DNA of 62,786 nt, counting the filler, from Basidiobolus ranarum (lineage: Eukaryota), in NCBI GenBank assembly GCA_040143965.1. It is 21 parts of 21 records of this genome, joined end to end, with 100 filler letters (N's around TTAATTAATTAA, not from the genome) between each part and the next. Parts side by side here need not be neighbours in the genome. Positions count along the whole stretch, not along the records: positions 30,013 to 32,907 come from JASJQH010002887.1; 20 more parts are not named here. One strand, written 5' to 3'. This document shows, piece after piece, positions 1 to 62,786 of the stretch. Under the pieces are notes generated by a model. That model made no database searches, was not told the origin of the DNA, and worked only from the letters and a program-made list of their open reading frames with translations. The position numbers and the translations under genes were made by a program. Within the stretch, counting starts at the first letter, position 1. Every line of letters starts with the position of its first letter.

Positions 1-548
1 ATTGGATTGCATCTGCTAGTTAGGCTGCAAAGGTCCTTGTTCAGTTGTTCTTGGTGTTGATTTTGGAATGTTCTCAATAACAACCTCTGGCTCATAAAAT
101 CTTGCCTTCTGCGAACCAGTAGGTCTTAGTTCCTAAGGTGGAGAAGCTCTCTTGGTTGTGTAATCTTCACCAAGTGAGAAAAAGCATCTTCATAGTCAGA
201 TTCCCATGTTTGGTTTTGTTGCTGGTCAACAGCAAAGTGCTGTGTATTTTCATCAGGGTCTTCAACAGTTATTCTTCTGGTGTTGTTAACTGGTGGGTGG
301 TAAGTTGCTTTTATACCTCCTCTTCCAAAGCATGGCCCAACATTTCTGCCAATATGGTCAAGTATAAACTGTCTTGAGTCCAATTGGAGCTCTCCTTTGT
401 CTAGTAGTTCATTCAATTCAGGATAGCACTTCTTGGAATGCTTGGTTGAGTCACACCACACACAAATAAATGGGTGGGAAGATTGATAGGTTCCTCCTTG
501 GTAGGACTTGCCCTCATTCTTTAAGGTGAGATATGAGGGTATATCCAA
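1..548 (-). mobile_element. Decayed Ty3/gypsy-like gag region (zinc-knuckle-like segment)
   Basis: ORF 126-548 has CVWCDSTKHSKKCYPEL...FGRGGIK, which resembles fungal gypsy gag C-termini. The region is CpG-depleted like the other repeats. Confidence 0.45.
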
Positions 549-869
549 TCAAAAACAATTGTAAACTCAGCCAGCAGGGTCTAGAACAAGGATGCACTAG
601 TAGTGATTTATCCAAGGATATGAAAAGTTCCTTGCTTATGCAGACAAAGCTAGGGAAAAGAAATAAAGCATCAAAATACAACATCTACCTGTCAGTACTT
701 CCTTTGAGTTGGTCAAGTCCATTCTAGTCACACCATTGCCTGTTACTGTCTCTGGTAGTGACTCTTGAGCTTCCTCTTCAAAGGTTTTGTAAGCAGTGAT
801 GAAAATAAGGGGTGATCACAAGTAGTAATTGAGGCCAATACATGATCAAGTTAATATTGCCACAGCTGA

Positions 870-1557
870 ACAGATTGACTAGAGAATCCAGTTTGGGAGT
901 TTGGGTCATCAAGGGGCTGAAAATATGAGTAATTTAATTAAAAGCAAGATTGTTTTAGGACATAATTTTGTAATTCCACTAAATCTGCAGCTATGTGAAG
1001 GTTGCCTGTTTGGTAGGTAATATAGATAACCATTTGTGGGCTCCAGAATGAGCCAAATTCCTCAATCATTGGGCCTGATACTCTCTAATCTGTGTGGCCC
1101 AATGAAGACAAAATCCTTAGGCAGAAAAGGTATTTTATGACCACTGTTGAAGATAAAACAGAGTACACTTGCATACACTGCCTGGCCAGTAAGGAAGTAG
1201 TAATCAATATCTTCAATATATTCCAAGCACTGGTTAAGATTGAAGCAGGTTGGAAGAGCAAGATCATCTTTATTGATAATGGAAGGGAATATACTTCAAA
1301 ACTCTTCTCTAAATCTTGCCCAACACATTGGATAAAGCAGCAGACTACAGTACCATATTCCCCACTGCAGAGTGGAATAGCAAAATGTGTAAAAAGATCC
1401 ATAATGGGAATGGCAAAATTACTGCTTCTTGAATAAGACTTACCAAATCAGTTCTAGGCTAAATTGGTTGCAATTGCTGTATGTGCTAAGCATATATGTT
1501 TCTTTAGATCTCTGTTGACAATGACTCTTTATTAAGCTTGGCTTAGATGTATACCTG
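870..1557 (+). mobile_element. Decayed Ty1/copia integrase fragment
   Basis: LCEGCLFG (Zn-binding), LILSNLCGPM (cf. LIHSDLCGPM), IDNGREY (cf. SDNGGEY), TTVPYSPLQSGIAK (cf. TTVPYTPQQNGVAER), with stops and frameshifts. Confidence 0.9.
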
Positions 1558-2122
1558 TCCTAACAGAAATATGAGGATTTTTATTGTAGGAAAACTGTAA
1601 CAATTTTAGTCCATTTTGGAATGACAATTTACTTACCATCATAAAACATCAAGTTAGATTTGGGTTTAATCAAATTTTTCACTTTCAGGAGTGAAATTTC
1701 TAGATCTTGCAAAATAGTTGCTCATGATTGGCTACAATCTCAGAGAACTATGGATCAACACCTGTGCAAAAAACATAACACAAAATTTACAAATTTACCA
1801 CTTGAATGCTAATTTATCACCTTTGAAATTCCTTGTTTCTTTGATATATTCTCCTGAATATATATATAGAGTTCTTCATACCCAAGGTTTAGCTCATATC
1901 CAACACAAGTTTGTATCAATATCTTCATCAAAGCCCATCATTGTATTAACATTGCAGTAACAACATTCTTCCAGCTTACTGGCAGATACCCTGCAATATT
2001 GTGCCACTCTGTATTACATTCTTCTAAGATATCTGCAGGGTCAACACCAGCCTGAATGTCAAGTTGAATGTTCTTCTTCTGAAGCCACTCTCTGCATATT
2101 TGCACTGCATTTTTCCCTTCAA
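1558..2122. mobile_element. CACTA/CMC-like element: end A plus 3' part of accessory ORF2 (on - strand), inserted in copia integrase
   Basis: Begins (T)CCTAACAGAAAT and aligns by eye with 22948-23510 and 61691 onward. Confidence 0.85.
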
Positions 2123-2907
2123 TTTGGGTGAGTTTGAAATTTCCAATATGGCATTGCTAATACTCACACTGTTCACATATATATACAATATATGTTCAGA
2201 TTTGCAATTAAGTGATATTTGACTATGTAATCTAAACTAGCTTATATGTGATATATGAAATAGTTAGGTGTATAAAGATAGAGATTACAAACATGATAGA
2301 GAAATAAACTCCAACACTCCTACTCAATTAAATATTCATATATCTTAATCCTAACTTAAATCTTAATTCTTCATATTTTGACTTGGGTAATGGTTTGGTA
2401 AAGATGTCAGCAACCATGTTGTCAGTTGGGCAGTACTCTAGCTGGACATGCTTATTCTCAATAGCTTCCCTAACAAAGCAATATTGAATGTCAATGTGCT
2501 TACATCTAGCATGATATTTGGGATTTTTAGTTAAAGAAATACAACTCTGATTATCCTTGAATATTATGGTGGGTGAACTTTGAAAAATACACAAGTCTTT
2601 GAGCAGCTTCATTAACCACATAGCCTCCTTTGTTGTATGTGATGATGCCATGTACTCTGCTTCAGTTGTTGAAAGTGCTATGGTGCATTGTTTCTCTCTA
2701 TGCTAAGATATGGCTGCTTCACTATAGAGAAAGGTGTATCCAGGCATAAATCCTCTGTCCTCAATATTGCATTCTCAATCTGCATCACTAAGCCCAATTA
2801 GTGCTTTATTCTTGTAAGAATATGTGTATCTTAATCCCAGATCAAATGTCCCCTTCAAATATCTGAAAATCCCCTTAACTGCTGCATAATGCTCAGATCC
2901 TGGGTTT
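2123..2907 (-). mobile_element. Copia family B: RT end/RNase H, polypurine tract and partial 3' LTR (LTR starts at 2316)
   Basis: DNQSCI, KHIDIQY and ADIFTKPLP RNase H motifs; GAGTAGGAG PPT followed by TGTTG; near-identical to 26137-26916. Confidence 0.92.
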
Positions 2908-3007
2908 NNNNNNNNNNNNNNNNNNNNNNNNNNNNNNNNNNNNNNNNNNNNTTAATTAATTAANNNNNNNNNNNNNNNNNNNNNNNNNNNNNNNNNNNNN
3001 NNNNNNN
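2908..3007. other. Artificial contig spacer N44-TTAATTAATTAA-N44, first of 20 (others start at 5914, 8920, 11924, 14926, 17926, 20924, 23921, 26917, 29913, 32908, 35902, 38894, 41884, 44872, 47860, 50848, 53834, 56820, 59805)
   Basis: Identical 100-bp linker with stops in all six frames. The segments between linkers never increase in length (2907 down to 2882 bp). Confidence 0.98.
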
Positions 3008-3426
3008 AAATTCTCTGTATAATCTATTCGTGGTACTGGGAAATAGTCTTTGACTACTGGTCTAGCCTTGTACCTTTCTATATTACCATCAGAGTTGTGT
3101 TTAACTTTAAACATCCATTGGGAGCCAATTGATTTTCTATCATCAGGTAAGTTGGTTAAAGTCCAAGTTTGATTATTAATCAAAGACTGGTACTTATCAG
3201 CCATTGCAGATCTCCAAAATTTCATGTGAGGGCCATTCAGGGCCTCTTTTACAGTCTGAGATTCATGTATTTGAGCTGTGCAGGCATAGGCCCAATTTTG
3301 GGGCTCATTGATATAGTGAGTAAATTCCAATTGAGAATAATGGATAATATCTTAGTGAAATATACAATAACTAAGTACTAAGCTATATAGGACTATATAG
3401 ATGTTTAGGAAATGTTTATTTCAACA
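3008..3426 (-). mobile_element. Copia RT N-terminal fragment fused to the 5' part of LTR-A (internally deleted copy)
   Basis: NQTWTLTNLP, WMFKVK and ERYKAR motifs; 3310-3426 matches the start of LTR-A (TGTTGAAA). Confidence 0.85.
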
Positions 3427-3495
3427 ACTAAAACCCTATCATAAGTTGCCTCTAATATACAAAGTCTAACCCCATCATGTCAAGATCCTCCAACA

Positions 3496-3790
3496 GAAGT
3501 TAGCATAACCTAAACATCTATATAGTCATATATAGCTTAGAACTTAGTAACTCCATACTTCACGGAGATATCACTCACTATTCTCAATCAGAATTTACTT
3601 ATGATATTGACAACAACTTAGAAGTTCTCAAATATATAGATTTTTCAAACCTGTACTAGGACCCCCAAACTTTGCACATATGTTCCTGGGACCTTCCTTA
3701 GCACGTTATTTATGTTTCTCTATTTATCTCTTGAGAAAACTGTAAATGTCTACTCCGTGACTCAATAACTGATTATTTGTCACCTCTATC
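3496..3790 (+). mobile_element. Degenerate LTR of copia family A
   Basis: Matches 19410-19749 by eye (ccaaactttgcaca.atgttcctgggaccttcctta). Confidence 0.85.
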
Positions 3791-4356
3791 AAAAACTTTT
3801 CCTTCACCATGGCTCAATTCAAACGAAGAATTCCAACCATTATACATTTGTTTGAATTGCTACCGTTGCGGGAAATAGGGATATGATGTCTGAGTGGATA
3901 TCCATCTTGTTACCATCATCGGAAAAACTGATAACTGGCTGGCAGGAAGATTGGATAATATTAATATGGTTTTTGGTAATAATAGGTGCAGGGTAGATTG
4001 CGCCATAAAACTGGATTTACTGGTAAATTTCACGGTAAGAAGACTAGTAACTATCTATTACTTACAGGGGATGGGTTAGATGAGCCAAAAGTAGATAATG
4101 AAGAGTGGTTAACTATAATCAGATTGCTCTCAAACCCGAAACCTATTACTAAAACGGAAATTACTCACTGTTTCTCTGTTTGTTATGCTAAGAGAATGCT
4201 TCTTACTACGATAGAGTGGACACTTGCGGCATATGACTGATGTTGGCGGCGTAATCCAACTGAACAATTGGATGGAAGAAACAGCTCTCGTGATTGATTC
4301 ATAACCAACTGTATATAAGCATGGCTATATTATGAGTCCATTACAACTTTCTTCTC

Positions 4357-5445
4357 ATGTATTTCGTGGGTCTTTTTCTTGTATCGTTCCCATTGACCTT
4401 GGCTGTCTACGATAGCAGCTACCAAATTAATCCACTAGGGATTTCGTGTGTTTCTTGGCCTGATAACAGTTATGCCGTAACCATTGATGCCTCCAAGCCA
4501 AGCACTCCAAATATTCGAGAATCTCTATTACGAATCAAAGATGGGCAGGGAAATAGTCTATATGATGGCTCCACGTTGGAAAGCTTCCCTACCTTGTTGA
4601 CACTCTCAAATGGGAACCTTGCTATCCTGACAAATTCATTTGGAGCTACTGATGGATATCCTACGATCCAGGCGAAGATCATCCAAAAAAATGGTACGGT
4701 GACAAGGGACACATTTGATGTATATCATGGTGGTTATAATGCCTTTACCGCCTCAGCTCATACATCCGGTGGATTCATCGTTGCTTGGACCGGACCTGAT
4801 AGAAAAAGCTTCAATGTCTCCAGATACGAAAACGATGGGAACATATTGGACTCGCAGAGTAAAACATTTCCATCACCATTGGTACAAATTGATGTGGCAG
4901 CTGCCGTACAAGGCCGCTATTTAGTCAGCTGGCTAGAACGTGGAAGCAACACAACAGATACCGTTCTAACCGGTGCAGTAACTGGTGTATCGGATGTGAA
5001 TTTGGACAAGTCAAAATTGGTCATTTACAGAGCCAAGTACGATACAGGAATCACTACCCATGGTCAAATCTATACCTGTACTACCCAAACCAATGGGGAT
5101 GGTGTATGTATTTACTCAGCCTTTAAATTTACCAGTTTGAACCCACCCATCTCAACCGTAGATACAACTATTCAAACATTCACAGTCGATGGAACACTCA
5201 CTGAGAGTGTCCCTTACACTACCAAGAGTCAACCCACACGTGTATTCACTTTTACAAATGGAACATATGGTCTTTTTTCTAATTCGGACAAAGTACTTCA
5301 TTTCTTTACCGATCAAAGGGTTCTTAATTCAACCCTAACATTAGCAACTGATGGATTTTGTATCTTGAGTAATAGCACCATTCTCACCATTAGTCCAGCT
5401 AACGAAAATCGTGGCTGGGACACTCAAATATTCACATCTCCCTAA
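4357..5445 (+). CDS. Secreted beta-rich hypothetical protein, 362 aa, intronless
   Basis: Hydrophobic signal peptide MYFVGLFLVSFPLTLA; TATATAAG at ~4312; AATAAA after the stop; normal CpG content. Confidence 0.8.
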   Translation: MYFVGLFLVSFPLTLAVYDSSYQINPLGISCVSWPDNSYAVTIDASKPSTPNIRESLLRIKDGQGNSLYDGSTLESFPTLLTLSNGNLAILTNSFGATDGYPTIQAKIIQKNGTVTRDTFDVYHGGYNAFTASAHTSGGFIVAWTGPDRKSFNVSRYENDGNILDSQSKTFPSPLVQIDVAAAVQGRYLVSWLERGSNTTDTVLTGAVTGVSDVNLDKSKLVIYRAKYDTGITTHGQIYTCTTQTNGDGVCIYSAFKFTSLNPPISTVDTTIQTFTVDGTLTESVPYTTKSQPTRVFTFTNGTYGLFSNSDKVLHFFTDQRVLNSTLTLATDGFCILSNSTILTISPANENRGWDTQIFTSP

Positions 5446-5819
5446 ATCATAGATTTCTCCATCATTGTACATATCCCTATTCAGTATCATCTTTCAATAA
5501 ATTATTATCCCATTTGTCCAGTATATTATCACCTTTACCCTTTTCTCTTCAAGGATAAAGATCCTTAGATACTGACGCATCTAAACGAGTACCCGAAACA
5601 AATACTCACATCTAAAACAAACCAGATCTGCATATCACTACCTTAACCCTGAATCATTACAATGCATTGGGTAACATAATAGAGGGATGGAATATTTTAA
5701 TTGACCTATAAGATGTAAACCATGTGTTTCAGTAGATTCCCCCATATGTTTGTTCAGTATAAATGAGCCTAGATAGCTACAATGAATGTCACCTCTTTCT
5801 CTACCATCCCACTATCATC

Positions 5820-5913
5820 ATGAAATTCATCCTCGCCACCGGTCTCTTTGCCTTGTCTGCTAGCCAAATCGCTTTCGCTGAAAACGCTGGCTTGAATGAA
5901 GGTGCTGAGGACG
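5820..5913 (+). CDS. 5' end of a secreted protein (truncated by contig end)
   Basis: MKFILATGLFALSASQIAFA signal peptide; TATAAA at 5758. Confidence 0.7.
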
Positions 5914-6013
5914 NNNNNNNNNNNNNNNNNNNNNNNNNNNNNNNNNNNNNNNNNNNNTTAATTAATTAANNNNNNNNNNNNNNNNNNNNNNNNNNNNNNN
6001 NNNNNNNNNNNNN

Positions 6014-6547
6014 CCAAAAGCCAAGAGCTTGTTCTCATTGTGAGTGGTAACAAGAGTCAGCTATTTGCTAAGTGTCAGTGCTATTAAAAATTTCAGATAT
6101 TTAGCAATTTTCCACCATTAGTTTGCTGGTAAAGCATATTGATGATGTTAGGTTATGTCTAATCAGTAAAGTATGTGCATATGTATAATCTAAGCACAAC
6201 AAGATTCTTGTATTTTTTGATTCTCATTATGACTGGAATACAAAGCCTAAAATATCTAAATAAAGGCATGCATATTAATTTGAATACCTACAGCTGTAAA
6301 CCCTGTAATTTGCCATTCAAAAATTATTTTTTAAAAAAATTGCCAGATATTGAATAATGCATGCCAAATTTGAGGATCAATATTTTAACATGTATGAATA
6401 CAATCAAAATAACATCAAGAAACCACCATCACACCATCAAATCACTGGCAGAATGCAAGCCACCTATATTGTGTCAGTTCTTGGACTGCTTTGCTCATTT
6501 GCAGGGTGGATCTAATCCAGATCATATTGATTTTATTTTTGTTAGGG
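6014..6547 (+). mobile_element. CACTA/CMC-like element: transposase C-terminal tail and end B, nested in ORF2 of another copy
   Basis: Ends ...ATTTTTGTTAGGG, the inverted counterpart of CCCTAACAGAAAT. Homologous to 12140-12665, 13300-13832 and 48134-48660. Confidence 0.85.
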
Positions 6548-8615
6548 TGTAATTGAGAGAGCACAATCTCTTCACTTCCACTATTGCTGGAAAGGAACAC
6601 TTCCAGTAAATTGATTGATTCTTCATCATTATTTGAGTGAGTTTCTGGCATGTTAATGCCTTCCAAAGTAGTTAGTGGATTGCTAGACTGCTCATCAATT
6701 AAGTCCTCTGTTTTTGCTGATTTTTTTCCTTTGGTGCCAGCAAGCTTTGTCATGGAAGCCAATTTTGATTTAGATAGTGAAAGCTTTTCAAATGGCATTG
6801 AAATTTTTAGATGTAAAACTTGGTGTAATGAAATTGCTTAGAAACAGCTTGTAATAAACCAAAATTGCAATCTATTAACAGAAATATCATCTAAATGCCC
6901 TGATGACTCATCTGTGACACTGTCTCAGAATCAGTACAACATTCATGGGCTATATCTAAAATACAAACCCTATGTAGGAGGTGTTCTTTTTTCTACTATA
7001 TCCTTCTCATGCTGCAACACAATAATTAAAGAAGCCCTGCTATTACTGTAACAAATATTTTTGCTATGAAAGCTAGAGGCCTCATAGAGAAATTAATCAC
7101 CCACATGGTCACTATACAAAGCCACCAATTGCACAAGGCCTGGTGAATATCAACAGTAATAAGTGCACAAAATCTACTTTAGTTTTGCCCACGGAGTCCA
7201 CTAACTATACTTTGCCTGAAATTTTTAGTAACCCCACCAAAAGTTGAGATACTGTGGAGTTACCTCAGTTATCTGACTAGAATGATGTATCTAGAAATAC
7301 AACTTGGGTCCAACCAGTAAGTCCAGACAATTTTGACAACTTGCTGATAGATGTTAACCCCAGTTATTCCAGTATTATTGGTATTATATCAGAAGTTGAA
7401 GAAGAAGACAACAGTTTTGTTATGGACTCTTTGTTATTGGCAAGCATTAGTCCACTCATAACACTTGCTGTGAAGGAAGCTGCTTTGATTATTCAGGAGT
7501 GGAGAGTTCAATACATTCTTGGCAACCAGGTGTTTATGGGATTTCCTACACTTTTACCACAGTTGATTTGCAACTGTTGCTCACCACAGACCAGGTACAA
7601 GCAGAAAACACTTGTCAGTTGTATGACAGATAATCCTTCAGTAATTAAACTACCTTCATGTCCAATATGTTGTTTAGTCCCAAACTTTGGACACATGTTC
7701 CTGGGACATTCCTTCACACATTCAACATATTGGTCTGCTTACATCTTGAACAAACTATAAATGTCAACTTACTACTGAATAAATCAATACATCAAAACCA
7801 CCAATCCCTCTAATTCTCCTAACCACTGCCAAAAGGCTCCCAGTTACTTTAAGAAATATTTTATTAAAGTTAATATCTTGGTATGTATTGGTGACATTGC
7901 TACCATCATTAAAGTAGGAGTTTTTTATGGGCACAATGCACTATCTTGCTGTAGATTTTGGCAAATCAACAGAGTTTACTCTATCAGGCATATGCATTAC
8001 TACTATCCAAAAATAAAGCTAAACTCCATGATTTTACCATCAAAAGCCTAATTAGATTTCAACATGAACACTGATATCAATTTATCAAATAGTTGGTCCA
8101 ATATCAAACTTGGTGTTAGCCATAGGACAAACATTTTATTGCTAATGGGGATCAGCAGGAGCCAGATCTTCCCATTAGGCACTTTGAACCTACTATTGAG
8201 CCATGTTGCACTACTACTTACTCAGCTATATAATGGAAAATTCAATATGAAAGAGCCATTTGAGAAAGGATCAAAGTTTGAATTGATTGCAAATATGCTT
8301 GATAACATCAAGATACCAGCATATTTTACCAATACTCATATCAATAACCACTCTTCTACATGTTTTTTCAAAGGCAAAGACTGGAAGTATTGGATTTGCA
8401 TATATTCCAGTGTATTCTTAAAAAGATTTCTGCCTTTAAGTATCAGCTACATTAGGAGTAGTTTGTGGATATTATTATTATGTCCTTATGGCATTAACTC
8501 ACATTGACAGCTCTCAGGCAGATACAGCAACTGTGCAAAGATTTTGTAATTAGATATGAAAAACTTTATTACAGGTTAAAAGCAAATACACCAAATCTAT
8601 GCTGTTATTCAATAC
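6548..8615. mobile_element. CACTA/CMC-like element central part: ORF2 5' end (-, ATG ~6796) head-to-head with decayed transposase (+, ~7250-8615), interrupted by an LTR-A fragment at ~7680-7853
   Basis: SVIKLPSCP, GHNALSCCRF and HYYYP transposase motifs on +; MPFEKLS..KSKLAS ORF2 start on -. Confidence 0.85.
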
Positions 8616-8919
8616 CCCTAACAGAAATTTGAGGATTGTTATTGTTGGAAAACCATCACAATTTTAATCCATTTGGGATTGACCGTTTACTTACCATCAT
8701 AAAATCATCAAGTTAGATTTGATTTTAATCAATTTTTTCAGTTTCAGGAGTTAAATTTCAAGATCTTGCAAAATAGTTGCAAATGATTGGCTAAAATCTC
8801 AGAGAACTATGGATCAACACATGTGCAAAAAACGTAACTCAAATTTTACACAATTACCCTTCATGTCCAAATGGTTGTTTGGCTTTCACCGGTGATCTGA
8901 AAAACCTGAAGTCATGTAC
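8616..8919. mobile_element. CACTA/CMC-like end A inserted in a transposase, followed by another transposase fragment
   Basis: CCCTAACAGAAATTTGAGG start; 8859-8919 encodes PSCPNGCLAFTGDLKNLKSC. Confidence 0.85.
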
Positions 8920-10034
8920 NNNNNNNNNNNNNNNNNNNNNNNNNNNNNNNNNNNNNNNNNNNNTTAATTAATTAANNNNNNNNNNNNNNNNNNNNNNNNN
9001 NNNNNNNNNNNNNNNNNNNACCAATAGAAGCTACGCCAGCTTAGCAACTATGGCCACCTATTGAGTTGAATATTTAACTCTGGTTCGAGTATACGAACTG
9101 GTTGGTTTCGCATAAAATGTTGATGTAAATAGAGGATCAAAGGTGAATCACTTTTATAAGCCATTCATTAAGAATGTGATTCAAGCCGTATTGTATCAGC
9201 TACTCTTCATTATCAACAGTAGATCCTTGGTTCGTTAGAAACAGCATATGTAGATTTGGAGCTAAATAACAGTGTGATGAATGAGTAGGAATCAACAGAA
9301 AATGGAAGGAGGAAATTTACTTATATTCATATGGCTAACATATGCTGAATCTTTACCGTTACTTCTATTCTAAGACATCTATCGCGATACCGTCACTTCT
9401 TCAATATATTGAACAGGTTGCGAATTTTAGTGATAAGATATTATATGTATCACTTTTCTCTGTGCGCTAAGAGTTCTGGCCATGTTTCACTTCTCATCGT
9501 TTGGATACTTTACAAAAGACAAGTATAGTGATCTCACTACTATTTCTATGTTTGTAAGCAAACCAGGATTGCTCTCTTAATTAGTACTATTGGCAATGTT
9601 TCAACTAATGGATCTACATTGTTCAGGACGATCATCATACGAATACGGAGTTATAGGTATATATTATTCCTTCATGATTGGGCAGGCACTTGATTTAATT
9701 ACTTCTAGTCTAGGCTAATAATATTGTCTCTGTTGACGAAATTTGATATCAAAAGCAAATCCATATCTATATCAAGTATACCGCGAACTCAAGTATACCG
9801 CGAACAAGCCATTAGATTAACCAAAGTACTAACGGCGCAGTCGAATCATAAAAAAGATGGCGAAAATATGCATTTAATATTTTTATGGAATGCAGCGATG
9901 TTTCGTGGCAACATATTCTATTTGGTTGGTTAACATTTCCACTTGAGTATAAGGGTTGGCGTCTGTATGTATTAAAATGACTCTTCAATTATATTCGTAA
10001 AGTGGGACAAATTAAGAGTTGCCGTTGATTTGCA

Positions 10035-10788
10035 CTAATCTGATACAAAAGGATAGTAGATAGGGTGGATATGTTCTAAAGTGACATGGCTCTTTACCAT
10101 CTCCTGTTGAAGTGCTTTACAACCCGCACAGTCGTTTGATTGTAGGTCGCTGCCATCTTGAATTGGCTGTGCGCAATATTTAGATGAAGACGAGGATACC
10201 GTTGGTATAAGTGGCAATGGAAGTGAGGCCATTGGCTTAATTGATAAAGGTAGCGAGGTAATTAACCTCATCTTGGTTTCTGTTTTCATATCTAAAGTTG
10301 AATATTTCGCTCTTTTTTGGGTAAATGGACCCGAGATGCGTTGGACAAGATGAAGAGACTCCGGTCGATTACGCCTGAAATGTTGATGTTCATACACTAT
10401 CATCGATGCATTACTGTCCTGCTTACTTCTTCTGCGGTTGGAAACCCGAATAAACCCATATATCTGTTTATATCATTAGTATTATTATCGCTGCTATACT
10501 ATATAGTAATATGACTTGCATTTAATTGTCGAGAGAAGTAAACTTATTAGTTTCCTAGTATAGAGGTAGCACTTTCGAAGCTAAATTAATAGGATCTATG
10601 ATAATAAACCTGGTACCCGACCAGTCCCAGGTTATCATATCATAGAAACCTATCTCAGAGAGAATACTTAAAATATTGGCAAATTTACTTTGTCGCAAAG
10701 AGAAGACAATAGAATCAAATTACTTTGAAAGACTTCGCACAAATGGATTTACGCGAATACTAAGCGTATTGGTGTATTCCTCTAACAT
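10035..10788 (-). pseudogene. HSF-type DNA-binding domain transcription factor pseudogene (3 exons)
   Basis: Spliced translation MLEEY..NPFVRSLSN/ILSE..DMITWDWSGTRFIIIDP..ASKVLPLY*ETNKFTS(frameshift)RQLN/IYGFIRVS..YEHQHFRRNRPESLHLVQR. Intron 1 is GT-AG; intron 2 is GC-AG with a TACTAAT branch point. Confidence 0.85.
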
Positions 10789-12139
10789 GTTTGAGTTCTT
10801 TTACTTTGCGTAACCGTAGCCATATTTATTTTACTTTAACAGTGGCCATCTTTATACAAATAATTCAGAACACTATCAGTAAGATCTTGCCTAGGTTGGA
10901 TTTGTTGCATTCTATGTGTTCTATTCAGTTCATATCCTCTTGGGTACATACCCAATGAGTTAGGTGGTCATGACACTTGAAATATTTATATCGTGATAGT
11001 GTATATATTGAGATTCAATAATGAATGCAGTTGCCATATTAAAACAGGAAGTACTTAATAAACAAAGCTATCTCATCAACAATGATTAGGCTTTATCCTT
11101 GAAGTTAATTCATGTATGCTTGGTGCAATAGAGGGGCATGCCCTCTAATCACTTTCGTTGATAACTTTCTTTTTCTTAATCTGAATTATTCATACACTAT
11201 AAGAGTGATTCACGCGTAAATACAGTCGCCGAATCGCGAACCGAACCAGCTCGTAAGCAGAATTAAATCCATACCTGACTGAAGTTTCAAGATATTTGTC
11301 TGACATGCATGAGTTGTAACTTTCATGTTCACCATTTTATGAAAGTTTGTGTAAAAGCTTGTCAGTAAAAGTGGTGACACAATCTGAGAATTTCAAAAGT
11401 TGATCTGCTTAAAAGTACAAGCCTAAATATTATTAATGGAGTTGTTGAATATTCATTTCTTAGGGTTAGGGCCTAACCCTATCCCGATTATGCTTAAGTT
11501 CATAAAGATGACACTTGAATTGTTACTATTAATATTGATACTTCTCATTTTGGACTTCGTGGACTGTTTTCTGACCGTCGCTTCCCAACTCCTTTGTTTT
11601 AGTGATATTTACACTTGGTGTATGATATTTAAAAGATTCTTTAATAGATTCCTACCCCTAACGCTTATGTTTACGGAATGATGAGCCACTTTTTCCTAAC
11701 CCTTTTTCCTTAATCTTAGTGCTGCATACGAACCATACCCTTATCTCATCGTTCTCCCTCTTCTCTGCTCATTTAATGATGAAGTTCGAGATATCTCTGA
11801 CTAGCATCTGACACTGGTGGTTTTCCTATTTGATACTATGGATGTTTCGTCCAGATTACCGCGAGAATGAACATACGCATACGTACACATAATATTTGAT
11901 ACCTTCACTCGACTTACCTAGATNNNNNNNNNNNNNNNNNNNNNNNNNNNNNNNNNNNNNNNNNNNNTTAATTAATTAANNNNNNNNNNNNNNNNNNNNN
12001 NNNNNNNNNNNNNNNNNNNNNNNATCCATCACCCTCTGGCATGATCAATTTCAATCACATTTACTTTAATATATTGATCCAAGGTCCGATAAATCCTGGC
12101 ACAATGGAACAAGTCCTTTAAGGAAATGGCAAAATCCAA

Positions 12140-14925
12140 GAGCTTATTCTCATTGTTAACAGTAACATGAGTCAGCTATGTGCCAAGTGTCAGTGCTATT
12201 CAAAATTTCAGATGTTTAGCAATTTTTCTATGGTTAGTTTGCTGGTAAAGCATATTGAAATTGTTGAGTTATATCTAATCAGTCAAATATGTGCATATGT
12301 AGAGACTAAACACAACAAGATTCTTGTAGTTTTTGATTCTCATTATGGCTGGAACACAAAGCCTAAAACATCAATATAAAGGCAAGCATATTTAATCAAA
12401 TTTCTACAGCAGTAAACCCAGTAATTTGCCATGCAAAAATTTCATTTTTGCAAAAATTGCAAGATATTGAATAACACATGCCAAATTTGAGGATCAATAT
12501 TATAACATATATGAACACCATCATACTACCATCAAGAAACTGCCGTAATGCCATCAAAATACCTGGCAGAATGCAAGCCCTCAATATTGTGACAGTTCTC
12601 TGACAGTTTTGCAATTTAGAAGGGTAGATCTTATCCAGATCAAATTGTTTTTGTTTTGATTAGGGTATCTATATAGGCTCCAAGTATTCCTTGATCAGAC
12701 TGAGGTCTGATCAACAATAGTTGTAAATAAAGATTCTTGCTAAAGTACCTTCCCTGCCAAGTCTTGTCTTGTCCAGTGATCTACACCCAAGTACTCTCCA
12801 GCCTTCCAGCCTCTTCTCATTGTTTCCAGTCCTTGTCCTGCTCTTTTTTGTAACAGCACCTGTGATGAAATGTTGCTTGATGTGAAATTGTCAGTATAAC
12901 CATATGCTAATCTGATTAACAATATATCAGCAAGATCTGTGATAGAAATAATGTGATGGGCTAAGAAGACTCCAGAGTATATTAACATTCCAACAAAGGG
13001 CTCTTTTCAATGTATTCATGGGTTTTTGTATTCTTTTTAGCATACTAAAAGTCCCAGATCCCAATCAGTGGACACACAGTACATACCTCTATAATTAGGA
13101 CTAATTTCTTAGTGTCATAATCTGATGGTATTTCGGGGCAAGTTGCAAGACAAACCTATAGGCAAGATGGATCAAGATACTCAGAATAATTGTTTTACCA
13201 GGGTATAATTTCTTGAAACAATGACATATTTGTTTGTGGCAGGACTGTTATTGTCTGCAAGTTTGGGATATTTTGGCTGATTTTTTTACAGAAATTTGCC
13301 AAAATCTAAGATCTGATTCTCATTGTAAGTCATAACAAGAGCCAGCTATGCACCAAATGTCAGTGGCATTCATGATTTCAGCTGTTTAGCCATTTTTCCA
13401 CCATTGGTTTGCTGGTAAGCAACTTGATGTTGTTGAGTTAAATCTGATCAGTCAAGTCTGTGCATAAGTAGTGACTAAACACAACATGATTCTTGTAATT
13501 TTTGATTCTCATTATGGCTGGAACCCAAAGCCAAAATATTTAAATAAAGGCATGTGTATGAATTTGAATTCCAATAGCAGTAAACCCAGTAATTTACCAT
13601 TCAAATATTAGTTTTTTGCACAAATCATTGATTATTAAATAATGCATACCAAACATGAGGATCACTACTTGACTATGTATGAATAGCACAAAAAACCATC
13701 AAGAAGCTGCCATCTGACCATCAAAATCCCAGGCAGAAAGCAAGGCACTAATATTATGATAGTTCACTGATGGTTTTGCGATCCAGAAGGGTGGATCCAC
13801 TCTAGATGAAGTTGATATTAAATTTATTAGGGTTAGATTGGATTAAACTCTCCACTAATCAATAATAAAAGCTGCTTCCTCTACTGTAAGTGTTAGGTGT
13901 AGACTAACCCTTGCTGATAGTAAGGAGTCCATAACAAAACTATTTTCTTATTCTTCATCTTCTGATATATTACCATAAGTACTGGAATAACTAAGGTTAA
14001 CATGTAGTAGCATGTGCATAAAGTTGTCTGGACTTACTGGTCCAACCTAAGTTCCATTTCTACCTACATCATTCTGTTCATATAACTATAGTAACTCCAT
14101 CATATCTTGACTTTGAGCTGTATTACCAAAACATTGAGCTAAAGCACAGCCAGTGGGCTCAGTGGGTAATACTAAAGTCAATTTTGAGTGCTTTTTATTA
14201 TTGATATTCACCAAGCTTAATGCAGCTGGTGGATTTGTATAATAACTGTGGTTGTGATTATTTGACTATGAAGCCTCCTGCCTTCATAGTACAAGAATTT
14301 ATGAAATTAATAGCAGGACTTCTTTGAGTGTTTGTGTTGCTGCATAATATGGATATGGTGGAAACAAGTGCACCTACTACATAAGGGTCGTATTTTTAGG
14401 TATGGCCCATCAATATCATCAGCTGATTCTGAGGTGGTGTTGCTGAAGAGGTATCAGGGGATTTACCAGATATTTTCATTAAGAAATAGTAATTTTGGCT
14501 CAATATTAGTTGTTTCTAAGCAATTTCATTACACTATGTTTGCCATCTGAAATAACAATGCCATTCAAAAAGCATTCTATATGTAAGGCAAAAGCCAGCT
14601 GACACATAAGCAAAAAAACCAGCAAGAACAGAGGACTTAATTGATGAGCAGTTTAGTGCTTCACTATCCACTTTGGAAGAATTAATAAGCTAGCAACAAA
14701 CTCAAGTAATGATGAAGGATCAATCAATTTACTAGATATGTTTCTTTCCAGCAATAGTGAAAGTGAGGAGATCATAATTGCCCAACTACATATTATAGCA
14801 GTAGTTGAGCAAAGTTTAACAGAAACACTGTCAAGACCAGCAGCTTCCAAGATGCTTACTTTGCACCCCATTAAAATGCATCTGTAGACAACTTGGAAAA
14901 ACTAATTAATGCAAAGGTTTCTTAG
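12140..14925. mobile_element. Nested CACTA/CMC-like fragments: two end B termini (12665, 13832), transposase N-terminus (-) and ORF2 start (+)
   Basis: Homology to contigs 3, 14 and 17; both termini end in TAGGG; ORF 12167-12379 is the transposase tail. Confidence 0.8.
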
Positions 14926-15025
14926 NNNNNNNNNNNNNNNNNNNNNNNNNNNNNNNNNNNNNNNNNNNNTTAATTAATTAANNNNNNNNNNNNNNNNNNN
15001 NNNNNNNNNNNNNNNNNNNNNNNNN

Positions 15026-17035
15026 AGTCCAGTGAAGCCAGATTCTGGCAATAATCCGCGCCGTAACAAACAACCTAATCCAAGCCCAAGCAACACTTCA
15101 AGAAGTGGTAGCAGACCTAGTCCAGTGAGGCCAGATTCTGACAACAATCCGCGCCGTAACAAACAACCTAATCCAAGCCCAAGCAATACCTCTGGAAGTG
15201 GTGGCGAACCTAGTCGAGTGAAGCCAAATTCTGGCAACAACCCACGCCGTAACAAACAACCTAATCTAGGCCCAAGCAACACTTCAGGAAGCGGCGACAA
15301 TCCCAGTGTGGTGAAGCCAAGTTCTAACGATCCGCGCCGTAGCAATCGACCCAAGTCAAGCTCAAACGATACTTCAAGAAGCAATGAAAAGGTCAATACA
15401 GGAAAGTCTAGTTCTTACATTAAACCAGACCGCAGTAATCAATCCTATTCAAGCGCTCCAGAAAATGATAAGTCTAATCCAGAGAGACAAGTACCAGATA
15501 GCTCAAACCGTAGTAATCAATCAAAGCCATATTCAAAAGATACCTCTAAAAATGATGGTAACCCTGACTCAGGAAATGGTGATCAAACTGGAGCAAGTCC
15601 GCCGGTTCCTGGAAATGAACTCGAGCCTAGCTTTACTAATAAGCCAGGCTCAAATAGTAACCTGGACCGAAACAATCTACCAAAACCAAATGTCGATGAA
15701 GAACCTAGCAGAAATCTTAAAGGTTTGAATCTACCAAAAACCTATGGCCAGCCAAACGAGAATAATTTACCAGCCACATTTAATATCCTAGATGACATAT
15801 TTAGCACATTCGCTAGATTTTTGGATAGTAAAAATCGTCGCTCTCAACCGTCAGACTCTTCTAGACTTCTGAAACAGAATGAAATCCCTTCAACTCGTCC
15901 AACTCGTTCCGCTAGACGGAATGATGATAGAAAGTCCAACACAGATTCTGAAGAAGACTCAAATCCGTCAAAAACCGATGACCAACCAAATAGATATACG
16001 TCACTAGTCAAAATGAACATTCCAGATGTTATTTTCAGCACACTCGCTAGATTATTGGATAGTAAGGATCGTCGTTCTGAACCATCTGACTCTCCTAGCC
16101 TTTTGGAACAGAATGAAAGCTCTTCACCTCGTCCAACCCGTTCCGCTAGACGAAATGATGATGATAGAAGTTCCAATACAGATTTTGAAGAAGACTCAAA
16201 TCCGTCAAGAGCCTATGGCCAACTAAATAGGAATACTTCACCAATCATATTAAACGTTCCAAACGATTTGTTTAGCACATTTGCCAAATTTTTAAGTAGT
16301 AGATACTCTGATCCTCAAAAAGCTGTCCCTTCCAACGATAAAGACTTGAGCAAAAATCCTACAGCTGTTACGCCAGTGAGAGAAGAAAATATAGAAACGA
16401 ACAGCAGGCCCAGAGGATTAATACGTACCTTTGTAAAGAGTCTGATTCGTGATAGCAAGCTCAAAATACTTCAACAAAGAGCGAGGGAGAGGAAAATAAA
16501 ACAATTATTGAGAATCTTGGGGAATTCGCTTTCGCAAAGTCGATCAAGAAGAAATACCAAATCAATCTTTCCGAATTCTTCGAAAAATAGGCTTAGGAAG
16601 ATTCGTCAACTCTTGACACCAGAGAGAATCCAAGATCTCCGAAGATTTGCTCTGAATAATAGAGATACACTATCACATCTAGTCAAGAAACAAACTAAGA
16701 ATGAATACTTTCCTAATTTACCTAACTACGTTCTTAGAAATCGTAGGCTTTCAAATGTCATCAAGACGCGTAATAATGAGAATCGGTTTAAAACTGTAGG
16801 CCTCAATAAGCCTCGAGTTCCGATCTATACTTCATATTTGAGTGGCGAAGAAAATGAGCCTGAGGATAAAGAGTCAATTAATTTACAGGAAAGCCGTATC
16901 ACTGGATCCTTTGGCAGACTGTTGAGTAAGATCAGATCCTCTAATAATGAAAAACAACTAGATGCCGAAAATCAGGATGATGATGGAAATCAGCTTGATA
17001 GACAAGAATTACTTAATGCCCGCTCTTTACTTTGA
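15026..17035 (+). CDS. Low-complexity Ser/Asn/Pro/Arg-rich repeat protein (5'-truncated, >667 aa)
   Basis: 2-kb open frame with 31-aa tandem repeats (KPDSGNNPRRNKQPNPSPSNTS...) and a ~80-aa unit with an FST(F/L)A(R/K)(F/L)L core seen three times. CpG is retained. Confidence 0.85.
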   Translation, partial: SPVKPDSGNNPRRNKQPNPSPSNTSRSGSRPSPVRPDSDNNPRRNKQPNPSPSNTSGSGGEPSRVKPNSGNNPRRNKQPNLGPSNTSGSGDNPSVVKPSSNDPRRSNRPKSSSNDTSRSNEKVNTGKSSSYIKPDRSNQSYSSAPENDKSNPERQVPDSSNRSNQSKPYSKDTSKNDGNPDSGNGDQTGASPPVPGNELEPSFTNKPGSNSNLDRNNLPKPNVDEEPSRNLKGLNLPKTYGQPNENNLPATFNILDDIFSTFARFLDSKNRRSQPSDSSRLLKQNEIPSTRPTRSARRNDDRKSNTDSEEDSNPSKTDDQPNRYTSLVKMNIPDVIFSTLARLLDSKDRRSEPSDSPSLLEQNESSSPRPTRSARRNDDDRSSNTDFEEDSNPSRAYGQLNRNTSPIILNVPNDLFSTFAKFLSSRYSDPQKAVPSNDKDLSKNPTAVTPVREENIETNSRPRGLIRTFVKSLIRDSKLKILQQRARERKIKQLLRILGNSLSQSRSRRNTKSIFPNSSKNRLRKIRQLLTPERIQDLRRFALNNRDTLSHLVKKQTKNEYFPNLPNYVLRNRRLSNVIKTRNNENRFKTVGLNKPRVPIYTSYLSGEENEPEDKESINLQESRITGSFGRLLSKIRSSNNEKQLDAENQDDDGNQLDRQELLNARSLL

Positions 17036-18025
17036 GAATTACTTTTGAAATTGGTTAAAACTCGCTTATAGGTACTCTCACCCCAGAATTATCTTATTCT
17101 TTTTATTTACAAAATATGCGTAGCACCAGGGTTACTTATTCGATAATCTATTTGACTAGTCTACTCTATGATCTCTTTAAAGAATAAAACGCAAGTCGTT
17201 TTCAGCATTGAATTAGCTGAATTAAGCTTTGCAACCATCAATATATATTTTACGCCATTGCGCTTCATAGAAATGTATAAGCGAAACATTATATATTTGA
17301 ATTCCGGAAATATGATGACCGATCTGCAATCACCCAAATTTTATAAATCTACAAATACCAGCACTATGCTAGGCTAAAAGTACCACATTTTTTATTCAAC
17401 CATCCTATAGCATAAAGCTAGATATTCACTTATGGTACTCGTAGGCCATCATCTGTCAAGTACCCTCTAGGCGTTATCATGTTCTCTCAACTCATGCCCA
17501 ACTTCGAAAAGAAAACGTATTCTACTATAACACTCACATGTCCTTAGTCTCCTTTGAGTCAACGTCACCCAAATACCTGTTAAAAATCAAGGGTGATATA
17601 CCAAAGTAACAAAAACAAGAATTAGTGAGGCAGCCCTAGAGGATGAAAAGTCAAATATATTAGTGAATAGATATTTTGGTACTTACACTAGTCCTATTAT
17701 GTCATCTAAGCATACTTTATATTGTGTAATCTGTACCAAAGCAAATAAAGTAGCTCAATCCACAGTGAACTTGTATTTAAGAATAAGCCAACCTCAAGTA
17801 ACATCCAAAAGTTGGCATGAATAAGGGATTTCAACTCTTAACGCCCGTAGGCACCTTTTTTACAGAAAGGCCGCAATACCAATTTGCATACTTCTCCGCT
17901 GGTTAGGCTTCGCATTAACAGGGGCNNNNNNNNNNNNNNNNNNNNNNNNNNNNNNNNNNNNNNNNNNNNTTAATTAATTAANNNNNNNNNNNNNNNNNNN
18001 NNNNNNNNNNNNNNNNNNNNNNNNN

Positions 18026-18135
18026 GCTAAGTGATATTTGACTAAGTAATGTTAACTAACTTATATGTGATATATGAAATAGTTAGGTGTATAAAGATAG
18101 AGATAACAAATATGATAAAGACAATAAACTTCAAC
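18026..18135 (-). mobile_element. 5' part of LTR-B abutting copia family A RT
   Basis: Near-identical to 26404-26514 and ends TTCAACA on +. Confidence 0.85.
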
Positions 18136-18139
18136 ATTA

Positions 18140-19749
18140 TTCTATATCAAATGCATGTTAAAGCTGCATTTTGAATGGTGAGCTAGCTGAGAAGATCTAT
18201 ATGGACCAGCCAGATGGTTTTCTGGACCCAGAGAACTCTAAAAAAGTTTGCAGACTCTGGAAAACACTCTATAGCTTAAAAATTTTGAAAACATTCTAAG
18301 GCTAGAAACAATCTCTGAGAGCTTGGAATAGCAAGCTATTTCTTTTAAAAACACTAATTTCAAAAGAGTATTGCTGATTATAGTATCTACTTCAGGCCAG
18401 ATAAGGCAAACCCAGTTTTATTAGCCTTTTATGTAGATGACCTTATTATAGCAACCAATGACTTAATGACTTTGGAGAGAACCAAGTCCAGCATATATGC
18501 CAAATTCAAAATGACTGATTTAGGTGAATTGATGTACTATCTTGGAATCCAGATTAAGATAGATAGAACTACCAAAGAAATAGCTTTAAGCCAGTCTAAT
18601 TATACTAAAGAAGTTTGAAATACAAGAATGTTATCCAGTATCTGCCTCAATGAAGACAAATCTTCACTTAACCAACAATGGCTCAAATTAGATGCTCTTG
18701 GATTCAAATGAAAGCCACAAATTTCCTCATCAATCTATAGTTGGTAGTTTGATATATATCATGGCTGGAACATGGCCAGATATTGCATATTCTGTGGGAG
18801 TTATGTGCCAATATTTTCAAAATTATGGATCTGATAAAATTATAGCAGTTAAGTGATCTTTAGATATTTGAAAGGTACTGTGGATCTATACTTAACATAC
18901 ACATATTCTGGATAAAACATCAATCTGATGAGATATTCAGATGCAAATTGGGGAAGAGATATTGAAGACAGGAGATCTATAACAGAATACTTGTTTCTTT
19001 GCTGTAATGGAGTTATTTCTTGGAATTCAAAGAAACAACCTACCATGGCACTTTCAACAACAGAAGCAGAATACATGGCTGCCTGTGAAGCAAAAAAAGA
19101 AGTAAGCTGGTTAAGAAAACTCTTAACAGATTTAGGTTATTCTCAAAATTTACCAACTATTATATTTTAAGATAATCCAAGTTATATCAAATTAGCTAAA
19201 AATCCCACATTTCATAAAAGAAGCAAACATATAGATGTTAAGCATCACTTGATTAGAGAGACTTTAGGGAATAAGTTTATAGACTCAACTTATTGTTCTA
19301 CAGAAGATATGATAGCTGATATATAAACCAAATCATTAGATAGACAGAAATTTGAGAAATTTGGACCTTTGTTAGGATTAGATTATATGACTATTTAGTT
19401 GAGAGAGTGTGTTGAAATTAGCATTGCCTAAACACCTGTATAGTCATATAGAGCTTAGTACTTAGTTATCTCATATTTCACTAAGATACTATCCATTATT
19501 TTCAATTGGAATTTACTTAGAATATTGACACCAACTTGGAAGTTCTCACAAATATAGATCTTTTAAACTTGTGCTAGAAGCCCCAAACTTTGCACACATG
19601 TTCCTGGGACCTTCCTTAACACATTCTACACGTTAGTTTGCTTACACCTTGACAAAACTACAAATATCAACTGAATACTCAATAAGTGAAAACCACCAAT
19701 TCCTCTAATTCTGCAAACCACTTCCAACAGGCTCCCAAATACTTTAACA
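18140..19749 (+). mobile_element. Copia family A 3' half: decayed RT-RNase H, PPT (19401-19409) and complete 3' LTR-A (19410-19749)
   Basis: FYVDDL, YSDANWG, ALSTTEAEY and KHIDVKHH motifs; GAGAGAGTG then a TGTTG...TAACA LTR of 340 bp. Confidence 0.93.
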
Positions 19750-20569
19750 TGTATCTTAGTTTGAAGTGAAGAAAAATAACATAGTTAGGTAACTAGGGCA
19801 GTGATTCCTGAGTTTAGCATAGATATCATGTATGATTTAGGTATTTCATGTGATTATTAACTATCTTTGTTAATGGGTGCTAGGGACCTATGAAGCTGAG
19901 AATTGGTAATGTAAAAAGAACATATACTTGAGCAAGGCTATGAAGATAAATAGTATCTACAAATAGCCTTCAGTATATTAACAGCGATATATTTTAAATT
20001 CTATCAACATGTTTGTGATCTGTTGAGTGAAATTTATGAGCATGTTAACTATAACAAACCAATAACATCATTGAATTGAATACTCTCCATTTTTGACAGA
20101 TGGATATTCCCAAATTACTATGTTAAAATGATTTCAAGTCATCTCTTCGATTTATATGGGAATCGTTTTCGATCATTGAAATGATTTTCCTCATATGGTT
20201 ACGAAATCATTTTGTCCTTTACTTTCCTTATTCAATAGATAACTCCGATCTTTCCTAATATAGATTAAGAAAGCGATATATTGGGTTTCTGAAGCATTCA
20301 TATACTCCGGATTTTATTTAAATCGAATATTTAGTTCTCCTCAATGGAATGTGCGAGGCGTGGTAAGAGTAAGAGTAAGAGTAAGGGGTAAAGGTAATGA
20401 GGCTGATAACAAAGATCGAATCGATGGGAAGTGAGTGAGAACAAGTAGCTAGAAGTCAATATCAACAGACTGCGAATTTATTGGGTGTGTAGAACTGTGA
20501 AAGGAAAAAAAGAAATATACCTATGTACTAAAATAAAATAGTTACTACTATTAAAAGAGTGTGGTTAAT

Positions 20570-20923
20570 CTACAAAAGGCAGGTGCCAGGTGCCTGAGGT
20601 TTAGAAGCCATTTGGAGCTGTGGTTGGGCTCGGTTGTGAACCATATGCGATTTAACTAAATCTCCTGAAGCCAAAGCAGCACACAGTGATAATTCTCCTG
20701 CCATAACCGATGCACAAATAATCCTAGCTAACCGCTGGGCATTGGCTCCTGGCTCAGAGGGATGTGGCCCACGTACCCCAAGAATATCAAGACAGGCTGA
20801 CTGCGGTGGTAGCTGGGTGCCTCCTCCGATAGTACCCACTTCAACAGAGGGCATCGTGCATGTGATCAGAAGGTCTTGTCCTTCATTAACAGCCTCCATT
20901 AGTGTAATACAAGTGGTACTTTC
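20570..20923 (-). CDS. HMG1: HMG-CoA reductase, C-terminal catalytic fragment
   Basis: [34 protein letters not shown] and [10 protein letters not shown] motifs. Confidence 0.96.
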
Positions 20924-21199
20924 NNNNNNNNNNNNNNNNNNNNNNNNNNNNNNNNNNNNNNNNNNNNTTAATTAATTAANNNNNNNNNNNNNNNNNNNNN
21001 NNNNNNNNNNNNNNNNNNNNNNNCCAGACCCCCCCCACCCCCCCCCACCCCCCCCACGCCATTCTTGCATGGAATGTTAGGGCAATGTTATATTTTGTTG
21101 TTGGGAGATAATTTTTGTACAATTCATGGGATAGGTTTTTTTAAAAGAGTGAGGATGTTAGTCAATGGGTTAAGTTTTGGTGTTGGGTTTAAACCTTTT

Positions 21200-22300
21200 A
21201 AAAATAATTTTGTAAGATATGATTTAGAAATTGATTATAATTTAAATTGGGACTTGATTAGAAACATAATTAGAATCTAGCTTAGAAACTTTTAAAAAAC
21301 AATTTCATGACACAGTTTAATTAGAACCTAATTGGGAGATTAACTAGGAACCATATTATAATCTAACTTGGAACTTTTTCACAGACCAGATTGTAAAGTC
21401 TTTAAGTAACTTTGCAAAATATTAATATAGATCTAATTATGTTTTAACTTAGAACTTAATTAGAAACCAGATCCATATCTAAAATTAAAACTTTTTACAA
21501 ATAATTTTGTAACAAACTTTATTTAAACTTAATGGGGAGCTTAACTGGGAATCAAATTATAATCTAACTTAGAACTTTCTCACAGACCAGATTTAAAGTT
21601 TTTAAATAATTTTGCAAAGTATTAATTTCAAACTTAACTATGATTTAACTTAGAGCTTAATTCAAGATGAAATTAGAATCTTAATTTAAATTTTTTAAAA
21701 TTAGTTTTCAAAATACTAATCTAGAACCTAGTTTGAATCTAAATTAGAACCTTCTCAAAGACCAAAGCTTGGTTGGAAACTGTTTTTAAAATAATTTCAC
21801 AAAATTTTATTTTCAAACCTAACTAGAAACCTGCTTTGAGTCTTAATTTAAACTCAAATTTGATTTTAAAATATCTAATAATGGAATTTACAAAGTTATT
21901 CTTGAATTTATTCAAATTTAATTTCTTAAACCCAATTTTGGACTTTACAAAATTTTAATTCCCATCTTTCAAATTTAATTTCATAAACCTAATTACAGAC
22001 ATTACAAAATTTATTGCAAATTTTATTTCCCAAACCTAATTCCAAACTTTACAAGATTTTAATTCCAATGTTTTGGATTTAAGATTTTTAAATCTAGCTA
22101 CAGACTTTACAATTTTTTTTAAATTCTTTTACAAAATTAAAACTTCCAACCCTAATGACCAAAGTCTTAATTCCAATCTTTTGAATCTAATTTTAAATTC
22201 TGCCTTAATATATTTTTAAAATCTGATCCAACTCTTGATTTAAAACTCTCTCATAGCCCAAATCTTGACTCCAAACCTTTTAAAATTTTACACTCATGGA
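21200..22300. repeat. AT-rich degenerate tandem repeat region (~200-bp unit, then a ~55-bp unit)
   Basis: cacagaccagatt recurs at ~21380 and ~21581 with collinear flanks; repeated tttacaaaattttaattcc motifs; essentially no CpG. Confidence 0.65.
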
Positions 22301-22442
22301 TATCTAACTTATTTAATAAAAACCCAACTATTGCTTGTTATCATGGACAAGTTAAACTTGCCACAAAACTACCAATCTCATTTGTTTGCATTGCACAACC
22401 ATATCCTATAATTCTCCATTATGTGCCTATTTGGTAAATACA

Positions 22443-22946
22443 CTACCTTCTCCAATATTTCCTTTTTAACCCCAAGTTCTTCCTAATGTTGTTCACAAAA
22501 TTAAGATGTTCCTTAAGTGGGTTCCATGGTTGATTATCCAACATTGGAACCTTCCATAGCAGTCTCAAAAAACATCTCTGAAAAGTACTGTTGTCCCATT
22601 GTATAGCACCACATATACCATCTTTATTTATATACCATGCCTTAACCTTTCTTGTCCCTATGTCAACAGGATGATCAAGATCATGCAATAAAAAAGCATC
22701 CTTCTCTGGGACTATCTCCAGATCAAGAAGTAAAGATCTCTTTGTGTCCATTAATAATGAATACAACTCATCATCATCCATAAACACCATTTCACCCTTT
22801 GCTGATACCACTGGCTCATACGTTATTTTTGTCTCATGATACAACTTTGTATGATTCCTAAATATTATTATCCCACAATCAAACTTCTGCTCTCAAAGAT
22901 ATTTTCCATCATTGGGTATATAAATATCATATCCCTTACTATTCAT
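22443..22946 (-). pseudogene. Unidentified ORF in CpG-depleted DNA, cut by a transposon insertion
   Basis: Frame MNSKGYDIYIPNDGKYL*EQKFDCG...RKYWRR with one TGA; abuts CACTA end A at 22948. Confidence 0.45.
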
Positions 22947-22947
22947 G

Positions 22948-23920
22948 CCCTAACAGAAATTTGATGATTGTTATTGTAGGAAAACCATCACAATTTTAAT
23001 CCATTTGGGATTGACTGTTTACTTACCATCACAAAATCAACAAGTTAGATTTGATTTTAATCAATTTTTTCAGTTTCAGGAGTGAAACTTCAAGATCTTG
23101 CAAAATAGTGCAAATGATTGGCTAAAATCTCAGAGAACTATGGATCAACACATGTGCAAAAAACATAAGTCAAATTTTACACAATTACCACTGGAATGCT
23201 AATTTGTCATCTTTGAAATCCCTAGTCTCTTTGATATATTCTCCTGAATAATTTTATAGAGTTCTTCATACCCAAGGTTTAGCTCATACCCAACACAAGT
23301 TTGTGTCAGTATCTCCATCAAAGCCCACCATTGTATCAATGTTGCTGAATCAGTATTCTTCCAGCTATCTGGCAGATATTTTGCAATATTGTGCCACTCT
23401 GTATTAAGTTCTTCCCAGATATCTGCATGGTCAACACCAGACTGAATGTCAAGTTGAATGTTCTTCTTCTGAAGCCACTTTCTGCATACTTGCACTGTGT
23501 TTTTCCCTTCATACTTTTGAAAATACTCCTCAAGCACTTTGACTATTTTTGTACGTCCTTGTAGTGTGACACTACTGAGGGTGCTTTGTGGTGTTTGTGT
23601 GGCTTTTTGCTTGCCTTTACCTTTGGGGCTAATTTCAACACTTTGAAAAGTACCAGTTGAGGTTGGAGAGCCATGAGTTTTATTTGCTGGTGTTTTGGCT
23701 TGTTGAGAGATGCCAGGTGTTGGATAAACTTCCAAATTTAGCACTCTTCCAACTGGTGTACCCAGTTCCATGGTGAAATTAAGCTTTTTTGCCAGTATAT
23801 CTGACTCTGGAATTGCAGATCTTTGTAATGGTGTGAAGAATTTGGTAAGTGGGACAGTAGAGCCTAAACTCACTGGCTCCTTTGCTTTTCCCTTGGGTTT
23901 ACTAACTTCCTGCTCCTTCA
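22948..23920 (-). mobile_element. CACTA/CMC-like element: end A and open 3' part of ORF2 (stop at 23199)
   Basis: CCCTAACAGAAATTTG terminus; 224-aa uninterrupted ORF2 segment shared with contigs 10, 14 and 21. Confidence 0.88.
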
Positions 23921-24020
23921 NNNNNNNNNNNNNNNNNNNNNNNNNNNNNNNNNNNNNNNNNNNNTTAATTAATTAANNNNNNNNNNNNNNNNNNNNNNNN
24001 NNNNNNNNNNNNNNNNNNNN

Positions 24021-25049
24021 TTTAGGGATACGAGTAGATCCACCAACGAGAACGATCTCGTGAACGTTAGCTTTGTCAATCTTGGAATCACGAAGAACCT
24101 TCTCAACAGGATCCATAGTAGAACGGAATAAATCTTGGCAAAGTTCCTCGAATCTGGCACGGGTCAAGGAGGTGTAGAAATCAACACCTTCGAATAGGGA
24201 GTCAATCTCGATAGAAGTTTGAGCGGCAGATGAAAGAGTTCTCTTGGCACGTTCGCAAGCAGTTCTGAGACGACGAAGAGCACGAGGATTGTTAGATAAA
24301 TCTTTCTTGTTCTTACGTTTAAACTCTTGGGCAAAGTGGTTAACCAGGCGGTTGTCAAAATCTTCTCCACCCAGGTGAGTATCACCGGCAGTGGCCTTGA
24401 CTTCGAAAATGCCATCCTCAATGGTTAAGAGAGAAACATCAAAGGTGCCACCACCAAGGTCGAAGATGAGAACATTTTTCTCTCCACTGGATTTTTGATC
24501 AAGACCGTAGGCAATGGCAGCGGCGGTGGGTTCATTAATGATACGGAGAATATTCATACCAGCAATAGCACCAGCATCCTTAGTGGCTTGACGTTGAGAG
24601 TCATTAAAGTATGCTGGAACAGTGACAACAGCGTTCTTGACTTCAGCACCGAGGTAAGCTTCGGCAGTCTCTTTCATCTTTAGCAAAATCATGGAAGAGA
24701 TTTCTTCAGGAGTGAAGGTTTTAGTTTCTCCCTTGTATTCAACTTGGATTAAAGGTTTGGTATCTTTGTCGATAACCTTGAAAGGCCAGTGTTTCATATC
24801 AGATTGTACTTCAGAATCGTTGAAACGGCGGCCGATGAGGCGCTTGGCATCGAAGACACTGTTGGTGGGGTTCATAGCGACTTGATTTTTGGCGGCATCA
24901 CCGATGAGACGCTCCGAGTCATTGAAGGCAACATAGGATGGGGTGGTTCTATTACCTTGGTCGTTGGCAATGATCTCAACACGATCATTTTGCCATACGC
25001 CAACACAAGAGTAAGTGGTACCCAAATCAATTCCGACAGCTTTAGACAT
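24021..25049 (-). CDS. HSP70: Cytosolic Hsp70 (SSA-type), N-terminal ATPase domain, 3'-truncated
   Basis: [41 protein letters not shown] and [11 protein letters not shown] signatures. Confidence 0.99.
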
Positions 25050-25151
25050 TTATAGCAGACTGTACAGTATATGTGGTGTAGTATATAGGATATATATAGG
25101 CGTATTCTTAGAAATGAATTAATTGAATTCCTGAGTTCATAAATTCCCTCA

Positions 25152-25238
25152 TTTTATAGTTTATTCGATTGATAGGGTGGCGTTTGCCAACATGATCCCG
25201 AAAATTCGCCAAAATTCTAGCATATTCTTGCTATATTC
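25152..25238 (-). promoter_or_regulatory. Hsp70 promoter: TATAAAA (25158-25152) and candidate step-type heat-shock element (25200-25227)
   Basis: GAAaaTTC at 25200-25207, with further TTC at 25215 and 25225 (10-bp phasing), ~45 bp upstream of the TATA box. Confidence 0.6.
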
Positions 25239-26136
25239 ACAGTGTGACTATTTCTACATTTCCTTTTTAAGTTCTTAGGAATTTACTGATTTGATCATCC
25301 TGCAAATTATGTCGTTTTTAGTGAGTTTATGTGATTGTTGGCAGGATAGCTTATAATTCTCTTTCATATATATATAATACATCTATTTCATATTTTATCA
25401 TCGTTCCTTTTCTTATTTGTATGTGTATAGAATACGCTGTAGCCATTTAATCCTTCCCGAATACTTAGGAAGGGTACTAAGTATATATTGTGTTGTTGAT
25501 TCCTTCACACCCACTTCCAGTCTATTCTTCACTTACCAATCAATCACTGATATTGTTCTATTACACTTGTGCTATTGCACTAGTAACCAATCATAAGATA
25601 TGAAGTTAGTAGTTATTTCTCACTATTTAGAAGAGGATATATGACGTAGAAGAGGATGTATTATGTAGAAGAGGATTGATTTCCAGATAACAGGTATGGT
25701 TTCAGTATTGGTGAATAACACAATACATAGAGTTCCTACTCCTCAATGTAAGAATAAATACTATGTGTTGATTAGATATTGAAAATCTGGGGCAATCTAA
25801 GGGCAACTCTTACTGCCCTAGTCAGTTGAAATGTATTCAAATGTGGCAGTCTACAATAAATAAAACCTAAATTCAGCCCTTGTGATTATCTGAATTGGTG
25901 AGTAGCATTTAAGGTAGGGTGATGCAAAGCACTAGTTGATGTAAACACTATTTTGCTTATATGCTAATCCAAACAAACTCACATTTAAGACATCATTCTT
26001 CCTAGAGATTGTAATAGTACAGGATTATACCCATACTTCACTTCAAAGAGATCAAGAAAGGTATTTTAGAGGCAAAGTACTGCTTCCAAAGGTCTAGCTG
26101 AGAGTCTATAGCAACAACTTTAGGCTGCTTTGTTTC

Positions 26137-26916
26137 TATTGGGAAAATATGGGCGGTTTGGAGGAACTTTAGAAAAGTGGAGTTGTGAATAGCTTTGTGA
26201 GATAATTGTTTATTGTCCAGAAATAAAGCATTTATACTTTTTGGTGGAAATACAGAAAACTAACACTGGGGTTGTGTTTAGAACATCTGTGGGAGTAAAA
26301 TAAGCTATCTTTGGGGCAATTTGGACAAGTTTGAAATTTCCAATATGAAATTGCTAATTCTCACATTATTCACATATATATATAATATATGTTCCGATTT
26401 TCAGCTAAATGATATTTGACTAAGTAATGTTAACTAACTTATATGTGATATATGAAATAGTTAGGTGTATAAAGATAAAGATAACAAATATGATAAAGAC
26501 AATAAACTTCAACACTCCCACTCAACTAAATATTCATATATCTTAATCCTAACTTAAATCTTAATTCTTCAAATTTAGGCTTGGGTAATGGTTTGGTAAG
26601 GATGTCAGCAATCATGTCCTCAGTTGGACAGTACTCCAGTTGGACATGCTTATTCTCAATAGCTTCCCTAACAAAGTGATGTTGAATATCAATGTGCTTA
26701 CTTCTAGCATGAAATTTGGGATTTTTAGCTAAAGAAATACAACTTTGATTATCCTTGAAAATTATGGTGGGTGAACTTTGAATAATGCCCAAGTCTTTGA
26801 ACAGCTTCCTTAACCACATAGCCTCCTTTGTTGTATGTGATGCTGCCATGTACTCTGCTTCAGTTGTTGAAAGTGCTATGGTGGGTTGTTTCTTGCTATT
26901 CCAAGATATGGCTGCT
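26137..26916 (-). mobile_element. Copia family B 3' end: open RNase H, PPT and complete 3' LTR-B (26514-26137)
   Basis: ALSTTEAEY, KHIDIQHHFVRE and ADILTKPL motifs; GAGTGGGAG PPT; LTR reads TGTTG...CCCAATA. Confidence 0.95.
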
Positions 26917-27016
26917 NNNNNNNNNNNNNNNNNNNNNNNNNNNNNNNNNNNNNNNNNNNNTTAATTAATTAANNNNNNNNNNNNNNNNNNNNNNNNNNNN
27001 NNNNNNNNNNNNNNNN

Positions 27017-29718
27017 CAATGATAGCAGGGCTTCTGTGAACATTTGTGTTGTGGCATGAGAAGAATATTGTAGAAAAAAGAACACCTCCTATGTGAGGGT
27101 GGTGTTTAAGGTATAGCCCATCAAAATCATCAGCTGATTCTAAGACGGTATCACAGATGAGTTAGCAGGGGATTTACAAGATATTTCAGGTGATGGATGG
27201 CAATTTTGGTTTATGATAAGATGTTTCTAAGCAATTTCATTACACTAAGATTACCATCGGAAAATTTCAATGCAACTCATACAAAATTCAAGATCTATAT
27301 CAAAATTGGCTTCCAAGCAAAAGCCAGCTGGTACAAAAGGAAAAACCATCAAGAACAGAGGACTCAATAGATTGGCAATGTAGTGATCCACTATCCACTC
27401 TGGAAGGCATTGACATACCAGAAACTAACTCAAGTAAGGATGAAGCATTGATCAATTTGCCAGATGTGTTCCTTTACAGCAATAGTGCAAGTGAAGTGAT
27501 TAAGACCCCCCAATTATGTAGTAAATCAATAGTTGAGCCAAGTTTGACAGAAGCACCATCAAGACAATCTGCTTCCATAATGGCTACTTTGTCAACTATC
27601 AAACAACCCTCTATAGAAAATTAGGATAGAACTATTGTAACAAGGGAATTGCAGGCAGAACACCATAATGATTTCAATGAAATCATAAGTAAAAATAAAT
27701 AAATTGCTATACAGGCCATGACAAGCAAAAATGCTACAAAATTGCAATTAATTCAGTGCTCTGAAGTAACTAATCAGAATACTGTACTTGAACTACAGCA
27801 ACATGTTTCTCCTGCTGTCCATTCTCATATGGGATTTCAAGCAATCCTGCACCATACATATGAATGTCACCATGACAATCTGCTACAGCTTAATATGTGC
27901 TGGACCATCAAGCCTACCCAACAACCCAAAATTGCTTGGTCACATGGAAGTAGAAATCTCGTAGGAAAACTGGCAAACCAAAAGACTCTGAATGTCAGAG
28001 CTGCTGTCACTGGCTCTGATGCCAAGTGGCTCAACATATTGGAACTTTTGTGGAATCTTGCACAGAATCACCTCAATTTGAGCCAATCATTGAAAAACCA
28101 AAACTAGATGTTACGCTGAACATTGTCGACTAATTTTATGCGGCTTATCCTGGGTTTTTGCAAGCAAATGGCAATTGGGCTAGTATAGGCCTATTCATAA
28201 AACATCTCAAGAATATATGTGATTGTTGACTTGACAAAGAAAGAATAGCAGCTAAAGAATTACTCAAGGAGCAGGAAGTTAGTAAACCCAAGGGAAAGGC
28301 AAAGGAGCCAGTGAGTTTAGGCTCTACTGTCCCATTTACCAAATTCTTCACACCATTGAAAAAATCTGTATTCCCAGAGTCTAATATACTAGCAAAAAAG
28401 CTTAATTTCACCATGGAACCATGTACACCAGTTGGAAGAGTGCTAAATTTGGAAGTTAATCCAAAGCCTGACTTCTCTCAACATGCCAAAATATCAGCAA
28501 ATAAACTGACAGCTCCCCAACCTCAACTGGTACTTTTCAAAATGTTGCAATTAGCCCAAACTTAAAGGCAAGCAAAAAGCCACACAAACACCACTGAACA
28601 CCCTTAGTAGTGTTGCACTACAAGGATGTAAAAAATAGTCAAAGAGCTTGAGGAGTATTTTCCAAAGTATAGAGGGAAAAATGCAGCGCATGTAAATGTG
28701 AATTCAATGGTGGGCTTTAATGGAAATAGTGATACAAACTCATGTTAGATATGGGCTAATCCTTTGGTATGAAGAACTTTACAGAAACTGGCAAGAAAAT
28801 ATATCACAGAAACTAGAGACTGTGCTATTCATGAAACATCTCAGAAATGTATGTAATATTTAACTTGAAAATGAAAGAAAAGCAGCTAAAGAAGTATTCT
28901 AGGAGCAAGAAGTTAGTAAACCTGAGGGAGAAGCAAAGGAGCCAGTAAGCTTAGGCTCTACTGGCCCACTTACTGAATTCTGCACACCATTACAAAGATC
29001 TGCATTCCGTAAGTCAGATATTCTGGCAAAAAAGCTAAATTTTATCATGGAACTAGAACACCAGTTGGAAGAGTGCTAAATTTAGAAGTTTATCTCACAC
29101 CTGGCACCTCTCAACAAGCCAAAACACCAACAAATAGAACACACAGCTCTCCAACCTCAACTGGTACTTTCGAAAGTGTTGAAATTAGCCCCAAACTTAA
29201 AGAAAGCAAGAAGCCACACAAACACCGCAAAGAACCCTCTATAGTTTCATACTACAAGGATGTACAAAATATTAAAAGTGCAGGAGGAGTATTTTCAAAA
29301 GTGTGAAGGAAAAACACAGTGCAAATATTCAGAAAGTGGCTTCAGAAGAAGAACATTCAACTTTACATTCAGTCTGGTATTGACTGTGAAGATATCTGGA
29401 AAGAACTTAATACATAGTAGCACAATTTTACAGGGTATCTACCAGATAGCTAGAAGAATCTTGATTCAGCAACATTAATACAATGGTGGGCTTTGATGGA
29501 GATATTGATACAAGCTTGCGTTGGTTATAAGCTAAACCTTGGGTATGAAGAATTCTATGAAATATTAAGGAGAATATATCAATGAAACTGGGGATTTTGA
29601 AGGTGACAAATTAGGATTCAAGTGGTAAATGTGCAACATTTGAGTTATGTTTTTGGCACATGTGTTGACCCAGAGTTCTCTCAAATTGTAGCCAATCATG
29701 TGCAACTACTTTGCAATG
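27017..29718 (+). mobile_element. CACTA/CMC-like ORF2 remnant with internal tandem duplication (~28190-28820 and ~28825-29720)
   Basis: Collinear with 38994-40488 and with the reverse complement of 23199-23920; many stops. Confidence 0.85.
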
Positions 29719-30012
29719 ATAAAAGTGTTTAGGGGATTTGGAAGTGTTTTGGACAAGATTTGGATTTGTGAATTAGACACTTAAGTTTTATTGAATTGAA
29801 CATGCCCTATTTATAGTTTACTATGAAATAGGACTATTGGACGTGCTTAGATCATAACAAACATGCCTGTTAAGCATGGGTGAAAATTTGAGGTGATTTG
29901 GAGAAGTTTTGANNNNNNNNNNNNNNNNNNNNNNNNNNNNNNNNNNNNNNNNNNNNTTAATTAATTAANNNNNNNNNNNNNNNNNNNNNNNNNNNNNNNN
30001 NNNNNNNNNNNN

Positions 30013-30146
30013 TCTACGATGCCAGGTATTTCTATGAACTGAGCAATATTGTAGATAGGGCTTTCAGGGTTGAGTTGTTGTGCCAGCCAAATTTCAGTTT
30101 GCATAGCGGATAACGGATACATTTTTGGGTGGGTGAATGGTGCCAT
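30013..30146 (-). CDS. Non-ribosomal peptide synthetase, N-terminal (starter) condensation domain, 5' fragment
   Basis: [42 protein letters not shown] contains the C1 motif (LSxxQxxIW...YNI). Only ~44 codons are visible. Confidence 0.85.
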
Positions 30147-31717
30147 TTTCACTTGAGGATGCCGATTGTAGATGGACTGATTTTATAGAAAAGTAGACCA
30201 GAGTTAGAACTGTGATCACAAATCAGTCAGAGAAGTTCAGACAAATGAGCCTAATCACCTCAGTGTAAGGAATATATTAAGTACAAATCAAAATATGACA
30301 GTAAGAAAAGTGGTTGTAGGTAGAGGTTTTCCCAATGTTCTAGGTCTGTGCTTCAATTAACCAACAAGCTATGGTGTACTGCTAGTCTCTAGGGGAGCTT
30401 TGAAGACAAACTATCTATGTTAATACGTGAAAAATTGGCAGTGTATTACAATTTATAAGCAAGTGACTTCATATATGTTTTTTGAAAGGGTCTGACAAAT
30501 GCTCCAATGACTCAGCATTGGAGTAATAAATACGATCTGAATATGGGGATCAATCTGGGGGAACGAAATATTTACGTTTGGTCATGTCACTGCATGAAGT
30601 TGCAGAATACATCAGTAACTGCTGAAGTATTATTGTAAAATATCCGAGGATGGGCTTTCTCTTTACATTACTATGAATCCATCCAAGATGGCTCCCAGTG
30701 AGTGCTGATCTATTGACCTGATTTATTTCCGAGATCAAGGCGTCGTAGTAAGCATGGACAACTGGAGGATAGAATATTGAGAGTAAGGTTGTATACTGCG
30801 TTACAATGCAGTAGAGATCTGTTTCAGCGAGATCACTGTAGGTAGAAAGCCGAGTTTCGGGACTGCAATGTTTGCTAAAACGAAATTTGATGGATAGATA
30901 TGCTCTTAAAGCTTGTCTGCAGATTGGCCAGTGTAATTAGAGTTGAAGTTTCATATTGCACTCGCTTGATACAGTTTCATTAGAGTTATCAATACATATC
31001 TGCATGTATTATACAGGCACATGTTCCTACCATAGATTGTGGATGCGAAGCAGCATGGTACAGCGAAGACAAAGTTTCAAACCTGCAACAAACTACCTGA
31101 AGCATCCCTCTATTATACTTTGCTACTATTCTTTATACCTCTATGATTAGTTTTATGTATTTCCCAACGTGTATATCAATGTATATCTCAAGCTCGACAA
31201 AGCGATCCACGCTAATCTGATGCTATATCAATTAGCCTAATTCATCAAGGGAGCCAAGCTCTCGTAGCTAGCAGCAGGAAAGAAGATGACTCCCACATAT
31301 GCACATCATTTCTTACAATTGCAAATTTAAATTCAAATAACTTGTATCTTATTTGCCCGACCTATTCGAATATTCGTTTTCATTCGTTCAAGATCTAATA
31401 ATTAAGTTTATTATATAATGGATTTTACTACTTGTTGATATATTTGGTACTCATCTTTGCCATTTCAAAATATGGGAATCAACCTGAGATTAGTGTCATG
31501 AATCTTGAAGCTTCGAAGTCACCCCAACAAACCCTATGATGGCTCGTTGTACTATCGTAGATTCTTGGAACACAATCCCATTGTTTTTTCAATATTTCCG
31601 CCATTTTGTTCAAATAATGTACTTTAGGTCAATTCATGAATAACTTTAAACACATAATACATTCATTTCGTTGTATATGATTAGAGCTCACCTTTTCCAG
31701 AACCTCTCTTATTACTT

Positions 31718-32334
31718 ATGCAATGATTTTTTATTGGTATGCTGACACTACAACGCTAACAAAGAGCACCCTGTTCTACCAGAATTACCATGCCTCTGAG
31801 AGCTGGTAGATCTACTTCCAGTCTGACCATACTCTCCAGGGTAAGACTGCGGTTGGAAATGGAGGAGACAATTGCAATGGAAATGGCAGCACCGGAGCTG
31901 GTGCATATGCTGCTGTTAAGGGTAGTAATGGAAAAGGCAATGTTAACGGTGGCTTTGGTAATGGCAATAATGGGGCTGGCACTTATAATTCTGGCAAGAG
32001 TGATAGCAGAAGCAGTGCTGGAAATGGTTGTCCCGACAACAGAGGAGATAATGGTTATGACAATGGCGGTGAAGGAGCTGGCCCTTATGATGCTTGAAAT
32101 AGTTGAGCCAATGGAAAAGGCAACAGTGGCCATGAAGCTGGTACCTACAATACTGCAATGGGTGGAAATGGAAATGCCGTGATAGCGGTGGTTTTAGTAA
32201 TGGAGGAGATCATAGATAATTGCAATTGAGCTGGCGTTCATGATGCTGGAAAGTATGGGGATGGTAATGGCCACGGTGGCAACGGTGGCAATAGATCTGG
32301 ATCTTCTGATACTGGAAAGGGTGATTTAGGGTGA
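31718..32334 (+). pseudogene. Gly/Asn-rich repeat protein remnant
   Basis: A frame not in the ORF track reads GNGGDNCNGNGSTGAGAYAA..GAGTYNSG..GAGPYDA*, with repeated GAGxYD units and in-frame stops. Confidence 0.6.
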
Positions 32335-32907
32335 TGAAAAGCACCAGAAGGTGCAATCTTTATTTATCTCAAGTTGGACAACAAAGATAAATAATGAAGC
32401 CAAGATAGAACTAAAATTCATAGGATGAAGCTAACTAAAATCTTTTTAAGGCAGCTTCCCAAGTTTCTTCATATATGATGAAGGTGTAGGGATGAAGTAC
32501 CTGAGCTTGAGAAATATGGAAGTCTTTCAGTAACTTTGTTATGAGTGGAGAGCAAGAAAACCTTAGAATTGAAGAAAATCTTATAAGCAGAGTATCCTTT
32601 AAAGAAAAGGGCATATAAAGTGGTGTATCAGCATTTTCTTTGAAGTAATGAGCTCTTGGCTCCCAAGGGAGACTATCATACACTTACTCAGAGAGTTTTG
32701 CAATGACACTCTTTTCAATCATAAACTCAAGAGTATAGTGATTGAAGTACCTTGTGTTAATAATTGTAACAATATCAATACTTTCTATAAAATTACTTAG
32801 GGGGGATGAAAAGCACCAGATGGTGTAGACTTTATTTAGCTTAAATACTAATCTAAACAAAGTGACAATCAAGACATCAATCTTTTGAGATATTGTGACA
32901 ATACTGA
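32335..32907 (+). mobile_element. Third LTR-like family (C): two TGA.AA.CACCAGA.GG starts (32335 and 32807), the second after a G-rich PPT-like tract
   Basis: The same motif follows AGGGGGGA at 51052 on the - strand; CpG-free. Confidence 0.5.
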
Positions 32908-33488
32908 NNNNNNNNNNNNNNNNNNNNNNNNNNNNNNNNNNNNNNNNNNNNTTAATTAATTAANNNNNNNNNNNNNNNNNNNNNNNNNNNNNNNNNNNNN
33001 NNNNNNNTTACTATGGATCTCGTTAATAATGGAGATTTGGATATTCCATTGCTTCAAATTTTTTCATATATTCACTTATTTATTTAGCATACTCTAGGAC
33101 AATATACTCACTCAATTCATCACAAATATTTATATGAAACCAAAATAAATCGTATCCACTCATTTTTAATGAATTCTCTAGATCAAATTTTCCCTCCAAA
33201 TTGAGCAACGGGTGAGAAAAACAATGATGCAAGTACCCTGGTGAGACGGGTTTATTGTTGACCCTTTGTAGGTTGATCGAACAAAGCTGAAAGGGTCTTT
33301 CAATTACACCAAGCAGGTACCAAATTGATTCATTTAATAGTTAATCTGTAGCGTACTATCTATGACTCCTTTGACCATCCCTTAGTAATTGGAGCCAATT
33401 ATGCGACATACTTGGACCTTTCGACTCGTTCGATGTATATAAGAAATGGATAACCCCATATCATCAAAATTATTTCTTCTTCACTACT

Positions 33489-34757
33489 ATGTCACCCGAT
33501 CCCAAGAAATATGTCAAAGCGTTATACGACTATCAAACCCCACTAGATAAAACCTTCGCGTTCCAGGCTGGTGAGGTACTCTACGTGATTGGACAAGAAA
33601 ACGATAGGGATTGGTGGATTGTTTGTAACCCAATTACCAAGAAATCTGGCATGGTCCCAGTGAAATTTTTGAAGGTCATTGAAGAAGTAGACGCATCTTC
33701 TGGACGAAAGCTACAACCCCGTAGGAGTAAGAGAGCAGATACCTCCCCAAAAACTGACACCATCAATACAAGAAAACGAGGAATTTCAAATGCACAAGCA
33801 GCCCTGTGTGGAGAAATTGTTAATGATTTCGTTGGCACCACCACAGATCAACTAAGTGTTCGTGCTGGTGAGATCGTGGTGGTAGTTGGATGTCCTATAG
33901 CCACTCCAGGGTGGATTTCAGTTAAACCTATTGGGAAGTCGGTCACTCCTGGGCTGATTCCTCGTTCATATGTCCAAGTTTATGATGCACACACGAGGGA
34001 AATAATCACCGATATACGCTCTCGTTTACCTAAATCTACATCAATGAAACAACAGATAATCAGAGAAGAAATCCTTTCAGCTTGTGTTTATGGATGTCGA
34101 TCACTCGAAAAGCAAAATGAATATCAACTGGAAATCACTTTATCGAAACCACCATTTTCCAGAAAATTGACAAAAACCTATTATGAGTTTCGCCAATTTC
34201 ACCTCGGCCTTCTAAACCACCTTTCGGACTTCACCGATCTACAAATATTGATCCCAAATCTACCACCATCACCCGCACCCGCACCTCCGCTCACTGGCAA
34301 CTCCAAAGACACTCGACAGAAAATGACCCAACTGACCTCGTATTTAATAGAAATTTGTGAGCTACCTCCGAAGGTCAAAGACCACCCACTTGTTAAGAGC
34401 TTTTTTGGAGAACCAACTTCACATGTGTCAAAAGATTGCCACCTCAATCACTCTTCGACTCCGGTAGTGCCTCCAACGCCGATATCAAATAAGTCTACGG
34501 AGTTTGGCAAAGTGAAAGTGATTAAAGGTTCAGATATTATCATTGTAAGAGTGTCCATCAGTATTTCATATAACGAACTCAAATCGATGATTATCAAGAG
34601 ACTTTCAACAATTCATTCACTTGGTTATTATAATAATGAGGAAATAGTCTCTGACCATTCCAACTTCATTACCATTGCTACTGATCAAGAGTTACAATTG
34701 GCTTGGTATCAAACAATTCAAAAAAACTCCCTCAAATTACTTTTGTATGCTAATTAG
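33489..34757 (+). CDS. Bem1/Scd2-like polarity scaffold (SH3-SH3-PX-PB1), 422 aa, intronless
   Basis: VKALYDY..WW..GMVP (SH3), second SH3 ending PGLIPRSYV, YYEFRQFHLGLL..PNLP (PX), KVKV..DIIIVRV..IATDQEL (PB1); TATATAAG upstream. Confidence 0.88.
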   Translation: MSPDPKKYVKALYDYQTPLDKTFAFQAGEVLYVIGQENDRDWWIVCNPITKKSGMVPVKFLKVIEEVDASSGRKLQPRRSKRADTSPKTDTINTRKRGISNAQAALCGEIVNDFVGTTTDQLSVRAGEIVVVVGCPIATPGWISVKPIGKSVTPGLIPRSYVQVYDAHTREIITDIRSRLPKSTSMKQQIIREEILSACVYGCRSLEKQNEYQLEITLSKPPFSRKLTKTYYEFRQFHLGLLNHLSDFTDLQILIPNLPPSPAPAPPLTGNSKDTRQKMTQLTSYLIEICELPPKVKDHPLVKSFFGEPTSHVSKDCHLNHSSTPVVPPTPISNKSTEFGKVKVIKGSDIIIVRVSISISYNELKSMIIKRLSTIHSLGYYNNEEIVSDHSNFITIATDQELQLAWYQTIQKNSLKLLLYAN

Positions 34758-35561
34758 GTTGATTCGTCGCATCCCCTCCCTTGAATTAATTGGATATTAA
34801 TCGCATGATAATAAATATTGTTGTATGTATGTATATATACCAAAACTGGCCAATCTTCGGGAAAATATGACTGAGTAGTCCAGTTATGAATAGAGAGCAG
34901 TTTAAAGACATACTAACCATACATTCTCAAAAAGTGAATTTATTATTACTAGTGATGATACTTATTTCCTAAAGAGTTAAGAGCTTTGAATATACATAGG
35001 GGATTTAATACAAACATTTCGAAATTTACATAGACATCACGAATACTGCAAACTATACAACTTGAAGGAACATACTACTGGTTTACATATAAACAAAGTG
35101 CCAGCTTTGTACCATTCCTTCGTCACACTCTCTTTCCGATAAAGACCCGTCGTGAATGGAAATAGGTAAAGTCACGTCTTCACGAAGTTCACAACTTCCA
35201 AAAGAGTCGGGTGAAACTGGATGTTGGCTGACATCAGAATTTTGAGAGTAGTATGGTGGAAAGGAAAACCAAGTCTCAAAAGCTGACTATAAAGTGAACA
35301 AGGTTAGGCTTCTAATAGAAATAGGTAATTGGACTGGGTAAAAGAGAGAAAATACCTTAATATAGTTACTAAAATTTTGGGATTTTTTAGACATTTTATG
35401 AGGGGTAATTTAAGGGATTTAAAGAGTCTTTATATCCTTCAGAAGATGCTTCAACATTATATATAAACAGTGATTGTTATTAGTCTACAAATCATATGAT
35501 TCGCATAGTCAGATCTCTCTCATTTCTGTTGCGGAAAGATCGGATTGCATACCAGTGAGCA

Positions 35562-35607
35562 CGAGAATAGATGACTACGAGAATAGATGACTACAAGAAT
35601 AGATGAC
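35562..35607. repeat. 16-bp tandem repeat, ~3 copies
   Basis: cgagaatagatgacta repeated directly. Confidence 0.85.
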
Positions 35608-36001
35608 CACTTCCCAAACTGAGCCTGATAAGATATCAGCCGGATTCCTGAAGTCTGCGGACTATGATGACGTGTTGATGAAGCAAACAAACCAGCAATA
35701 TTCAGCTACCCGATCTAGCAACAATGAATAAGAAATATTCTGAACAAATAAGGATCAAACAACGTCCAAATCTACAGTTTATTTGTGAAATGTGAATGAA
35801 TGCTAATTAATTATGGTAGATGTTGAGAGCGATTAAATATGACGAAAGTTATTACAAAATGTTGAAATCTCTCCACGACCGTTTAACGGGATCCATAGTA
35901 GNNNNNNNNNNNNNNNNNNNNNNNNNNNNNNNNNNNNNNNNNNNNTTAATTAATTAANNNNNNNNNNNNNNNNNNNNNNNNNNNNNNNNNNNNNNNNNNN
36001 N

Positions 36002-38611
36002 AAGATTTCTTCCCCAGTCTGCATCACTGTAGCCTGCAAAATATGATGCATCAGCAGTTGCAGAGTATTCCAGAACTAGATCTACAGTTCCTCTCAAATA
36101 ACTGAATATTTGCTTTATTGCAGTTTGATGCTCAGATCCTGCTTTTTTGAGATATTGGCTGACAGTTCCCATGGCCACAGCAATATCTAAAAGTGTTCCA
36201 ACCATTGTATAAATTAAACTACCTACCATGGATTGATCAGGGAACTCCTGGCTTTGAATGGAGTCATTCTGGCCCAAATTGGATATACGTCTATATACTT
36301 GGCTTTGGTAGTAGAAAGCGCATCAAATGGTTGCTTCTTACTGTTCCAAGTCATGGTTCATTACCATTGAGAAAACTGTATTCAAATGTTCATCTTTGAT
36401 AATCAAGGTTTCTTCCTCAGTCTGAATCACTTTAGCCTTCAAAATCTTGTGCAAAAGCAGTGCCAGATCATTGCAGAACTTGATTTGCAGAGCCTCTCAA
36501 ATACCTGAATATTAGTTTTAGTGCAGTACTGAGCACAGTTCCTAGACTACTAACATGTTCTACCATTGTATACATTGAACACCCCACCAGGGATTGATAA
36601 GGGAACTACTGGCTTTGATTTGAGTCATTTTGAGCCAAATCTGATGAAAATATGATTAATTTCACATGGGAGTCCATTGGTGTTGATACAGGCTTGTTTT
36701 TCTCAATGTTGAAGCATTTTAGGATGTCTAGGATGTATCTAGACTGATTAAGCCTTAATTTCTGAATAGGTTTATCTCTGTTCATCTAAAATTTAGGCAA
36801 ATAACTTAATTCTCCTATATCAGTCTTCTGAAATTGGTTTGATAGTTTTTTTTGCCTGATTAAGTGCTTATTAAATAAATGTGGCTATGATCAGGTCATC
36901 CACATATAGTGGCAATATAAGGAGCCTAATTCCAGTAGTTTTGAAGCCAATACTTTGATCTGCTGTACATTTTTAGAATTCCAGTGATTCCAAATGGGTA
37001 CCTATCTTGTTATATCATGCCCTGAGTGGTTGCTTGACTCCATATAGCAATTTTTGCTATATACAGTCCATATCAGGAGTTTTTGGGTCAACATCTCCAT
37101 CTGGTTGCTTCATATTAATATCTTCTTCTACATTTACGTTCAGAAAGGCACTTTTTACATCCATTTGATTTGAATCAAAGTTGTGGATGGCTGGGAGTGC
37201 CAGGATTGATCTTCTGGAGGTATACTAAGCAACTGCAGCAAAAGTCTCATTGAAATCGCCTCCTGGAGTCTAGGACTAGCCTTTTACAACTAATCTTGCT
37301 TTGCATCCTCCTATGATTCCACTGGCTTGGTTTTAGACTCTGTAGAACCATATGCAAACTGTTTGCTTTCTTGCCCATGGTAGAGGCTTTAAAACCCACA
37401 TTTCATGGTCCCTGGCTGATTTCTCTTTCTTGATGATGTTCTACATCCTTGATTATTCTTTGATGTAATGGGGACAGGAATCTTGGCCCAATAGAGCTCA
37501 AATAGAGCTGGAATCCTTTCTGAAACTTCCCAAATAGTTCTGCTTGTGTTTTCTGGTTCAAGAACTGTGCTTTGAGGAGAAAAATTTGCTTTTTCATTAA
37601 CAATCACATCTCTGCAATAAATTAACTTCTGATTTTGGGTATCTGACTGTTGCACAGTTTAAATTGAGCTTGCCATCTCCACTATGGCTTTATTAGCTTG
37701 TTCTGCCACTCCATTTAGGTGTGGAGCATAAGGTACAGTAGTTTGTTGCATATTTCCTTGTTTAGAACAAAAACTAGCAAAGCATTTAGAGCAGTATACA
37801 TTGCCATTGGCACTCTTTGATAGCCTTATTTGTTATGCTGAACCATTTGGTACCAATTTGTTCAGTGCTTGAATGTAGATAAGTCTTCATATTTTGATTT
37901 AAGAGAGAATTTCCAATTATATCTTATTTTATCATCAATGAACTTCTTAAAGTACTTTTTGCCACCTGATGAGAACAATGTTTGTGGGCCCACAGAGTTA
38001 AGAAAAAATCACGGCAAAATTCCAAGTGTTTTTGCTCTCTCCAGAGCTTGAAAATAACTCTGTGTTATGTTTCTATATATGCAACCTTGACACAGATCCA
38101 ATTAGGTCATACTTTCAACTTCCAAGCCTGAAACAAGCTGATTTTTGAACATTTAAGTCAGTTTTGTTTCCAATATAATCTAAACTTCTATGCCATGTTT
38201 GAGAGCTTAGTTCACTGGTCTGATCAAGCTTGCTTGCACAGAATGCAATTCATTGATTTCCGGCTTGTGTAAGTTTTGAGTTTTGATAGCAGTAGCTCAT
38301 TTGGTTCTCTTCCGATCTATGAGAATATACCTAGCCTTGCTAAACAGCATATTTGGTCCTTGAGTTGTTTCTTGGCCTACTGAGAGTATATTTTTGGCTA
38401 TACTTGGTACATAGAGTACAACATCCAATTTTGCAAATGGTGCAACTAAATTGTTTTCTTAACTGAGCACCACTGTGCCCATACCAGCTACATCTGGTGC
38501 ATAGTCATCACTCAAGTTGACTTTCCTTATTTAGATGGGCTTTAAGGCGGAAAACCAACCTCCCTTGTTTGGCAAATGTTGAGAAGCTTCTGAATCAATG
38601 AGCCATGTTTC
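36002..38611 (-). mobile_element. Decayed copia pol (protease-integrase-RT-start of RNase H) with a short internal duplication
   Basis: WLIDSEASQH, WHRSL, TVPYAPHLNGVAE, QMDVKSAFLN, LYVDDL and GYSDADWG motifs in copia order. Confidence 0.93.
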
Positions 38612-38893
38612 TGTTGAAATTATTTAGGGAGAAATATTGGTCTGGCCAGGATTTGAACCTGGGACCTCCTTCACCCTAGCAAGGTCCTCTAACCACTGAG
38701 CTACCAGACCTTGTATGCTATGCCTATATTGCTAGGGAACCTTAACTTAGTCTGTCAATGTATGGTACCTTGGCATTTCAGTTATACAAGCAACTGATTG
38801 GCCTTAGACTTTGTGTTCAGATGCAGCCACCATACTCCATATTTTCCTCTTTGGGAATTACTGCTTGTACCACAAGTCACCAGACTTTCAACA
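38612..38893 (-). mobile_element. 282-bp LTR-like unit with 8-bp terminal inverted repeats, carrying a tRNA-like gene
   Basis: TGTTGAAA at 38612 and TTTCAACA ending at 38893; internal sequence unlike LTR-A or LTR-B; lies directly upstream of the copia protease motif. Confidence 0.6.
38638..38710 (-). tRNA. tRNA-like gene or pseudo-tRNA with anticodon AGG (Pro)
   Basis: GGTCTGG/CCAGACC acceptor stem, A box TAGCTCAGTGG, T arm CCAGG-TTCAAAT-CCTGG; single mismatches in the D stem and anticodon stem; 73 nt. Confidence 0.75.
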
Positions 38894-38993
38894 NNNNNNN
38901 NNNNNNNNNNNNNNNNNNNNNNNNNNNNNNNNNNNNNTTAATTAATTAANNNNNNNNNNNNNNNNNNNNNNNNNNNNNNNNNNNNNNNNNNNN

Positions 38994-40488
38994 TGTCACA
39001 GATGAGTCATCAGGGGATTTACAAGATATTTCTGGTAATGGATGGCAATTTTGGTTTATTATAAGCTGTTTCTAAGCAATTTCATTACACCAAGTTTACC
39101 ATCTGAAAATCTCAATGCCATTCAAAAAGTGTTCAAAATCCAAGTCAAAATTGGCTTCCAAGCCAAAGCCTGCTGGCACAAAAGGAAAAAAACCAGCAAG
39201 AACAGAGGACTTCATTGATGAACAGTCTGGCAATCCACTATCCACTTTGGAAGGCATCAACATGCTGGAAACTAACTCAAGCAATGATGAAGCATTAATT
39301 ACCTTACATGAAGTGCTCCTTTCCACCAATGTGCAAGTGAAGAGATTGTAATCCCCCAAGTAAATAGTAAATAATAGTTAGGCAAATTTCAACCAAAACA
39401 CCATCAAGACCATCAACTTCCAAAATGGCAACTTTGTGTGTTACTGAACAACCCTCTGTAGAAAATTTGGATCGAATTATTACAACAAGGAAATTACAGG
39501 CACAATACCATAATGATTTGTATGCAATCATAAGTAAATGCTACAAAGTTGCTATACAGGCCATGACCTTTAATAACATTGCAATACTGCAATTAATGCA
39601 GCATTTGGAAGCAACTAGTCAGCAGTTAGAGAGTCACTTAATAATGATACAAGACATTCAGAATGCTATACTTGAGCTATGGCAACATGCTGCCCCCTCT
39701 ATCCATTCTCATACCTGATTTCAGTCAATTCCACACCATATATATGAATGTCACCATGACAATATAGCAGAGCAGAATATGTGTTGGACCATTAAGCCTA
39801 CACATCAACACAATATTGCTTGGGCACACAAAAGTAGAAATCTCATGAGAAAACAGGCAAACCAAAAGACTCTAAATCTGAGAGCTGCCATCACTTGCTC
39901 TGATGATGAGTGGTTTAACATTTTGGAAACTGTGTTAAATCTTGCCTAAAATCATCTGAATTTTTAGCCAATTGTGGAAAAAACAAAAACCAGGTGTTAC
40001 TCTGAAGGCTGCTGACTTATTTTGTGATGCTTACCCTGGGTTTTTGCAAGCAAATGGCAATTAGGCTACTATAGGCCAATTCATGAAACATCTCAAAAAT
40101 TTATGCAATTATTGACTTGGAAAAAAAAGAAAAGCAGCTAAAGAAGTACTCAAGGAGCAGGAAGTTAGTAAAGCAATAGGAAAAGAAAAGAAACCAGCAA
40201 GTTTAGGCTCTACTTTTCCCCTTACCAAATTCTCCACACCATTACTAAGATCTGCATTTCTAGAGTCAGATATACTGGCAAAAAAGTTTAATTTCACCAT
40301 GAAACCAGGGACACCAGTCGGAAGAGTGCTAAATTTGGAAGTTTATCCTACACCTGGCACCTTTTAACCAGCCAAAACACCAGCAAATAAAACTCATTGC
40401 TCTCCAGCCTCAACTGGCACTTCTCAAAGTGCTGAAATTAGCCCCAAAGTTAAAACAAGCAAGAAGTGGTACAAACACCACAAAGCAC
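38994..40488 (+). mobile_element. CACTA/CMC-like ORF2 (5' three-quarters, ATG 39115), interrupted by copia family B
   Basis: MPFKKCSKSKSKLAS start, continuing through stops and frameshifts into the SLGST.PLTKF.TP segment. Confidence 0.85.
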
Positions 40489-41883
40489 TGTTGAGTTTAT
40501 TTTCTTTATCATATTTGTTATCTCTATCTTTGTACACCTAACTATTTCATATATCACATATAAGTTATTTAACATTACTGAGTCAAATATCACTTAGCTG
40601 AAATTTGGAACATATATTATATATGTATATATGTGAATAATGTGAGAATTAGCAATTCCATATTAGAAATCTCAAAAAGTTATTCCCAACCCCACTTTTC
40701 TAAAGTTCCTCCTAGCAGCCCATATTTTCCCAATAGGTTATGAGCCCCATGTTCTAACCTTTACAGCATGACAGAAACCACTGCTACCACTTTTATCAAC
40801 TTAAGTGTTGAAAAGCTTTATGGAGAAAATTTCAATTTCTGGAAGTTCAAGATGCAATTCAGGCTGGAAGACAGGGAACTTTGGGATGTAGTCTGAGGAG
40901 ATGAAAAGTAACCTTCTGACCCTTCTTTGCTGGAAGCTTACATCAAAAGAGACAAGAAAGCCTTTAATGTCATTTGTCAAAGTTTGAAAGATTCACTGCT
41001 TGTAAATATTCAATAAGCAAAGACTTTGCATCAAGCTTGGACTTTATTGGAAGAGTGTTATGAAGCTAAGAGTCCTGCTAATAGACTCTTTCTCAGACAA
41101 AAATTCTTCAATATAAAGAAGGAAAAGTCTGAAAGCATGGTTACTCCTATTGCAGTGTGAGATCTTTAGCAAAACAACTGGAAAATATTGGTGCAATTTT
41201 ACAGCAAGAAGATGTCATTATGACTCTTCTAAGTACCCTACCATAACAGTATTCAAACTTGGTCACAGCTTTGGAAGCAAGATCTGACAAGTTGTCTCTC
41301 AAGTTGGTGGTGGCAAGACTAATGGATCAACACCTCAGAAGTAAGAATTTGGAAAAAGAATCTGAGGAAGTAGCTCTTTTTGGAGCTGGAAAATGTATCA
41401 TTGGCAAGTGCAAAGGTTACAAAAGAAGAAAACCAGGTTTAGGCTATGGTTGTAACAAACCAGGACACCAGTTAAAAGTTTGCAAATCAAGAAATTATAA
41501 CAAAAATGATAAGTCAGAACAAGCACATCAGGTTTCAACCAAAGGGGAAGTTTCATTCATTTCTGCACTATCAGTGACCTCAGAAAAGACTGTAGGTTGT
41601 TGTATATTGATTCTGGTGCCTCTCAATGTTTCTCTAATCAAAAAAACTGGTTTAAGACACTCAAAACTGACATAAACAAGAAGGTTTATATGGGAGATGA
41701 CTGGCCACTAGAAGCTCTGGGAGTGGGAGAAATTGAAGTGGATCTTGGGGACATCTCTGGGGACATGTGTTTGACACTGAAAAACGTGCTATATGTGCCT
41801 GGGATAGCAAAAAATTTGTTATCAGTGAGTAAAGCAACATCTGAGGGATATTGCTTTAATTTTGATCAAAATGGCTGTACAAT
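40489..41883 (+). mobile_element. Copia family B 5' end: LTR (40489-40735, internally deleted), PBS GGTTATGAGCCC (40736-40747) and decayed gag-protease (ATG 40768)
   Basis: EKLYGENFNFWKFKM gag, degenerate CCHC (CNKPGHQLKVC), YIDSGASQ protease, LKNVLYVPG.AKNLLSVS. Confidence 0.95.
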
Positions 41884-41983
41884 NNNNNNNNNNNNNNNNN
41901 NNNNNNNNNNNNNNNNNNNNNNNNNNNTTAATTAATTAANNNNNNNNNNNNNNNNNNNNNNNNNNNNNNNNNNNNNNNNNNNN

Positions 41984-44060
41984 TTTCCTTTGAATTGATG
42001 GTAGGATGTTCACTCGAATGAGTCTTCTCAGTCTCCGTTGATTTCTCATGGTGCTCGCTGGAACTGGACTTCTCAGTTTCCTTTGACTTCACGGTAGGAT
42101 GTTCACTGGAATGAGTCTTCTCAGTCTCCGTTGATTTCTCATGGTGCTCGCTGGAACTGGACTTCTCACGGTGTTCGCTCGAACTGGGCTTCTCGGTTTC
42201 CTTTGACTTCACGGTAGGATGTTCGCTGGAATGAGTCTTCTCACTCTCCATTGACTTCTCATGGTGATCGCTGGAGCTGGGCTTCTCAGTTTTAATCGAT
42301 TTCGCTGGTTGTTGAGTGGAACTTGTTTCAATTTGCGGTTGAGATGACTGTGGCGGTGGTGGTGGAGGCGGAGGTAGTGCGTTTGCACAACTTGGTTTTC
42401 CCTCGAAAGGAACACATACATAGCCACTACCACAGGAGGAAGTTTCCTCTCGACCATTTACGCATTTAATCATTATGGGCGAAACATTTTCTTGCAAGCA
42501 ACCTGGAACACACTTTTTGGAATGTGGCTTCTCAGTTGTCTTGGATTCCTGGTTATGTACACTTGATTTGGGCTTCTCAGTTGCTTCTGTTTTCGGATGT
42601 TGGCTGGTTGATTTTGTATCGATTTGAGGTTGTGATGACTGTGGTGGCTGTAATGGCGGTGGAGCCAGGGTATTGGCACAAGTAGGTTTTCCCTCAAACA
42701 AGACACAAACCATGCCACTGCCGCAAGATGATGTTTCGGTGTGGCCATTTGTGCATTTGACCATAATGGGCGAAACATTTTCTTGCAAGCAACCTGGTTT
42801 GCACTGGTTGGGCGCAGAACTTGCTTGAATCGTCTTTGAAACGGAACTTTTAGCTTCCTTTGAATCATTGGAATTAGACTTCGGTTCTTGAGTACTCGTG
42901 TGAGAAGGTTTAGATTGAATGTGGGTTTTTTCACTTTCGCCTTTGGATTCGTTTTTGTTCTTACTATACGATATGGTATTTGAAGCACTGTTTTGTAAGG
43001 TTGGTTTAGCCAATGATGATGGCAAACTTTTTCTTGATCCAGGGCTTGGGTTTTGGACGCTTTCAAGGAAGATCTGGCACTCCACTGAGGATACTCTCGT
43101 ATCTAAGTTGTATTTATGCAACGTCCAGTCGTAGACCCATTGTCTATGAAGAACATCTACGCAGACGGCTTGTTTAGCGCACCACGTTGGTACCATTTTC
43201 CCGTTTTCGCACCACAAATATTCTCCTGTCGTCCAAGGGTCGACGCATTCGATTTGCTTTGTGCATTCGTTTTCTGTAACTACTTTCTTGACCTCTTTGC
43301 CCACGGAAATTGTAGTCTTCTCGATCTTCGTACTTGTAATCTCATGATTTTTCCAAATACTTCCCGGGACACACATGTTCAGTATTTCACTGCATTCCAT
43401 ATTCGGTCGACAGGGGTATATTTGATATCCTGCTTGTGAGTCAGCACAATAAAGAGCTGCAGTACCGTTGTAACAACGCCCTGTACCTAACACACATTCA
43501 CCGCCTCCGTCTATAGGAGGCATATTTATAGGTCTGCATCCTTCACCTGGCTGGCATTCTCCATACGGTCCACATGGTAGAAGGCCGGCGACGTTATCAT
43601 GACAGAATGCTACATTATGTTTGTCGTAACAGTAATTCTGGAATGTTTTCGAATCACAGCTTTGGGTGACGACTTTTGAACTTTCTTTCGTTTTGTAGAT
43701 GACTTCAGTTTTTGTAGCGGTCGTTTTTCCAGTGTGATAGTAGGTTTGTTTCCAACGACGGTTACAGAAAACCTTGGTGTCGCTTTGTTGCTGACATTGA
43801 TACTGTCCATTTTTGTTAGGACATTTTTCTATTACCCACTGTCCGTTGATGCACTTCTTTGCTTCGGTATTGCTGATGCAAGTAACTTTAGCAGAATTAC
43901 AGTGACCGGATAATGTTTCAACTGGTTGAAGTGTGGCTACTGAAGTAAAACGATTGGCGCTATATATGCTACCAATGTTTTCTCCGCTAGGGTTTTGTGC
44001 ATGAACAACCCTTACGGTTTTTGTTAAGAACAACGAGATCAGCAGTATTTTGAGAAACAT
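41984..44060 (-). CDS. Secreted Cys-rich protein with several CBM19-like modules and a Ser/Glu/His/Lys-rich repeat tail (3'-truncated)
   Basis: Signal peptide MFLKILLISLFLT; about six C..C..CxNG..C..C modules, two nearly identical (PGCLQENVSPIM.KC.NG..ETSSCGSG.VC); SSSEHHEKS repeats. Confidence 0.85.
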
Positions 44061-44637
44061 ATTGCTGATTGCTCGATATTTTGCTTTTGGCAGATTTGCT
44101 TGTTCATATAGGAATTATTTTAGCGCTGTAAAATGGAAATTCTCCCATCTGCGGAACTAGTAGATTGGCAGAATGCATTCCAGCGTTTGATTGATAATTT
44201 GGTTCAATATTAACCCATGGTTATTTAGGTTGCAGGTAAGTATTGGTATATCTAATCTGGATTTTCCGTAATTGATTCTCCCTGAATAAACCATGGTATC
44301 GTGAAAGGCGTAGCCTAGACAAAATCGATCCACTTTTATTTGTTATATCTCCAATACTTGCGTATGGTGCGTTGGGGTTTCCTAACTATTCTTTATCTGT
44401 TGATTTCTAATCGTGATCGGTAGTTGAATTCTATTTGCCGTTACTAGTATTGGTTTCAATAGCTTTATTCTTCACTACTGCTTTATTATTAAGCCAAAAT
44501 CCTTATTAAATTAGGAAGAGATGTGGCCCCGAAGTGCAGATCTGGCAAATTGTAAGAAGTATATCAGGTTATAAAAGTTCAAATTTCAAATTGCTGTTGG
44601 AATAAGTTTGTTCTAACTACCTTGGGTTAGTATGGCT

Positions 44638-44722
44638 TCGTGTGTTGCCTCTATATCTTCAAATGATCGTGTGTTGCCTCTATATCTTCAAATTATCATG
44701 TGTTGCCTCTATATCTTCAAAT
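44638..44722. repeat. 29-bp tandem repeat x3
   Basis: gtgttgcctctatatcttcaaat core repeated without spacers. Confidence 0.9.
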
Positions 44723-44781
44723 CAGTTAGATAGGATTTAACTTTGGTAAGTTTTCTCAATCAACGAACGTATTCCGTAAAC

Positions 44782-44857
44782 GAGACTAGCAGAAATATAT
44801 GAGACTAGCAGAAATATATGAGACTAGCAGAAATATATGAGACTAGCAGAAATATAT
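44782..44857. repeat. 19-bp perfect tandem repeat x4
   Basis: gagactagcagaaatatat x4. Confidence 0.95.
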
Positions 44858-44971
44858 CCATGCATTTGTACNNNNNNNNNNNNNNNNNNNNNNNNNNNNN
44901 NNNNNNNNNNNNNNNTTAATTAATTAANNNNNNNNNNNNNNNNNNNNNNNNNNNNNNNNNNNNNNNNNNNN

Positions 44972-45545
44972 CATGTTCCTGGGACCTTCCTTAACATATT
45001 CTACACGTTAGTTTGCTTACATCTTGACAAAACTATAAATGTTAACTTTCTACTCAATAAATCAATAAGTGAAAACCACCAATTCCTCTAATTCTCCAAA
45101 CCACTTCCAACAGGCTCCCAAATACTATAACACCATCTAACATTTCAGAAGAGGGAAAAGCTCTATGAATTTGAGAAGTAGGCCTTACCAAGAGAGCAAG
45201 TTTGAGGCTCCTAAATTGTTAAAGTATTTGGGAGCCTGTTGGAAGTGGTTTGGAGAATTAGAGAAATTGGTGATTTTCACTTATTGATCTATTGAGTAGA
45301 AAGGTGTCATTCATAGTTTTGACATGATGTAAGCAAGCTAGCATTTAGAATGTGTTAAGGAAGGTCCCAGAAACGTGTGTGCAAAGTTTGGGGCTTCTGG
45401 CACAAGTTTAAAAAATCTATACATCTGAGAACTTCTAAGTAAACTCTGATTGAGAATAATGGCTGATATCTTAGTGAAGAATTGGATAACTAAATACTAG
45501 GCTATATATGACCATATTGGTGTTTAGGCAATGCTAATATGAACA
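44972..45545. mobile_element. Two LTR-A copies tail-to-tail: 3' part on + (44972-45132) and full 5' LTR on - (45545-45217) with degenerate PBS and gag stub
   Basis: Both match 19410-19749; 45133-45216 resembles 60080-60157. Confidence 0.88.
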
Positions 45546-47260
45546 CAAACTTCAGTAGGCTATGGGTGAGCTGACTAAACAATTTTGCTTATGTCAGCTA
45601 GATACAGCTAGCAATAGAGACCAAGCAAATATCGCCATATTCTCCTATCATATAAAACATTAAACTTAGCCAAAGCAACATTTCCCGGGTGATATATCTG
45701 ATACCACGATTGCGAAGAATTCTATTATGTTCTTTCAACAGTTGAGTAAGTGGCCATCACGGTCAGATGATTATTTATCCCCAGATAGCAATCCTATTAC
45801 AGTGCAGTGATTAACCATGACGGACAGCATCGTAGAAGGCAATATCCATTGTACCTTAGTGCCAGTATACATTATTCCGAGAGTGGAGTTTTTTGTTACT
45901 AAGGCGAAATCGAGGCCCATTTTTTAGAGATAAACAAGCTACTTCAATTCATTTACTGGGTCGAATGTAGCCGCAATGAGCAGGTTATATCGCGTAATGT
46001 ATAGCAATTTTTTGACTTATTCTACTTGGAAGTTCTCACTATTTCGCTCAGGGCAGATTTGACTGAAATTCCTGAGATCTGATTACGGATTACAAATTTT
46101 CAAATCAAGCATGATTAAAAATCTTAGCAGCCAATCAACAACCATGAGTAATCTCGCGTGAGATACTCTCCTCAATACACAACGTGTATTCATAGATTGA
46201 TTAAATGCACCGAAGCTGTCAGAACAAAATTACCAACCTGATTGGAATTTGATAGAACAGTATTCTCGGGTGTGGCAGGGTTTTTGAGATAACTGATGTG
46301 TCATTCGTACTCGTCATTACTATCTTATCATCTATGGTCATTACTTTGTGGAACACTCTATCGAGTAAATTAATAGCAGTGACAGGTATCCTAAGCTTCT
46401 GATACAATGCATAACTGTGCCTTCTGGCTTCTCATTGCTTGGAGTTCCAAGAGAATGCGATACCAAGGACATGGTGCCGTGCTGTAATACCTACAATTAA
46501 ACCAGAGAACCCACACCCTCCGGATACCTGTATGGCACAAATGCTGGAATCGATTCCAGCTCGTGACAAATGGCTGTGTTCTTTGTTAGTTTAGTCAGAC
46601 AATGGATGCGAACATAGCTGTCATCCCAATGCCATTACCGCGCATAGCGGTAATAACATACGTATGTGATCCCGGGGATAAACCTAGACTGTCGCCTTTC
46701 TTCCTCTATTTATCCGTGATCTCGCATCCTTGCAACATAGTGAAATGCCATTGGCGAGCGTTTAAGCATACAAATAGTTTGTTTCTTTTTGACCTTAATG
46801 GTCCTGATAAAGCCTAATCCTGATGGAGGGCTTATCCAGCTATTTGTCACTCCGCCTGCCGTAAATCCCATGGTTCTTAGTAAGCATCCGGATATTTAAC
46901 TCAATGGTTTGGTGTATTAGTAATTAGTCACATACTAATCCGGTATGCAGATACGCAGGATCTGTCCTATTATGAACTTCGTGCTGAGTGGTGATTCGCT
47001 TCCATCTGGCCCATTAGCTCTACATATCCAAGTTAGTCGATAATGTAATAAATGAGTAGTTGAAGGCCTCGCATTACTCTGGATAACAACTTGGATTGCC
47101 CCAATTTGTCGATCGCGTAACTGATAGTGCGCAAACGTCATCGAAGTTTGATGATTTCTCGCCTCCGAGTTACAAATCATACAACTATAAAATTATCTTA
47201 TGGATACCATGTTTCCTTAGCTACTGTACATACTCTTGTCAGTCTTACTACTTTTAAAAC

Positions 47261-47859
47261 ATGTCTACCCAAGCTGTGTAAGTAGAGTTCATTAATTACT
47301 CTCTTTCAGTCTTTGCAGCCACGATGTTCATCCTTGTTTCTATACTTCAATCCTTCAATCATAATACTGATAATTTGCATGTTTGCTTCTAGTGCTGATA
47401 TTGCCGTCATCGGCCTTGCCGTCATGGTTAGTATTGAGTCATACTTTATATGAAATTGTTCTTTTCACTCATGTGTTTGTTAATATTATTAGGGCCAAAA
47501 TCTCATTCTTAACATGAATGATAACGACTTCGTGGTCTGTGCTTACAACAGAACCGTCTCAAAGGTCGATGATTTCTTGGCAAATGAAGCTAAAGGTACC
47601 AACATCGTTGGTGCTCATAGCATTGAAGAAATGTGCAAGAAGTTGAAAAGACCCAGAAAGGTTATGTTGATGGTCAAGGCTGGTTCTGCTGTTGATTCTT
47701 TCATCGAACAAATTCTTCCTTTCCTTGAAGAAGGTGATATCATTATTGATGGTGGTAACTCCCATTTCCCTGATACCATCCGTAGAACCAAGGAACTTGA
47801 AGCCAAGGGTCTTTACTACGTCGGTGCCGGTGTTTCTGGTGGTGAAGAAGGTGCCAGAT
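47261..47859 (+). CDS. GND1: 6-phosphogluconate dehydrogenase (decarboxylating), 5' part; introns 47278-47392 and 47427-47492
   Basis: Spliced MSTQAVADIAVIGLAVMGQNLILNMND...IIIDGGNSHF...GVSGGEEGAR; GT-AG boundaries. Confidence 0.97.
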
Positions 47860-48133
47860 NNNNNNNNNNNNNNNNNNNNNNNNNNNNNNNNNNNNNNNNN
47901 NNNTTAATTAATTAANNNNNNNNNNNNNNNNNNNNNNNNNNNNNNNNNNNNNNNNNNNNCTTCAAAAATGCCTAGTTTGGCAACTATTGAACATCCTGCG
48001 GTAGAAAATTTGGATAGAATCTATAACCAAGGAAAATCTGGCAGAACATAGAATGATTTCTATGAAATCACAAGTGAAAACTACAAAGTTGATCACAGGC
48101 TATGACAAGCAATAACACAGTACTACTGCAATT

Positions 48134-50847
48134 CCCCAACAAAAATATAATCAATTTAATCTGGTTCAGATCCACCCTTCTGGATTGCAAAACCAACAAT
48201 GGATTTTCATAGTATTTGTGACTTGAATTCTGCCAGGGATTTTAATGTTGAGACAGCGGCTTCTTGATGGCAATCTTACATGGTAAAATATTAATGCACA
48301 TATTTAGCATGTGTTATTTAATTTCCATCAATTTTTGCAAAAAACTGATTTTTGAATAGCAAATTACTGGGCTTACTGCTATACAAATTTGAATTAATAT
48401 GCATGCTGTTACTTAGATATCTTAGGCTTTGTATTCAGGCCATAATGAGAATCAAAAAATACCACAATCTTGTTGTGTTTAGCCTCTACATATTCACATA
48501 CCTGAATGATCAGACATAACTCAACAACATCAATGTTTTATCAGCAAACTAACAGTGGAAAAGGTGCTTCACATCTGAATTTTGAATACACTGACACTTG
48601 ACAAATAGCTGACTCTTGTCACCATTCACAATGAGAATAAGCTCTTTATTTTGGCAAATTTCCATGTAGAATTCAGCAAAAATACTACCAACTTACAGTC
48701 AACAAATGTCCTGCCACAAGTAGATGTGCCATAGGTCAAATAGATACCATATGGATAAAACAACAATATAATGCATCTCAATCTATCTCACCCAGAGGTC
48801 TGTCTTGCAGCTGTCCTAGAAATTCCTTCAGATTACAGCACTAACAAATTAGTCCAAATTATATAGGCACTTAGTCTAAGTCCATGGATTAGGTTATGTT
48901 GCTGTTATTGTGCCCAAACAATATGTAAACCCATAAGCCCATTGAAAAGAGCCCTTTGTTGGAAGGTTAATATATGCCAGAGTCTTCTTAACCCATCACA
49001 TTACATCCATCACTGATTTTGCTAATACATTGTTAATCAGATTAACATACAATAAAATGGAAAATTCTACAAGAAGCATCATTTCCTTGCAGGTGCCCTC
49101 CATTGGGAACTTGCAGAATGAAAAGCAAGACCGATCATCTCTAAGTGTTGTGAAAGATGCAGCTGGGAATATATTGAATACTGGCATAGATTTTATCAAT
49201 GTTTTTTAAGCCTCTAATAAGGTTTTCATATCCAATTGTGCATTCTTTGCATGGTTGCTGTATCTGCCTGAGATCTGCCAATGTGAGTTGATGATGTAAA
49301 ATTATATTGACAATATCCTCATACAACTCCCAATGTTGCCAATACTGATGAGACAGTAGTCTATCCAAGATTCCACTTGAATATATACAAATCCAGTACT
49401 TCCAGTTTATGCAAATTAATAAATGCCTTGAGTGGATATCAATGGAAGTACTAGTAAAATATGAGAGTATCTAGATGGTTTTAAGCTTTTCCCTAATCTA
49501 TATGACTTTGATCCTATCTCAATTGGCTCATTCAGAATGAGTTTGCAACTGTATAGCTGAGTAACCAGTATTGGAATGATGTTAAACTGTAAGTACATAG
49601 TGCCTAATGGGAAGCTCTAGCTCCAGCTGAACCTCTTTAGCAATATTATCTTATGCTTACAGCTAATCCCAAGTTTGATGTCAGATTGACTATTTGTGAA
49701 TTGATATCAGTGGGCATGTTGAAATCTGACTGGGCTCTTGACAGTAAGATCATGGAGTTTAGTTTTGTGTTTGGATAGTAATAATGTGTATGCCTGATAG
49801 AGTAAACTCCATTGATTTGACAAAATTCACAGCAAGATAGTGCATTGTGCATACAGACACCTCCCAGTGTATGGATGGCTAGAGTGTCACCAAAAAATAC
49901 AATGATATTAGCCTGAAATAAATATTGACCCATCCAAACCCTATTAGATAACCTTTCAAATTCCATAATCAAATGCTCTAAAAGCCTATCTATATGCATT
50001 GGTGATTTAGGCCCATATACAATGGATAGTATCAAGTTATAATGACTCTTATACTGCTCAGCAGGAGGAGATTTCAAGTGAATTTAAATTGTTGGCCAGA
50101 AAACCTTTCCAATGGAGCATTTGCTTAGTGAGAAACTATGCTGAGCCAATACAAATGCATGTTCATATGTGTTCTTAAAGAAACCTTGACTTTTCACCAC
50201 CTGGGAGTGATATCCATTGAGTATATTAGTAGTACCATCAGCTTTGAGGTGAGTACTTTAGAAAAAAATTAAAGATCTGTATTTGGGTGCTTTCATCAAA
50301 ACTTTGCAACAGGTAAACAATGGTATGTAAGCCAAATATGAGAAATATTTACCTAATTCAGTGATTTCCGATTATGTGCACATAGCATATGCCTTGAGGT
50401 TTTTCAGATCACCTGTGAAAGGCAAAAAACCATTTGGATATGAAGGTAATTTAATTACTGAAAGATCATATGTCATACAACTGACAAGTGTGTTCCACTT
50501 GTACTTGGTCAATGGAAAGCAACAGTTGCCAATCAACTGTGGCAAAAGCTTAAGAAAAACAATAAACACTTGGTTGCCAAGATTTGTTTGAACTCTGCAC
50601 TCCTCAATAATCAAAGCTGCTTACTTTATTGTAAATGTTATGAATGGACTAATGCTTGCCAATAACAAAGAGCCAGTAACAAAACCATTAACTTCTTCTT
50701 CATCTTCAGATATATTACTTTCAGTACTGGAATAACCAAGGTCAACATTTAGCAGGATGTCCTCAAAGTTGTCTGGACTTACTGGTTCAACCAAAGTTGC
50801 ATTTCTACCTACATCATTCTGGTCATATAACTGTGGTAATTCCATGG
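48134..50847 (-). mobile_element. CACTA/CMC-like element: most complete (decayed) transposase through to end B, nested in ORF2 of another copy (47960-48133)
   Basis: KLPSYPNGFLPFTGDL, YIPLF, PPAEQYK..LILSIVYGPKSP..ID..LEHLIMEF, GDTLAI, HNALSCCEFC, HYYYP and FPMEG motifs typical of Transposase_21/tnp2; terminus CCCCAACAAAAAT. Confidence 0.9.
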
Positions 50848-50947
50848 NNNNNNNNNNNNNNNNNNNNNNNNNNNNNNNNNNNNNNNNNNNNTTAATTAAT
50901 TAANNNNNNNNNNNNNNNNNNNNNNNNNNNNNNNNNNNNNNNNNNNN

Positions 50948-51060
50948 CAACTTCTTGACTTTATCTTTGAATATTATATTCTAACTTGGCTTATTTATTT
51001 ATTGACTTTGTTTAAATTGATAAATAAATATTACACCTTCTGGTGTTTATCATCCCCCCT
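50948..51060 (-). mobile_element. LTR-like family C start with PPT-like tract
   Basis: AGGGGGGA then TGATAAACACCAGAAGG; similar to 32807 onward. Confidence 0.5.
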
Positions 51061-52004
51061 ATAGGCTTTAAAACATTGATAAAAATGATGAACTGTTTAT
51101 GTAAATCAATATTTTTAGGGCAGGAAAATAACCCCCGATTTGCTATGGTGATTAAGGCATGCAACTTAAGAAAGCTTTCGAGAAAAAAGTTCTAGGCGAT
51201 AATTAAAAATAAGGCTAAAAGGGACTAAGAAAGGTGCTTTTATACCCTATTTGTATTCACAAGAACCTCATTGATAGCATAGACGCGGATATGATATATA
51301 CAGAATTGACTTGACTTCGACTGCCTCTCAGCTATCTGCAATATGTAGCTTATGATATGCTAGAATAACAAATCCCATGCGCATCTCTTAACATCCGATA
51401 CACCGCGTACTCCTAGTAGTGGTATTTTCATCGGTAGTCTGGAAGAAGTTCAGAAAATTCCAATTATCGATTATAATGTGACTAATGACATTTATTTCGT
51501 TAAGAAACTGCGCAATTTAAAGTCATAGTGCCACTTATAATAAAGGAATCTAATATTCGCACTCAATGGAATTAGCATATCCCAATTTCTTTACACATCT
51601 AAAGAGACCTTCCTTTTCAGTTGGAAGAGTGCAAATCAACTGTCTGTCCTTGAAATCGGAACCGCCAACATTGCGGAGACAATAGTCGTATAGTTAACCT
51701 TGAAGCCGATCACTAAACATACCGAATTGACATCAATACCACTTACTTTGGCCACCAAGAGTAGGACTGAAAGACAGGGAACACGTAGGCTAGGGATAAT
51801 CATTATAAGGTTGTTACATCAATACATTCAATGGTAAGTAATAATACAAGGAGATGCCTCTGGCTGGTAACTTACGATGTTGATGTTCTGGATTTATTGT
51901 TGAATATCTCAAAATCATACAACACTTTTATATTAGTATCTCGTAGCGTACTGTGACTAGTTTGCCGAAGCTGTTGGCATCTTTGGCGGACTTAGTGTTA
52001 CGTA

Positions 52005-52135
52005 TTGGCAAGAGTGACATGTTAAAAGCCAAGCAAGCGCAGGCTGATGCCGAGTACAATGCTGCCCAGGCTCAAGGATATTCTCAAGGTGCTAGTGAGA
52101 AACTGAAGGGTAATGTCAAGGATACCTTAGGGGGA
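52005..52135 (+). pseudogene. Fragment of a CsbD/Hmp1-like small hydrophilic stress protein
   Basis: QAQADAEYNAAQAQGYSQGASEKLKGNVKDTLG resembles the EAEYKAAQAQGY motif of that fungal family; no clear start or end. Confidence 0.5.
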
Positions 52136-52977
52136 TGTTCATATGAACGCCAACTCCAACTAGGATGTTCTCTAATGTTAAAGTATAATATTTGAACCGC
52201 ATCTCAATGTAAAATAAACAAATAGACCACCTCTATACTATATAATACCAAAAATCAACATTATGACTAGTATAAATATTCAACTAGATAGGTGACAAAT
52301 GAATACAAATTATGAGAAGTGCTCTTGGTTGACGAGTATTTTCATTTTCCTTGGCAGAGTGCTGGAAATACACATTTATTATAAATCTTTGTATCAGTGG
52401 TTTACCTCACAAAACACTAGATTGTATAGTCGGTTGTGGTGGCGGAAACAAAACTAGTGTGCAACCAAAAAATCCTAACTAGCTGCTGAGCATTAGCTAC
52501 TTACATCTCAAAGCTTGCATCAGTGTATTACGTTTGAAATATGGTAAGTTTTAAATTTGAGAAGATCTATTATTCTCAATCCACACTATAAGCTACTGAT
52601 AAGAATTGAGTCAGTTAACGTCAAACACGTTACTGGCTATGTTAAACTTTTGTATGGCACACAATTATGTAGATTGCAAACAATTTGAACTGGATAATAA
52701 AAAAGTTGCTCAAATATGTTATTATATAAGGGTTATTTGCTACATATACTATGCAGCCAGAACTTTTGGTGTCATTTAAGGAAAAGTAAAAAGAACAAAT
52801 ATCCCATGAATCAAATCAACTTGACCCTCAATTGGTAACTACTAGAAGTAGCATTAATAAATGAATATTCCGTTACGAAAATTATCAACACAATCAAAAT
52901 ATGACTATACAAGCTTTCAAACTTCAATAATAAGAATCTCTTTATTTCAATCTGAATATATTGATCTAATCTAAAGA

Positions 52978-53833
52978 CTACGCTATTTCAGCCCAGTCAC
53001 AAATAACTGATTTACCATTAGTTTTGCAAACGGTTCCTCTACCACAATAATCTTCGAAATATTCTCCATTGCTGCATTGGAAGAAGACAGGTGAAACTCC
53101 AGATTCTAAACACCTGAATTCTCCATGTTCACATATAGCATTGGTTGGACGCACTTGATTGTTTTTCGTGAGTGTGACCGTATCAGAAAATCTTTGAGTA
53201 CGAGCAACCTTTCCTGTTACAAATACAGTTCGAATAACCTCTAATTGCTGTGTCACTGTGGAGGTGGCACAACCAGGGGCACAACTATGAGAGCTACCAA
53301 CAGTTCGATACTTCAGAGAATCGATTGAAAGGGTAGCCTTAGTATTGGATTTCGTCGGGAATGCTCGGTTTGATTCAACAACAGTATCCTCGACGATAGT
53401 TTCGACTTGACCACTAGATCCTGTAACGGTGAAGGTGTGTGCTCCAGTGGGGACCGTGACGGTGATTGTGCGTACACTGTTCTTCTCAGTAACAGTTTCA
53501 GTAACAGTTTCGGTAACAGTCTCATGTAAGGTTACAATATCACCATGGTGGTCAGTGCGAACTTTAGTCTTGGTGACTGCTTGAGATACAACAGTAGGCT
53601 GGATAGCAACAGTTTGTACAACAATAGTTTCGACTTCGCCATTAGATCTTGTGGCGGTGAAGGTTTTTGCACTAGTAGACATAGGGGCGTTGTTCTTGAC
53701 AGTAACAGTCTCATAGATGGTTCCATTGTCAACATTGGAGTCAGTGCGAACATTGGTCTTCGTAACTGTTTGAGGAGCAATGGTAGGTTGGGCAACAACA
53801 GTACGTTCAACAATAGTTTCAACTTGACCATTA
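52978..53833 (-). CDS. Thr/Val-rich repeat protein with C-terminal CBM19-like chitin-binding module (5'-truncated)
   Basis: GQVETIV/HETVT repeats; ends CEHGEFRC..FFQCSNG..CGRGTVC..VICDW. Confidence 0.85.
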
Positions 53834-53933
53834 NNNNNNNNNNNNNNNNNNNNNNNNNNNNNNNNNNNNNNNNNNNNTTAATTAATTAANNNNNNNNNNN
53901 NNNNNNNNNNNNNNNNNNNNNNNNNNNNNNNNN

Positions 53934-55253
53934 GTAACAGTAAACGTCAGAAATTCACAAACACTTCTTTTACTCAAAAGGGTACTCCTTTGCGTAGTAA
54001 AGCTACAGAAAACTGGCTAATCTCATGGGATACGCCTTCTATGGAGACCATGGGCATGACCAAAGAGACAAGTCAAGCTAATGTTCTTAGTCCAAAAGAT
54101 TATTTATTAGACTCTAGTGACGTCTACGTTCCTTTAGTTGAACCTAAATATACCAAACAAGAACGGGAGAGAATCAAGAAGACATTTGAAGAACAAGTGG
54201 GTCAAGAACTAGAGTATTTGCGAGCTGAGCTGGCTGAAGCGACTCGTGTCAGAGAAGATTTTGAAGATAGGGTAACTCTTTTTTTCTCGAGTTTTATAAC
54301 CATTCTTTATTCTGACCTTGCTTATATCTACCAGATGATAGAGACTACCGAAGAAGCAGAGTCCATTAAAGAGAAAATCCTAGAGATCACGGAGGGCCCT
54401 CAGGAGGGGAGCAATAGTGATTTAGAGACGGATGAGGCGCTAGAGTACGAAATTGAGATTCTCGAAAGAGAGTTAAAGCTTCGCGATCAAGAAGCTGAGC
54501 TATGGGATCAAGAGATATTGAGGTATACAGACGAGGAAAAGAAACTCACAGTGATGGTTGAAGCGGAAGCAGAGGAGCGTCAATCGCTAGAGTTTGAAAT
54601 GTCCGATAAAAAAGGTTAGTCCTGATGCGAAAACTGCTCATAGCTCTTCGGCTCTAACTGTGTTTATTTTAGAGAGATACGAGGCAGATCTCACCATTGC
54701 CATCATGGAAATGGATGTCTTAAAAGAATCCCTTCAAGACACTCAAAAAGAAACCGATCATATCCGCAAAGTGTTCTCTCAATTGAAGGAGAGATATGAT
54801 AAGCTCAAGAAAGTTTATGAGTCCACTCGGAAGGTATTCTTCTTCTCTGTGATATGTGCCACTGCAACTGAGAAACTAAGCCTATTCCTATATTTAGAAT
54901 GAAGAAAACCTTGCTAATATGATTCGTAGACTACAACAAGATGTACATACTTCTGAAGAGAGAGTTTCAATTTTGAAAAACTACCGAAATGAACGTGCTG
55001 AAGAGTAAGCCATCTAAATAATGATATTAAGGTACGGAATTAACGCAAATATTGCTTTAGGGCCGATATGCATATTGCTGAGGAACGTTCTAAATACCAA
55101 AGCGACATCATGGACTACAAAGCCCAGCTTCAGGCCACTTTAGAGGAGGCAATACAAATGAAAGACGGCTTTGATAACATGATTACTCAGCTGTCTTTAA
55201 TCAATGAAAATGCTGACGATGATATCGACATGTCCAAGTCCTATTTACCGTAA
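53934..55253 (+). CDS. TACC-domain coiled-coil protein (Alp7/TACC-like), 5'-truncated, with four predicted introns starting ~54272, ~54615, ~54833 and ~55005
   Basis: PKYT motif; spliced FSQLKERYDKLK..RK/NEENL..EE/ADMHIAEERSK parallels TACC_C (RKNEESL..ANEEIAQVRSK); GT-AG sites join the ORFs. Confidence 0.7.
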
Positions 55254-56919
55254 ATGCTCCGTCACTAGTACCCTTTCAGTTGCTTTGTCTTTAGCCTATG
55301 TGCCATTTTTTCTTATGTATATCATTTTGTAAGTTGATGTTTTTGTGTGCATTTATTTTTGTCTTGTTTTACCATTGAGCGGTCCAACCCTGCTGTCTGT
55401 GTATGTCGAGAGTTTACGAAATTAGATATAAAATGACCTCATCAGGTACTTTGCTAGTTAACAGTAATCGGCATAACTTTTAAGAGAGCGTCTAGCATTG
55501 GCTCTGGTTGTTTGTATTATGGGGATTTGTTTAAAAAAGGAATCCATCTTTTTATTATGTAAACAACTCAAGGACAGAGCCCTGATGAGTCGTCAAGTGA
55601 GATGAACGGTACACAGATATTGGAGAGTTGCAAATAATCATACGGCAGACAGACATTGTTTCTAGCCTAACCCACCCCTCTGTGGAAGCTCAGACTAAAT
55701 ACAGAGTTGGTGTGGATTTTTAGCACAGACACGAATCAAAACAACATTTCATCAGCTCCACACCAACTAAAATACTCTTAAGCGTATAGGTCCGAAACAC
55801 CTGGGTTTCAGTAACTATCAATCAGCGAGTTGTGTAGTTATGAATATATTATCAAATCAATAATTCAGGAATATACTGAGAAACTAGGGCCAAGCATCAT
55901 TGGCTACCTTAACTTCGAGGGTAGTTGAATCTACTACACCTATGACATCCTGACAAATCTTACCAATGTTGTTCGAAAGTTCCTTCCAGCTGTCTCGCGT
56001 TTATATTATTTTACCTACTTCAAATCAGCCAAAGCGAGAACAAATCAATTTGCAACAAACTCTCAACTTCTGGTTGGATTACAGAGTTTAGTTTATGATC
56101 ATCAAGTCACTTGTTCAGATGCACATACTCTCTCAGCTAGTCACGAAAACGTTAAACTCAATCTTGCTACACGTTAAAGAATCCATATTATTACTACTCT
56201 ATAACCCATGTTAATTCGTACTAGTAATCTGAAATCTGCAGGGTCGCTTGTAACAGATCTTGGGGGTCGTTCTCCTAGATGAAATACAAGAACCTATCAT
56301 GCACTCAAAACAATGACCATTGAGTGGCAAGTCAATATATCATTCCATTATGTATTGGTAACATAGGTTCACTAATACTACAGAAATAGCTTTCATACAT
56401 GTTCTAAATATATCTGAGGATATATTATATTGAAGAATCATTCCTTGTCACACCCAACAAATCTTCACGAATAGAGTTTCTTCAGGGATTTGGAATTCTA
56501 TTCTAATTCACACTACAATTGTGTATGTATTTTTGAGGCCCCTTCCTCTAAATAAAAAAGTATAGTCTGGACTCTTCATTGGAATTTTCTTTTTGTTATG
56601 CTCCAATCTCGTTGAATCTTCATTAGAGTCAAGTCATCTTCGTAACTTTCTTTTGGTTTTCCTTAAACTATAAGTGACCGTCCCAATTAGCGCTAGGGAA
56701 TGCGTATATATCGAAAAAGGAAAATCATATCAGAAAAATAAACAAAGGAGATCATTTATTCACAATCGAGTTGAGAAAGAATGGGCGAATGTTCGATACA
56801 AAGATTATATTTTATAATGNNNNNNNNNNNNNNNNNNNNNNNNNNNNNNNNNNNNNNNNNNNNTTAATTAATTAANNNNNNNNNNNNNNNNNNNNNNNNN
56901 NNNNNNNNNNNNNNNNNNN

Positions 56920-58659
56920 GAGGTCCGTGTAATAGGTAGTTGAAGGAAATATGTCAGTTCCCTTTTACAGAAAGTTGTTCTAACATGATTTCTTATGATT
57001 AGATAAGAGTTCGGATTATGCCAAGGAATCAAGAGCATTGGCAATCCATGCACGAACAATGGAGGTCTTTCGCAATCTAGGAATTGTCGACAAGTTCCTT
57101 GAAGAAGCCTTCCATGCTCTGACATTCAACTTTTATAATGAAGGACAGTCGGTGGCTCAATTTTCTTTGGATCAACTGGACTCTCCCTATGCTGCGATAT
57201 TTGTACTTCCTCAAGCTAGGACCGAAGTAATACTTGGAGAGTATTTGGCCAACACCTACGGAATAAAAGTAGAAAGAAACACTGAGTTGCTTGACTTTGA
57301 GAACTCTCAAGACAAAGTCACAGTGAACATTAGAAAAATAACCAGCAATGGACGAGAAAAGATGGAAACCATGCAAGTGAAATATCTGATTGGCTGTGAT
57401 GGTGCCCACAGCACCACAAGAAAGAAATTAGGCTTGCAGTTCGAAGGACTCTCAATCAAAAATCGGTGGTGTTTCATGGATGTTGAGCTGGTGACGAACC
57501 TCCCCACTCGTCATGGTTTCAAGTGAGTGTAACAAACCCCATGATATTCTTTAAATGTGCCGATTATTGATGCTTATTCAACCTTAGTATACTTTGGAAA
57601 GGAGGAAATGCACTATTATTGATCCCAATGGGCAACAATATTTATCGGATTCTGATTGACTCGGATAGCTCAAACCGCTCACACACTGACTATAGTCATG
57701 AGGAATATATTGAAGCAGCCACAAGTCTCATTGCACCCTATACATTCGATGTGAAGAAAGTGGCATGGTTTACCAACTTTCAGGTGAATGAACGCAAGGT
57801 GAAGGAGTATAGTCAAGGAAGGGTATTTCTTTGTGGCGATGCTGCTCATATTCATAGTCCAGGTGGTGGACAGGGAATGAACACTGGTATACAAGATGCT
57901 TACAACTTGGTATGGAAGCTGGCTCTAATTGAGCGTAACCACGGGGATATGTCTATACTGACTTCAAGCTACACTAAAGAAAGAGCTCCAATTGCAGTCG
58001 ATGTACTTGCAACCAGTGGAACCATACTTCGAACATTCTTGAGCAATGCATCCTTCCTGTCATCCATACGGAGTCAGATAGTATATACCTTGAGTTCCTT
58101 CGCTTTTACCAGGTCAACGGTGGCTCAAAAACTTGTTGGGTTTGCCATTGAATATCCTCAGGGTCCACTCACTGTTCCACATGGTGGCTGGATTAGTCAA
58201 GGCCCCACCAGCATTAAGGCTGGTCGCCGTGTACCTGATATTACATTTAGTGGTTGGGAAGGAAAGAATCTTCACGATTTCTTCTCCAATCCTACTGCCT
58301 TCCATATTCTTGTATGGGTACCTCCAACCAATATATCAAAGCATACAGCATACCTGGAAGCACTTCAATGCTCAATAACAAAACTTCGAAATGCCTACGA
58401 AGGGGCCACTCCATTTTTCGAAACCTTGGTGATTACTGACGAAAGGTATAGTGACAACAAAGTCTCTAATTCTCTCTTAAAACGAAATTTTGGCAGTATC
58501 TATTACGCGAACTTCGACGAACTTCAAGTTAAGTTCGGATTTACTCATAATGACCCCGTGATCCTGATTGTTCGTCCCGATGGTTACTTAGGATTAGCAC
58601 TTTACCTTCGTAATAGTAGTCAAATCTGCGAGTACTTCGCGCCATTCATGAATAACTAA
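56920..58659 (+). CDS. FAD-dependent aromatic monooxygenase (FAD_binding_3), 5'-truncated; introns at ~56936-57002 and ~57523-57587
   Basis: RALAIHARTME, LIGCDGAHS, GRVFLCGDAAHIHSPGGGQGMNTGIQDAYNL and C-terminal IVRPDGY motifs. Confidence 0.95.
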
Positions 58660-59713
58660 GCACAGATGGTCATCACTCGGTATATCATAAGTTTCATTGC
58701 TCCAGTATATAGCATATCCTATCCAACTAACTTTCTATCACCATTTTCAACAAATAAATTTTTATTTGAGAGTTCACAGATTGTATAAAGTTGATGTCCG
58801 ACGATGAATGTCTCTCTTTCAGAATTTGAAGTAATAATTGTATCTTGAATTTGGAGCAATAATTGTATCTTGAATTTAATTGATCGGAGATATTTCACTT
58901 TTCGGTAACTAAATATGAGTTGTATGCAATCTATATATGCAAGGAGACTTCAATCAAGTTATTTTGTATTATCATACATCCACTGGGAGTAATATCTTGC
59001 AATATTGTACTGGTTAGCCGATAGAAATACTGTCATTTTCCGTTGAGGGTTCAATAGTATTTTAGCACTGCTATCGCTCTTTATGAAATTCACTAACACC
59101 GTCATTCTCATATCTATCATTGCCCTGTATTGTATGTTTTAACACAAACTTTGAATAAGTAAATCTGATGTGAATGGAAGCCCCAAAGTGGACACTCATA
59201 TTTATGCTGATGTCAATGTATATGAATATGATGACGTAGTGCTAGCGGATATTTACGACTCGAAAAAATGTGTCTACGTTTTACCTAATCTGTAAGCATT
59301 ATCGGAAGGTCGGTGCTTAATATGTTCGACTTGAATGCTCGGTACATCTTATATTTGGTAGCATTCACTCTCCGAGATATATATTTTAGTGATTCTATCA
59401 TGAATAAATTGCGGAACGTCAGAATCTCAGATTCGGACCTTAAGCTAGGACCGAGGTAATGTACTTGACTAAAAACTCTAAGTGACAGACTTGTGTACCT
59501 ATAAACCTGAAATAGTCACACCAGACACCTCGATGATTGTTGCCATAATTGGACTGTTGTTCAGACGATTCTTCGATAATTATTGTCAACTCTTTGGTTT
59601 TTTTTAACTTGAATAAATATGGAGATATTCTATACTCCCACATGTACAGATGTAAACGCATATATATACCAGCAATATGTTCAGTCATAACTCAAATACA
59701 TTCTCAACTAAAT

Positions 59714-59804
59714 ATGAACCATTCCAATCCTTAAATCTTGGTTGTCGGAGGTGGACCAGTGGGCTTAGTCAGTGCTATAGCCTTTGCTCGAGCTGGCTTT
59801 GAGG
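59714..59804 (+). pseudogene. 5' end of a second, tandem FAD monooxygenase with a stop at codon 7
   Basis: MNHSNP*ILVVGGGPVGLVSAIAFARAGFE (GxGxxG Rossmann motif); TATATATA at ~59662. Confidence 0.75.
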
Positions 59805-59904
59805 NNNNNNNNNNNNNNNNNNNNNNNNNNNNNNNNNNNNNNNNNNNNTTAATTAATTAANNNNNNNNNNNNNNNNNNNNNNNNNNNNNNNNNNNNNNNN
59901 NNNN

Positions 59905-60498
59905 TTTAACATTAAGACAAATTGTGTTAAAGGCACTTTGTTCTTTTTTAACCTGGAGTAAAACTTTGGTTTCAGATAGTTTTGCATTGTTTTCTTCTCC
60001 TACAACAGTGTCCCAGAGTCCTTTTTCTTGCAGCAGCATTTTCATTTTAATTTTCCAAACTTGATAATTGGTTCCATCCAATTTTTCAGAAGAAAGAAAA
60101 GTTCCATAAATTTGAGAAGAAGACATTACAGAGAGTGCAAACTTGCGGCTCATAACCTGTTAAAGTATGTGGGAGCCTGTTGGAAGTGGTTTGGAGAATT
60201 AGAGGAATTGGTGGTTTTCACTTATTGAGTAGAAAGTTGACATTTATAGTTTTGTCAAGATGTAAACAAACCAACATGTAGAATATGTTAAGGAAGGTCC
60301 CAGGAACATGTGTGCAAAGTTTGGGGCTTCTAGCACAAGTTTGAAAAAATCTATATATCGGAGAACTTCTTAGTTGGTAAAAATATTCTAAGTAAATTCC
60401 GATTGAGAATAATTGATAATATCTTAGTGAATTATAAGATAACTAAGTACTAAACTAAATATGACTATATAGGTGTTTAGGCAATGCTAATTTCAACA
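59905..60498 (-). mobile_element. Copia family A 5' end: LTR (60498-60158), PBS GGTTATGAGCC and open gag start
   Basis: TGTTG...TAACA LTR; EKLDGTNYQVWKIKMKMLLQEKGLW gag; flanked by CACTA ORF2. Confidence 0.95.
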
Positions 60499-62786
60499 GT
60501 AACTGGGTACACCACTTGGAAGAGTGGTAAATTTGGAAGTTTATCCAACACCTGGCACCTCTCAACAAGCCAAAACACCAGCAAATAAAACTCACGGCTC
60601 TCCAACCTCAACTGGTACTTTTCAAAGTGTTGAAATTAGCCCCAAAGTTAAAGCCACACAAACAGCCACATAAACACTACAAAGCACCCTCAGTAGTGTC
60701 ACACTACAAGGATGTACCAAAATAGTCAAAGTGCTTAAGGAGTATTTTCAAAAGTATGAAGGTAAAAATGCAGTGCAAGTATGCAGAAAGGGGCTTCAGA
60801 GGAAGAGCATTCAACTTGACATTCAGTCTGGTATTGACCGTGCAGATATCTGGGAAGAACTTTATACAGAGTGGCACAATACTGCAGGGTATCCAACAGA
60901 TAGCTGGAAGAATGTTGATTCAGCAACATTAATACAAGGTAGGCTTTGATGGAGATATTGATACAAACTTGTGTTGGGTATGAAGGTCTCTATAAAAATA
61001 TTCAGGAGAATATATTAGAGAGACTGGGGATTTCAAAGGTGACTAATTAGCATTCAAGTGGTAATTGTGTAAAATTTGAGTTACATTTTTTGCACATGTG
61101 TTAATCCATAGTTCTCTGAGATTGTAGCCAATTGTGTATAACTATTTTGCAAGATCTTGAAATTTCACTCCCAAAACTGAAAAAATTGATTAAAATCAAA
61201 TCTGATTTGATAATATTATGATTGTAAGTAAATGGTCAATCACAAATGGATTAAAATTATGATGGTTTTCCTACAATAACAATCCTCAAACTTCCGCTAG
61301 GGGATAGTATTAATATATCATGACTCTTATACCATTCAGAAGGAGGAAGATTTAAGTTTTATCCATCAAGTATAGCAGTAATACCATCAGCTTTACAGTG
61401 AGTGCTTTGGTATTGGATCAATGATCTATATGGATGATTTCATCAAAACTTTAAGATGGGGAATCAATGGTATGTAAGCCAAATATAAAAAATATTCACC
61501 TGATTCAGTGATTGCCACATGTGTGCAAACAGTACATGACTTCAGGTTTATCAGATCACCAGTGAAAGCCAAACAACCATTTGGACATGAAGGTAGTTTA
61601 ATTACTGAAGGAATATAGGTCATATGATTGACAAGTGTTTTCCACTTGTACCAAGTCTGTGGCAAGCAACAGCTGCCAATCAACTGTGATCCCTAACAGA
61701 AATTTGAAGATTGTTATCATAGGAAAATTGTCACAATTTTAATCCATTTGGGATTGACTGTTTACTTGCCATCATAAACTTGTCAAGTTAGATTTGATTT
61801 TAATCAATGTTTCAGTTTAGGAGCGAAATTTCAAGATCTCGCAAAATAGTTGCACATGCTTGGCTACAATCTCAGGAAACTATGGATCAACACATGTGCA
61901 AAAAATGTAACTCAAATTTTGTACAATTACCACTTGAGTGCTAATTTGTCACCTTTGCAATCCCTAGTCTTGTTAATATATTCTCCTGAATATTTTATAG
62001 AGTTCTTCCTACCCAACACAAGTTTGTATCAGGATCTCCATCAAAGCCCACCATTGTATTAACATTGCTGAATCAACATTCTTCCAGCTATCTGGTGGAT
62101 ACCCTGTGATATTGTGCCACTCTGTATTAAGTTCTTCCCAGATATTGGCACGGTCAACACCAGACTGAATGTCAAGTTGAATGTTATTCTTCTGAAGCCA
62201 CTTTCTGCATACTTGCACTGCATTTTTCCCTTCATACTTTTGAAAATACTCCTCAAGCACTTTGACTATTTTTGTATGTCCTTGTAGTGTGTCACTACTG
62301 AGGGTGTTTTGTGGTGTTTGTGTGGCTTTTTGCTAGCCTTTTCCTTTGGGACTAATTTTAACACTTTGAAAAGTACTAGTTGAAGTTGCAGAGCTGTGAG
62401 TTTTATTTGCTGGTGTTTTGGCTTGTTGAGAGGTGCCAGGTGTTGGGTAAACTTCTGAATTAAGCACTCTTCCAACTGGTGTACCCAGTTCCATGGTGAA
62501 ATTAAGCTTTTTTGCCAGCATATCTGACTCTGGAATTGCAGATCTTTGAAATGGTGTGAAGAATTTGGTAAGTGGGACAGTAGAGCCTAAACTCACAGTC
62601 TCCTTTGCTTTTCCCTGGGGTTTACTAACTTCCTGCTCCTTGGGTACTGCTTTAGCTGCATTTCTTTCATTTCCAAGTCAATAGTTGCATACATTTTTGA
62701 GATGTTTCATGAATAGGCCCAAACTAGCCCAATTGCCATTTACTTGCAAAAACCCAGGATAAGCCACAAGAAATAAGTCAAGAAAC
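60499..62786. mobile_element. CACTA/CMC-like nest: ORF2 3' part plus end A (ends 61302), host transposase fragment (~61375-61690, -), second end A (61691) plus ORF2 (-)
   Basis: Two end A termini flank KLPSCPNGCLAFTGDL..YIPLIPHLK. Confidence 0.9.

Follow-up and report, generated by a model that had tools for sequence, protein, structure and literature searches.

Putative 5' end of a nuclear gene for a bacterial-type starter-domain NRPS in Basidiobolus ranarum, and its close paralogues

At the very end of a short contig of the Basidiobolus ranarum assembly (65 Mb in 13,754 contigs) lie a few dozen codons that read like the opening of a bacterial nonribosomal peptide synthetase (NRPS). The question raised by this locus is whether a gene of the fungus itself begins here with a starter condensation (Cs) domain of the bacterial type, from where such a gene came, and what its product may be. 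The window, i.e., the whole stretch of DNA analyzed (62,786 nucleotides), is comprised of 21 contigs of about 2.9 kb joined by N44-TTAATTAATTAA-N44 linkers, and contigs that are neighbors in it need not be so in the genome. The contig that carries the reading frame, at its left end, is G000:C2887 (window 30013-32907, 2.9 kb), which is laid out as follows:

29913..30012, no strand: artificial linker; the sequence to its left is an unrelated contig
30013..30146, minus strand: first 44 codons of the NRPS, the N-terminus of an RzmA/HolA-type starter condensation domain, cut by the contig end (from the ORF, Pfam and alignments)
30147..30625, minus strand: non-coding upstream region, putatively promoter and 5' UTR (conserved in three paralogues, 71-84%)
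30796..30975, minus strand: remains, now decayed, of a second NRPS of bacterial type, covering the T-domain end and the linker into a dual E/C domain (DNA identity of 73% to a remnant upstream of paralogue C8321)
31675..32325, plus strand: degenerate multi-copy Gly/Asn/Asp-rich sequence family (matches on at least 8 other contigs, 72-82%)
32326..32786, no strand: dispersed host repeat of about 460 nt (matches on at least 20 other contigs, 75-81%)
32795..32907, no strand: repeat of about 113 nt at the contig end (98-100% identical on at least 11 other contigs)

The contig counts for the three repeat families (8, 20 and 11) are drawn from the best 40 of 447 candidates.

A minus-strand ATG at 30146-30144 opens an ORF of 44 whole codons (30146-30015) that runs off the contig at 30013 with no stop or frameshift, and an in-frame stop lies about 20 codons upstream of the ATG. 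The peptide quoted in the sequence-only reading is in frame on this strand and starts at residue 10, in agreement with the statement there that it begins within ten residues of the start codon. The fragment matches positions 3-37 of the 456 in the Pfam Condensation model (E 1.7e-4), which is below the cut-off for a whole domain because only a fragment of the domain is present. It aligns with RzmA over its length without gaps (25/44 residues identical; it scores 131, whereas 1000 shuffles reached no more than 45), and 40/44 residues are identical to those of paralogue C8321. The Pfam match, the shuffle test and the identity to C8321 together establish that the domain match is not a matter of chance. 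The start Met is in register with that of Mycoavidus-type NRPSs (44/44 columns, no gaps), and the fragment includes the very N-terminus of the Condensation domain and the residue equivalent to Q36 of RzmA. With its domain running from residue 10, its Met in register and a stop upstream, the ORF has the appearance of the first domain of an NRPS. The HHxxxDG site (residues 139-145) of the window copy falls beyond the contig end; 44 codons of this copy are present in the assembly, and a genome search for a continuing contig returned only four paralogues (5/5 candidates scored).

DNA upstream of the ORF carries several signs of its surroundings. Approximately 480 nt (30147..30625) are conserved among paralogues, with differences that include frame-breaking indels, and the start codon has an A at -3 and no Shine-Dalgarno-like word upstream. 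The NRPS remnant at 30796..30975 was recognized through its DNA identity; tblastn at E 0.05 did not detect it on this contig, because it is too decayed, and its counterpart upstream of C8321 is frameshifted. On C8321 the bacterial-type remains (L007:1111-1811, G000:C8321) comprise a starter piece, the end of a T domain and the start of a dual E/C domain, all frameshifted, on the same strand as the intact paralogue and about 1.4-2.1 kb upstream of it. The Gly/Asn/Asp-rich reading frame at 31675-32325 has no Pfam match, and its family also occurs upstream of paralogue C1819, which has the same repeat neighbors as the window copy. The 460-nt repeat is probably what the sequence-only reading called family C. 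A host repeat on the contig, as claimed there, is indeed found, since 32329-32423 matches 51058-50965 on a second contig of the window at 78%; some contigs with the 460-nt repeat carry eukaryotic genes, and repeats lie beside Brix and RING-finger genes. The 113-nt repeat also terminates several of its 11 other contigs, and the contig end here would appear to be an assembly break at a repeat.

The coding stretch (133 nt) matches four other contigs, C8321, C8818, C1819 and C11503, at 87-93%. Measured against the domain of C8321, those of the close paralogues are 73-85% identical, a partial copy on C9888 is 65% identical, and two distant copies, on C8087 and C13, are 44-47% identical; 19 other matches in the genome, the window's own aside, reach 19-29%. 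Condensation domains number at least 80 in the genome (of 145 candidates, 80 were scored), many of them of the fungal type. A search for related loci with the C8321 domain confirmed no relatives among 148 candidate stretches; the same search with a Mycoavidus query gave 27 loci. P0156, a protein that carries the label Basidiobolus ranarum, and one of the paralogues are the same in sequence (100%).

The order Cs-A is seen in the paralogues, and the domain start at residue 10 is kept in the four closest. The ends of C11503 and C9888 overlap exactly over 111 nt, and the two are probably one monomodular Cs-A-T-TE gene, the only architecture traceable in this genome, the remaining family members being cut by contig ends. 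In Basidiobolus meristosporus, ORX94939.1 is dimodular (Cs-A-T-E/C-A-T-TE) and 66% identical in the Cs domain; with its two A domains it is presumably one of the genes of Tabima et al. The HHxxxDG motif is intact in 4/4 close paralogues and in B. meristosporus and altered in 2/2 distant copies, G000:C13:154-1455 (L079) and G000:C8087:4588-5883 (L078), where Arg replaces the second catalytic His (HRxxxDE in C13, HRxxxDG in C8087); activity in the distant copies is probably weak or lost. As annotated, the C8087 protein is longer at its N-terminus by about 150 residues. Paralogues are under purifying selection, with dN/dS of 0.12-0.22 in 6/6 pairs; the window's 44 codons, with few sites, give 0.23-0.45. 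Duplicated units that include upstream DNA, together with decayed remnants, suggest birth and death in this family. Elsewhere in the genome, NRPS pieces on G000:C1383, C1587, C8294 and C10422 have LCL and dual E/C domains that group with those of Mycoavidus and Mycetohabitans, and some of these pieces may be missing downstream modules of the starter family.

The class of the domain was clear from comparison with proteins of known structure. The best of 39 solved sequences are three variants of RzmA-Cs (E 4e-144 to 1e-142), followed by CDA, ObiF1, EntF and VibH, with TycC at 1e-15. RzmA itself (WP_013428324.1) is 49.9% identical, and among 25 plasmid matches listed the top 9 are Mycetohabitans sequences at 49-51%, one of them RzmA. 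The closest bacterial proteins are from Mycoavidus or Glomeribacter (55-61%), while free-living taxa reach at most 44%. The phylogenies drew on 40 genome loci, for domains 330 aa or longer, and on the first three domains of 53 proteins hand-picked from 275; they were made up without Dikarya or Mortierella reference NRPSs and without the 44-aa fragment. In a FastTree phylogeny of 181 domains, the six copies that are complete or nearly so belong to the starter clade and are separate from LCL, dual E/C and the genome's fungal-type C domains; LCL and dual E/C domains of bacterial type from this genome likewise fall with their endofungal counterparts. The fragment itself is placed with the starter family by its identity to C8321. 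The starter class as such was defined by Rausch et al. 2007 (PMC1894796), and the bacterial-type starter domain proposed from the sequence thus withstands both the structural matches and the trees.

In an IQ-TREE phylogeny of 47 rows, the four close copies and ORX94939.1 form a clade (100/100) on a long fungal stem (0.36). That clade is sister to the monomodular NRPS P0158 of Mycoavidus sp. HKI (96/80; branch 0.026), within a Mycoavidus/Glomeribacter group (96/84) that is itself inside a Burkholderiaceae clade (100/100). The closeness to endofungal Burkholderiaceae named in the sequence-only reading is borne out by the nearest bacterial proteins (Mycoavidus, Glomeribacter, Mycetohabitans) and by the trees, and on sequence grounds the bacterial origin of the starter family is firm. 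The distant pair C13/C8087 falls beside Mycoavidus sp. SF9855 (99/86). Two separate transfers, one for close and one for distant copies, appear in the best tree and were considered, but one origin (a single Basidiobolus clade) is not rejected in the AU test (p 0.205); nor is a clade of endofungal bacteria that lacks Basidiobolus (p 0.131). Neither AU test being decisive, the exact donor and the number of transfers are not fixed. The nearest bacterial relatives are the starter-C NRPSs P0158, P0160 and P0135 of Mycoavidus/Glomeribacter (57-60%), of which P0158 is Cs-A-T-TE, like C11503 with C9888; symbiosin synthetase also has a starter C domain (PMC9769094). Mycoavidus genes differ from those of Basidiobolus in their GC3, gene-dense flanks and ribosome-binding-site-like words.

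Residence in the fungal genome is indicated by several properties. Matches to dnaA and to 16S (the latter under a stricter filter) number zero in the assembly, where absence from a draft is a weak sign, and a bacterial rpoB was not found either, as 0/18 rpoB matches exceed the cut-off. The model for the second subunit of RNA polymerase is matched over its C-terminal part by seven contigs (G000:C6894, C7493, C1518, C282, C3064, C36 and C2619), more than three eukaryotic polymerases need, which suggests genome duplication or heterozygosity. GC3 is 0.35-0.39 in four paralogues, 0.43 in the window's 44 codons and 0.37-0.44 in six host genes, vs 0.54-0.58 in three Mycoavidus loci and 0.61-0.68 in five Mycetohabitans loci (n=8 bacterial loci; L125 was left out of the range, its stretch being out of frame). 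ORFs cover 0-0.35 of the upstream DNA in six fungal contigs vs 0.74-0.99 in nine bacterial loci. The description of contig C2887 as AT-rich is accurate in that its GC is 38.3%, but this is ordinary among the window's 21 contigs (31.8-41.6%). The upstream-plus-gene arrangement is repeated on three other contigs (71-84%). The distant copy on the 54-kb contig C13, the only copy for which linkage to eukaryotic genes is seen, is linked to Uso1/p115 and to a gene with a GT-AG intron candidate; in a length-limited search, the matches to Uso1 were fungal or without a name. Other contigs of the window carry Hsp70 and SH3-PX-PB1 genes, the latter 54% identical to that of B. meristosporus, its nearest other relative; two long ORFs (about 670-690 aa) that match no Pfam family and show strong strand skew lie at window 15032-17035 (plus strand) and 41984-44060 (minus strand).

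Taken together, it is probable, with room for doubt, that the 44-codon stretch represents the genuine 5' end of a gene in the Basidiobolus nucleus, and that this gene belongs to a group of at least five close paralogues descended from a Cs NRPS of a Mycoavidus-like member of the Burkholderiaceae. By the proposed course of events, an ancestral Cs NRPS would have been acquired from such a bacterium before B. ranarum and B. meristosporus split, and would then have been duplicated together with its upstream DNA.

What the enzyme might do is suggested by RzmA-Cs and HolA-Cs of Mycetohabitans rhizoxinica (rhizomide and holrhizin; PDB 7C1H and relatives), to which the Basidiobolus domains are alike in N-terminal place, residue numbering and about 50% identity; the likeness to their lipoinitiation, with a starter C domain indicated by position and phylogeny, is one of sequence. 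In the text available of PMC7804268, RzmA-Cs and HolA-Cs catalyze condensation between acyl-CoA and the first amino acid, RzmA residue 148 gates chain length (Arg for C2, Ala for C8, Gly for C8-C10), and Y138A of RzmA admits longer chains. By analogy, the A domain would load a hydrophobic amino acid onto the T domain, the Cs domain would link this residue to the acyl group of an acyl-CoA, extension would fall to any additional dual E/C module, and the TE would release an N-acyl amino acid or short acyl peptide. Q36, Q136 and HHxxxDG are kept in the close paralogues as in RzmA/HolA, and in its core motifs the first A domain of C8321, like that of ORX94939.1, is similar to RzmA A1, a Leu-loading domain of the same family. 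The 40/44 identity to C8321 suggests that the window copy may work as its paralogues would. The systems differ in that the Basidiobolus genes, known here from sequence, are nuclear fungal genes with host codon use, whose traceable members have one or two modules.

At the gate, where RzmA has Arg, Ala is found in C8321 and C1819, Gly in C11503 and B. meristosporus, and Phe in C8818; thus 3/4 paralogues have Ala or Gly and none has Arg. Residue 138, Tyr in RzmA, is Met, Ile, Ala, Val or Thr. By analogy these residues suggest an acyl chain of medium length or longer, not acetyl. The gate Phe of C8818 is as in DhbF, and aryl acids are what DhbF and EntF, in the wider clade, load through their starter domains; a donor of that aryl kind, instead of a fatty acyl one, is conceivable from the sequence. 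Since the traceable members are monomodular (C11503 with C9888) or dimodular (B. meristosporus), the likely products, judged by analogy, are amino acids or dipeptides N-acylated with a medium or long chain. Of the horizontally acquired lipopeptide synthetase originally put forward, the horizontal origin stands; "lipopeptide" is a predicted product, and relatives of one or two modules would make N-acyl amino acids or dipeptides. The fullest reading is held tentatively, at a little under an even chance: that one or two transfers from a Mycoavidus-type bacterium gave rise to a family of lipoinitiating NRPSs that has expanded, is under selection and remains catalytically intact, its acyl pockets having diversified, that a Basidiobolus ancestor hosted or met such endosymbionts, and that the fungus by itself makes undescribed N-acyl amino acids or short lipopeptides.

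Weighing against a working copy are the decayed NRPS remnants upstream of the window copy and of C8321 and the two distant copies without the second catalytic His, from which it follows that copies of this starter family do die. The family might then be horizontally acquired while the window copy is a duplicate that has been truncated or has died, or has a starter domain with a structural role only, as in Mortierella. The missing continuation of the copy and the HR motifs of C13 and C8087 fit with this, as does the available text on M. alpina, in which starters are inactive as a rule. But the 44 codons are open, the start context and some 480 nt upstream of it are conserved, the four closest paralogues retain HHxxxDG and the residue-10 start, and the contig ends, as in the exact overlap between two family contigs, fit a k-mer assembly broken at repeats; a dead or structural copy is thus considered unlikely. 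The M. alpina enzymes MpcA, MpbA, MalA and CalA are alike in belonging to an early-diverging fungus, in their endobacterial origin, and in having dual E/C domains and an N-terminal C-like domain. According to the portions available of 10.1101/2020.08.21.262279, PMC9365243 and PMC9893682, their starter domains are truncated, lack the His-His motif and are LCL-derived, the MalA starter is without activity, and malpinin is acetylated in trans. In contrast, the fragment here has the domain N-terminus, and the Basidiobolus paralogues are full length (Pfam positions 4-456, with His-His) and within the bacterial acyl-transferring clade. The Mortierella precedent cited for this locus therefore holds for endobacterial NRPSs and not for starter domains of this kind.

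The remaining alternatives concern origin. An unsampled free-living or gut member of the Burkholderiaceae, sister to the endofungal lineage, is an improbable donor, and would leave the mechanism as in the preferred reading, with the donor alone changed; the unrejected AU topology, the short branch that joins Mycoavidus to the long fungal stem, and gut bacteria having been argued as donors (PMC7466969, in the text available) speak for it, against which all nearest bacterial matches are Mycoavidus, Glomeribacter or Mycetohabitans (about 50% for the last), and the genome's LCL and dual E/C domains also group with endofungal ones. Less probable still is that the contig derives from a Mycoavidus-like endosymbiont or a chimera, as in some Mortierellaceae assemblies. 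The danger of contamination is genuine, as clustering at 90% puts some Podila- or Linnemannia-labelled proteins together with those of Mycoavidus or Glomeribacter. Also in favor of it, the coding part is intronless and 81% identical over 96 nt to a Mycoavidus gene. On the sequence evidence contamination is unlikely here, given the lack of dnaA, rpoB and 16S, host-like GC3, gene-poor flanks with host repeats, no ribosome-binding site, and purifying selection; the repeated upstream-plus-gene arrangement and an orthologue in a second Basidiobolus species add to this. The Podila- and Linnemannia-labelled matches were dropped as a second fungal lineage on account of that clustering. Among them P0005, P0157, P0159 and P0171 are singletons; the P0006 and P0007 clusters and P0426 and P0427 are public NRPS records labelled Podila verticillata or Linnemannia gamsii that are apparently endosymbiont genes, and such mislabelled records could inflate claims of transfer into Mortierellaceae. 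Least credible of all, to the point of being nearly dismissed, is the reading of a fungal NRPS passed down vertically, or of a C domain that is internal, its upstream modules lying in unrecognized exons. The many fungal-type C domains of the genome and the absence of Dikarya and Mortierella references from the trees leave room for it, but the genome's other C domains are only 19-29% identical vs 50-60% for bacterial starters, the start Met lines up with those of bacterial genes, only decayed NRPS remains lie in the upstream DNA, and the solved-structure matches, FastTree and IQ-TREE contradict it. The contrast with Dikarya drawn in the sequence-only reading was overstated, as PMC9365243 cites a case in fungi, the starter domain responsible for acetylating aspergillicin A.

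That bacterial NRPSs occur in Basidiobolus is already known: horizontally acquired "surfactin-like" NRPSs were published by Tabima et al. 2020 (PMC7466969), which supplies the precedent that had been invoked. Their genes, as described in the text available, share with those discussed here the genus, bacterial origin, few introns and host-like composition; that analysis used A domains and proposed gut bacteria as donors, and neither "starter" nor "Burkholderia" occurs in its main text. In their available text, 10.1101/2021.12.02.471044 and 10.1101/2025.03.31.646025 name no Mycoavidus donor for Basidiobolus, and a literature search, with subscription papers mostly outside its scope, found no report of an intact starter domain or endofungal donor in Basidiobolus and no description of Mycoavidus-type endosymbionts of this genus.

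Published Basidiobolus metabolites, as of the text available of PMC10964425, are only cyclic pentapeptides. Because the characterized NRPSs of early-diverging fungi have dead starter domains, the predicted intact bacterial acyl-loading domain would constitute a missing route to acylated peptides in these fungi. A Mycoavidus-like donor, if true, would mean that part of the Basidiobolus NRPS expansion came from endofungal symbionts rather than from gut bacteria, an idea testable on the many new Basidiobolus genomes. By analogy with RzmA and HolA, the fungus may make acylated peptides not yet described, for which the paralogues provide named genes and predicted product classes to look for.

Follow-up and report, generated by a model that had tools for sequence, protein, structure and literature searches.

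How did a tRNA-like sequence come to lie, between inverted ends, beside a copia relic in Basidiobolus ranarum? A first-pass annotation of the window (the whole stretch of DNA analyzed here, 62,786 nt in length) had singled out a 282-bp unit as a candidate solo LTR or TRIM driven by its own Pol III promoter. The window consists of 21 contigs of 2882–2907 bp each, with N44-TTAATTAATTAA-N44 spacers between them, and the unit occupies one end of contig 36002–38893. Its sense strand is the minus strand of the window. The features of the unit and its immediate flank are as follows.

38612..38893, minus strand: whole 282-bp unit, probably one LTR (solo or 3′) of a Helenus-type element, judged by its 8-bp inverted ends, plan, length, and flush contig end
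38711..38893, minus strand: U3-like 5′ part of the probable LTR, 183 nt, starting TGTTGAAAGTC
38638..38710, minus strand: tRNA-like part, anticodon AGG, whose A and B boxes presumably make up an internal Pol III promoter; recognized by ARAGORN, Rfam, and box patterns
38612..38637, minus strand: tail of the probable LTR, 26 nt, ATATTTCTCCCTAAATAATTTCAACA, with CA at its end and without a T4 run
38607..38611, minus strand: GAAAC (minus strand), adjoining the 3′ end of the probable LTR; if the element is like fungal Helenus, a candidate for one half of a 5-bp target-site duplication whose partner would lie past the contig end

A Unit with Inverted Ends at a Contig Terminus

The ends of the unit had been described as perfectly inverted, and they are: TGTTGAAA at 38612–38619 and TTTCAACA at 38886–38893 are complementary at eight of eight positions, and the ninth base no longer pairs. 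The outer end is flush with the contig, as was also claimed, since position 38893 is the final base of contig 36002–38893. Across all contigs, an 8-mer that ends in CA has its reverse complement 100–400 bp upstream at 26 of 3742 positions (0.7%), and any 8-mer has such an inverted partner at 100–400 bp at 521 of 51987 positions (1.0%). The word TGTTGAAA is itself enriched in the window, where it has 18 sites on both strands against 6.26 expected, a count reached in none of 100 dinucleotide shuffles. At least three of these 18 sites are LTR termini, located at 19410, at 60498, and in the unit as interpreted here.

Searches with the unit returned little beyond its tRNA-like part. The 183-nt 5′ part resembles none of the other contigs of the window and matches no Pfam family in three frames at E ≤ 1. 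A second copy of the 282-bp unit was not found in the 21 contigs of the window (61 kb), a sample far too small to judge copy number. An exact 22-mer of the unit had no match in a scan of metagenome contigs, and BLAST of the unit against a phage collection yielded a single irrelevant 60-nt match of tRNA type.

The tRNA-Like Sequence

ARAGORN recovers the 73-nt cloverleaf that the first-pass annotation had placed at 38710–38638, and calls it a tRNA-Pro with anticodon AGG on the minus strand. It is the only tRNA found by ARAGORN in the whole window, and further tRNA-like sequence is absent from the 21 contigs. The Rfam tRNA model matches 38710–38638 with 55.2 bits (E = 3.5e-11; gathering score 29), and in that alignment the D stem and the anticodon stem hold one nonstandard pair each. 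Energetically, the cloverleaf is less favorable than the minimum-energy fold of the sequence (−23.7 vs. −29.0 kcal/mol). Among Rfam families the unit matches tRNA only, and there is no 5S match anywhere in the window.

The internal promoter elements are intact, in agreement with the earlier description, with an A-box pattern from unit position 191 and a B-box pattern from position 235. The end of the tRNA is 26 nt from the terminus of the unit, the distance originally given, and the tRNA-sense strand of the unit does lack any run of four or more T. The absence of T4 within the unit is not significant, as 39% of shuffles are equally without one; the nearest downstream T4 is at 38554, which is 84 nt past the 3′ end of the tRNA and 58 nt past the probable LTR. 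A 6-nt direct repeat, TCCCTA, flanks the tRNA-like part. We considered it as a mark of secondary insertion and rejected it as being at chance level, with an estimated ∼0.8 matches expected in the search space.

CpG Loss and the Context of the Window

The unit had been said to lack CpG, and it contains none where 12.8 are expected. Contig 36002–38893 as a whole has 8 CpG against 104.9 expected, an observed/expected ratio of 0.076. Across the window, this ratio is 0.01–0.12 in nine repeat-rich contigs and 0.27–0.87 in the other twelve, with GpC at about its normal level, and most of the contigs with a ratio above 0.4 carry long open reading frames. Repeat families are common to several of the contigs, in keeping with the assumption that all contigs derive from a single genome. 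The CpG pattern is as expected from methylation and deamination confined to transposons. Because it has lost all of its CpG sites, like the surrounding repeats, this copy of the unit is dead.

Other contigs of the window have contents of their own. A fragment of Hsp70 at 24021–25049 (minus strand) has 97% identity to Basidiobolus ranarum and 94–96% identity to several paralogues of B. meristosporus; among the matches listed, no other normal-length fungal Hsp70 exceeds 91% identity to this fragment. This similarity places the source near Basidiobolus, and a Bem1-like gene likewise indicates a fungus. Long open frames at 14978–17035 (plus strand) and 41928–44114 (minus strand) correspond to highly repetitive Ser/Pro/Asn-rich and Cys-rich proteins that look secreted and are unrelated to the unit. 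One contig opens with a long C-rich run, CCAGACCCCCCCCACCCCCCCCCACCCCCC, at 21024–21053. A match to Rfam MIR477 at 45089–45259 (plus strand) scores 42.6 bits where the gathering score is 65, and is probably due to chance or of hairpin type.

The Copia Relic and the Inner Boundary of the Unit

The remainder of the contig is copia sequence.

36002..38605, minus strand: decayed Ty1/copia pol (protease, integrase, reverse transcriptase, RNase H), read as the host of the insertion, recognized by Pfam and tblastn

On the minus-strand reading, with stops written as X, Pfam detects Pol_BBD from 38605 (E = 3.6e-16) and RVT_2 further on (E = 4.7e-31), and stops are present in every frame. The copia protease domain begins at 38605, 7 nt from the unit and on the same strand. 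When 77 copia proteins were compared with the contig by tblastn, 45 aligned above 38300, with alignments starting at 38455–38623, and 43 of these 45 start at 38605–38623. None of the 77 proteins matches 38624–38893 in tblastn, despite having about 240–420 upstream residues each. Among 43 copia relatives, 38 have a CCHC knuckle 28–80 residues ahead of the protease Trp. The unit has no Pfam match to gag or to a knuckle at E ≤ 1, and a 43-sequence profile of the gag C-terminus scores −2.2 and −2.5 bits on the 183-nt 5′ part, below many of 300 shuffled controls. Copia homology ends at the inner edge of the unit, within a few codons.

The first-pass annotation had cautioned that the TCAACA at this edge could be copia coding sequence. 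The codons TCA ACA (Ser Thr) do fall inside tblastn alignments over an S-x-E-x-W motif, and these alignments, which start at 38617–38623, leave the inner boundary uncertain by about 6–18 nt and count weakly against a sharp edge. A BLASTP match to protein P0032 runs ungapped through the unit, and a Cys and a His of the unit face two of the four zinc-knuckle ligands in this alignment, a weak correspondence. The codons at the contig end (C-x-K-S-G...) were considered as a decayed zinc knuckle and rejected, as neither Pfam nor the gag profile supports them.

Searches with translated sequence likewise center on the protease. A 198-residue read-through gave 398 phmmer matches at E ≤ 0.001, and nearly all of the best 150 of these 398 align to the protease part. 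Among the phmmer matches listed, P0002 and P0139 align only to the translated tRNA-like repeat, and P0057 was discarded as an unrelated low-complexity repeat protein. A word-index protein search with the protease region produced 41 candidates, none of which was significant.

The only visible flank, at the 3′ end of the unit (38611 downward), is copia protease and not a primer-binding site, so that this copy, read in the direction of its tRNA, cannot be a 5′ LTR. At the opposite end of the relic, within RNase H (36002–36645), the host copia contains a diverged tandem duplication (36002–36140 and 36405–36543 at 78%; 36201–36284 and 36562–36645 at 82%).

LTRs of Resident Copia Elements

The start of the unit had been compared to that of a copia family, here family A, for which two LTR copies are present in the window.

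60158..60498, minus strand: 5′ LTR of copia family A, TGTTGAAA...CTTTAACA, 341 nt, followed by the primer-binding site GGTTATGAGCCG (60157–60146) and then gag
19410..19749, plus strand: second LTR copy of family A, with the purine-rich stretch GAGAGAGTG just before it

The comparison was well founded, as both LTR copies begin TGTTGAAA and one has a primer-binding site and gag after it. The two copies align from TGTTGAAA to CTTTAACA, and similarity breaks down exactly outside TGTTGAAA and AACA. That TGTTGAAA is the 5′ end of a resident copia LTR is proven. A second copia family in the window has an LTR at 40489–40735, followed by GGTTATGAGCCC. In both families, a primer-binding site GGTTATGAGCC(G/C) comes right after the LTR, at 60146–60157 (minus strand) and 40736–40747 (plus strand), respectively.

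The unit and the family A LTR have an identical 8-nt 5′ terminus, TGTTGAAA, and an ...AACA 3′ terminus, and both show near-total loss of CpG. They differ in that the family A LTR is 341 nt in length, has no tRNA-like sequence, and leads into a primer-binding site and gag. In a three-way alignment, the unit and the two family A LTRs are alike in nothing but their termini, and the same holds when the unit is compared with both copia LTR families of the window, with which it has termini only in common. The copias of B. ranarum carry the terminus and the type of primer-binding site that Kojima links to Helenus of fungi (PMC10886601).

Comparison with Helenus and Cassandra

The first-pass annotation had referred to the literature on Cassandra and on Helenus/Ajax elements, which exists and is apt. 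Kalendar and colleagues reportedly described Cassandra in 2008 as a TRIM whose LTRs contain 5S rRNA sequence. The account in PMC10886601 also presents Cassandra as a plant TRIM with 5S rRNA sequence in the LTRs. The unit is similar to Cassandra in having a fragment of a small-RNA gene with an internal Pol III promoter within what is probably an LTR. However, the insert of the unit is tRNA-like and not 5S, and Cassandra is of plant lineage.

Helenus (TRIMp3) elements are TRIMs whose LTRs include a tRNA-like sequence (Kojima 2024, Biology 13:119, PMC10886601). In that account, there are 113 families in Pucciniales and a few in Agaricomycetes, target-site duplications are 5 bp, and full-length elements are 311–1263 bp, with two LTRs around a short noncoding internal portion. 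The LTRs of the rust-fungus (Pucciniales) families compared are 106–284 bp, with 5-bp target-site duplications (Table S1, PMC10886601). The consensus LTRs of fungal Helenus compared here mostly start with tgttga or tgttgg (a few with tgtc or tgta) and mostly end in ...aaca, and their plan consists of 30–210 nt of family-specific sequence, a sense tRNA-like sequence, and a tail that by eye is ∼15–60 nt (PMC10886601). Evidence is given for mobilization by copia, with a primer-binding site that pairs with the anticodon-loop half of tRNA-iMet (PMC10886601). Kojima proposes that Helenus arose by insertion of a SINE into the LTR of a TRIM (PMC10886601). In the rust-fungus genomes analyzed, Helenus copies are held responsible for the majority of genes predicted for the expanded tRNA types (Table 2, PMC10886601). 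The screen started from Repbase seeds and was extended to related genomes (PMC10886601), and for this reason, as far as the account describes it, early-diverging fungi were not systematically covered.

An LTR reading had been proposed for the unit, and it fits the anatomy: TG...CA ends enclose a sense tRNA-like sequence that is 26 nt from the 3′ end, as in Helenus LTRs. Like these, the unit starts with TGTTG..., has its tRNA-like sequence with A and B boxes near the 3′ end, and ends in ...AACA. Its plan on the minus strand, which reads TGTTGAAA, 183 nt, a 73-nt tRNA-like sequence, a 26-nt tail, and TTTCAACA, is that of Helenus; its length of 282 bp is within the rust-fungus range of 106–284 bp; and its tail is short and pyrimidine-rich. 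The anticodon and body of the tRNA-like sequence putatively mismatch any single isotype, again as in Helenus. In addition, the primer-binding site used by the proposed copia helpers, ggttatgagccc (anticodon-loop half of tRNA-iMet), is present in the copias of the window. Conversely, only a single LTR is visible for the unit, its 183-nt 5′ part is like no published family among those compared by eye, its tail is without the T4 run that by eye is found in many of the consensus LTRs compared, and its host, Basidiobolus, is outside Basidiomycota and outside the reported range of Helenus.

Shared words give a similar picture. Of six words of the unit sought in the Helenus supplement, three are present and three are absent in the portions covered (PMC10886601). 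The 21-nt T-arm word GGTCCCAGGTTCAAATCCTGG is present in Helenus-4_CroRib and Helenus-16_CroRib (Cronartium), aatttcaaca is the 3′ end of Helenus-2_PTrit, and, in the same portions, the D-arm word of the unit is found in a wasp family only (PMC10886601). The tail of the unit resembles that of Helenus-4_PGr, a weak comparison made by eye (PMC10886601). By eye, the unit and the published Helenus LTRs compared are alike only in the tRNA-like part, at the termini, and over this weak stretch of tail. In the literature covered by our search, no Helenus-like element is reported from Basidiobolus.

A scan of metagenome contigs with a degenerate 29-mer returned at least 123 loci. Among the matches listed, two loci, L035 and L108, are Helenus-like and have the same sequence; the remaining loci of the scan looked like ordinary, mostly GC-rich tRNA genes.

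L035:427-545: 119-bp Helenus-like solo LTR, TGTTGGAT...TTTAACA, with a tRNA-like sequence (ARAGORN Tyr-GTA)

This solo LTR has a perfect 5-bp flanking duplication, GTTTC, and splits an open reading frame. The empty site reads through ...VMTTQLRF / NICKLDDSRL..., a motif that we take to be typical of fungal NACHT/NWD proteins. L035 shows the look of a verified Helenus-type solo LTR. In an alignment of the unit with L035, similarity is found in the tRNA-like part only.

Weighing Alternative Origins

In our assessment, the unit is probably one LTR (solo or 3′) of a Helenus-type element that inserted into an older copia. A tRNA-bearing LTR is favored because the perfect 8-bp termini, with a frequency of 0.7–1% per position, equal the 5′ end of a resident copia LTR. 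It is unlikely that the unit is instead a tRNA-derived SINE or a tRNA retro-pseudogene in the linker between copia gag and protease, an origin under which the 183 nt would be decayed gag and coincidence would explain both the inverted 8-mers and the contig end flush with the unit. The position of the tRNA-like sequence, on the copia pol strand and just upstream of the protease, is consistent with such an origin, as are the tblastn alignments that enter the unit by up to 18 nt, the P0032 alignment that sets Cys and His against zinc-knuckle positions, the restriction of likeness with other elements to the tRNA-like part, and the single copy visible in 61 kb. Like a tRNA-derived SINE (SINE2), the unit also has a tRNA-like head with A and B boxes and a putative isotype that is not cleanly assignable. 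However, it has neither a body nor an A-rich or simple-repeat tail 3′ of that head, and TG...CA inverted ends lie around it. Marks of LINE-type insertion are absent: the 3′ end of the tRNA-like sequence is followed by a 26-nt nonrepetitive tail and, 7 nt on, by the copia protease domain. A signal of gag is missing from the unit, though a CCHC knuckle is present within 80 residues of the protease Trp in 38 of 43 relatives, and the sole flanking direct repeat, the 6-nt TCCCTA, is at chance level. Finally, it is unlikely that the inverted 8-mer (0.7–1%), its identity with the LTR terminus of a resident copia, and the flush contig end all arose by coincidence.

A single visible LTR sets no size for the element, and the unit could belong to an autonomous or otherwise nonminiature retrotransposon with a tRNA-like insert in its LTR. 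One candidate is the host copia itself, minus its primer-binding site and gag, given that the probable LTR and the copia pol are in the same orientation and 7 nt apart; moreover, quite a few LTRs in Repbase contain tRNA-like pieces (Kojima, PMC10886601). This junction of LTR and protease, however, requires a deletion exactly from the end of the LTR to the start of the protease, where resident copias have the normal order of LTR, primer-binding site, and gag. The unit and the two copia LTR families of the window have only termini in common, and in the published account the tRNA-bearing LTR families of such architecture that are classed as Helenus are all below 1.3 kb (PMC10886601). We regard a larger element as quite unlikely. 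That the sequence is an ordinary functional tRNA-Pro(AGG) gene in repeat-rich DNA is very improbable. The cloverleaf match is full length and, at 55.2 bits, above the Rfam gathering score, and the A and B boxes are intact, but two stem pairs are nonstandard, the cloverleaf is less stable than the minimum-energy fold (−23.7 vs. −29.0 kcal/mol), CpG is at zero as in the decayed repeats nearby, there is no T4 terminator for 84 nt past the 3′ end, and the sequence is embedded in a dead copia.

On the preferred reading, that of a Helenus-type LTR, the unit is a probable new member of the Helenus kind; the kind is known and the host lineage is new. The position of the contig end may also be accounted for. 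Many contig ends of the assembly fall in repeats common to other contigs, and because of this a contig break at a repeat boundary is expected. The flush end would then be a break where similarity between repeat copies stops, for example between the two LTRs of one element. The pentamer GAAAC, found next to the unit, recurs at the end of contig 59905–62786, where we considered it as a duplication partner and dismissed it as coincidence; the sequence has stops in three phases, and nothing gag-like is seen by eye.

A Proposed Mode of Mobilization

The sequence itself shows the anatomy of the unit, its termini, its nesting in copia, and the terminus that it shares with resident copia LTRs. We infer for the unit the use of Pol III, nonautonomy, mobilization in trans, and a U3/R/U5 division. 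In this scheme, the first 183 nt would act as U3. The A and B boxes of the tRNA-like part would recruit RNA polymerase III, with transcription predicted to start at or near the 5′ end of the tRNA-like sequence. Because there is no T4 run inside the LTR, we propose that the transcript can read on past it, and it would go on to cover a primer-binding site, then a short internal region. A resident copia would provide reverse transcriptase and integrase in trans, and its integrase may recognize the same TGTTGAAA...AACA ends.

Implications

The value of the unit, represented by one dead copy, is that of a lead and not of a result. Tentatively, it may be the first sign that Basidiobolus, an early-diverging fungus outside Dikarya, hosts a miniature LTR family of Helenus type with Pol III promotion, served by copias that have the half-tRNA-iMet primer-binding site of the rust-fungus helpers. 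If so, either Helenus-type elements have a far longer history in fungi than the ∼130 My proposed for Pucciniales (PMC10886601) or tRNA-bearing LTRs arise repeatedly wherever this copia lineage lives. The tail without T4 would, if the reading is true, show passage of Pol III beyond the LTR.

LTRs that bear tRNA-like sequences inflate predictions of tRNA genes, and their recognition matters for the annotation of fungal genomes. With a family in Basidiobolus, the known hosts of Pol III-promoted LTRs would extend from Basidiomycota to an early-diverging fungal lineage. Such a family would also offer a second, independent fungal setting for judging whether SINEs or tRNAs are captured repeatedly into copia-type LTRs.
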